Program-made: the position numbers and the translations under genes | Part shown: one piece after another, positions 1 through 64,000 of the stretch | How the letters are laid out: each line of letters starts with the position of its first letter | How positions within the stretch are numbered: position 1 is the stretch's first letter | The notes under the pieces: model-generated | Told to the model about the DNA's origin: nothing | The model's database searches: none | What the model saw: only the letters and a program-made list of their open reading frames with translations | From: Raillietiella orientalis | Taxonomy: Eukaryota | Direction of reading: 5' to 3' | Length of the DNA: 64,000 nucleotides | Assembly (NCBI GenBank): GCA_036172245.1 | Contig: JAYWIR010000014.1 | Location: 1,054,001 to 1,118,000 of the forward strand

Positions 1-2471
1 AAGCACGGGAGGTCAGGGAAACCGAGCAGCTTTTCCACGAAACTGCGAGCACACTCGCGCAGTGAATTGCGATGCCGCGCAGATTAGAGCCACGAGCTCC
101 CCACAGGGCAGACGGCCCTTCTCAGGCCTTGGAGGTGTGCGATGGCAACGGAAGGAATGAAAAGGTGTACTGTGCGCGCATCCCGAGAGCCTCGACGGAT
201 CGCCGCCCTCTCCCTCCACCCCAACCCTCTCGCAAAGGCTCGCCTTCGCGCCCTACCGCACGATGGTTGTGGCCGCTGGTTCCCGAGCCAAACTGCCAAG
301 TTGGAGAGCTGTTTCTCCCTCCCCCCCCCCTCTCTTGCTCGCCTGGCGAGGATTCTGCAAAGTCCGACCGGAGTCCACCCGGAGACACCCTTTCGTTAGC
401 CTGCGACGCCGGTCTTCCCTCAACCACTGACTTCCATATGACAGGATTTTACCGCGCCTTCCGCGATGACCGCGAAAAGTCTACCCACCCCCAGTTTCGG
501 TCAACAGTCGAAGCCCTTCTTTGCCCGTGGCAGAGAGCCTTGCGCGGAACGGATATGCTTCCCTGGACCACGGTGAGCCACGCTTTTCGAACAGGAGCGG
601 TCCTGTGATCGCAAACCGACGATGGCGATCGATACGTACGAGAAGGTGCACCCCGTGTTCCCCGATCCCAAGCGTTGGCTCTCCCCTGCATAAGAATCGC
701 CTCTATCTAATGAAGCGTTCCCTGGCATTCCCGGACGCGAAAGCGAGGACCGCTTCGCCGCTTCTCGGAGAGCGAGTGGGGGGAGCAGGAGGGGGGAACG
801 AGAGCGCGCGCTTTCACATAATTCCGTGTCCGTCCGTTGCCATCCCCCGGGGATCTCTTGGTTTGCCGTTTGTTCACCTGGACGAGCACCGACTCGCAAC
901 CTCCGGGCCCGCTCAGACGACGCCTGGCCGTCCCGAGCGGGACTCCGAGTGACGGCAACCTCGCGAGGCAGCGACAACACACGGCATCGGAACCAGCCCG
1001 AGGCGAAAAAGAACCGCTTTCTCGAGGCGGGAGGCAAGTAACTTCCGGAGTGGCAAACAGCGGGCGCTTCGCTTGTGCGCAAACCTTGTGCGCTTCGCGA
1101 AAGGCGATTTCCCCGAGCTCGCAGGGCTGCACGCCTTTTCCGCCGTTGCACATCCCTTCTCCGAGTTGTGCACGTTTTACGCAACAGCTGGCACGGAGGA
1201 CACTGAGCTTGCCATTCTCGTCGCAAAGGACGAAATAGCCGTGTCCTTCGTGCTTTCAGTCTTATTCCAACGCCTCCTGCTCTCCGCTTCCCCTTTTCCA
1301 GAAAGGTCACCTGTCGAGGCTGAAAAGTTTGAACCCGTTCTTTTAGAAACCTGGTAATAAGTGACTCCTCGTTTCCAAATGACGCTGGTTGTTCTCACTC
1401 TCCCCCCTTTCTCCCGGGGCTCTTTCCAGTCTGATTCTTCGCTCTTTCGAACCGACCCATTCCCGACAGCAACTTGCGCTGACATCCGACTGAAGCACGC
1501 GGGTTCATTTTACGGCAATCTTCTAAATAATCAAAGAATTCGAAACCTAATCAGCTCACGCTAACAGCCGGCAGATCATTTTCCGATGGTCCGTGGATTT
1601 TTTCCTCGAGAGATAAAATCACTTTCACTTGGTCTGGATTTCTGCGGCGAAAGATCGCACAATTGCGGCAAAGTGCTGGAGAAACCTGCAGCGCGATCGA
1701 ACGGGACGCGGTCGGCTGTTCTGGGTGCATCCGGGAAATGAGGAAGAATCGATCCGACCGCCTCGTATTGTTGCTAATTATTTCAAAGGAAAATCGCACA
1801 CGTACACGAAATCCTTGCGGTGTCGAGTTCCCCATTTCCGCAGAAAGTGCAGCGCTGCTGAAAATAGAAATAGATAAACGTGATTCCTTGTTCTTCGGAG
1901 CGTGACCGAAAAGGTACGCAAATTCTGGAAACGCATGCAACGCGTGGACACCGACTTTTCTCGGGTGTTACAGAGAAATGGCAGCAGAGAACGACAAGTG
2001 CACATGAGACACCTTTGAAGAAACAGGCTTTTCGAGGACTGAGGAGCCTCGTGTAAGCCGGTCAAGAACTCGTCCCCCTTTTCCGAATTCGCCTCTAATT
2101 TGCAACTTGGAAACCCGTTTCGCGTAGTAGCAGCGAGGGCATCTTGAGGAACATCTTGTAAACCAAAATGACAAGCAACGTAAAGGAACGATGGATTTTT
2201 AATGTCCGGTGGCGAAGACGTATCCCTTGACTCATTAACTCGGAAACACGAGAATTAACAAACGAAACTGGAGCAGATTTTTTTTTTTTTTTCTTCAAAA
2301 TTCCGGAAAACTTCACTTGATGAGAAGTACCTAAGGGAGACTTGTTCGTTTGCGCTGCTTCAGAAGCAAAGACAAACTATTCGTTCAGCTTGCGCCGTTT
2401 GCACCAACGGACAGCACAGCAGCAAGGAGCTTTTCGGCACTCCGACAGCTCGACCTATGGCACGCTCCAGA

Positions 2472-2605
2472 AACTTAGCAGCACTTCAACAGCGCAGGGT
2501 TCGTCTCAACTCAGCAGCATTTCAGCAGCACATGGTTTGTCTCAATCGCTTCTGGAGCGATTGAGACAAACCGAAACGAACTCGGTGCTGCTGAAGTGGT
2601 TGTTG
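2472..2605. repeat. Foldback repeat: two tandem copies with 36-nt period followed by an inverted copy; perfect 17-bp stem
   Basis: 2477-2509 vs 2513-2545 match at 28/33. GGTTTGTCTCAATCGCT (2534-2550) pairs with AGCGATTGAGACAAACC (2556-2572). Outer stem TTCAGCAGCAC (2521-2531) pairs with GTGCTGCTGAA (2585-2595). Confidence 0.85.
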
Positions 2606-4568
2606 CAGCTGAAAATCGCATCCTGGCACTCAAAACGAATGTTTTGAGGACTCATGCCATGTTGGAAAAAGGTACGACAAGTTTCCACTCAGCATGCTTG
2701 CGTGCAGCTGAAAACGTTGCACTGTGCCAACAGGAGTGGCACCGGTGTCACGCTTCTTCCAGCCTGATCTATGGTCACCAACATCTGCAAATAAGGTTCA
2801 CCACGGAAGGAAAGATCACCTCACTGGCGATGCAGAACGCCCGGATCGAAAGAAACGTCGGGACCACATAACCCAGACTGGAACGTGGAATGAAGACTTC
2901 TGAAGCACTTCTGAAGTTACGAAGGCTCCTTCTCCATGTGAGCTGCGAGTAGGCACCACCAAGGTACACCAAATCATTTCAAATGCCGTAAAAGGAAGAT
3001 CATTAGATGATGATTCTATTTTATTTAAGAGTCGCGACTTTCCTCCGGATAAAAGCTCGTTTTAACCGGCCCTATGTCCCCACGCCAAGCGTGCAGGAGT
3101 AGAAAATCTCAAGGTGTAGAATACGGGAATTCGGTGACAGGCAAGAAAAAGCACTACAGGAAATGGAAGCTGGAAGAAAAAGACGAGGGAAAACGCAGCA
3201 GACTACGAATGCATGCCACCGGGCAACGGTGGAAGCCCTAGAACGTCACGTCTGCCTCGCATATCAACATTGGAGTTGAACACACGGCAGAAGTTTCCAG
3301 AACTGCAAAATAAGGCCTTTAGTCCGTGCATCTAAATTTCTGCGATACTAACGTGCACAGGAAACGCAGACTGTTCCGTGGAGAGCGCAAACACAAGATA
3401 CAGATATAAAAATAACACATATATACGCAATAAATGCACTGCAAGTTCGGCTTCCAACGCTTTTTTCGAAAAGTGCTCTTGGCCTAAATACGAGAAAAGA
3501 AGGGGTAGAGAGAAGGTGGCGAGTGTGAATGGCGCAGGGTCGTTCGACGCGTATTATTTAAGGGGCTTGAAGCTGTCGTCAGGGTTTTCATAAGCACCTT
3601 CACAAGACTAGCAGCTGTGCTTCCCGTCTGGAAGACCAGTCCGATGATCTTAAACAACCTGACGACTTATTTGGCCATCATTGGCGCCGGACACTGCTGT
3701 GCATCCTTTTACTTTCATGGCAAATGGTGTGAGCATATACATGTTATTTCGAAAACATCGCGAACGTTCGAGATTGTTTCCTAGGTGTTTCACGTATCAC
3801 GCTGAATTTGCAGGGATAAACTTCAGGATGTGTTCATAAAACAAAAATGAAGAAAAAAAAAAAAACATAAATAGGAAACTTCACCCTCTTAACGGAACAC
3901 ACTGATGTCCCCAACAGAATATTCATGGGAAGGAAGAGCTCCTCCCCGTATCATTCTCGACTTGTAAAAGCGCACACACTTTGCATCATGTTTCGAGTAG
4001 AAAATCTCCTTAGGAACATCTTGTGCTCGCGTGCTTTTTTCCATTTTAAACAAGCTTTATCTCGTCACGCCAATTACATACCGTACTGCGTGGTTTTTCT
4101 GTTGAGTCACCTCCGTTCTTTTCACGAGACTTACGCAAACATTGCTGGAAAATCCGCCCATCTTGCCACTATCTTCATCATTTGCTACCCATCACTTAAA
4201 TCACCTCGGTTGAGTCCCGCGCACCTACTCCGGGAACGCGTTCGCCCGTAAACTGGCGATTGGCTCTCAAGCAAAAAACGAAAATGGAAAAAGGCTGTGA
4301 TCAGAAATCCTTCTCATTCACTTCCCCCCTCCCCCTCCTCCTCCCCCTCATAGTGAAGCAGTAGGTACGACGAATCTATCAACCACGTGAGAACTGCTTT
4401 GTTCGTTTATTTCATCCTTCCACTTCGTGCACGGTACCAAAATGCAGATGTGAGCCGACTTTCTCTCAAGATCTCGAGTGACAAGTTGCAACACAACAGA
4501 CTGTTTCACGCCTTTCCCAAAATGAGAATTACCCACGTCAAATACCGATGCTCGTAAATACTCTTCGA

Positions 4569-4574
4569 TTTATT
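4569..4574 (-). terminator. Candidate polyadenylation signal of Mob2 (others at 4406-4411 and 3020-3025)
   Basis: TTTATT on + (AATAAA on -) downstream of the Mob2 stop. Motif only. Confidence 0.3.
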
Positions 4575-4804
4575 GGCTGTAAGGTGAACCGGAGGCCCGG
4601 ATCTATCACAACACAATTAGATTGGGAAGGCCCCTTTTAAGAATCCGAGGATTTGGGGTGCAGCTACGATTCGATTCTCGAATCGCAGAAACAGCGTTCA
4701 GGCACTTCAGGGGATGGGAGATCTTTCACAGCGACGCGACGCTATCACAGGACGGTCGGCGCTCGACTAGCATGAGTGAGGTGACACACCAAAAAATGAG
4801 GTCG

Positions 4805-5636
4805 CTAAAGACAGTCTGAAGGAGGATCCACTGTTGGGCTATCCGGTTCGGGGTGGCAAAGCTGTAATGCGGAAACCAGATCTCCTAATACGTTCAATTC
4901 AGACTCATCCACCAATTGGAAATGCGTGACGAATACGAAGAAGTGCGCAAACACACAATGGAGATGGGAGTGCAGGCCCAAAAGGAAGATTTCGTTGAAG
5001 TGGCTGTGGTAGATATGTGCCAACACGTGGAACAACAAGGTTAGTATTCTGCGAACCACCGACTCAAAACTAACTGGAAACGAGAGAGCTGAAAGCAAGA
5101 TAGGCATTCTTTTCTGTCATCGTCTACAAGTCCATCACCTACCATATTTTGTGGGAAATATGGTCTCATCCTGTACTGTACGTTGTACGAAGGTCATGAC
5201 ATAATCCACATACTGGGGAGCAGATAAACGAATCTTTTTACCACGTTCGTCTACCCACTGGTAATGTCTGCGACGGAACCCTTGAGGTCATGAAAGCCTT
5301 TGTATTCTTGCTTACCTGAGTCCAGGACCCACCATTTCCGGACATAACGATGGTATGCAAAATTCGGATACGGTGCCGTACAATAGATTGACATGTTCAA
5401 AAAAGGCAACTGCTGAAAATGGAAAAAAGGGAATCGATGAACCGATCGACTGATGGGATCAAAAATACATACTGTGAGATGCCAACCACTCGTTGTGGTC
5501 CAGGCCTTGAGCCAATTCCACAAAAGTCCTGAGATCATATTCCGAAAGCTTTCTTTGAAGCACAGCCTCTTGCAGGTACAGTTTAGGTTCCTCGTGACCT
5601 CCCGCATTTGCATCTCTCTCTTTGCGTCTTGCCTTT
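4805..5636 (-). CDS. Mob2: MOB kinase activator 2 (Mob2), four clustered coding exons: 5636-5473, 5412-5316, 5267-5143, 5088-4805 (stop TAG 4807-4805)
   Basis: Spliced translation: KARRKERDANAGGHEEPKLYLQEAVLQRKLSEYDLRTFVELAQGLDHNEWLASH-TVAFFEHVNLLYGTVSEFCIPSLCPEMVGPGLR-HYQWVDERGKKIRLSAPQYVDYVMTFVQRTVQDETIFPTKY-ALSFPVSFESVVRRILTLLFHVLAHIYHSHF...LVDESELNVLGDL. These are Mob1/phocein-domain motifs with the Mob2-type KARRKE, EWLASHT and APQYVDYVMT. Three GT-AG introns (5472-5413, 60 nt; 5315-5268, 48 nt; 5142-5089, 54 nt) join in matching phase. Confidence 0.96.
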
Positions 5637-8188
5637 CTGAAACAGAAAGTTATCAATGTGGCGGGAGAGAGAAAAACACATACACATCTCGAGATAATGG
5701 GTAAGAAAGTAAGATAATGGGTAAAATTCGTCGCGAAGTAAGTATGTGCTCGATTGATTCACTCGCTAACTGAATACCAATCCCATCCAATTTTATGATT
5801 TGTTCGTAAATCAGTTAACGGGAAAACAGAAAGGCAGGAATGAGGGATACCTTCTTAAAGCGAAGCACGAAGTGTCAAAATGTTTCTCCCAGTTAACTGA
5901 AACAAAATCTTTCCACATGCAAGCAATTATCCTGAAACGATACTCTAAAGAGTTGAATAAAATGATTGCGAACTTTTGCACGAAAGAGCTGATAACATCA
6001 CACCAACTTAATCACACGAAATAATTGCTAAATCACTCGAATGTCGCGAATTTCGAAATCAATTCGTCGCAAACAGAGCAAACTACAAATCGCTTTTCTT
6101 TTTTCTTTTTTTTTTTTGAGGGAGGGAGGGGGGGGGGGGGCTTGGAATCCGTGAAAATGGGCGAGATGATGACTCCCGACGGTTGGATTCATGAACATAA
6201 GAAGCTCAACTGGAACCACAGTTTCGATCAACCATATTTCGATCAACAGTCCCGGGAATAAATATTTCTTTCCAGCAGACCACAGATTTTTATCACAATA
6301 GCAGAATGCTACTGGCAAAACGCCCCAACACTTCCCGTCGAGAATTATCACAGATAATTTCGCAAATATCTCCAGATTTCAATACTAAAACGATCGCTGA
6401 TAAAAACGCCTTTCCTGTAGCCTTTAAATAATCAGTTTTTGTGTTTCTTTTCTTTTTCATCAAGGAGAGAAGTGATTATACCATATCCAAGGACATGAGA
6501 TACATGAAAGCAGAATACAAGTGGAACAAAACGTTGTGACGTAGGAAGTTATCACCTGCTTCAGTTTGCACGTACATTTTGGCGAAACTCTGGCTTTACT
6601 TAGGCTTCGTGGTTGCTGTACTTGAAAAAAACAAAAAAAACAATGGTGGAACAAAATTCGAAATGACGAAATCACTAGGGGTTTTATATTCTCTGTGATT
6701 TATGCACCGTTGCATTCAAACTAGCGCACAGAACAGCATGAGACATAAAACTGGAGGGATGCATCGAATAAAAGAGAGAGAGAAAAAAAAAAACTTTATC
6801 AGCTCTTTTTTAGAAAGACTGCTGCTTGCTCTCCACGGCAACATTTTCGCAGCGTATGTACCGAGTCTATACGAGCTTGTTCCGAAAGGAAAAATAAATA
6901 AAGAATCAATGAAATAAATGAAAGAGCAACGGAAAAGAAAAATGCCCGACGAATGGGGAGAGCTTGCAAACAGAAATCCATGGCAGAAACTCACATGACG
7001 AGAAATCATAACGAATTTCTGCATCCAAGAGCATCGACGAAGCAGAGAAACAAGGGAAGCACCTGGCGGTCATATGTTTCCGGTCAGGAAACAGGAAACT
7101 ATGCCAAGGAACAATAGGGAGTAATTGGTAAGCGCATATGCATCTTATGCGTATTTTCGCCGACAGGAAGTAGCTGCACACCGAGTTATACAAACAAAAG
7201 TTACCACGACGAATTCATACACCACAGCGAGATGCTGGAGAGAATTTATTGAACCGAGCCCCGATGATGGGTTTCTCGATGGCGGATCGGCAAGTCTAGG
7301 GAAATCGGATAAACAAAAAGAATACTCACGTGACAAATGTAGTAATGAGGGAATTCTGATACTGCCATTGCCTGAATCGCTTGTGACAAACATCCATCAA
7401 ACCGAAAATACGTTCCGATAAAGTGTCCGCCATCGTAGGGGGCATTGTCTCATTAAAAGATCTGGAAATGTATGCGCAGTCCGCTTGTTCTCGAACTGGC
7501 GGCACTCGAGTGTTTCCGGATGCGACAGCAGCACACGATTTTATCTCACAGTACCAACGTTCTCCGGATTTCGGCGTGCACACGTACAAGAAGCCACAGA
7601 TAGATGTGAACGTTCTTCGGAGCAACGGGCACGCGAACCGCGCTCAGCGGCAACACATGACAAACTGGATCCATCCAAGGCTCCGTGCCCGCTCACTCCA
7701 GTTCCGACATGACGTCTCTCAAACACTCGTTACGTCATCCGAAAGCGCAGCTAAATGAACCCTAGAGGGGGACCAGCGTAAAAATATGCTCCTTCTATTT
7801 CTCTGGTTCGATTCCCCATTTCGCATCACCTGACGAGCGTTCGTTTCCATCACTGACCGCAAGACAGTGGACAATTAGCTCGAAGGCTCGCAGGATTTTC
7901 ACAAACGAGATTTGCATAGGTTCCACTGAGGGATCACGCACATCTGAAACTATGTTTTGTTTAGAATGTTGTTACATGACAAGTAGAAAAATTCTAATGA
8001 TTAGAATACGAACTAGGATCACGGGGCTCAAAAGAGTGTGAATTCTTTTCATGAAACTCCGATTACATTTATTCCCGGACACTTATTAAAAAAACGGAAA
8101 ACTGGGGAACACGAAATGGATTGATTACCTTTGTGTCAATTATTCGCTGATGTCAATTTCAAACACTTAATACCTGCTTCGATTTTAC

Positions 8189-8205
8189 CTGAATATTTGC
8201 TTCAT
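8189..8205 (-). CDS. Candidate alternative first coding exon of Mob2 (MKQIFR-)
   Basis: ttttgtgttcag|aa ATG AAG CAA ATA TTC AG|gtaaaa. Phase 2, compatible with the 5637 acceptor, giving MKQIFRKARRKE. Supported by splice motifs only. Confidence 0.3.
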
Positions 8206-8489
8206 TTCTGAACACAAAACCGAATACGACTATTTATTTTGTAGGGTGAGGTTTGCGCTTGTTCAACAGCGAACAATTCGAAGGCTCGGGTTCCAATCAC
8301 TAAAATGATTGCAGTTATTCCGCAGAGCAGTTTATTTTCAGTTCTTTTGCGCTCTGGAGAATTCCCGGAACACCTCAGACAAAAGTCTCATCGACAAAAC
8401 AGAAAATTTCAGGATACATGCTCGTCAAATTCAATCTTGAAGCTATGCCATATGTGCTTCGAAGTTTGGACTGGAGAATTCTGCAGTTT

Positions 8490-8494
<5 letters not shown>

Positions 8495-8525
<31 letters not shown>
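8495..8525. repeat. A31 homopolymer
   Basis: Read directly. Confidence 0.9.
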
Positions 8526-8528
<3 letters not shown>

Positions 8529-11500
8529 TTCAAAACCCACACGCACGCACATATATGTATGCGTGCGCGCGCATGTGTCTATCACAAACGCCTAAATTCA
8601 CCAATGCAAAAAAACTGTCTTCAAGCTAAACGACTAAATCAGTTACGATTCTACCGTCACTTGTGATTATGATTTCACCTTTGATCGTTTCCCTTGTCCC
8701 CACATTTGTCCTAACAGCCCCTTCTTCCTCCTTCCTTCTTCCTCATGGATATGTTACTCAATAATAGTCCAGTTTATCCAAGCGTTCATGCTGTAGTTTC
8801 CGTATTTAATGGTTGCAGTATGTTCTATTACTAAATTCCCTTTTACACAGTTTTATCACGGTTCACTCTTAGGCCAACTTGCTTTCTTCTTATTCGCTTG
8901 AACATTAGATTACAGCACGTGCGGACATACACAAAACTATAGACAAAATGCTGCATGCGAAGATCACATCTCGAGATATTTGTGAATGAGCTCTACAAAT
9001 GCTTTTAATCCCAGATTTCAGTTACGTCTTCGAATTCAACTGAAGTTACGAACTTTTCTTCTAACACAATGAACGCATCGTGTCAACAGGGTTGGAAAAA
9101 CAAAAAAAACAGACTAGCACAAGAGAACCAACTATTTGATTCTTGCCCATAAAATTTATGATGCTCCAAATGAATACAACTGAGTATTCGGTCCAACCAT
9201 TTTACTAAAAGACTGGAAACATCATTTCAAAACATGTGATAGTAGTAAACGATGGGCAAAGAATTCAACTTCTATGGATCCTCATAACATGAATAAGAAA
9301 GTGACAGATACTATGAAACATACTTGGGATTTATAAACAGACCTCGAGGAAAAACCAAGGTTACAAAACCATTATCTTCACTTGGAGAAAGTGCTACTCG
9401 GTAAAGCTGTGTGCACGAGACAAACTGAAGGCATTCCCATAAAAAGGTAAAAGAGAGTTGAGAAAAACGTAATAGATGGTCTAAACATCAAGGAAAGCAA
9501 ACAAACTGGACAAAAAGGTTAGGGAAGGCGACTGTTCCCCAGTTTTTTAGCGCCGCTACCGCAGTGCTGCGGGTTAGTTTCTCGAACAAGATTGATACGT
9601 CCGACGAATGCAGTACTTTTCATAGTGCACAATAATAACCTTTAAAAATTGGTGACTACAAAAACGTTTATTTTTAATACATCAGCGCCAAAAACGCCGC
9701 AATGTTGTAAACAGAGAAATCCGAGAAATAAGTACCAAATGGGATGGACTATCGGATGAAACTGGCAGATAATGGACTCCATTCTGGCTGAAAATCGTAA
9801 AAGACAGGTCGGGAGCCCAAAGCGAAAATTCTTCTGTTTCGAATTCGAGTCTGATAACAGACTAAGAAACACACACGACTAAGAAACAGCAGGTTTAACA
9901 GAAGGAGACAGAATTTCGCTTCGTTACCTTGCGCAAGTAAAGCTATGCAAAACCCACACGCGACGAACACTTTCGTTACAGCTGCAGATAGCACAATGAA
10001 TAATTGGGGAATCGTTCCACACAAAACTGGAAACAAGAGTCCCCTCATAAGAACTTCTGGAATCCTGGAATCACCCAAGGAAGTGGAGCATTTCTGTGAT
10101 TTCACTGTTAGTAAAATAAACTCTGAAGGGAAGCGCTCACAAGAACAAAGTCCGGAAAGAAAATCACATTTCTTAGCAGAGAAGGCTAAGCTGGGAAGAG
10201 AAGGCACACAGGAAGGAGTTCTGTAAGCATGAATAAGACGAAGGAATTATTCGTGATGCGTGAGGTTGTGGGTTCATGGGAAACAGAACCTTTTCTGGAA
10301 AGAAGGATACAATGAAGACACATGACTTCGACCGGAATCTGGGGTATTATATGGTTACTTGATTGTTTTGAAGATCGAGTTATGGATAAAGAGATATATA
10401 TCACAAATGCTAATGGTTTCCGATCAATCTGTAATAATTACAGGAATGACAGTTTTGTTTTTCCATTATTAAGAGAAATTACATGAAGACACATGGATGA
10501 CATGATAAATAACGGAAAGGGAATACTGCTAGAAATTGAGGTCCGAGGACACTGACTGAGGAATACTGCTTCTGAGTTCCAAAAACGTTTGTGATTTTTT
10601 CCGCAGATATGACATGCAAAGGAAGAACTTCTTGTCTATCTGCATCAGATTGGAAATCTCATATGTTAAGAGGCGACTGAAAGGTCTTCTGGAAAGTTAA
10701 GAATTAGATGACAGAATGCCAGACAGCAAAGCAAAAGAATCTAAAACTAAAATACCTGCATCCAGATTTACGAATAAAACGTGATTTTATTGGTTTAAGG
10801 AAGCACCAATAAAAGAAATTGAAAAATTGAAAAAGGAATAATGGCATCGCTCATTTCAGTGATATGAATAGTTTATTGCTTAAGAAACACTGATAACCAA
10901 TGTTTTCCCAGGCTATGATACCAAAAATTATGATAGAACCACACCTGTCTGCGGTGTATTTTGTAACATCGTTTCCTTAAGCAGAGTGCATTAATTTCTT
11001 TATTTCTTAAAGTGATTCTTATTCATTTTATATTAAACAGTACGTGCGTTGGTTAAAAAGCATACATTACAATTACTGTTTCCCCTTTACTCATGTCTTA
11101 ATAATACTTTTATAATAATGCTGGAGCTAACTATAGTATAGAAGGAATTCAAGATAGTCACATTTATGTACACTTATGATATCCATAAATCAGAATAAGA
11201 AACACTTATAAATATTATACAGAATATCGGAGTAATATAAACATATCTGATCAAATAATCATTTAGTAGACATTTGTTATAAAATCTACTGACAACTAAT
11301 TTCAATTAAATGAAACTAAAAACTAGTACAAATTGATATATACACATGAAATACTATAAAATACTTAAAACTCGTTGCTCATGAACACTTGCTGAAGAAC
11401 ATAGCTCTAATTGTGATCTACTTATGATCGTGAGTTTGGGACGGTGGTTCCCTTCTGACTACAGGAACAGCTGGTTACAGTAATAATCACTACTCCTCAA

Positions 11501-11914
11501 CAAGAATAACTTCACTCACATTACTACTACTCATCATTCCTGAATTTCAAGCAATCATTAGTCGGCATTCTAGAGACATGACCTATCTCAGAAGAACTTT
11601 GTAGATACATAGTGTAAGATTCTGACCATTTAAGCATTATCTAATCAATACCTGAAAGATATGATTCTTGTAATGATACTTGTAAAACCGGAAACAATGA
11701 TAAAATTGGTTAAGGAATTGCTTTTCCGCGGTGTAGTAGCCGTGAAATCCACGATGAAAGAAGTTCCGTGACGCTTAATAAATACGATTCGATTTGTCAT
11801 TTGGTAAAAGATATAAGAAAAACGCCACTTTAACACACCAAAAATCCTACTTTGATAAGCTTTACCGTGCTTACGTATTTTTCTATTTTGTGTGTATGCG
11901 TGCGTGTTTTTGAG

Positions 11915-11920
<6 letters not shown>

Positions 11921-11967
<47 letters not shown>
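11921..11967. repeat. A47 homopolymer
   Basis: Read directly. The length may be imprecise in the assembly. Confidence 0.9.
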
Positions 11968-11968
<1 letters not shown>

Positions 11969-14900
11969 CAGCACGGGTAAAAGCAGAGGAACGAAATAAG
12001 CATGCAAGGAAATGGATTGTAAACTACGTTACGTTAATACGCCGTCTCATTCAGGTAAAGTGCCACTAAAGAAACTGATATATAAGTAAACGATGTCAAG
12101 ACCAGTATACGTTTTCGTTACACATGCGGATAATCGCTCTGTCATGAAGGGAACATAAAATGTGTATAAGGAGTGCTAGAAATCACTGTTACCCATGACC
12201 CTGGTACCGAACAGAACGTCAATAGTTGTGGCACCTTGACTGCACATTACGGCCGACCTATAGCGTACCAGTCATTATCGATATACAATGTGACAGCTGA
12301 AATGCCATTCGGTGAAAACAAAGCTGCTGTTTTCCTGAATTTTGTGCTTTCAAGAAGATAAGTTCGGGAAAAACAAACCAAAAATGCAACTTCATGAAAT
12401 ACCTCTAAAAAATGACAGTCAAATCCTAAATCTTTATGCTTATAATATGCTTTTCTCAGAATCATCCAGTTGTTGATTTTACTAGGAATTTTTTCCTTTA
12501 TATGCTCAGGTAGTTTTGCAATTCCCCTTCGGTAATTGATTACTGAAGTACTTCGAAGAAGAAGGAAAAAAAGACTTCTGATTACTAGGAGGATGTTTAA
12601 AAAGAGAATGAAATACCAAACATATGCATGCCACTAAGAATCAAACCCAACCTATTCTACAAAAACTGCAGGCACCAATGGTTTCACTGTCAAAAAATGG
12701 AACAAATAAAAGATCGTCGGAATATATATAAAAAAAAAACTTTTGAGGTATTCCGTGTTTTTGTGCTAATACAGAGATTTTTTCAAATCCTTTTATATAG
12801 GTTAGCACACCACCTTGGGAAAAATGTTAGCTAAGTTACCCTTTCAATGGTTACACTTAAAGTGCCTCTCGAAGAAAACTCTGAATAAAACAACACTCAT
12901 ATATTCCTAATTTGCGATTATTTTAAGTATTACAGGCTCGTTTCATCTAGTTTTCTGACGGAAAACGGAAAAATAAAAATACAAATAAAACGAAATGAAA
13001 TTGCGGAGCAACTCTGCATTCAAGATGATTCTATTCATTCATTCGTATTCCAGATGCAGCCCATTTTCTCTCTTTCGATTCTTAGGGATAATAAACTCAA
13101 AAATCCTGACGATCCTACGATGTTTAAAGCAACATGCAGCTTTCAGCACTTCACTAAACGCCAGGCAAGTGCCACTGATGTTGAATGCAACCTACAAGAA
13201 ATCCTTGCATCACATGGATAAGACTACAAATAAATCTCTTGGAATTCATCGAATAGAAACAAAAATATACCATACAAGGCAAGAGAATGAAATCATCAAC
13301 CTTACTGCATCCAGAGCTGCAACCAACCCTGAGGAGTCAATTTCACTGGCAATCGGAATACTCGCAAATGAATCCTTTATAAATCAATGAAAAAACTATC
13401 CAATGTAAGGAAATAATGAAGAATGCATTCCAAATTTTTGCCCGGTTTCTTTGATTTCCGGAAAGAAAAAAAACATGTAGCAGACACGCAAACCTGTTTG
13501 TCCGTTCTAATACGAGCATTCAATACTTTCAATACTTAGAGCACGGGCAGCAACATCACAAGAACGCAGATGGAAACTTGTGCTAGGTGTACATATCAGG
13601 ACTGTTGCCCAATATCGTGTTTGATGAGTAGTAACCCAAAATTCACTAACATGTGGAGTCACACAGTAACAGTTAAGAGTTGGTTCACGCCAATAGCTTC
13701 ATATTCTCGGTGTACATCACAAACTTGGATGAATGATCTTTACATGAAACGTAAAGCAAACACCTCGAGTACAATACGAATCGGTTCATTTCAACCTGTA
13801 GTCTGCAATGCAACTAGGTCAGCACTGAATAAATTAAACTTAAAAGTTAACAAGTACCTGCGTGGTCTAACATAGTTTCTTTTAATCACCCATGCAGACA
13901 AGCAGATCAAAACTCGCATTAAATACTGTGGTAAGCACCAGAATCATTATTTCTGACATATCTGCTTAGGGATCTGGGATCTTCATGTTGTTTTCGGAGA
14001 CTTCCTTTGAAAACATGAGGTTGAAAGCAGCAGGGACGTTCAAGGGTGTAAAATCTAACGTTACGAATGAACGAATAAAAAATAGTAGCTCGTACTTCTA
14101 CTTATGAAGTGCATTTCTCGAGGCATCTTCCACGGAACAGTTCTAAGCAGGCGAAACTCAACGCAAGTTTCCGATGAAGGTGAAATGCATACTCTCAATG
14201 AACGAATCTCATGGAAAAGCGTGCAATGTACTCCAAGTAGTCACACTACAATTTATTTACTTTTGATTCGAAAACCCCGCTTATGTATGGCACATACAAA
14301 GGAAAGCAACGTACGTAAGCCAGACAATGTTTCATCAAATACAGTTGGTTTTCCCACAGCAAAATGGAGAAAACAATGAATTCAATGGAAGCACCTGAGA
14401 ATATTACTCTGCTAGAAAAGAAAAGTCTTCTATGAGAGATTGGGAAACCGTGCTTTGTCTTGGATTTTGGAACACAATACTCGCTTTAAAGTAACTAACT
14501 CCTTGAGTCAGACGGCTTCAGAAAACACAATGATGGATGTTCGACTGCATAAAATCGACAGGAAAAACGGCAACAAAATTTCTCTTGCAAAATCTACAGG
14601 TTTAGATTCCAGAGGTGGTCATTTGCAGGTTTTTATCAGACATGTTAATCATACAGCTGACCGTCTGAACTTTTCTAGTAGCAAAAGAATCTTGGAGAAG
14701 CGGGTTTTTTCTTGAGTGTTTTCTTTTACGGAACGCACCACCAAAGCAATTTACATTTTCCGGATGTTCGTATCTTTTACAATCTACGAAATTTAAATTA
14801 CGACCTACGGTGTATTCCTATCATCTGAAAACATATACACACACGAAAAGCAATTAAAGTCAGCACAATGTTACAGGTTGGACGAAGCTGGATCGCAGGA

Positions 14901-17900
14901 TCATTCCGAAAATTCATATCTCCCCCGCTTCCTTGCACGCTTAGGTGAAAACCAGGGAAACCTGACATCTGAAATGAAAAAAGTACGCTACTTCGAGCTG
15001 CAGCCAACTCATGCTTCCTAAATTACATTATAGCGACGAAACGTCCATCCAGACAAAAACCCTGCGTTGACAGAAATAACTGACATTGCGAAGTTATCGA
15101 TCAAAAAAAAAAAAAAAAACACTGCTTGTTAAAGTTCAACGAACTGCCAACGTCTTTCGTTGTTCTGGGCAGCATCTTCACAACTGTTTAAAAAACAGTT
15201 GCCACACTTTGTCAAGCCAGTTCCGGAAAAGATATGAAATGCTGACGAATGATCCGGTGGCTGAAACTTCCGTTACTAAGCTGAGAAGAGGTTTCTGAAC
15301 GGTGTCTGATCCTTGCAACGATCCCTGAACTCGACTGTTCTCTATCTTATACCGAGAGCGAAGTGTGGATTCCCAAGGTGTCACCAACTGCTCTCATGCA
15401 AAGTGATGACAGACTGCGTTGCGTGAGATGCTGAATGTTCATGAAACTCATCAAGTGATAAAGAGAGGAGCACGTCAAAGAAATCGACGCGTGACGTCAA
15501 TGGCCATCCAAACACCTAGGAGTGAAACACTTGCAAACCCCTGCTGAAAACACGACACGGTGCAGAAACTGCGACTTAAGGCCAGTACGCAGATTTTCCG
15601 AATTCCGTTTCCAGATTTCTTAATGCCTCCTCGTTTGATTTCTTCTTAGAATTATCACGAGATAAATACTATGCCCCATGGCAAAACGAACTCCCGGTGG
15701 ACATGACCAAAAGTGCGGAAATCCAACCACTATCGGAGTAGCTATAGCAATTATTCATTAAACAAAACAAAACAAAACAAGCAGATGCAATGCAAATGCA
15801 TGCACAATGGAGAAAAGTTTTCCGATGATTCCGGGATGCAAACAGATCGATCGCGTACGAAAACGACACGCAAAAGAAAACAAAAATGGCAACAAATCTT
15901 TTTCAGCAACTTACGGCGTACAAATTTGTAAACAAGGAGTCAATAAATACAGGAGACAAAGAATCTGATCCCATCACCATTCCATATATCTTCAAAATTA
16001 ACAAGCCCGGTCTTATTTTGGGAATTAGTTGCCCTCTCTGCTAATACGCAATGCAAAAACTAGTCTGAGCGTCAGCAAAACAAACAAGGAAGCAACTTGG
16101 ACCATAAAACCGAGCTGGTTACAAACCATGTACGGGATACACTGGGTACATATTCATATCAAAATATAAGGTATAAGTGGAAGAAGATGAGTTCTTTAAG
16201 TTGCATTTACAGGAAGACATTACTGTGTCCCTAAAAATGCGAAAGTACACATCACCAGTAATTAAACATCCGACAATACGAGAGAAATGATTGGAAAAGA
16301 ATGAATCTTTTATAAACCCCAAGACTTTTTACAGAGATGGACGTAAATCCCCTTAAAATCACGAAAAATTATACTGCTGCCTGCAACGGTTTGGAGAAGA
16401 GAAGGCTCATTGAAAGAGAAGGTATACTGACGTTCAATAAAAGCATTCATGCAACACATAAGATCCGTAACTGACTAATGAAATGTCGGAGTCTAAACAC
16501 TCATACTGTTAAGCCTTATATTGTATAGGATTTTTTTTTCTTTTTTCCAAAGAACACAGTCGAAACAGGACCAATCAGATTTAAATTTCCGATAAACTAT
16601 ATGGACACAGTCCCTAAGAAATGCGCGAGAACATGAATCTCTTCTTAAGTTAAAAGTTACCTTATTCAGGGTTTTATTTTCAGTGAATCTTGAATATTTT
16701 TTTTTTACGTACATGTAACGTAAGTTCATCAGAAAACTGTAGCATCAGAACACATGATAAGAAGCAAAGATCACATCATCTTACAAAAGAACGTGCGTAA
16801 TTACGGCATTATAACAAATGCCTTTATTATAGTTTCACATTAGCAATTCTTGAGTAGTAAAATGAAACCTGAAGGCCATAACGTTGGATATACGAAAGCT
16901 ATGAAACCCTATTTCCATAAAGCACCAAATCTGATGTTTGCATAAAGAATGAATACAGAACAAAAAAATTTCACGTGACAAAAAAAAACAAAATGCCTAT
17001 ATTTGAAACGCATTCATGAACGGAAGAGGACCCACGCTGGCCAAATTACTATTGTATGGACAGTAGTACTCCGGCACATGCTCTTCTGGGTATTCCACTT
17101 CCGACTGGTTCGTTTCTCGACTACAAACAGACGATTTGTAAAAGGCGTCTTACTCGAAATTTGCAAATGGAAAGGAAAAACATCGCTGATCATGAATACG
17201 GACGTCTTACGTTTGCAGATTCGAGCAGAATCCCAGCAGTTCCACTTCCCATTAACTTGATCAGCTAACAGAACACAAAACAGCATCGTCTTCTGCGTCC
17301 ACTTTCTACACGTCAAAGCTCACGAAAATGTTCCAAAAGGGGATGTTAATTCAGAGTCAGAGTATGTTTCCAGAGCTTGTCCATCTCTTCAGATTCTCCC
17401 TGCATAAGACATTCGCTTCTTAACAAAAACACTTCCCTTCAGAGCAATGAGTAAATGACCTGGCATTAAGGATGTAATGGAAAAACCGAAGGATATTTGT
17501 CCATAAAAGTTTTAGTCACACAATTGTAGTCCAGTAATTTCGAAACCAGAGAAAATACATCTGTTTATACACATGCCCGTTCCTGCTTATGAACACGCAT
17601 GTTTTCGCAAGTACATGTAACTGAAAGGTGCACACATTCCTGAGATTGCAGAAGCCCTCACAAACTCAGAATGAAAAAGCAGTTAGAACCTGTGTTTCTT
17701 CTATAGGATATTGAATACCATGTCTGCATCAAAATGGAATTCATCGAATCTGAATTCATTCCTGCTGCAACGTTCACAAACGTGTCACTACATACCGAAC
17801 AGGATCATCAGCCTAAGCCTAGTCTGCAACCTTAGGACTGCAATCACGTACTTCATCCGTTCTCGTGCATGTCTGAAAACTCTTTAGTCACAAAGTTACT

Positions 17901-17930
17901 CTAATAACTCAGTGATTCTCAATGTATCAT

Positions 17931-17970
17931 AGCACTTATGACAGTCAAAGAGCACTTATGACAGTCAAAG
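17931..17970. repeat. Perfect 20-bp tandem duplication
   Basis: AGCACTTATGACAGTCAAAG x2. Confidence 0.95.
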
Positions 17971-20900
17971 AGGGAACTCGCACCGTAAAACGGCAGATAA
18001 TATCCTCTTATTCCTATTCCGCCTGTTGTTCGTTTCCACGTTAAGAAATACATAAGAAACCAACTTCGGTGCATGCGAACACAGCTTGGGAAAAAGAAAA
18101 GTACTGACCGTGCTTGAGATCACACCTGATAAAGGGAGACAAAATGTTAGATGCATATTCAGTGACATTCAAACTTGTCTTCAACTATACTCCTTGTTCA
18201 AGTGCATCTGACCTTGAACATCTATGTTGTGGACTACGTTGTGGACTTGGGTATTATTTTTATTACTACCACAATTGAATTGCATGAATATTCCCAATTT
18301 CGGAAAGAAAACTCAAATACATGAAAGGACATACAACCATTCTTTATCCATATCATACTTAAGGAAACCAAAACGAACAGCCCTGCTTCTAATGGAAACA
18401 AGATATATGACTCGGAGAAGATGATTTGGTTGTTTTAAACCATTTGGTTTCCTGAATCCATCCAGCTGGGAAAATCTGCGATTTTATCGGTAAAACATGG
18501 CTCAAAAACTCGAAAGTTTCGAGATATGTTCCACTGATAAAATCGCAAAAAAATTCCCAATTTCAAATCGGAGGTTACAGACTTGCAAAACAACCATATG
18601 TGACTGAACATGAAAGTGAAGCAAGAAAGGACATTGGAGAAAAAGCGATGAAGAAACATGTACAATGCAACCAGTGTACGGTAAGATAAGAACCGTCAAA
18701 AGAATACGTCCGATTAAAATCATTCCTGAAGAATCAATAAAAAACAGTGTGAGTCTCAGAATCTGGCTATGCAAACAATTATAAAGTGTGAACACGTTAC
18801 GTGACCACGTTTTGTGAAACATTCTCATTCTTAACATTATCAATCCAAACCACATACACCTACACCTTTTGACGATTCAGTGGTTAGTATTCGTTGTAGA
18901 TCCATATCCAATTAAAGCTTTTGTTCAGTGCTCCACAGCTTTGGAATCACTGTTTCAGAGAAGCAGCTGATTTTGAGCCAGCAATTAGTTGACTTACACT
19001 TCTGGTTCCCATGTCTCAATGAACGTTCCATACATAAAACCTTGCCACTACTTATATACTAAACTACCTGACTGAAAGGGAATCACCTGTTTTCTCTTTC
19101 AATGGTCAGCGAATAACCGCAAACAATTCCTACTATGAATTGGCTAACCAAATTACTAATCATAGGCACAATCTTTCACAAATCAAGAACTCGTATCGAT
19201 ATTTAGCTCACACACAAAATACCTAATATCGCTTTTGATCTTTGAATTCTTCGCGTAATCTACGGTTTATGGTTTTCTACAGGTGAAGCAACGAAGACAC
19301 AAAAAGAATGGCATTACTTTTTTTTTTTATCATTTATTCTTTGTCACTTCTTAGTCATTTATTAACGTCAGGATGTTTTTTTTTTAATAGTCTACGTTAT
19401 AGTTTATGGATTAGGATAAGTATTCCATGCCGAATAAAAATACCAAACAGCTGAAGGTCTCTTGAAAAATCTACATTCTTTTGAAGCAGTTCTCTTCTTG
19501 AAAAGGACTTGATGACCGAAAAGTTCCTGGCTTTTGTTCATCAAACTGATATTTTCTTCTACTCTCTCTACTCGCAGCAAGATTTTCTTACATTATGCTT
19601 ATGAAAACACTGTCCAGAAATTCTTATGAAATTAAGACCCCCTTACAAAATAGAAATTTAGGCGGTTTTGTACTAGCAATCACGTTAAAGTTTTTCTCTG
19701 AACTTGAGATCCACAATTTATTTTACTACATTATCTTTCAAAAAGATTTGATCGGTAATCTGGGAAAGTCCTTTGATTTAATGTCTTGCAATTCCCTACC
19801 TCCAAAATGAAATGAATCTTGCTTTTTTATCCTCAAGAGTACTTTCGTTTCCTGTTCTTTAGTGAAACTTACTTTTAACTCCTGCTTTCTTTTCATCAAT
19901 TGCTATTTCATTAGATTTTCATCATTCTTCTTAGCCAACTTCTTATGCAATCAGTATTTTCATCTTAGTCGACATGCTTTCATTGATTTCTGATGATTGT
20001 AAAATGACGGCGTTTTCACATTTTTTCGAATGGGCTCCTGCGATGAAAAGACTCAGTTTATACTCTTTTGCGGCTGAAAGCTTACTTGTTCTGGTTCTAA
20101 ACTTCAATTTTTTTTTGGTTGCATCTTTCTTATTCCATTTTTAACCAAGACTTGAATTACATTCCTCAATCAACTAATTTCCTACATTCTCTTTAAGTGT
20201 AAAATACTTTCACTTAATTTAAATCTTTACCAACATTCCTTTTACTGAGTTTTCTTGTCATGTATTTTCCATGAACACAAACATACCTGATTTAACAAAA
20301 AAGAGAACTACGAAAATGGATCCCAGAAACATGGAAAAGAACGATACGCATCTCAATGAAACTTCTAATACAACTAGCAGCATTTCAGCTGTGTAGAAGA
20401 GATGAACTAGATAACCTATGAAGAGGAACGAAAAACTCGAATGCCCTGATCCGAAATTTATCGGCTTACACAATAAATAAGATGGATTCTTCTTTCCCAT
20501 GCAAATAAAAATAGGAAAGAAGACTAAAACACGTTTTTCCGGAAATACTTTCGAATCACGACAAACATTTTGAAGTCATAATGACAGCAAATTATTAATT
20601 TAGACCACTGAAAAGCATTTGCTCTCTTTTTATCAAAATGTGAACAGATGTCTTCCCTTTCATGTCTTCAATGTTTGTGAGCTTTCATCCAAAACCACAA
20701 ATCCTTGTTTTGCTCCAACTTTTTCCGCACGATGGAAAAAAAGGAACTGAACGATAAGATACCTAATGTCACAGAAATTGTTGCCACGCTACAAACAAAC
20801 CATCCGGTCGTGCATCTCTATTAACTTTATACATTCAGTTATAGTGGTGCACTGCTTCAAATACGGGAAAACCGTCAAAAATAAGGGCTTGAAAAAGATA

Positions 20901-23900
20901 GCTTTGTTCAGCGAAATTGCATTTTCCCTCAATGTGAAGTTCTAGAATCACATATAAATTTGTTGATGATTAAAGAAAATGAACGATATTCCGAAACATA
21001 ACCGTAGTCTAACACATAAATGTTCTATACAGACAAATTAATTCATCCTACGGAATGACTTAATGCTGTTGGGCAGTTCATAGCTTTGTTTCACAACCCA
21101 CTAAAACGGAATGTCCTTCACCACATGGAAACTCACCAAATGCAAATTTTTTTGTAAAAAAATTTGCATTTGGTGCTTTTAGAATAGGAGCCCACAAATA
21201 CACCGAAATATTTCAGAATTGAGCTTTGAGTTTTCGGGAATTTGAAATAAAGCCTCCATCTTTTACATTCAATTTCAAAAAGGAAAACTTTACTACTAAC
21301 CGATCCATAAAATATATATACTGACCAAATCAAATTTAAGGATATGGATCAGTATTGTAACTCAAGCGAAAATGCGCTTACTCACATATTATATAGTTCG
21401 AACCAACTTTTCAAATTCAAAAATTTTAATCAGTTCTCCATAATCTATCGTTCAACGAGAGCTCTTAGAACTGCACGCTGAAACTTAGCAGCACCTTACC
21501 CGACATGCTACACATTACATGCTCAAGTATACAGAGACAATAAATACGAAACCAAATTCTACGACCATTAAAAAATGAGCTAAACAGATAAAAGTAACGA
21601 TCAACAGAAGTGCATTAAAAACAGTGCATTAAAAGTAAAATATATTCAAAATCGAATCCAAGAGAATTTTGCTGTCAGTGTCATTCGATTCTACTACGAA
21701 TTTATTCCGTTTATCACTGCAAAGTAAAGAATCAAACGAAAAGACAGAAACCAAAAACTACGGAAAAGAAACTTTAGTGCTAGGAAAAAAGTACATAACC
21801 TGCCGTACGACACCGCACTGGGAACATGTTGTTAAGAAAATTTTCCACAGCTGCCCTTTCAAAATAATAATTAAAGCAATCGGAAAGCACGATTAATTAC
21901 TGATTACACGCACCCCTAGGACTGTTGCATGTAAGAAGAAAAAACAATCAAGAGATCGAAAAATATGCCCATAAAAAACACGCCAAGAATTTACGACAGG
22001 TGACTTTGACTGAAGACTAATACACAATGCGCAAGAATAATAATACTGGCAATGCTTTCAGAGCTAGTTTTACGCAGATGTGCTCTAACGCCCTTCAAAT
22101 AGAACGAAAATCCACAAACATTAAACCTGATAAAGTCCAAAAGAGTAACAAGCAGGTTGCATGATAAAATCTAAGAATGCAGCTAGCTTGACCTTTTTAA
22201 ATGAATCGGTCTACAAGACTGGTAACCATAATCAAGATCTTGATGGTGTTTTCTTTGATTTCGTACGTGGAAGACCTGCAGAATTCACAAAATGATGCGA
22301 GGTAAACTTCACAAGCCAAATCGCTAGAATTCAACGAATCATACATTTCTCCACAAAACAATAAAAACCGAGCTTTAATGAAAAAAACAACAAATTAAGC
22401 AGCCTCCTAAAGTTTTATGAACTCTTCATACGGTGATCCACGAAACGAAAAACGGAGTTCCTAAAATCGCACTGAAAAAGAAATGACGAACAAGAGGTCG
22501 ATAAACATGAAAACCTGAAACATTAGGAGAACTCAAGTACACACATAATAAGGTTAAGACCAGATGGTTCTTTCATCGATCACAAATAACTATAAAAGAA
22601 CCTTCTGATGGATGATGTCAGACCATTAACGCACTCAGCTGAAAAAGACAGGAATTTCTAGAGAAAACAACCAACAAAAATTGCTCACAAAAACAATTCC
22701 CTTTGAAACTGCAAACCAGGGGGAAAAAAATGAGCACTTTCTGGGCATGCAGTAGAAATACAATGAGTGAATGCTATTAATGAGAACTTTGAATCGAACA
22801 TGATTTCAGTGGATTCAAAAAGTCGACTTTAAGAACTGAAAACGTCTGCTTTACTGAGACAATTTCCTTAACGAGTTCTTTGAGGGTTACAATTGCACAT
22901 TATCGAAACTAAAAATGAAAATGCTTTCAAAAAAGCCTGAAAACCGTATGCATTAACCAAACCATTCGATAAAAATTTAACAGAAAACAATGCAAAGTAT
23001 TAATAAAAAAACGGAAAGAAAAGTTTGCTTCACGACATGGCTGAATATCATGATTCAATACAATAATGACACATATACACAACATAATAATACACATACA
23101 TATAATAAATGCAGACACTAGCTATCATACCCGTAATCAGAGTATTCAAATTAATAACGATAGTAAACTAATGTTTATTTTATTTATTTATTTATTATTA
23201 TTATTACTTTTTTTGGGGGGGGGGGGAGTGACACAATACTCCTGATAAAGAACAAGGTTCGACAAATAATATTGAAAAATAAACCACGATGACATATAGA
23301 TCTTTAAACATGCTGCAACACATGAAACATCCCCAACCGAGAAGAAATGACGTTCTTGAACTTTAAAACACTTAGATGTTTACATCCTTAATGGTCACAA
23401 GGATACACAAATACTGAACACATTTTGTGTACCTTCATCGTATTTTACATCAGGTCATTTGCATACTCAATGGAACACCGTAATTAATCATCAATTCGCA
23501 AATCAAATCGCAAACTTAGCCATAACTGTTTTCCTATGAGCCAACTTCCAAGTTCCCCTAACAACCATCCTGCGAAACTGATAAAGCAAATAATCCCCTG
23601 AAGAGCTGAAATGAAATTTAAGTAACAAACCACTGTTTACTTGGCTGATTTTTGCTTACTTGTATTACCGTTTTATACTTCGTGTCTATCGAGCTGTGCT
23701 TTATGTTTTTGGATTTTTAGCAGCTTGGGCACAATCTACGTGGTCAGTGATTCGTATTTCATCAAAAGTTATTTTCAGAGGCAATAAAAACGAACGAGCA
23801 TCAATCATTTAAAAATTTTTTAAGCATTTTTAAGAATATATTTCAGCAAAGAGGTTTTCAAATAAAGCAGGATAGAATTTTGTTTAAAACATAGGAAAAC

Positions 23901-25929
23901 AATTTTTTTAATTAAAAACTCAACTGGTAATAAAAAAGAATAAAATGAAAACACATGAAAACGAACTTCATGAATAATTAAATGCCCTTAGGGTAATAGA
24001 AAAACATGGTTTAGGATTTACTGAACATCCACATGAAAAGAATTTGAAATAAAATTTTTTTAAATATACCAAAGAAAAACAACTGGTCACGCTTCAGCAG
24101 AGTAAATTTATGGATTTTTCATCTCTTGAATATCTAGTTTTTTTTTCAATTATTATATAACTGCTTACGAGTATTAACTAAAACTGCTCTTTTTCATAAA
24201 TGCAGAATTAACTTAATAAATCGAATAAATATGTACATAAAAAATATTACAAATCTTCAGCAATCCTCAAAAACAAAAGCACTACACAGTAGCATTAACT
24301 AAAAGGGGATCTACACATAACATAAATGTCTGGTTACATAATTGACCACTAGCTTCTTACATAGAATTATTGAAAATACATTTACAAGAAAAACAAAGAT
24401 TGCATTACTTATTTTTTATCGTGCAAATTCAGCATTTGTTTTTCATTTAGGATACGTGATATCAATAAATGATTTGAGGAATTTTTTGCATTACACATGT
24501 CCACCCATCACTAAGCTATGAGTATAATATTTGGATCAATCGTTTAATAAAATAATAGAAAACAGTGAAGCATCAGCTAAAGGCTCATCATTGCTAAAAG
24601 CATCAGCAACTTATGTTGATCTACCTATCATAATAGCAAAACCAATTTTTATCTTGCTACCCAATTAACAATATTTTGATCGATTTCACTAAGGTCACTG
24701 ACAAATTGGCATTGTTTTTTTGTCACAAGAAACACTCATCATACAAGGGAATACAACTCAAAGTACAAACACAGTATATCTCTTGTTAATGATTCGAAAG
24801 GTTTTTATTTACAAAATTATGGAATGCAATAACAATAACATTATCATTGCTGCTATTGAAGTTGAGAATATGTTTCCATTGTGAAATCACATTTTCTGAT
24901 TCTTTAACATCAATTTTTGCAAAACATCAAAGATTAATTTTTGTTTTTTCAAAGACTGAGATCTCTTTAGTGATATGCCAAAGAATGCAAACAATATATT
25001 ATAACTCAAAACAGAAAAAACATCTCAATTTCTTGCATAGTTACTCATTTCTGCATACATTGATGCATTGATTTTTCTAATTTTCATCAAACAATGCTTT
25101 TTATTCTAACAATTTTAAATGCAATACAAACCACAAATATAAACATGGCACTAACATGCAGGTTCCTAATATTCAATCACAATCGTCATATAAGAATTAA
25201 TGAAGGAATGAAATCTAATATTCTTCCAATATTATATTTCAGAGTACATTTTGAAAAATTCCATTGGATATGTTTTCTTCAGGATAAACATTTCAGTAAG
25301 CCATTTGGAGGTTTTCATTCTGTGTGGAAGCCTCACTAATAGGAATGCAAATATCTGCTTAAAACAGTCCCTTTAAAAATACGTAGAAAAAACTAAAGAA
25401 TTGAACATATCAAAAGGGTAAATTTGATACAAATTATTCCAATCATAATTCTGCATTTCCTCCTTAGTTTTGCACCATAATACAAAAATCATCACAATTG
25501 CATTTTTATTATTAACAGCCACTTTTGGTAAGTATTTGGTAAATACATGGACTTCAGATTAATACATATATAAAGCATTTATTCTAAATGTTATATGCTC
25601 GAAAGACTCAAATTCAAATGTTTGTTACAAGTAGCAATAAATTCCAAATGCTATCACCAATTTGATCTATAAAATACCTGGGTTTGGCTCAAAGCACAAG
25701 CATATACAAAATGGTGCAGGAAAATTCAGTTAAAAATTCAGTTAAAATCATCATTACAGATACACTCAAACACATGTTCTGGTAGCCTTGAACTCAATTT
25801 TGCTACATTATGAAATATTTATTTTGTTTTTGTATCCACCACAATGCTTCCATATTACAAAAATTCTTTAAGAGAATTCATGCAAACATACTTATTAATT
25901 GCAAATCATCCTCATCAAAATACACATAC

Positions 25930-25979
25930 CCTATTAACCAATCTACTGTATCCTTGAGATATTCAGGTATTTTATCCAG
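25930..25979 (-). CDS. Mob2: Mob2 distal first coding exon segment (LDKIPEYLKDTVDWLIG); no in-frame AUG
   Basis: Minus strand reads CTG GAT AAA ATA CCT GAA TAT CTC AAG GAT ACA GTA GAT TGG TTA ATA GG|gtatgt. The phase-2 donor fits the acceptor at 5637 (GG+A = Gly, then KARRKE). DWLIG-K matches the MDWLMG-K N-terminus I recall for vertebrate MOB2. Total CDS from CTG is 720 nt (239 aa). Confidence 0.8.
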
Positions 25980-26011
25980 CTTGGAAGGGTATTATCCTTC
26001 AATCTATTATC

Positions 26012-26074
26012 TCAGAATGCTAACAAGCTATTCAATTGAGATTGTGTAGGTGGACTGCAGTTATGCTTCATCAT
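26012..26074 (-). other. Upstream ORF in the putative Mob2 5' leader (MMKHNCSPPTQSQLNSLLAF*)
   Basis: ATG ATG at 26074-26069, TGA at 26014-26012. It lies just inside a strong acceptor (tctctttcag, AG at 26085-26084) and ends 32 nt before the CTG at 25979. Confidence 0.5.
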
Positions 26075-26856
26075 TGATGTGATCTGAAAGAGATTTAATC
26101 ATTAAGTGCATGCATCACTGTCCATGATCTTTCAAGAAAACAAACATTGCATAAGGAAACAATGGTATGTATTTGGAAAAAAATATATGAAAAGGCAAAC
26201 AGTGGAGTCTTACAGAAAACAAACAACTGTATGTAAATATATAATATACAATATTTAAATTTAAGATTATGTGATTCCAACGATATCCCCATTAAATATA
26301 TGAAACCAAGCAAATAAAATTTTCGATAAAGTTTTTAAACTATTTCCCAATATAAAATAGACAATGAATTAATTAAAGTTCCATTTAAATCTTTTGAGTA
26401 AGTCATGCAGATGTGGCATTCATGTCCAAAGGACATTTTATGCCAGGATACTGTGTACTATTCCATTCTTTGCCATCTAAAGACTTAGGACATTTTCCTC
26501 TTTATAAAACATATCAATAGATCCCATGCCAGCACATAAATGATCAGAGATGTAACAGTTTATATTAAATAAAATCTTTGCATGCACTGTAGGTAATAGT
26601 TCTGGCATGTTACATAAACAGTTTACAATGGTTTTCATAAACTTATGCACTTCCATTGTTTCAAAATATGGTTATAAACTCGGAAACATCTTACCTCAAA
26701 GAAATAATCACAATGGTTTGAAAATTTTAAACTTAAAAAGATTATTATTTAGCTATTAACAGTCCAAAAGATAAAAGCCATCTTGTAAAATAACTTAGAA
26801 ATAGATTTAAAAAAACAAATATGCCTTCCAAAAACATTTCAGCATACAAAACTTAC

Positions 26857-26901
26857 CTTGATATGTATGTCAAAGACAAATGTCTCTGACATACATTTCA
26901 T
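26857..26901 (-). other. Candidate 45-nt upstream exon of Mob2 (MKCMSETFVFDIHIK) containing a hairpin
   Basis: Flanked by ttattatag on the 5' side and a consensus AAG|gtaagt donor. Phase 0. Lies in the CpG-depleted 5' region of Mob2. Confidence 0.35.
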
Positions 26902-29900
26902 CTATAATAATTTTTGATGAATTGAAAATATTGGCAAGCCAAACACCGAAAATTACATGCTTACATGGCTAAAAAGTTTTTACTAAAATGAAAACTTTCT
27001 ACAAGAAAATTCTCTACAAAATTCTCTACCAAGACAGGTAAATTTCAAGTGTTTTCCTTTTTTTTTGCTTTTCCTATCAGATTTAAATATTTAACATCAC
27101 TTAAGCTCCGAAATCAATCAATTGCATAATTTAAAATATTTGGTATTAGACTTGCACAACTACAGACAAACATTTGCAAAATCATGAATGCAGTTTAACT
27201 GCAAGCTAGCAAGCAGAACAAAATCAGAAATCAAGCATACAACTTTCATGCTTTACAATATCAACATCTTCAACAAATGCCAACACATCATAACACACAC
27301 ATCTACTTGATAAAGCATAATTACACATTACGGTAATAGCAGAACACCTGAATAGTCATAAAATCAAATGCAACACTAACGTAAATGCATACATACAAAT
27401 ACATAAGTTTTTGAGAATTGTAGCAACAGCCACAAAAACCAAGAAAAACTGGTTGTGCTGTAAATTCTTTTAAAGAAATCGTAAACATTCAAGAGCAAAA
27501 TCGGCGCCTTCACACAAATAATTTTATCACAGAATGCTCATCAAAAGAAAGTGAAATCTATTACGTACACACACCAGAAATTAATACTGTTAAGCCAGAG
27601 CCTTAAAAGTACACATTTAAATATCAAAAATCCTACCTTGTTTTGCAAACTTCTGAAACTTTTCCGTACACTGTAATTCCGTGTAATTAATTCACTACAA
27701 ACTTGATTAAATAACAAAAACAGCAAAATTGCTCGTTAATATTTAGGCTGATGTAATTTCTATTATTGGAAATCACATTTTCATTTGAGGATAAGTTTGT
27801 ACAGTTTCCACAGGAAGCCACTAGAGTTTAATAAATAATAACGCCATTAATTCTTTATTGGCATATAAACTTTTCCTTCTAATTGCCATTGCAAAACATT
27901 TCAAAGTTTGTGATTTTAAGTACAACTTCCCACTGCACGTACAGCACTTCGCAATCACGCCTGCTATACTCAAAAGTGATTGTTTCCTTATTTACAAGAG
28001 TGGAACTTAAAATGCTAGTGAAATTCCGTCAGGGACATTAAAGGACGTTCATTCTCGTGAATTATCTATTCATTCTATGAAATATGCAAATGCTTCTCAA
28101 AACCGTGAGACAAATTTGGGGAGTAACGAATCCAGGAAATTTTTTTAAAATATATTGAAATTTTATTGATTAATAGATAAAATTGATAAGTGATATTCCA
28201 ATGATAACCCATATGGTATTATAAAGAACAAAATAACCAAGAAGCAATCTGTAACGATGATTACGAAACGAAGAATGGATGGAATCGAAAATCGAAAGTG
28301 TTCATTTTTAAATCTCTTTACCTTAAAGTATACATTCATCCGAAATATTTTCAATACAATCTCGTACAAGACGCACTTCAAATTCCCATGAATGTAATTC
28401 AGATAGATGAAAACCTGCAAAAACCATGAAACAGGAGAAAGCAATTTGAAGATGCAATCAATAATTGTTGGAAATCAGAAATAAACTTCAAATCATACTG
28501 ATTGCATGATGAAAACCTGCACTTTCAATTTTCAGCAAAAAGTTATTATAGCATCTTGGTGCTAGTTTGCAGTCCACAAATATTTTTGATTTAAATCAAT
28601 TGAAGACCTTCTATAGGAATGCCTCCTTTCGTGTCAAGCTTAATTTTAATATTCTACATCATAATCAAATATTTGGATGTGAGTGGGGAAGTCTCCTAAT
28701 CAAATTTTTTTTTAGCAAACATCAGCGAAAATACATTCGTAAATAAATCTAAAAGCATCTAACATGACTTAAATTTAATTTGCCTCTGGTTTTAAGAAAT
28801 ATTTCGGTATTAGATGCAATCATTTCTTAAAATGAATTTTGAGATATGTTAGCAGCTGCAAAAACATTGTCACAACTGAATGTGTCTATTAGATTGGTAA
28901 CGCGCAAAGCATTATGAAATCAAAACCAAATATAATTATAATTATATTAAGCTGGTTTTATTTTGAAGACCATTATGTATCTAAGGAATTCGAAGAATCC
29001 ATTCTGAATTTGAGACCCGTGAAACATTAGAATCGGTAAGAGAGAAACTTAATTAGAATGAAGCATATAAACGAAGATTATGTTTAAAAACAATTTAAAT
29101 ACATTTAAACAATTTAAATGCAGTAACATAAGCCTTTAAATATAAACTGAGATGAATGAAGGTACCTCAAAGCGTTTGTTCCGAAATGAGGAAATCGCAA
29201 AAATGAAAATTATTAAGAAATCACAGTAGATAAAACGAAGTTTTAAGCAGCAATTCCTAATACCTAGAACAGTTAGCATTCATATTAGATGAATGTGATG
29301 CAGATATTCTTGCAGATATTGAGAATTTTATGATCGTGTGCCTCATATCGCATGAAGTGCCGTAAAAGAAAATCTGAAAAGGAAAAAGAGTCGACCATGA
29401 GTTTTCTGTGCTATTTTGTGCGCGATGTGAAAAACTACGAATTAATCACCCCAATGAGTACCATGTATAATGCAGAATGCATTTATTGCTACAAATTTTG
29501 GCGAATATTACAGTGTTTGTTTAGTTCTAAAAAAAAAATGTGCAAGGTACTACAAAGCAGCAAAACTACATTAAACTATGAAGCCAGGAAACCGATCTTA
29601 TTCCTTAAGACCCGAATGAGTTTTCAAAACGTTCACTGACTGGACAGGGATGTCCGAGGAAGTGTGATCCATGTACTTTAGGGACTTTAAAACTATTGCT
29701 TGTATATTAAACGAAACTGATGCTTGATTCTTGTTGTGCATTATCAGTCACGACTTCTTATACATCAGAGAGGTCTTTCATTTTGGCTATTTGTAATTAA
29801 CTTCTTATTCTGAAAGTTCCCTAAATGTTATTCCTGAACCTGCTATAGGTAGGTTTGTAAAATACAACATACGTATTTTAACCGATTCATTTTCAAAGAT

Positions 29901-31434
29901 CATAGTAGACAAAGAATTTCTTGAGTTTATGTTCATTTGTACACATTACTTAACGGTAGCATTCTGAACAGTCAGCCGAATCACACTTGTTACAATCAAA
30001 AGAAGTTTCTTAAGTCTTCTAGCCAGTTATTCTTTTCATATAAGGTCAGTGCTTCAGATAGCACTGTCTTATTGATTACCGATGTTGCTTGCTCATAACT
30101 ATAGTTATTTTTATGAGAAAAAATTCAGCAAAAGTATATTTGTTTCTGGTTCAAAAAATAGCATCAGTCCGGAGAACATAGTGCACATTTTGATGGATGC
30201 TCTCAATACAATATATTTGTTTTATGCTTAGAGATGCTTCCGGGCAACGCAAATTAAAAAAAAAAAAAAAAAATCATCTGCTTACTAAGAATCTGACACA
30301 GAAATCAAAGCATACTTGGCAACAATAATGTAAACGATGAGATCAGTAGAGAGCTCTTGAAAATATCTATCGATTGTTTAGCAGTTCATGATATTATAAA
30401 AATGCTTCATGAACATGTTAATTATCACTTCTTAATTTCTACATATTTTACCCTAATATCATTTTTTTTAATTTAGTGATCTAATTAATTTCTATTACCT
30501 TTAGTTTGGTTTATTTCCCGAGAAGAATTCATGAAGCTTCCAAAGAAACCATTCTTAATTGCTCCAGGTGCTATAAGGTGCGGTCGATTTTTAATGATGC
30601 TACAATTTTGTATATGTTTCATGTTCAGTTCTTCTGATTCCTTGGGTTTTATTCTACGTTTTCAGTATATGGTTCCTATGGATGGGTATTGAAATGTGAA
30701 TGCTAATCATGAGGAAAAATCGATCTGAATTAGGTTGCAGACATCTGTTGACTTTCTTTCGTCATCACTTAAGGTTCTATCGCCAAAAATTCTGTGTGGA
30801 ACAAAATATTGCCTGTGCTTTCGTTCAAATTCGTTTTTGAAATTCCAAGATAATCAACTCTTTCAGCACATCTAAGGATTGATCAATAGTCATGAATCAT
30901 AGCATGTAGTCCGTTTACCATTTGAGGCTTTATTTTTTTCCCTTTTTTAAAACGAATAGTTACGGAATTTTCTAGGAAAATAATGGCCGTCTTATGAATT
31001 AGCCCTGCCTTTCTATGCTTTCTGATATGCTGTCCTTAAATCCTCATCATGATCGAGCATTCAACTGAATTTATTGATTTAAGGTCTCCTGCCCTCCCAA
31101 TAGGAATGCACTCGAAAAGCCGACACTTCGATACCATGCTCGATGAATCAGAAAAAAGCATGCCACACCTTAATACGAAGACTACATCACACGAAAAAGT
31201 TATTTTCAAAGCAGGAGATTTCAAAATGTTTGCCCTCATGTAATTTTTATGGAAGCACTGCTGGAAACAAATGTTGTTGGTAGCATCTGTTCAACTCTTT
31301 CCACTTACTCGGTTTCCAACTTCGCCGTGCAACGTTGAAACCACGCAACGGTAACGAACCTGCTGCGAACTGGTGAAGTTTTGGGTTGTGCACGGCATAA
31401 ACGATAGCAACCAACTTCGTTCGAGATGGTAAGG

Positions 31435-31438
<4 letters not shown>

Positions 31439-31465
<27 letters not shown>
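31439..31465. repeat. A27 homopolymer
   Basis: Read directly. Confidence 0.9.
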
Positions 31466-34400
31466 CAGGATCCTAACAGATGAAAAGCAAACGAAGGGAC
31501 TCCGTCTCGTACATGATTTGGCTCAGAGACAGCTCGAGAACATGGAATTGTCTTCGGATAGAGCGTTTTCAAACAGGAGATTCAATGAATCGAGTTCGAT
31601 TGCATTCCTTTGTCTTTCTGTGGTTTGAATGCTTTGCCTACTTGCTGTCGAGAGCCTTTATCTTTAAAGTAGATTATTTTTATCGCTTGTAAAGTTTCGC
31701 ATCAACTATTTACTCAAAAAAAGGGCGCGGAATGTTGTATAATCTGATTCCAAATTCTGTGTTGTACCCATCCGAAGAACAGAATGAACGTAAACAAATG
31801 ACAGTGGCGGTGGGAACGAGGGATGCGAACTTCTACACCACCTGAAGCTTCCATGAATCATCATCACTTCGGCACGTTATGCTGGTCGAGAACAGCACTG
31901 CGAACACGTTGGTGAGTTTGTGCTGGGGACTGCAACAAAGTAGATCGAAAACCTGGGTTTCCCATTAGGCGTGTTCCGGGAACACAAAGCTCCGGGATGA
32001 CCTTGACTGGAAATACTCTTGAGGAATGCAAAAATGATTCGCGATGATTTTGCCGTTCGTATGATCACTCGTAAAAACATGAGTGCGCAGGAAAAAATAA
32101 AAAAAAAACTCAAGATGGGGCATCTATTACAGTACGATGACGTACAAACACACTAAGCTGGGGTTGGGGATGCAGACGGATGGTGTCAGGAGTTTGAGGA
32201 GATTCTGCCGGAGTGCGCGATTACGAGCAGGAATTCTCATCAGTCACCTTCGAGAATCACTCCATTTTTCGCAGGCAGAGGCGCTGGCGGACGTCTCGCC
32301 GTTAACCGATCAACTTTTTTAATCGATCCTAGCCTTGCTCAATATTTCCCTTCCTTGTCTCTGTCGAAAAAAATCGGCGATGCCGGGCTGATGTGGCTCA
32401 GGTGACAAAACATCTGAAAGAGACTTGGAATTGCAAATGCCAGTAGATAACGCGGGGAGCAATGAAACGGAAAGAGTATGCCGAAAGATCGGCAATCACG
32501 CAGCTTTGTTCTAAGGCTTCCTCGCTTGTGGCTCCATCTCGGCGCGCGCGCAACCGGAGACGAGCACGCCACCTCGCGTCTGGATGCATCTTACCAGCAC
32601 CCCTTGGGCGTTTCTTGATGACGCGCACGGGATGTCGTCGCACTCAGACGGATTTCCTGTGACACGCAGCGCGTAGGAGACGCCGCGCGCACAAGTGAGT
32701 ACAGGCGGAACAGTACGGCTCCATACGAGATGCTATGGGCCGGCGAGCGTGTCGGCTCAGGCACAAAAACTGGCCGCGTGGAATCGATCCCGAAATAGGT
32801 GTAGGTGGTGAGCACCTTGGAGTTCTTTGGCACGGAATGCCGCGGCGGGCTAAGAAGCAACAGGCCGGATGTCTTAACTAAGGATGAGTGGCGAAGAAGA
32901 AAAAGAGAAAGAACCGTAATAAAGAGCTGTAATGAGCGCATGGCACTTCGGAAAAAATTGTGACGCCTTTTTGAAGGTCGGCAGCGTGCCGTAGTCTAAG
33001 AAGAATAACACCTCAGGGGCTTAACTACCCTGAGGCATTCTTCCTTCCTTCCTAAGGAGCATTTCCTCGGGGATGACTACTGACGGCATCCACAAAAGGG
33101 AAACATTGGATAAAGATCAGTTTCTCCGGCAGGAAGCCATTTCATGCTGAGGTCGGGTGAGTTTAGCAACCGCCATTTCGACCACCCACAGACCCGCTCC
33201 TCGCTTCCCCTCAGACACTCGGCTCTTCCGGAAGCTATTCGTGGGACGCCTACTTTCCAGACGCTTTTTGTAGTCCGCGGCGGATTCCCTTCGCTAGGCC
33301 TCCGCAAGCAAGAACTCATCCATCACCTGCCGGGCACCTCGCGGGTCAAATCAGCGAGAAGGATCTGACGGAAAGACAGACAGGATAGAAGAGCAGCAAC
33401 CGGGCAGATCTTGTATCAGAACTCCGGCAACGGGCTCGCCGCTCGTTGTCGGGACTCCCAGGGGCTGTCGTGCAGTAAGCAGATACTGGATAGGCACCGA
33501 TTTCAGGCAGGCGAGATCGACCTTCTCGCAGTAGGAGGAAGCTCTGTTGCAGGTCGATTGCACCAGCAGAAGTGACGTCACGGGCAGCACGGAAAGCGGC
33601 ATCTTGTGCGCGAAGGGAACGCACTCCTGGTAGCGGCGTGGACGGAGCAGGGACGAAGCCGCCTCTTCTAAGCCTTCAGGAGCCTCAAAGCCTTTGCACC
33701 AGCCTTCGTCCGACAACCCCGCGGTCTCGCTTCGGGAGGAAGCAAGCAGCGCCGCACCAAAAAGCTCGGTACCACGGCAACGGGTTCTCGAAGAGGAAGG
33801 TGCCCGAACCTCCTCTGCAGCGGCTGGCAACTTCACGGAAAGACCAATCGTTTTCTCCAGGGAGGAGGGCCTACTAGCTCTTCCTCCCGGCCGATCACGG
33901 AACACGACACCACCTCTCCAGATGAATGCGAAGGGGATGGGAGGGCGAATTTCACCGGACAGAAGGACGCTCTCCCGCGGCTAAGACTGGAGGACAGATC
34001 AGCTTTGGGCAGCAGGAGTGGGGGAATCTTCCAGCAGTGAGACCAGCCACCAGATGGCGGTGCCGGTGGTCCCGCAAGACAGGGAAGAGGAAGGCGGCAA
34101 CGGTATGCTCTGTTTGAGGAAGGTGGACGAGGTGTTTGGGGATGTCCTGAGGGACTGGATTTGCAGCCCCAGCCAAGGTGTTCCCCGCTCATGGGCGCCG
34201 AAAGCTGGGAGAACGGCGGTGCTCTGAACGGAAGACGGTGCCCATCGGGGGAGTCACCGTCATGGGCAGGAGTGTCCGCAGTCCGGGAAGGCAAATGCTT
34301 GATCTGCGAGACCAGCAGCGCTGCGGAACGATATTCCCCTCCTCCTCCTCCTCCCCACCCGTGACGAGCGGGTCTGTGTGCTTTCGCCGGGTCTATGTTC

Positions 34401-37400
34401 CGATGCATTTTCGGGGCGAAGCTAATCTCCGGGTCGATGGCGGGCAGCTCGTCCATCCGACGTCCTCCCGCGGCAGCATTCGGAACTGCCGAAGTTGCAT
34501 CGGGAATGCTGCCAGAGTTTTTCACTTGGTTTCAGGCCATGTGGATTTACTAATCCACTAATGTAAGAAAAATTCAATAGGAGGCAAACGACGAAAAAAA
34601 GACCATCGACTCGCCATGCGGCTACGCAGAAGGGTAGCAAGGGTTTAGGGGAGGAAGGACGGCAATAAAGAAAGGAATCAAAGGGGAGAAAGGGACGCGG
34701 TCATATCCACCGCGCCTTCTGCAACCTGGAGGATGCGATGCGAGCGGTGCCTTCCTTCACTCTGGCATCCTTCTTGTCACCTTGCCACATTTCTCGTTAC
34801 CATGGAGACCATAACGCTTCTTTCTTGCTGGCATGCCTCTTCAGCATTCCGAGACGCCGCTATCCTCCTGACGGAAAGCAGAATCGGGCGAGCGGGGGGA
34901 CAGGCGACAAAGACCCCGTCCTGAGCGAAGCAGCGCTCTTCTAGGGTGTCTTCAGAGTCGAAGTGAAGCAGCAGCCGCGAGGCTCTCCCACGCGCTTCGA
35001 AGGTCACAGCGTCCCAGCAGCGGGGTGAGCGGAAGTTTCCACTTCCCCGCAGCCTGAGCGGTTCAGGGAGACGCCGCTTCCCCTCGTCCAGCGATGCTTC
35101 CGATGGTTGCACGTGCAGTTCCAGTGAGCGCACAGCAAAAGCCTCTTCCTGCGGCCGCCTGAGAGGGAACACAGACCTGTCCAGACAGAGGGGAGAGATT
35201 ACGATTCCCGATGGCGTAACGTCCAGATATGCTGCGCAACGGAGCAGTCCCTGGCTGCCACCGTCGCGAAAGCTAACTGGCCCGTCGTCCACCAGCCGAC
35301 CAGTTTCGTCGCTCCCGCTACGGAGCGCGAGGTGACCTACGCCCTGCCGTCTGGCAGCTGTCGTTTCTCTCGCGTAGGGAGAACAGCGCTGCGGCTAGGT
35401 GAGTGACAGGGACTCGGAACCACTTCTTCCTTTCCCTTTCCACTTCCTACAGGGAGACCCTTCTCAGGTTGAGGATGGGATGTACCAGGGTTGCGTTCGT
35501 GCGCATGATGCGGATCCAAGCGCTATGTGTCCTTTCCACAGGCAGCGCTTTGCTTCAGTGGAAACCCAGGCATCTTCATGAGGTTTTAGTTGCGAGGAGC
35601 AACGACGTCAGCCCTCGCAACCGACCGCGCGCCTCGGATTTCTCGCGCAGGCAGAACCGCTTCCAGTTCTCGACCATCAAGACCATCATCCTAAACTGGA
35701 GCTGCAGTTTCATCTTCTTTAACGCGGAAATATCTATTCCTGCATCCCTTCGTGGTGCTATCAGGTCTTTGAGGCAAGCCTTCTGCCTCGGTGTGGCTCC
35801 ACAGAGCTTCCCTCAAGAGGTCGTCCGCCTTGCGTTTCGCCTCGTTGGTGGGCACGAAACAAACAAACAAACAAAAGGGACCAGAGAAGGGGGACAACGA
35901 GGACCTTCCAGATGGAGGCTTTCTGACGAGCAAAACTCTCCCTCTTGTGACGATGCAAGCACCATTTTCGCCTTCTGGAGAACCGGGCCAAACTTCTGAA
36001 GGACAGAGGTCTCCTCAGAGCACACCAAGGTATTTCTTAGTGCTGCCCGCGCCGCATCCCCACAGAAGCGACCTTCAAGTTCATCCCGTTCGCTCTCGTG
36101 TTCTCTCCCCGACTCTGGCATCCGACAGCTCGCTTCTCTACAACCCTCCTCATCCTGGTAGCAGGCTCGAAACCGGGCTACCACTACAGGACGAGGGGAA
36201 GTGTCTCTCCAGGGGGACGTGCTGGGAGTGAAGGAACGGAGGAAGGAGTGGGAAACCTTCCTCACCTGCTGGAGAACACTGCTGGAACGCTTCTCCACGA
36301 CCCTCCTCACCCCATCGTCGCTTCGAAGAACGTCTTCGTGCGGAGCGCCTCACCGGTCTTCCTCCGTGATCGCAGCGCTCTGTCGCTTCTGCGGCGTCGC
36401 GGCAGCGAGGTACGAAACGGAGGGAAGACGCAACGACGCGGGGAGGCCGTCCACTTGGCAACCCGCTTCCTGCGAATCGCGGAGGGATGGACCCACATGA
36501 GACGCCGTCAGGAGTAGCTTCCCGGCATCATGCACAGGATGCGGAGGAGCCAACGGAACGGGCAGTGATCTCTTGTCCCCTCTCCCCCTCCCCCATCCTT
36601 AGGAACAGTCGTTCCCGTTTATATTGCTTCTTCTTCTTCTCCTTTCCCGATTCCCCTTAATCCCGTTCACGGAACTCATCGGCATTCCCTAAAGGATGGT
36701 TCGACTCGGCGGGACGTCATGTCCGGCCATATTTTTGTATGTTTATTTTCAGAATAAACACCCTTGTGTGACCGCGTGAAAATCCACCCGCTCCTCACCC
36801 GGAGCGATTCCCTCCTATGGTCTTCCTGAACTCTTGACCTCCACGGGCAGGAGCGCAAGGAGCCGTGGAGGAAAGCCGTTCGAAAGAAGCGCCGTTTTTT
36901 TTCGGACGTGGTGTCGCCGGAGACGTCAGCAATGGGAGCCGCCCTTTTCCTTCCGCCTGAAGGCCGAGGTCGCCGTCCTGCCGCGCTCTTATGGAGAAGG
37001 TCGCGATCCCTCGGACTGGGTGGCCTCGTCCCGGTCTGTCTCTGCCATCCTGGCCTGACGCAAGGGGTCGCACCCCTCGCCCTGATCACAGCGCGCCCGA
37101 AGAACCGGTTCCAAGGAGTTCGTCTCAAGGGAAGTGCTGCTGAGAGCGCGGTGGGTGTCTGTTGGGCTCTTCGGTGAAACGGGAGGGGGGCGTCAATGCC
37201 ACCACGAGTTAAGTATCTCCTCAGGGCGTTGGGAGCGCCTTCCAAAAAGAGGAATCCGCTCGACGAACTTTTGGAGCATTCTAGAACGGAACGATCGCAC
37301 CCGGATGCAGTGGGTCACCCGGAGATATCGGATGTTTTACAGTTCTCTTGAGGGAAAGAGGGAGAGAGAGAAAGAACCTACTGTTACAATACGAGAGAGT

Positions 37401-40400
37401 GGGCACGATAGGGTAAGTCCCTTGCACCGGTGATCGGAGGAACTCTTGGCCCCTTTGGGCAGGTGCATATGGTGCAAGGGACTCCGCGAAACTTATCGAA
37501 AGAGGATTCATTTCCACGTTCCTGCCAGCACGTCTCCCCGGAAAGGTAAGGAAGGAAAAAGGGCGAGGAGTGCACTCAAGGGGGATAGTAGATGGACAAG
37601 AGGCTTCAGAAGGGAAGAGAGAACCGGAAGGGAGGGGATTTACGCTTGGGCTCTTCTCTCTGTACGCTCGTTGCTGCTCCGTGGATGCCTCGGGCTCTCG
37701 TCTCTGCCGCTGCGAAACGGCAGACCCCACTTAGCATCGGATGGAATTCCCCCTCCCCTCCCCTGCGTGTGCTGCTCCTGGTCCTCGCACAGTGCCAAGG
37801 CAGCTAGGAAAGATGCTCCTTGATTCCTCACGTCGGAAACAGGCAGGTCTTGCGTCAGCGGTTCGTTCCCTTCCGTTTCCGAGGAGGTTTCGGGTTCTCC
37901 TCGCGCTCGCTCTTCTTGGCATATGGTCGTCGACTTCCCAGGGAAATCTTTGCTTGAATTTTTTTGCAGAGATTCACCTGAAGGATCGAGGGACGAAACG
38001 CTCCAAGAACACCCCTTCCTCTCTGGATTGGAGGGTGTTCAGAGTTGTTGCCTACCTTCGCTAGCTTCCCGGTGCCATCTCTTCTTACGCGCCTGAGGCG
38101 AGAGAGAAGAAGGGAGAGGAAGAACAGGGCTCCTCTCAGGCGGCGAGCTCAAAACGGAAGAACCGGGAGCACCGTGACGCCAGGGAACGCGCTGACCTGC
38201 GCATTTCAAGCACCGCGTCGAAAAAGGGTTTCCCTTGAAAGAAACCATCCCTCTGGAGCCGCGCTCTGCTCTTCTTCGGTAGGAGACCTCCCTTCATTAC
38301 CTTTCCAAAAGAGCAGCTGCGAGACGTGGCCTCAACGTTGCGAACAGGGGAGCGAGGAGGAGCTCCCACATGCGGGGTGCAGCGGCTGCGACGGGAACGT
38401 CTTTCCCTCGCCATTCTCCCCTCTCTCACCCGCAGGTGCACGAGACGCACGGTGTCCAATGAGGAGCTTGCGCTTCCACGCTGCAGAGCGGTGGCTGCCC
38501 GAGAGCTGCTTCGACATCAACGGCCACCGAAGGTCAGACAGAGCCGTCCTTCGGGGGACCCAGGAAGGCCACGCGGCTGCCTCGTGCAGCAAACTGCCGC
38601 CGCCTCAACCCTGTCGTATGGCTGCTGACGTTAGTCGTCGGCCTGATAAGACGGAAGCGCCATGATTTTCCTCCGCGCTTTCCAGCAACCCTGCGCGAAA
38701 ACTCAACATCAACTTTTGCCCAGCGGTTTCTGCAGCCACCTTCTTTCCTTCCTTCTCATCCTTTTTTCGTGCCATCCTGCAGCATCTGTCCCGAAGACCG
38801 TCGTGCCCTCTGCCGGTCAAGCGAGGAAGGAGGGTTGGAGGTGCAGCCGTTCGATCCGTGTGGCATCTGCGCCTCCCACCGAAAGTGCTTGCTCGGGCTA
38901 AACAGAAAAAAGCCGTTCACCCCCTTTCCTAATCAGAGGACTCTTGGGAGCGCTCAGTCGACAGGAGAAGGGAGGGGACAGGATGCCATCTTTAGACGAT
39001 ACTCTTTGGAGAACAGGGGGAAGGAGAGGAGGGACAAGAGAGCAGCCCTCGCATTGCGGAGTTCTCGAGGGAGCAGTTGCGAAGCTGCGAAGATCATCGA
39101 ACAACCGCGTCGCTGCGATGATCCTGAGAACTCCGAAAAGAAGCTGTCCAAAGGAAAGATGAGCACTGCCAGAGATTGAAGGCAAAAAAGAGGACAACTG
39201 GGTTCCGATTCCCGCGGGGAATTCGAAGCCAGGAATCAGGGAATCTTCCTAGTTGGGAATCACGCTTGTTGAGGCCGTAATTTCCATGCTTATTCCTGTG
39301 GTCTCGATGAGGAAGGCGTCCAGAGATTCCTTCCAAAATAATGGACCAACCACCACCATCTTAGTCGTCATCGCCATTTTATCAGTGAGAAAATTCCCCC
39401 TCCCCCATACCGAAGACCTCATTGTGCGTCGTTACAGAGGGTTTCCTCCTTTTCTGCATCCCTTCGTGCCATAATGACCTCGAACTCTTATAGTCACTCT
39501 TCTAGCTAGTCTAGACGAAGGTTGTCTTCCTGATTCACAGCATCAGAGGACTCCATGTCTATTCGGCACGCACACTCCATCTCCCACTTAGAAAACCAGA
39601 GACAAGGCAAACACCATGCCAATCGGAAAGCTACTCTGCACCTCATCATCACATCTCCAAAATGTGACCAGCAGAGCCCCGAAATGAGGAAATGAAGTCC
39701 CGTCTCCCCTACTTTTACGAGAGTCCTTCGAGATCCGGAAAATTTGCCTCTCTCTAGAGGTTTCGAGAATTGGCTTGCATCAGTGTGTTGCTCAGACCTG
39801 ACCCTCGTGAGGGTTCACCAAGTAAAACCAGCCTTTCTCTTTCTTAATCCTCCCCTCTTCCCCTCCATCCTTTGCCTCTCTCTTCGATAGTTCGATTCCT
39901 CAAAGTTCGCGTATTTCGGCGGGAAAATGCGATGAGGGCAATTCCTCTCACATGCTCCCCAGGAAGGATTTACTACCGTGCTTCTCATTGAGGTCTTTCG
40001 CACTTCACGGTGGCACTTCGTTGGTTAATCTTGAATTTCTCCCAGCAATCATCTGGGAGATTTGCTCTGCTTTCCGTCGTTTCCTGTGAGAGACGAAGCA
40101 ACCCATACCAGAAATATACTCATTTTCTATTCCATGATTCCCGCTTCATGCCTACCTCTGTGTATTGCTATTAGGCAGGGTGAAATAAATTCAATGTTTT
40201 GGCTTTTGTTGCTGATTTCAGTCACATGGACATAATCCACTGCTGATGGTCTACCACTGACCTTTTTCGAAATCTCTTACGAGAAACTGATTCCGCATAG
40301 GATATTCGAGCTCCTTTCTCTGTTACTCCAATTTCACGTCTTAGTAAACTGTATTATTCATTCTAAGGAAGTGAGTTTCATTTCTTCAAATTGCATCGAG

Positions 40401-43160
40401 TTCCCATCAACTCAAAACCTTGAGGGGCTTGCGGAATAGAGTAGCAGTCATTTCATTCTTATCGAGTAACTATGCTCTTCAATTCTTCAACCACGAGTTT
40501 CGCATCTAAATGGCACTAATAAGGCACAAGGTCTTTCTTTAAAACTCCTCACTGCTCATGCTTGCTAGCAGAAATTCCACCTGAAGCAAAGGTCAAGAAA
40601 AGCCTGAAAGGAAAGAGAGTCGCTGCTACCGAAGGGGCAGAATTTTGTTCGTGAAACAATTAGAAATTTGGGTGTTGACTACCGCTTAGAACCGAAACCT
40701 CGTGGAAACACACATATTTTTGTGATTTTGCGAAATGACGCAGCAAAAGCTTCCTTCTGATAGATAACCTTTCATCTCAACGCCTGCTTCCTTCCAAATT
40801 AAAATTTATACAAATTAATTCGTAAGAGGCCCTCTGCTGCCTGATAATATCTTCGGTTCCGTACTTTTGATCTCATCGGGATTCTACGGAATCATGCACG
40901 ACCTTGTTTTCTTTAGCATACTTACATATCGAATCTCTATTGTACTCTAAGCAGTAGACACACACAAGCTACGAGCTTCCTAGCTCTGAAAGTTTGAAAA
41001 TCACATGCTCATATTTTCAGTTTTGTCCGCATTCATAGCGGCTGATTTCATTACAACCAAACCTGACTATTAAAACGAAGTCATCTCAATGTTTACAACT
41101 TTCAGTCAAAGGACGAACAATTTAATCAGATGGACACGCAGAAGTATATTAAATTTAAAAGCATTTTCAGTCATCTGCTTAGAGTCTTCAGTGATTTGAG
41201 GTGCAATCATTAAAAACCTTTGTATCTCGAAACATTTTGACATACAAAAATGCTTCATCAATCAAACACACTAGTTAGAATAGCAGTTAGTTGACAATAA
41301 ACACCTTTAACCTTTAAGTTTTAATAGATTGTGTATCATTATAATTTGCAGCAATAACATCCCTTTATTTGTTATTCTTGCTCTTTCACCTCGATGGAAG
41401 TATGATACTTCTGTCTTGTTAGATATATCCTCTGTCCAATTTTTCTCTCTATCTTTTTGAATAGCAATTTGATTCAATTAGATGTTGAAGTATTTTTCAG
41501 GTACATTTCCGTCTTGTGGATGTAAGATGTTTTTCTTGCTAATAATGCTGATTTACCTTTCGCGACTGTTTGTTTATTTCGATTTGTATTGGTCTGCCTT
41601 GCCAATTCTCCTTTTCAATCTTGTCTTTCTTGGTGCTTGTCTAAATTCATTGGATTACAGCAGTTTGTAAAACATGCAGTATATGTTGGATTTAATGTAC
41701 TCCAAGGTGTCACGTTCGCTATTTAAAATAAAGTTTTGAATCCATTTGTATTCGATTGCGTCAGTTATAACTCAACTTTACTAATTTTTAGCATTAAGAA
41801 ACTTTGAAGAACCAGTTCTCCAGTTTGCAAGATGGATTTCTACTTAGGCATATATCCAACGTTTTGAGAGGTAGTTAAGTTAAATTGAAGTTTTTTCAAT
41901 TTAAAAGTTTGATTTCCTTGCAATTCAGACTCATTGACATGTTTAAGGACATATTAGTGTCTATTAGACATGTCTGCATTTTTTTCTCATCCAAATTTAT
42001 AGCAAAGAAACGTTTTTTGGCTTGATCATCTTGGCAACTTCAAAGCAAGGTGTGCTCTACGAAGGATAATTATTAATGATAAAATAAAAATGAAATGACA
42101 CTCCCAAAACTTGAGACTGGAATACAATTTTGTTAGTATACATTTGTAATCATTTGGAATACACTTTTGCTAGTCTTTGAGAGTTTAAAAGCATTCGAAA
42201 ATCCTTTGTCAAAAAGCCTGTTATCACTGAAAACTGCTGTTAATGTTATAACAAAATTTCGTCCGTACATACTTTTTAGAATAAATGGATAAATAAAATT
42301 ATGGAATTCAATATTTTTAAGGAAAAAATCTTCCAGAACTTATTCTTGTGAAAACCATTGGGAACCTATTAAGATATATATATATATTGCTTCGCATTAA
42401 GGAGTGCAACTTAACAGCGTTTATTAATTCATTTGTGTTTCTTGCCAAACTCGCGTGAGTATTGTCTGGATTTGGTGTCTGATGTGGGTGTATCTTCATT
42501 GTAAAATTTCAGTGTAGAACTTTATTTACAGTTTTGCGTTTTCCTACTACAGCATAAATATTATTAAATGGGTGTTTTTCTAGTCACTCTATTTCGTCGT
42601 GAATTATTTGATTTCATGGTAATATGCGGTTTGCAAAAATGTGTGTTTAAATTGTAGATCCATAAATGCTTTACTTCATCGAGTCTTTTTAGGTTACATT
42701 CCATAAGTAGCAGCGGAATTAGTAATTGGGAGAGGATAGTTGTGATTATTTTCTAATATAAAAGTTAAAAAATTTTCCACTACTGAAGGAGGAACATTTT
42801 GTGTAAGGTATTAAACCAGAATTAAACCAAATATGGGTTGAAAAATTCATGTGAAAAGTCATCAGAAATTTTAAAATGTTTTGTGCAATTTTCATGATAA
42901 TGGTTTTGTAACAATTTTGTAAATTCGTTTGTGTTTTATTGTTGAGATGTATGGAGTACGGTCTACTTAGTTTCTATAAGTATGCTTTTGTAATCCAGTC
43001 AAAAGTTAAATTAAACGTGTGTGATTGCCAAAATTTCATCGCCTGGCAGTTGAGATAAATAATTGAATTCCATGTTATAAATGTTATACGGTATCGTCTT
43101 AACTGTGTTCACTAAATTTTGGTAAATATCGTTTTAAAAAGAAACTATTTCCGAATTTTT

Positions 43161-43215
43161 AGGGTTTAATTTGCGTTGAGACAGAAAGCAACCTATTGAT
43201 TTTGACTTATTAAAG
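43161..43215 (+). other. Probable acceptor (tttttag, AG 43161-43162) and 5' UTR part of the first coding exon of eIF4G2
   Basis: T-rich acceptor. In-frame TGA at 43177-43179 and no ATG before the conserved N-terminus. Confidence 0.55.
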
Positions 43216-46161
43216 ACGGACGGGTTGGCACTAGAAGGGAGTGCTTCTCGTAGCTCAGGAGGAAGGTGAGAAACTTTTTTTATGCATAAGCACATTTAGA
43301 GATGAATATTGCAGTAGGGATGAATCCCACTCCCTTTCCACCACAATAAAGCGTTGGGTTCCTCCCTCTAGCTTAAAACGAGATGCGCTCTCCCAAGAGG
43401 AAAAGAATGATATTATATTCCGCAAAGTGCGTGGGATCCTTAATAAAATCACCCCTGAGAACTTCGATAAGCTAAAGAATAACATCCTAAGCCTTGGCCT
43501 CAATTCCCCTCTTGTTTTAAAAGGTGTTATTATTTTGGTGAGTAGTTGATTTCTAAGATTTTTGCTAATGTTTGGGACAGATTTTTGACAAGGCTCTTGA
43601 GGAACCCAAGTATAGTGCCTTGTATGCTCAGCTATGTAAGTGTTTGTCAGTAGAATTGCCTAATTTCGAGAAGTCGGGACCACGAACATTTGAGAAGTTT
43701 CTTCTCAACCGGTGTAGAGATGAGTTCAACAAACGTTCTTGCAACCTTGAAGTGGGTTCTCAGAGTAATGTTACTAATTCAGAGCATGGCAATCAGCATG
43801 TCAAGCGCAAGATGCTTGGCAATATCAAGGTAGTGCTCATTGGAAATATGGATTGAACAGATTTTGCTCAGTTCATTGGAGAGCTTGGCAAGCTGCAGAT
43901 GCTGGAAGAAGCTATTTTGCATAAATGCATCCAGGAGTTACTACAGAAGACACGTGGCTCCTGCAATGCAGATATGGCAGAGGACTTGGAATGCCTCTCC
44001 CAGATAATGAAAACTTGTGGTGCCATCTTGGAAAAGCCACAAGCCAAGGTTTGTAAAGAGATCATCCATCATAGTTGATAGTCATGTTTCTATTAGCTGC
44101 TCATGAATCAATACTTTGAGCGCATTGCCACACTCTCAGCTAGTGGAAATCTTCCTGCCCGTATTCGCTTCATGATGCAAGATGTTCTTGATATGAGGAA
44201 GAATGGCTGGCGTCAGCGTCATTATTCTGCTGATAAAGGACCCACCACTCGCACTGAGGTTACATTATGATGTTTTGAGACTGGGAATGATTAGGATGAT
44301 GTGTAGATACGAATGGAAGCATCCTTCTGTGGCATGTTCCATCCTCAGTTCATGGATATGCATTCTCAATCTTATTTGTCATCTTCAATACATGGAAAAA
44401 ATACCCTTGGCATGGATGATGTTTTGATGCCTTGTCAACCCACCAGTTTGCTGGGAATGAATACAGATGTTAGAAGAGATCCTATTCTGTAAGTGAAAGC
44501 TCTGAACTTTCAAATTTAGTTCTGTTAGCAATGGGTTTGCCCACAATAACTATCCATCTCACACCAAGTTGTCTGGAGTATCATATTCCAAATCATCCCA
44601 TCGAGCCTTTAACCATGCTTTTTCTCACAGCAACAGCAAGAATTCTTCACATAGTAGTGGCTTTAGCAATACCAAAGCTGATTGCCTGAATAGTGGTGAG
44701 TGTTTAAAAATAGGCATACAAGCAGTGGTTCCTCTAGCATATAACAAAGATGTACCTCCACGCTTCAAGAGAATGGCATTAGCACAGCAGCAAGAGCAAT
44801 TTTACAGACAACAACAAGTACAGCTGTCATGCAATACTCGGGAAGAAGTGCCTTTATCTTTGCGTCCTCAGCCGCAATCTATGATGGCTAAGTCTCATGT
44901 TGCTGCTGTCCCTGCAAAACAAGTAATTCTTTCTCAAGAGCCTTTGTTGCCAGTGCATCCCATTATCCCTCCCAATTTACCACCACCCACACTTCACAAG
45001 GAGCCGGCCATTGTTTTCAAGCCAGCAACATCAGATAAGGGCAAATCAAGTCGGAAAGATAAAGCACCTACCAAGGAAGAACTGCATAACAGGCTGAGCA
45101 CTTTCCTTGAGCAGCAGCATCAAAATTCTGCTGAAATAACGGATACAGTCACTCACTTCCAGGCTTTAACGCTGCCTGATAGATTTCTAGGTTCTGCACT
45201 GAGTTTCATGATGAATTGGTTATTGAAGCAGAATAAGGAGGATAACAGCTGGACATGGTTCGGAAAATTTTTATGCTGCATGCATAAAAAGGACCTGCTC
45301 CAAACTCCAGTTTTTCTCGAAGGTGTACGAGATGTGTTGGAGCATATAGAAGAGTCTGATTCTGTACTTGTTGATAAGATGAGATCTGGAGTATCTATTT
45401 GGTTGAGCAGTTGGATATGTGATGGTGCTGGTAATCTAATGGACATAGTAGAGCTGTTGGAGAATGGGCACCACCATCCACTGTTCTTCCTTGTATTGCA
45501 GCAGTGCTGCATAACAAAAGGTCGTGATTGGTTAATGGAAGTTTTTGAATCAAACAAAGTTAACCTGATGATGATGCTTCCAGAGGCTCAGCGTGCTAAA
45601 GATGTATTAGCTGACATTCTTGAAGAATACAATTTGAGTTTTCTGCAGCCTTTGCTGCGTATTCATAAAGAATTGAGTCATGCTCTAAATGCTGACCCCA
45701 ATCCCACGTCATTGTACAAGTGGATTCGTGCAAATCTTCAATCTGAGCACCATTCTGATCCTGCCTTTATTTCTGCTTTGATTACTGTGCTCATGAATCA
45801 TGTAATTCAGCAGGTCAATCCCTTGAGTGAGGATAAGCAACAGGAGCAGGAGAGGGAACTGTTGAACAAATTCAAGCCTTTGCTTGTTGCTTTTTTAAGA
45901 GATTGTGTTGATCTACAATTAGTTGCCATATATGGAATACAAGCATTTTGCCATTCCTGTTCATTTCCGCCAGGAATGTTGCTACGCTGGTTCAGTAATT
46001 TGTATGATATGGAAGTATTATATGAAGAGGCATTTTTAAGATGGAAAGAAGATCTTTCGCAAGACTATCCAGGCAAAGGAAAGGCCCTAATCCAGATCCA
46101 TAAGTGGCTAGATTGGTTATCTCAAGCAGAGACTGATGAAGAAGGTGAAGAAGAGGAATAG
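43216..46161 (+). CDS. eIF4G2: Eukaryotic translation initiation factor 4 gamma 2 (NAT1/DAP5/p97). Exons 43216-43265, 43300-43537, 43581-43829, 43872-44048, 44097-44258, 44307-44488, 44529-44695, 44738-46161. Predicted non-AUG (ACG) start; 882 aa, or 896 aa if 44696-44737 is retained
   Basis: N-terminal LEGSASRSSGG; RWVPPS; MIF4G motifs IFRKVRGILNKITPENFDKL, IFDKALEEPKYSALYAQLC, KRKMLGNIKFIGELGKL, EDLECLSQIMKTCG and LPARIRFMMQDVLDMRKNGW; KDVPPRF; MA3-like region; W2 domain with EEAFLRWKED, PGKGKAL and WLDWLSQAETDEEGEEEE. It lacks the long eIF4E-binding N-terminal third of eIF4G1. All introns are GT-AG and the phases are consistent (2649 nt = 883 codons). Confidence 0.97.
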
Positions 46162-46556
46162 CATGCATATGACTGAAGGATGATTCATTTTTCGAGTAAT
46201 GAATGTTTATTTTATGTGTTTGATGAATTAACGAACACTTAGTTCATAGTGTCAGAGACTTGGTTTATTGTAGACTGATTTGTAAGGTGTTGGTGTTCTT
46301 TTAATAGCAGAATCCAGCAAATTGGAATAGCTTATTTTATATATACTTGTATTTCATTTATATGGGGTTAATCCCAAAATATAATAAATAGTGCCCACAA
46401 AATCAAGGGGAAAGGATTTAGCAATAGTAACTCCATTAAAATTTGAAAGCTGTAGCCTCCTTTGCTAATAATAAATATAAAAGGCAAGGATTATTCGGTA
46501 CTGCAGTTTGCAGATACTGAGTGATTTCATTCCTCTAGTGGTGTTCCAAATTTTGC

Positions 46557-46562
46557 AATAAA
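46557..46562 (+). terminator. Candidate polyadenylation signal of eIF4G2 (others at 46383-46388 and 46470-46475)
   Basis: AATAAA ~400 nt after the stop, followed by a GT/T-rich tract (gttttgtg...ttttgtgtattttcttttc). Confidence 0.45.
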
Positions 46563-48387
46563 TGGGTGGAATGTTTTGTGCCAAATTTTGTGTATTTTCT
46601 TTTCATTCTGTTGTGTACATTAAGTCAGCATGCAGTAAAACTCCATGTGAATATGCACACACACATACAAAGCATCGATAAAACAGTTGAATTATGATAA
46701 ACAATGACAAATGGTATTAACAATAAACTTGGCAAATGGATGCTCCTAAATTTATTGGAATACCAATTCAGTCTGCAAGGTGTGGGGCATCGTGAATATG
46801 ATACGAAAAATTATTAGAAAGTTGTTTCAAGTTAACTTCCAAATTCTATCGAAACTGCTATTTTGGATGCAAATGTCTGGGAGTTATTCAGCTTGCTTTT
46901 AGTTTGTCAGTGACATACCTCAAAGGGTGCTATTTAAACTTTTGTTACTCTACACAAAACCAATAATCCTTGTTTGATGACTGGTTCCAGGCATTTAGCA
47001 GTTTCAGAATGGAATGCAAGTAGCTTTTATCACATGCATATGGATCATGAATGCAAATTAATATGCACACATTTATCCAGTTTACGAATGTTTTGTAGAA
47101 GAGTTGATTTCTAGCACTATTTTTCATTATGCTTCTGTTCATTTTTTTGCTAATTATGTGCTTAAATCTTTGAGTACAAACGTGTAATTTAGTGAAGCAT
47201 GTGTGGAGTTGACACAAAGACTATCTATAAAAAAAAAAGAATTTCTAGTGTTCATTTAGTGAAAGTTTCGTTTTTAAATGGCTAACATATGATGTCAAAT
47301 GTGTTTAAAGCAACTAACTTAGTAGATACAAATGTTCATGGTATGTATAATGCCTTATGAAACCAGAGTATGAATTCTAGCATCAATGCTATTAATAATT
47401 CACTTTTAGTTATGCATTAGTTGAAAATGACAAACAGGGTTATAGAGGAGATTAGCCAAATATGAACACCACTTTTGGAAACTATATAACATTATAGCGA
47501 CATTGTTATTATTAATAGTAATTAATTATTCTACAAATTTGCTCCGTTATAAATCATTATTTAAGATACTAGATTGGACAATTCATTGCCTTAACTGTCC
47601 ACTATTTTGGTAGATGAGCTGTAATGCTTGCAACTTTTCTCACTTTTCTAGTGAGTAATTTTTCCTGGAAACTTTTTAATGGTATTTCTCAACACTCCAA
47701 AGTTATAGTAATTTCTTAAATGCTACAGTATTTTGGAAGAGTAAAACATGGCATAGTAAAAAAGGAGCCTTTGACCAAAATACTGTAGTTGTGTTACATG
47801 TGTGTTTCCTATTCTTCAATTTGTAGTTTGATTTTCGTTCCCTTTAAAGGCTAATTAAAGTTCTTGGTTGCCTTTAAATCTGTTAAGTGCCCTGTTGGTG
47901 AACAAGGAGTGGAACAAATAAGCTGCACAATTTGAGGTATGGTAAACATAATTACTATGTGTGCAGACAAGATTGTACTTGAAATGGTTAATGTACTTGA
48001 AAATAAAGCAGTGGCAAATGGAATGTTACATGACGTTTGCCTCAATAGTGAGCTCCAGATGCTGGAATGAAAGTATTTCGTCAAGCGAGCAGTACACAGA
48101 GTTGTTTCCAAGAACGAAAAAAGTATTAACAATCCTCTCTTAGAATATGCTTATATTAAAATTTTCCAAGTGACTACCGGTACAAAGTTGATCGAGTTAT
48201 GTGAGAAAGTGTATCAGTGGAGTGCTTTTGGCAATTAAACTATGCCTTTATCTTGGCAAATTCCCCCAAGACCAGAATATAGAACAAGAATTTTTCAACA
48301 AGCAAGGTTTGGATTAATCTGAATAAAATCGTAGAATTTGGGAATGTCAGTAGAGAGCCAATGAATTTTTGAGCAAGCAAGGAGGAA

Positions 48388-48413
48388 TTCGGAAATATCG
48401 TGATATTTCCGAA
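48388..48413. repeat. 12-bp perfect inverted repeat with a 2-nt spacer
   Basis: TTCGGAAATATC-gt-GATATTTCCGAA. Confidence 0.9.
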
Positions 48414-51400
48414 AAAGGGAGATTTCTTTAGATGAAGACAATTCCTTCAGGTGGACTTTTTTAAATAACACCTTGTCAAACAACTTCATTGGGAATGAGA
48501 CGGTAACTGGATTTTGTTTCTCAGGAATTCACGAGTCGGTTTATGTTACTAACTTGCGAATGGATAAGAACAGTTTTTATCTTTTCTCTAAGTGATCACG
48601 TATTTGTTTCTTTGGATAAATGCTTGTGGGATCGATAGGGAACCTAAAGGATAGGGTGTACTAATGGAAGAAGTAAATAAACTTATAAGTTGGACTCTTC
48701 AGCAAATAGCAGTGAGCTTGGAAAAGCTTCGATGTGCTTTATTTGATGTGCTTCTGACACTTGAAAATTCTCAAAGAATCCAAGCAAAATTAAACCTCCT
48801 CCTGTCTCCATTGTACAAATCTCTCCCCATTTCTATTACTTGAACAGAGGCAGACCATTTACACAAATTGAAGAAAATTCACGAAACGAAGTATACGATT
48901 TTAGGTACACTTACATGCTTTTATACTTATACTCAAAAACTAATGTCTTTGGGTCACGTGTTGTCCCTGGCTGAGAAGAAGGATTTTCTTCAGTAATATC
49001 TTAATGCAGAATCCAAGTAATTCAGAATTTTAAAAGGGGCTCGTTTTCATCTGAAAGCATCATGTGCTAAAAAGAATCTGCTGTTTGGCTGCTTGTCACG
49101 ATAGAGCAAGCAGCAGCCACATTGTGGGGCGTGCTTTCAGTTTTTACAGGTCTAGAAATTATTATTATTTTTGGCTATTTATTCATTAAACCATGACAAA
49201 GGAAACTTTATTATTTCATAAAGTGCGCGTCGAATCTTGGGCCAATAATTATTCTTCACATAAGCAAGTGGAAAACCTATGTACTTAATTTGCCGTGAAT
49301 CAGCTTCATGTCTGAAAAAATGAAGCGTGCAGGGGCACTTACCACAAGCTCAAAGAGTTTCAAAACTTCACTAGTGAAGCTCCCACTAAAAAAAAGTGTC
49401 GTTGTCCTTTCCGAGTTCCCTTCATCTCGGCGAAAAAGAAAATGTGTGGAAGGCAACTGCACAGTTTTCGTCAAAAAGTAAATAAGAAATGACTCGATAC
49501 TTTTCATTGTCATTGATGGACTTAATTTTCTTGTTTGCTTTCCTCGAAATTTCTGGGAGTGTACCAAACTCATCCTGCTTTTATTACATCTGTAACAGAT
49601 AAGCATCCATATTAATATATCAGCATTTCCCCCCCCAAATCTCCCTCATTTCATTAGATTTCCCTTACATCAATGCAATTAGTCCTCCTTTCTCATATTA
49701 GAATTATATGAGATCAGAGTATTAGCTAAGTCAGCTGGTCTCCAAAGACCTTATTTCTCTTGAAACTTCGTTTTGAGGTTTGCTCATTCTGAGGATGGTG
49801 TTCTACAAGGATGTGTCCTCTTTTTATAGTATTGACACCTGACAGAAGAAATGTCTATGGATAGCGATGTCTGTTCATGCTACTGTTTACTGTTCCTGAA
49901 TCTTCACAGAAGCATATCGATTCTAGCTTTCTCACTTAACTGGAGTACTTTCGTGGTTTCAGGTCTTCATTTAGAAAGAGTCTAAATTTATGCCTGAAGA
50001 TCACAAGTCACAAAATATGGTGACAACGAGCAAAACGCGCAGGTCTTTGCTGCTCGAAGTTAGCTACGAGGTCACTCAGTTTTCAGGATAGGTACGTTGT
50101 CATACGAGTCACGACTCAGAACACAGCCCACCTTGAACACGTGATCACTACAGTGTAAATATCAGAAATGTCTAAAAGGCGCAATCGTGAGAACAGCTAT
50201 TCTAAGGAAAAGTCATGAGGGTGCGTAGGCGCTTTCTCTCTTTTCATTCTCCTCTCAGTTCATTTCTAATCACCAGAACTGAAGAGATATAGACCAACAG
50301 TAACAGTCTTCCTAATTTTAATAACCACGAAGTGCCCTGCCTAGCACAGAACCGATCTCCAAACCACGTATGGCACGTTCCGGTGACTTTGCAAAAGTGC
50401 TTCTTGAAAGGCAGTTTCTTCCAACTGACCATTTTCGAACATTTTTCTGATTCTTCAATTGAAAATACGCTAAAGTATTCACTGAAGTCTCACGGATCCC
50501 GAACGTAATCTGTGCCTGTTTTATCAGGAATTCACGAATTCCTTCTTCTTCCGTTGGATGCTTTTTCCCGGGGGACCACCTACACTTTTCACAGATAGGT
50601 TTTAATTTAAACGCTATGCTCTGAGATCGTGGCCCTCGCACTTTGGACGGATACTTAATTCTTGATCCTGTTGACTTTTAGGTTAGGTAACCAACGGAAC
50701 AAACGGTTGTTCATCCATATTTGTCGAATTTTGCAATTTTTCTTTATGCTTCTGCCAGAGTATCATCCTTTTCCTGATTCTAGCACTCGGAATGAAGTTT
50801 TGATTTCAACTTTGATCACTAAGGGCTGTTCACTAAATGGTTCTGGGTCGATTTCTGCTTCTCATTCTAACAAGCAAGTGATAGTTTTATTCATCACGCA
50901 TTTTCGAAGATGTGCATGAAAAGGAAGGAAAAACTTCTCTAGAAGGGCCCCCAGGTAGTTTGCAGTCTTGAGTGGAGCAGTGAGACCTCTGCTGAAGTCG
51001 GGCAGTTGTGCAAACCGAGCATCGAATCTTGAAGATGCTTTTTGGGTGCTGTCGGATCTTAACATCGAAACACCCGATCATTGAGAAAGCTGAGAGAGGA
51101 ATATCATCGTGGAATATCAACAATAATGTCAAAATTGCAATGAGCGATAGGAGAGAGAGAATGGAAGACCTGCTTGTTTCCATCCATTTTGCAAGCCACC
51201 ATCATCGGCTCGCGATTAGCAGCGTTCCCTGAGCAACGCGGTTACAAAAAATCATCGACATCACTTTCTGTTAGTAATACCAAGAAGCATCTTTCATCCT
51301 TCCATGCACTCGTTCTATCAGTAACCTCAAAGCTCACTGTGATATCATAGGACACCCTGAACTCCTTGAAATGCTTCAAAGAAACTGGAACATTTTCACT

Positions 51401-64000: not shown

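Follow-up and report, generated by a model that had tools for sequence, protein, structure and literature searches.

An arthropod eIF4G2/NAT1 gene predicted to start at a conserved ACG codon

Which codon starts a protein whose first coding exon holds no AUG? Among cellular proteins, eIF4G2 is the textbook example of synthesis that depends entirely on a non-AUG codon, and an orthologue (eIF4G2/NAT1/DAP5) is encoded at 43216-46161 on the forward strand of the window, the 64,000-nucleotide stretch of Raillietiella orientalis DNA analyzed here, with a modelled product of 878 or 883 residues depending on which of two intron-1 acceptors is used. From the sequence of its first exon and of its relatives, we consider it likely that this interval encodes the orthologue with the ACG at 43216..43218 as its sole productive start codon.

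The gene and its first exon

The original identification of the gene as eIF4G2/NAT1 is supported by its MIF4G and W2 domains and by its closest named relatives, which all carry the name eIF4G2 or "N-acetyltransferase 1", the latter being NAT1 mislabelled, with no eIF4G1/3 among them. The top matches to the window protein are arthropod eIF4G2 proteins at 39-42% identity, and the tree places it within the arthropod clade of the eIF4G2 relatives. MIF4G (PF02854) is matched on exons 2-4 with E-values of 7.9e-4, 5.8e-10 and 2e-11, jointly covering profile positions 2-163 of 203, the weakest of these matches (E 7.9e-4) amounting to 19.6 bits, under the cut-off if taken alone; W2 (PF02020) is matched at the C-terminus over profile positions 2-79 of 79 (E 8.7e-19 and 5.9e-19), and the reading frame is unbroken through this domain. 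A Pfam search up to E 1 returned no MA3 (PF02847) match in the window protein, and a precomputed PF02847 match is also absent from many relatives named eIF4G2. There is no long eIF4E/PABP-binding N-terminal region: the modelled protein starts ~55 residues ahead of MIF4G, with FRKVRGILNK at ~52-57. The eIF4G2 gene of the window is also crustacean-like.

The coding part of exon 1 (43216..43265, forward strand, as are all features below) reads ACG GAC GGG TTG GCA CTA GAA GGG AGT GCT TCT CGT AGC TCA GGA GGA AG. It translates to (M/T)DGLALEGSASRSSGG plus the AG of a split codon, is homologous to the N-terminal block of relatives, and is directly followed by the donor gtgaga from 43266. An in-frame TGA at 43177..43179, 13 codons upstream of the ACG, bounds the N-terminus, and no ATG was read between this stop and the donor; the in-frame near-cognates over the same interval are AAG 43186, ATT 43195, AAG 43213, ACG 43216 and TTG 43225. 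The ACG, which would be decoded as Met by initiator tRNA, lies in the context aAG ACG G (43213..43219), with A at -3 and G at +4. Once the exons are joined as modelled, no in-frame ATG occurs before 43812, which is codon 174 or 169 according to the intron-1 acceptor and falls inside MIF4G (KRKMLGNIK; Pfam); 9-10 out-of-frame AUGs sit ahead of it. Sequence reading and the spliced model thus confirm what had been proposed for this exon, namely the ACG, the upstream TGA, the strong context and the lack of an in-frame ATG before 43812. Among the codons of this exon the ACG is by far the strongest candidate for the start. Positions 43163..43215, the part of the leader that can be judged, form its putative last portion (the acceptor ttttag at 43162 is inferred from sequence only) and contain no ATG.

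Downstream of exon 1, RNA contigs from two runs (shares 0.15 and 0.11; this organism or a close relative), all of which begin at 43316 or later, confirm five introns (introns 2, 3, 4, 5 and 7). Putative intron 1 (43266..43314) has two in-frame acceptors in the spliced model, 43299 (34 nt), yielding the long form GGRDEYCSRDES, and 43314 (49 nt), yielding the short form GGSRDES. With the other introns measuring 40-48 nt, the 49-nt version is at least as good a fit in size as the 34-nt one, and an X2 RNA contig starting at 43316 gives a weak hint of the acceptor at 43314; a comparable long form, GGRDDDCYRDES, is carried by relative P0004. Exon 2 (43315..43537, or from 43300 in the long form) holds the RWVPPS motif and the start of MIF4G, which continues through exon 3 (43581..43829, with the first in-frame ATG at 43812-43814) and exon 4 (43872..44048); all three are supported by Pfam and RNA contigs, exons 2 and 3 also by the spliced model. 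They are separated by intron 2 (43538..43580, 43 nt, GT..AG), whose joint is present in both X1 and X2 RNA contigs, and intron 3 (43830..43871, 42 nt), whose joint is present in one X1 contig. Intron 4 (44049..44096, 48 nt) has joints in X1 and X2 and intron 5 (44259..44306, 48 nt) in X1, flanking exon 5 (44097..44258) and leading to exon 6 (44307..44488), both resting on RNA contigs and the spliced model. Intron 6 (44489..44528, 40 nt, GTAAGT..TTAG) is placed by frame and splice signals only, and exon 7 (44529..44695) by the spliced model. Intron 7 (44696..44737, 42 nt) lies within a 551-aa open frame; an X1 contig omits 44693-44736 but has 2 letters in the gap, for a net 42, and the edges were set by GT..AG and frame. 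Exon 8 (44738..46161; Pfam, open frame) carries the W2 domain and the stop codon. The exon-1 end in the genomic relatives L007 and L075 coincides with that of the window gene in position and phase (GGA GGN AG, then gt).

The start codon across relatives

The N-terminal block was placed in 51 of 75 related loci, giving 52 blocks with the window; in the remaining 24 the contig falls short of the 5' part or the N-terminus has diverged. The codon aligned to the window's ACG is ACG in 47 of the 52 blocks, CTG in three (mollusc-like) and GTG in two (one from a gadid fish), counts that overstate the number of independent events, as the relatives share ancestry. All 46 arthropod-type loci with a placed block have ACG. 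The ACG loci span chelicerate-like, collembolan-like, insect, barnacle and decapod-like sequences and a large spliced-leader-bearing crustacean group, and in the tree the ACG rows correspond to the arthropod clade (Tetranychus-, Orchesella-, Lycorma-, Aromia-, Contarinia- and Pollicipes-anchored groups). A pan-arthropod ACG start, as read from these alignments, is thus well supported. The original suggestion that this particular lineage had changed its codon does not stand: with ACG common to all placed arthropod-type loci, the change lies between phyla (ACG, CTG, GTG).

Conservation at this site is confined to the bases expected of a start codon and its context. In 39 distinct arthropod-type ACG sequences, the A at -3, the A, C and G of the codon and the G at +4 are each present in 39/39, whereas the flanking bases vary (-2 C30/A8/T1; -1 G24/A14/C1; +5 A18/C21; +6 also varies). 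As a control, a conserved Thr within the FRKVRGILNKLTPEKF block was read from these sequences (n=22); it is encoded by ACT in eight, ACC in five, ACA in five and ACG in four, while codon 1 is ACG in 20/20 arthropod-type representatives of the set used for this control. Most relatives' ORFs have no in-frame Met ahead of MIF4G (47/55) and do have an in-frame stop upstream (50/55). In-frame stops of relatives were placed 9-83 codons ahead of the ACG. In one relative (L031) the near-cognates in frame from the stop, at -9, to the block are limited to two ACGs side by side; in the TTTAG group, which has two adjacent ACGs, the exact start is ambiguous by one codon. RNA-derived contigs carry ACG at this codon and give no sign of bulk editing to AUG. 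Exceptions are L011 and L055, with an in-frame ATG far upstream, and L072, with an ATG start and no N-terminal block; L064, L066 and L067, which have no placed block, show AAA/AAG CTG GA. candidates, these three and L072 being the four looked at among the 24 loci without a placed block.

This pattern bears directly on whether another near-cognate of exon 1, alone or together with the ACG, might serve as the start, a reading that we regard as improbable. Both UUG 43225 and AUU 43195 share the frame of the ACG and lie in the interval from the TGA to the donor, and the UUG is flanked by G at both -3 and +4, but neither codon is conserved. Codon 4, the position of the UUG, is CAG, CCC, GTA, GTT, GTC or TTG among relatives; the base at -3 of AUU 43195 is C, and upstream of the ACG there is no position at which every lineage has a near-cognate. 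An AUU does have a precedent in Drosophila NAT1 (CG3845), for which the original prediction had given CUG: FlyBase Table S3 contradicts this by giving AUU, with Takahashi 2005 as its source (supplement 12, PMC4528330), and a 2023 review describes the gene as lacking an AUG start, with the site not precisely determined (PMC9945437). Drosophila NAT1 thus resembles the window gene in being an arthropod orthologue that has no AUG start. Unlike it, however, Drosophila-type NAT1 has an N-terminal extension of ~500 residues, and the TDG...GGASR block was not found in Drosophila-type proteins, which makes flies a derived case and not a model for the window gene.

Downstream of the ACG, the synonymous sites of codons 8-12 (GGG AGT GCT TCT CGT, 43237..43251) are conserved across phyla: codon 11 is TCT in 18/18 of the Ser codons, and codon 12 is CGT in 19, CGA in 4 and CGC in 1 of 24 Arg codons, while the invariant Arg codons of the FRKVRGILNK block, used as a control, are spread over five codons. 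Such constraint on synonymous sites points to selection at the RNA level acting here besides any start-codon function, and it could in principle reach the ACG too. The ACG might then be an internal Thr, with initiation diffuse or by internal entry elsewhere in the leader. The near-invariance of codons 8-12, which marks the region as carrying noncoding information, and an amino-acid-like conservation upstream (T or K before the ACG) within groups both speak for this reading. It is nonetheless decidedly improbable: invariance is limited to the codon itself, -3 and +4, other phyla place at this position CTG or GTG, near-cognates coding for different residues, and in-frame stops lie as near as 5-9 codons upstream of the ACG in relatives.

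Leaders, splicing and gene models

A start at the ACG further agrees with the leaders of relatives. No upstream ATG in any frame is present in 36 of 47 transcript contigs (39 ATGs observed vs. 145.7 expected). In the subset sharing a 5' 24-mer, 18/18 are ATG-free upstream of the start codon; this 24-mer is probably a spliced leader, in which case the 5' ends of those contigs would be complete.

These leaders weigh against an AUG-bearing upstream exon that is spliced in frame after the TGA (at cag 43184 or aag 43215) and provides a normal AUG start. AG dinucleotides at 43183-43184 and 43214-43215 would permit such splicing, and RNA contig coverage begins only at 43316, but upstream AUGs are absent from all 18 relatives with the shared 5' leader, in-frame stops just upstream of the ACG are the rule in relatives, and in the genomic relatives L075 (attaaca ACG) and L007 (gcgcaaca ACG) no AG directly precedes the ACG, which therefore is not an exon start there. 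We consider this route very unlikely. An acceptor-like tttttacag lies ~63 nt 5' of the ACG of L007. That the protein starts instead at the first in-frame AUG, 43812, or that the gene is a decaying copy has next to no probability, even though gene finders begin relatives' proteins internally, since such a start would remove about half of MIF4G, the 170 codons upstream are open, conserved and spliced in RNA, and the frame stays unbroken as far as the W2 domain.

The expectation that automated annotation would truncate the gene is borne out among its relatives: 5/9 NCBI-named arthropod proteins begin at an internal MYAQLCK, and many other arthropod eIF4G2 models are labelled "partial" or begun at spurious Met codons.

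Proposed initiation and its meaning

The closest known system is vertebrate EIF4G2 (NAT1/p97/DAP5), whose GUG, as originally predicted, aligns with the window's ACG without gaps (vertebrate ...AAK-V-ESAIAEGGASRF), 12 codons from the Arg of the GGASR motif; a gadid-fish transcript (L063; AAA GTG GAG) has the same spacing, 12 codons to the Arg of its A-S/C-R motif. Vertebrate EIF4G2 and the window gene also share A at -3 with G at +4, and in both the first in-frame AUG comes only within MIF4G; out-of-frame AUGs ahead of it are described for EIF4G2 by Ivanov et al. The two differ in codon, GUG in vertebrates and ACG in the window, and in the sequence upstream: the GCC-rich "NAT1 motif" described for mammals (PMC13754004) was not seen in the window, where ttattaAAG precedes the ACG. 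They differ as well in that the mammalian start is proven by experiment, whereas that of the window gene is predicted from sequence. Compared across phyla, the conserved non-AUG start of eIF4G2 takes, in sequence, the form of ACG in arthropods. Other main ORFs with ACG or another near-cognate follow the same logic of a near-cognate in strong Kozak context, among them the fly near-cognate starts of FlyBase Table S3, which include one ACG entry (PMC4528330), and the yeast genes GRS1/ALA1, mentioned in PMC5666671. Those cases are mostly alternative N-terminal extensions beside an AUG form, whereas the window ACG, like the vertebrate EIF4G2 start, would be the sole start.

We infer that exon 1 is spliced as modelled and that ribosomes initiate at the ACG in this organism. 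A scanning 43S complex would traverse an AUG-free leader, reach the ACG, whose context is optimal (A at -3, G at +4), and initiate there with initiator Met-tRNA at reduced efficiency. Ribosomes passing the ACG would meet 9-10 out-of-frame AUGs but, for 168-173 codons, none in frame, such that no truncated factor would be made. The weak start may serve regulation, for example through sensitivity to eIF1, eIF5 and 5MP, which has been shown for the GUG start of mammalian EIF4G2.

More speculatively, the start of eIF4G2 might be a module that is fixed in position across Metazoa, uses a phylum-specific near-cognate (ACG for arthropods, CUG for mollusc-like lophotrochozoans, GUG for vertebrates), and is coupled to a downstream GGN GCU UCU CGU RNA element (+22 to +36) with synonymous sites conserved for more than half a billion years that helps the ribosome accept the weak codon; we hold this broader proposal to be possible but doubtful. 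If it is true, the element could act via a local hairpin or via contact with the ribosome or a factor. RNAalifold returned no consensus hairpin for 20 codon-aligned sequences from -15 to +51, and MFE z-scores over +1 to +66 range from -2.26 to +1.92 against mononucleotide shuffles (window -0.61). A conserved downstream hairpin was rejected as a candidate: hairpins can be drawn for single sequences, but their registers differ.

We found no printed report of ACG initiation in arthropod eIF4G2 in open-access PMC and bioRxiv, although subscription journals could hold one. The start outside vertebrates had previously been left open, and the present analysis places that of arthropods at an ACG exactly where vertebrates have GUG; the window gene is one further member of this arthropod pattern. 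The weak start has kept its position and context while its codon changed between phyla. Selection for a weak start and not for a particular codon, as originally envisaged, fits this turnover between phyla but not the invariance of the codon within arthropods. The conserved downstream RNA element offers a testable candidate determinant of near-cognate initiation, and the invariant ACG gives annotators a rule for repairing arthropod gene models, hundreds of which are truncated, labelled "partial" or wrongly extended.

The candidate ACG start and the gene that follows it

The eIF4G2/NAT1 orthologue, on the forward strand, has at 43216-43218 an ACG flanked as aAG ACG G; from this codon the frame runs through GAC GGG TTG GCA CTA GAA GGG AGT GCT TCT CGT AGC TCA GGA GGA AG to a gtgaga at 43266, with an in-frame TGA upstream at 43177-43179 and no ATG between that TGA and the exon-1 donor; every element of this description in the original prediction was seen again in the window. 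Further in-frame near-cognates of the same stretch are AAG 43186, ATT 43195, AAG 43213 and TTG 43225. The first in-frame ATG of the spliced mRNA lies at 43812 (codon 169 or 174), and 9 or 10 out-of-frame ATGs precede it in the spliced model, the same arrangement being remarked on for EIF4G2 by Ivanov et al. At 43608-43628 the window reads SALYAQLC where relatives have S-M-YAQLCK, whose Met is their first in-frame AUG, and the window's own is therefore still further downstream.

The modeled gene has 8 exons and encodes a protein of 878 or 883 residues whose closest matches are arthropod eIF4G2 proteins (39-42% identity). By stop-to-stop frames and Pfam, MIF4G is divided among three small exons, and a 551-codon open frame ends in W2. 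RNA contigs of two runs, which cover small parts of the window (one set 99%, the other 95-99% alike), confirm introns at 43538-43580, 43830-43871, 44049-44096 and 44259-44306, and also reveal that the long open frame contains an intron of 42 nt at about 44696-44737, while the one at 44489-44528 was placed from frame and splice signals. The contigs of run X1 differ from window 43355-45271 at ~1-5% of bases, mostly transitions, with identical splice junctions; the source of this run is a close relative or divergent strain. GC-rich blocks (53-61% GC) occupy window 1-2000, 32000-40000 and 54000-64000, and the gene region is AT-rich (29-42% GC).

Exon 1, with a putative acceptor at 43162 and its donor before 43266, is predicted from the sequence, the RNA contigs beginning at or after 43316, where one of run X2 starts. 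Intron 1 would extend from 43266 to 43299 (34 nt, as in the original prediction) or 43314 (49 nt), both acceptors keeping the frame; the size of the gene's other introns, 40-48 nt, and the start of the X2 contig hint weakly at 43314. The choice between the two candidate acceptors, 15 nt apart, would decide whether the protein carries RDEYC-type residues. Both forms may occur in this gene. The long form of a related protein, P0004, reads GGRDDDCYRDES, comparable to the window's GGRDEYCSRDES. The pair may also represent a conserved alternative 3' splice site, an insert like that of the long form being found in P0004 only, one of about 268 proteins checked.

Codon identity at the aligned position

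Metagenome contigs were scanned with 13 aligned relatives, yielding 75 loci, most of them transcript contigs of 3-4 kb. Among 55 ORFs with the FRKVRGILNK motif, 50 have an upstream in-frame stop and 47 lack any in-frame Met ahead of the motif. The N-terminal block, defined as X-[DAE]-G ... G-G-A-S-R with 12 codons from X to Arg, could be placed in 51 loci and the window, of which 47 read ACG at X, three CTG (L013, L019, L045) and two GTG (L023, L063), a distribution that argues for the original reading of ACG as the start of eIF4G2. The remaining 24 loci have diverged N-termini or lack the 5' part; among those inspected, L064, L066 and L067 contain a candidate AAA/AAG CTG GA. and L072 has an ATG. 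In locus L031 a stop lies 9 codons upstream, and between it and the block the frame offers no near-cognates other than two adjacent ACGs. The genomic relatives L075 and L007, the latter with a TGA 12 codons upstream of its ACG, end the exon as the window does, GGA GGN AG|gt; neither has an AG directly before the ACG, so no exon begins with this codon there.

In a FastTree phylogeny of 59 proteins with named anchors, all ACG rows fall within the arthropod clade, grouping around Tetranychus, Orchesella, Lycorma, Aromia, Contarinia and Pollicipes and in a large crustacean group, and rows with CTG or GTG are placed outside it. The original prediction of a lineage-specific codon change does not hold, since the ACG rows extend through the arthropod clade from chelicerate-like to insect lineages. 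The window itself pairs with the ostracod Cyprideis, a doubtful join of two long branches. L063, whose N-terminal part is 98% identical to a gadid fish protein, and the vertebrate N-termini, AAK-V-ESAIAEGGASRF, bear out the proposal that the window's ACG and the vertebrate GUG align without a gap. L019 agrees with the annotated N-terminus of pond snails; in brachiopod and chiton proteins the aligned residue is Leu.

Start codon or threonine codon

The ACG rows comprise 39 distinct nucleotide strings (-30 to +45). In all 39, each of A(-3), the three bases of ACG and G(+4) is present, with variable neighbors at -2 (C30/A8/T1), -1 (G24/A14/C1) and +5 (A18/C21); judged from these alignments, the invariant positions coincide exactly with the bases on which start-site selection depends. 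As a control, codon use was compared in 24 representatives: a conserved Thr within the invariant block FRKVRGILNKLTPEKF is encoded by ACT 8, ACC 5, ACA 5 and ACG 4 times (22 in all), and the block's invariant Arg positions use five different codons. Codon 1 is ACG in 20 of 20 arthropod-type representatives. Relatedness of the rows inflates these codon counts; the rows nonetheless span chelicerate-like to insect lineages, and a Thr codon neighboring the ACG varies freely among ACA, ACC and ACG.

A second signal lies in codons 8-12 (window 43237-43251, GGG AGT GCT TCT CGT), where synonymous sites hardly vary between phyla: L001-L063 share the pattern GGN GGT/AGT GCT TCT CGT from arthropods to the fish transcript, with TCT in 18 of 18 Ser at codon 11 and CGT 19, CGA 4 and CGC 1 among 24 Arg at codon 12, whereas no such restriction is seen at control codons in the MIF4G block. 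Such synonymous constraint so near the ACG counts in favor of an alternative in which the latter is an ordinary threonine codon held by selection on the RNA. RNAalifold found no common RNA structure around codons 8-12, and single-sequence z-scores were unremarkable; the signal could be part of the start mechanism.

The leaders are poor in ATGs: ahead of the start codon, 36 of 47 transcript contigs have none in any frame, and 39 are observed against 145.7 expected from base composition (17 against 125.1 when L024 and L055, two long outliers, are set aside). Eighteen contigs from different species of the large crustacean group (L016, L017, L020-L022, L026, L027, L029-L032, L034, L037, L038, L040, L041, L046 and L047) share an exact 24-base string within their first 25-47 bases, with variants in L039 and L042. 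The simplest reading of this string is a spliced leader, attached by trans-splicing in the group, and the 5' ends of those contigs are therefore probably complete; all 18 lack an ATG before the ACG, which follows 64-86 nt behind the string.

Scanning-dependent initiation at ACG 43216 with initiator tRNA is the best-supported reading. A scanning ribosome would initiate there, and the out-of-frame AUG traps downstream would leave this ACG as the sole productive start. For the mammalian GUG the review PMC9945437 describes a scanning-dependent mechanism as established and the start as responsive to eIF5 and 5MP, and we infer that a mechanism of this type applies to arthropods.

Exceptions, flies and annotation

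L011 and L055 have a far-upstream in-frame ATG. L072, with an ATG start and the block lost, looks like a reversion to AUG; it belongs, with L071, to a long-branched relative near the mite clade with an in-frame ATG 11 codons before RWVPPS and no block. The group with the shared leader carries ACG ACG, and its start is therefore ambiguous by one codon. Within Diptera (P0036-P0082) the N-terminus has grown stepwise: the gall midge has a plain ACG block with an upstream stop nearby, mosquitoes and soldier fly keep the block in a frame that stays open a long way upstream and includes a conserved TIP motif, and higher, Drosophila-type flies have lost the block and gained an N-terminal extension of about 500 residues. 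The start seems to have moved upstream in flies. FlyBase Table S3 (supplement of PMC4528330) gives AUU as the start of Drosophila NAT1, contradicting the CUG originally assumed.

Public models lack the ACG start: five of nine named arthropod proteins begin at MYAQLCK, many dipteran entries are labeled partial, and the hymenopteran models (P0087, P0096, P0106, P0110-P0115, P0118) all start MPSRD(D/E). In L007 the ATG of MPSRDD (about 3980-3995) coincides with the polypyrimidine/AG 3' end of intron 1, the ACG exon lying upstream, which suggests either an annotation artefact or an isoform from an intron promoter.

That EIF4G2 initiates at a non-AUG codon, and that this is conserved, was known before; full-text searches of open-access PMC and bioRxiv turned up no published mention of an arthropod ACG at the vertebrate GUG position.
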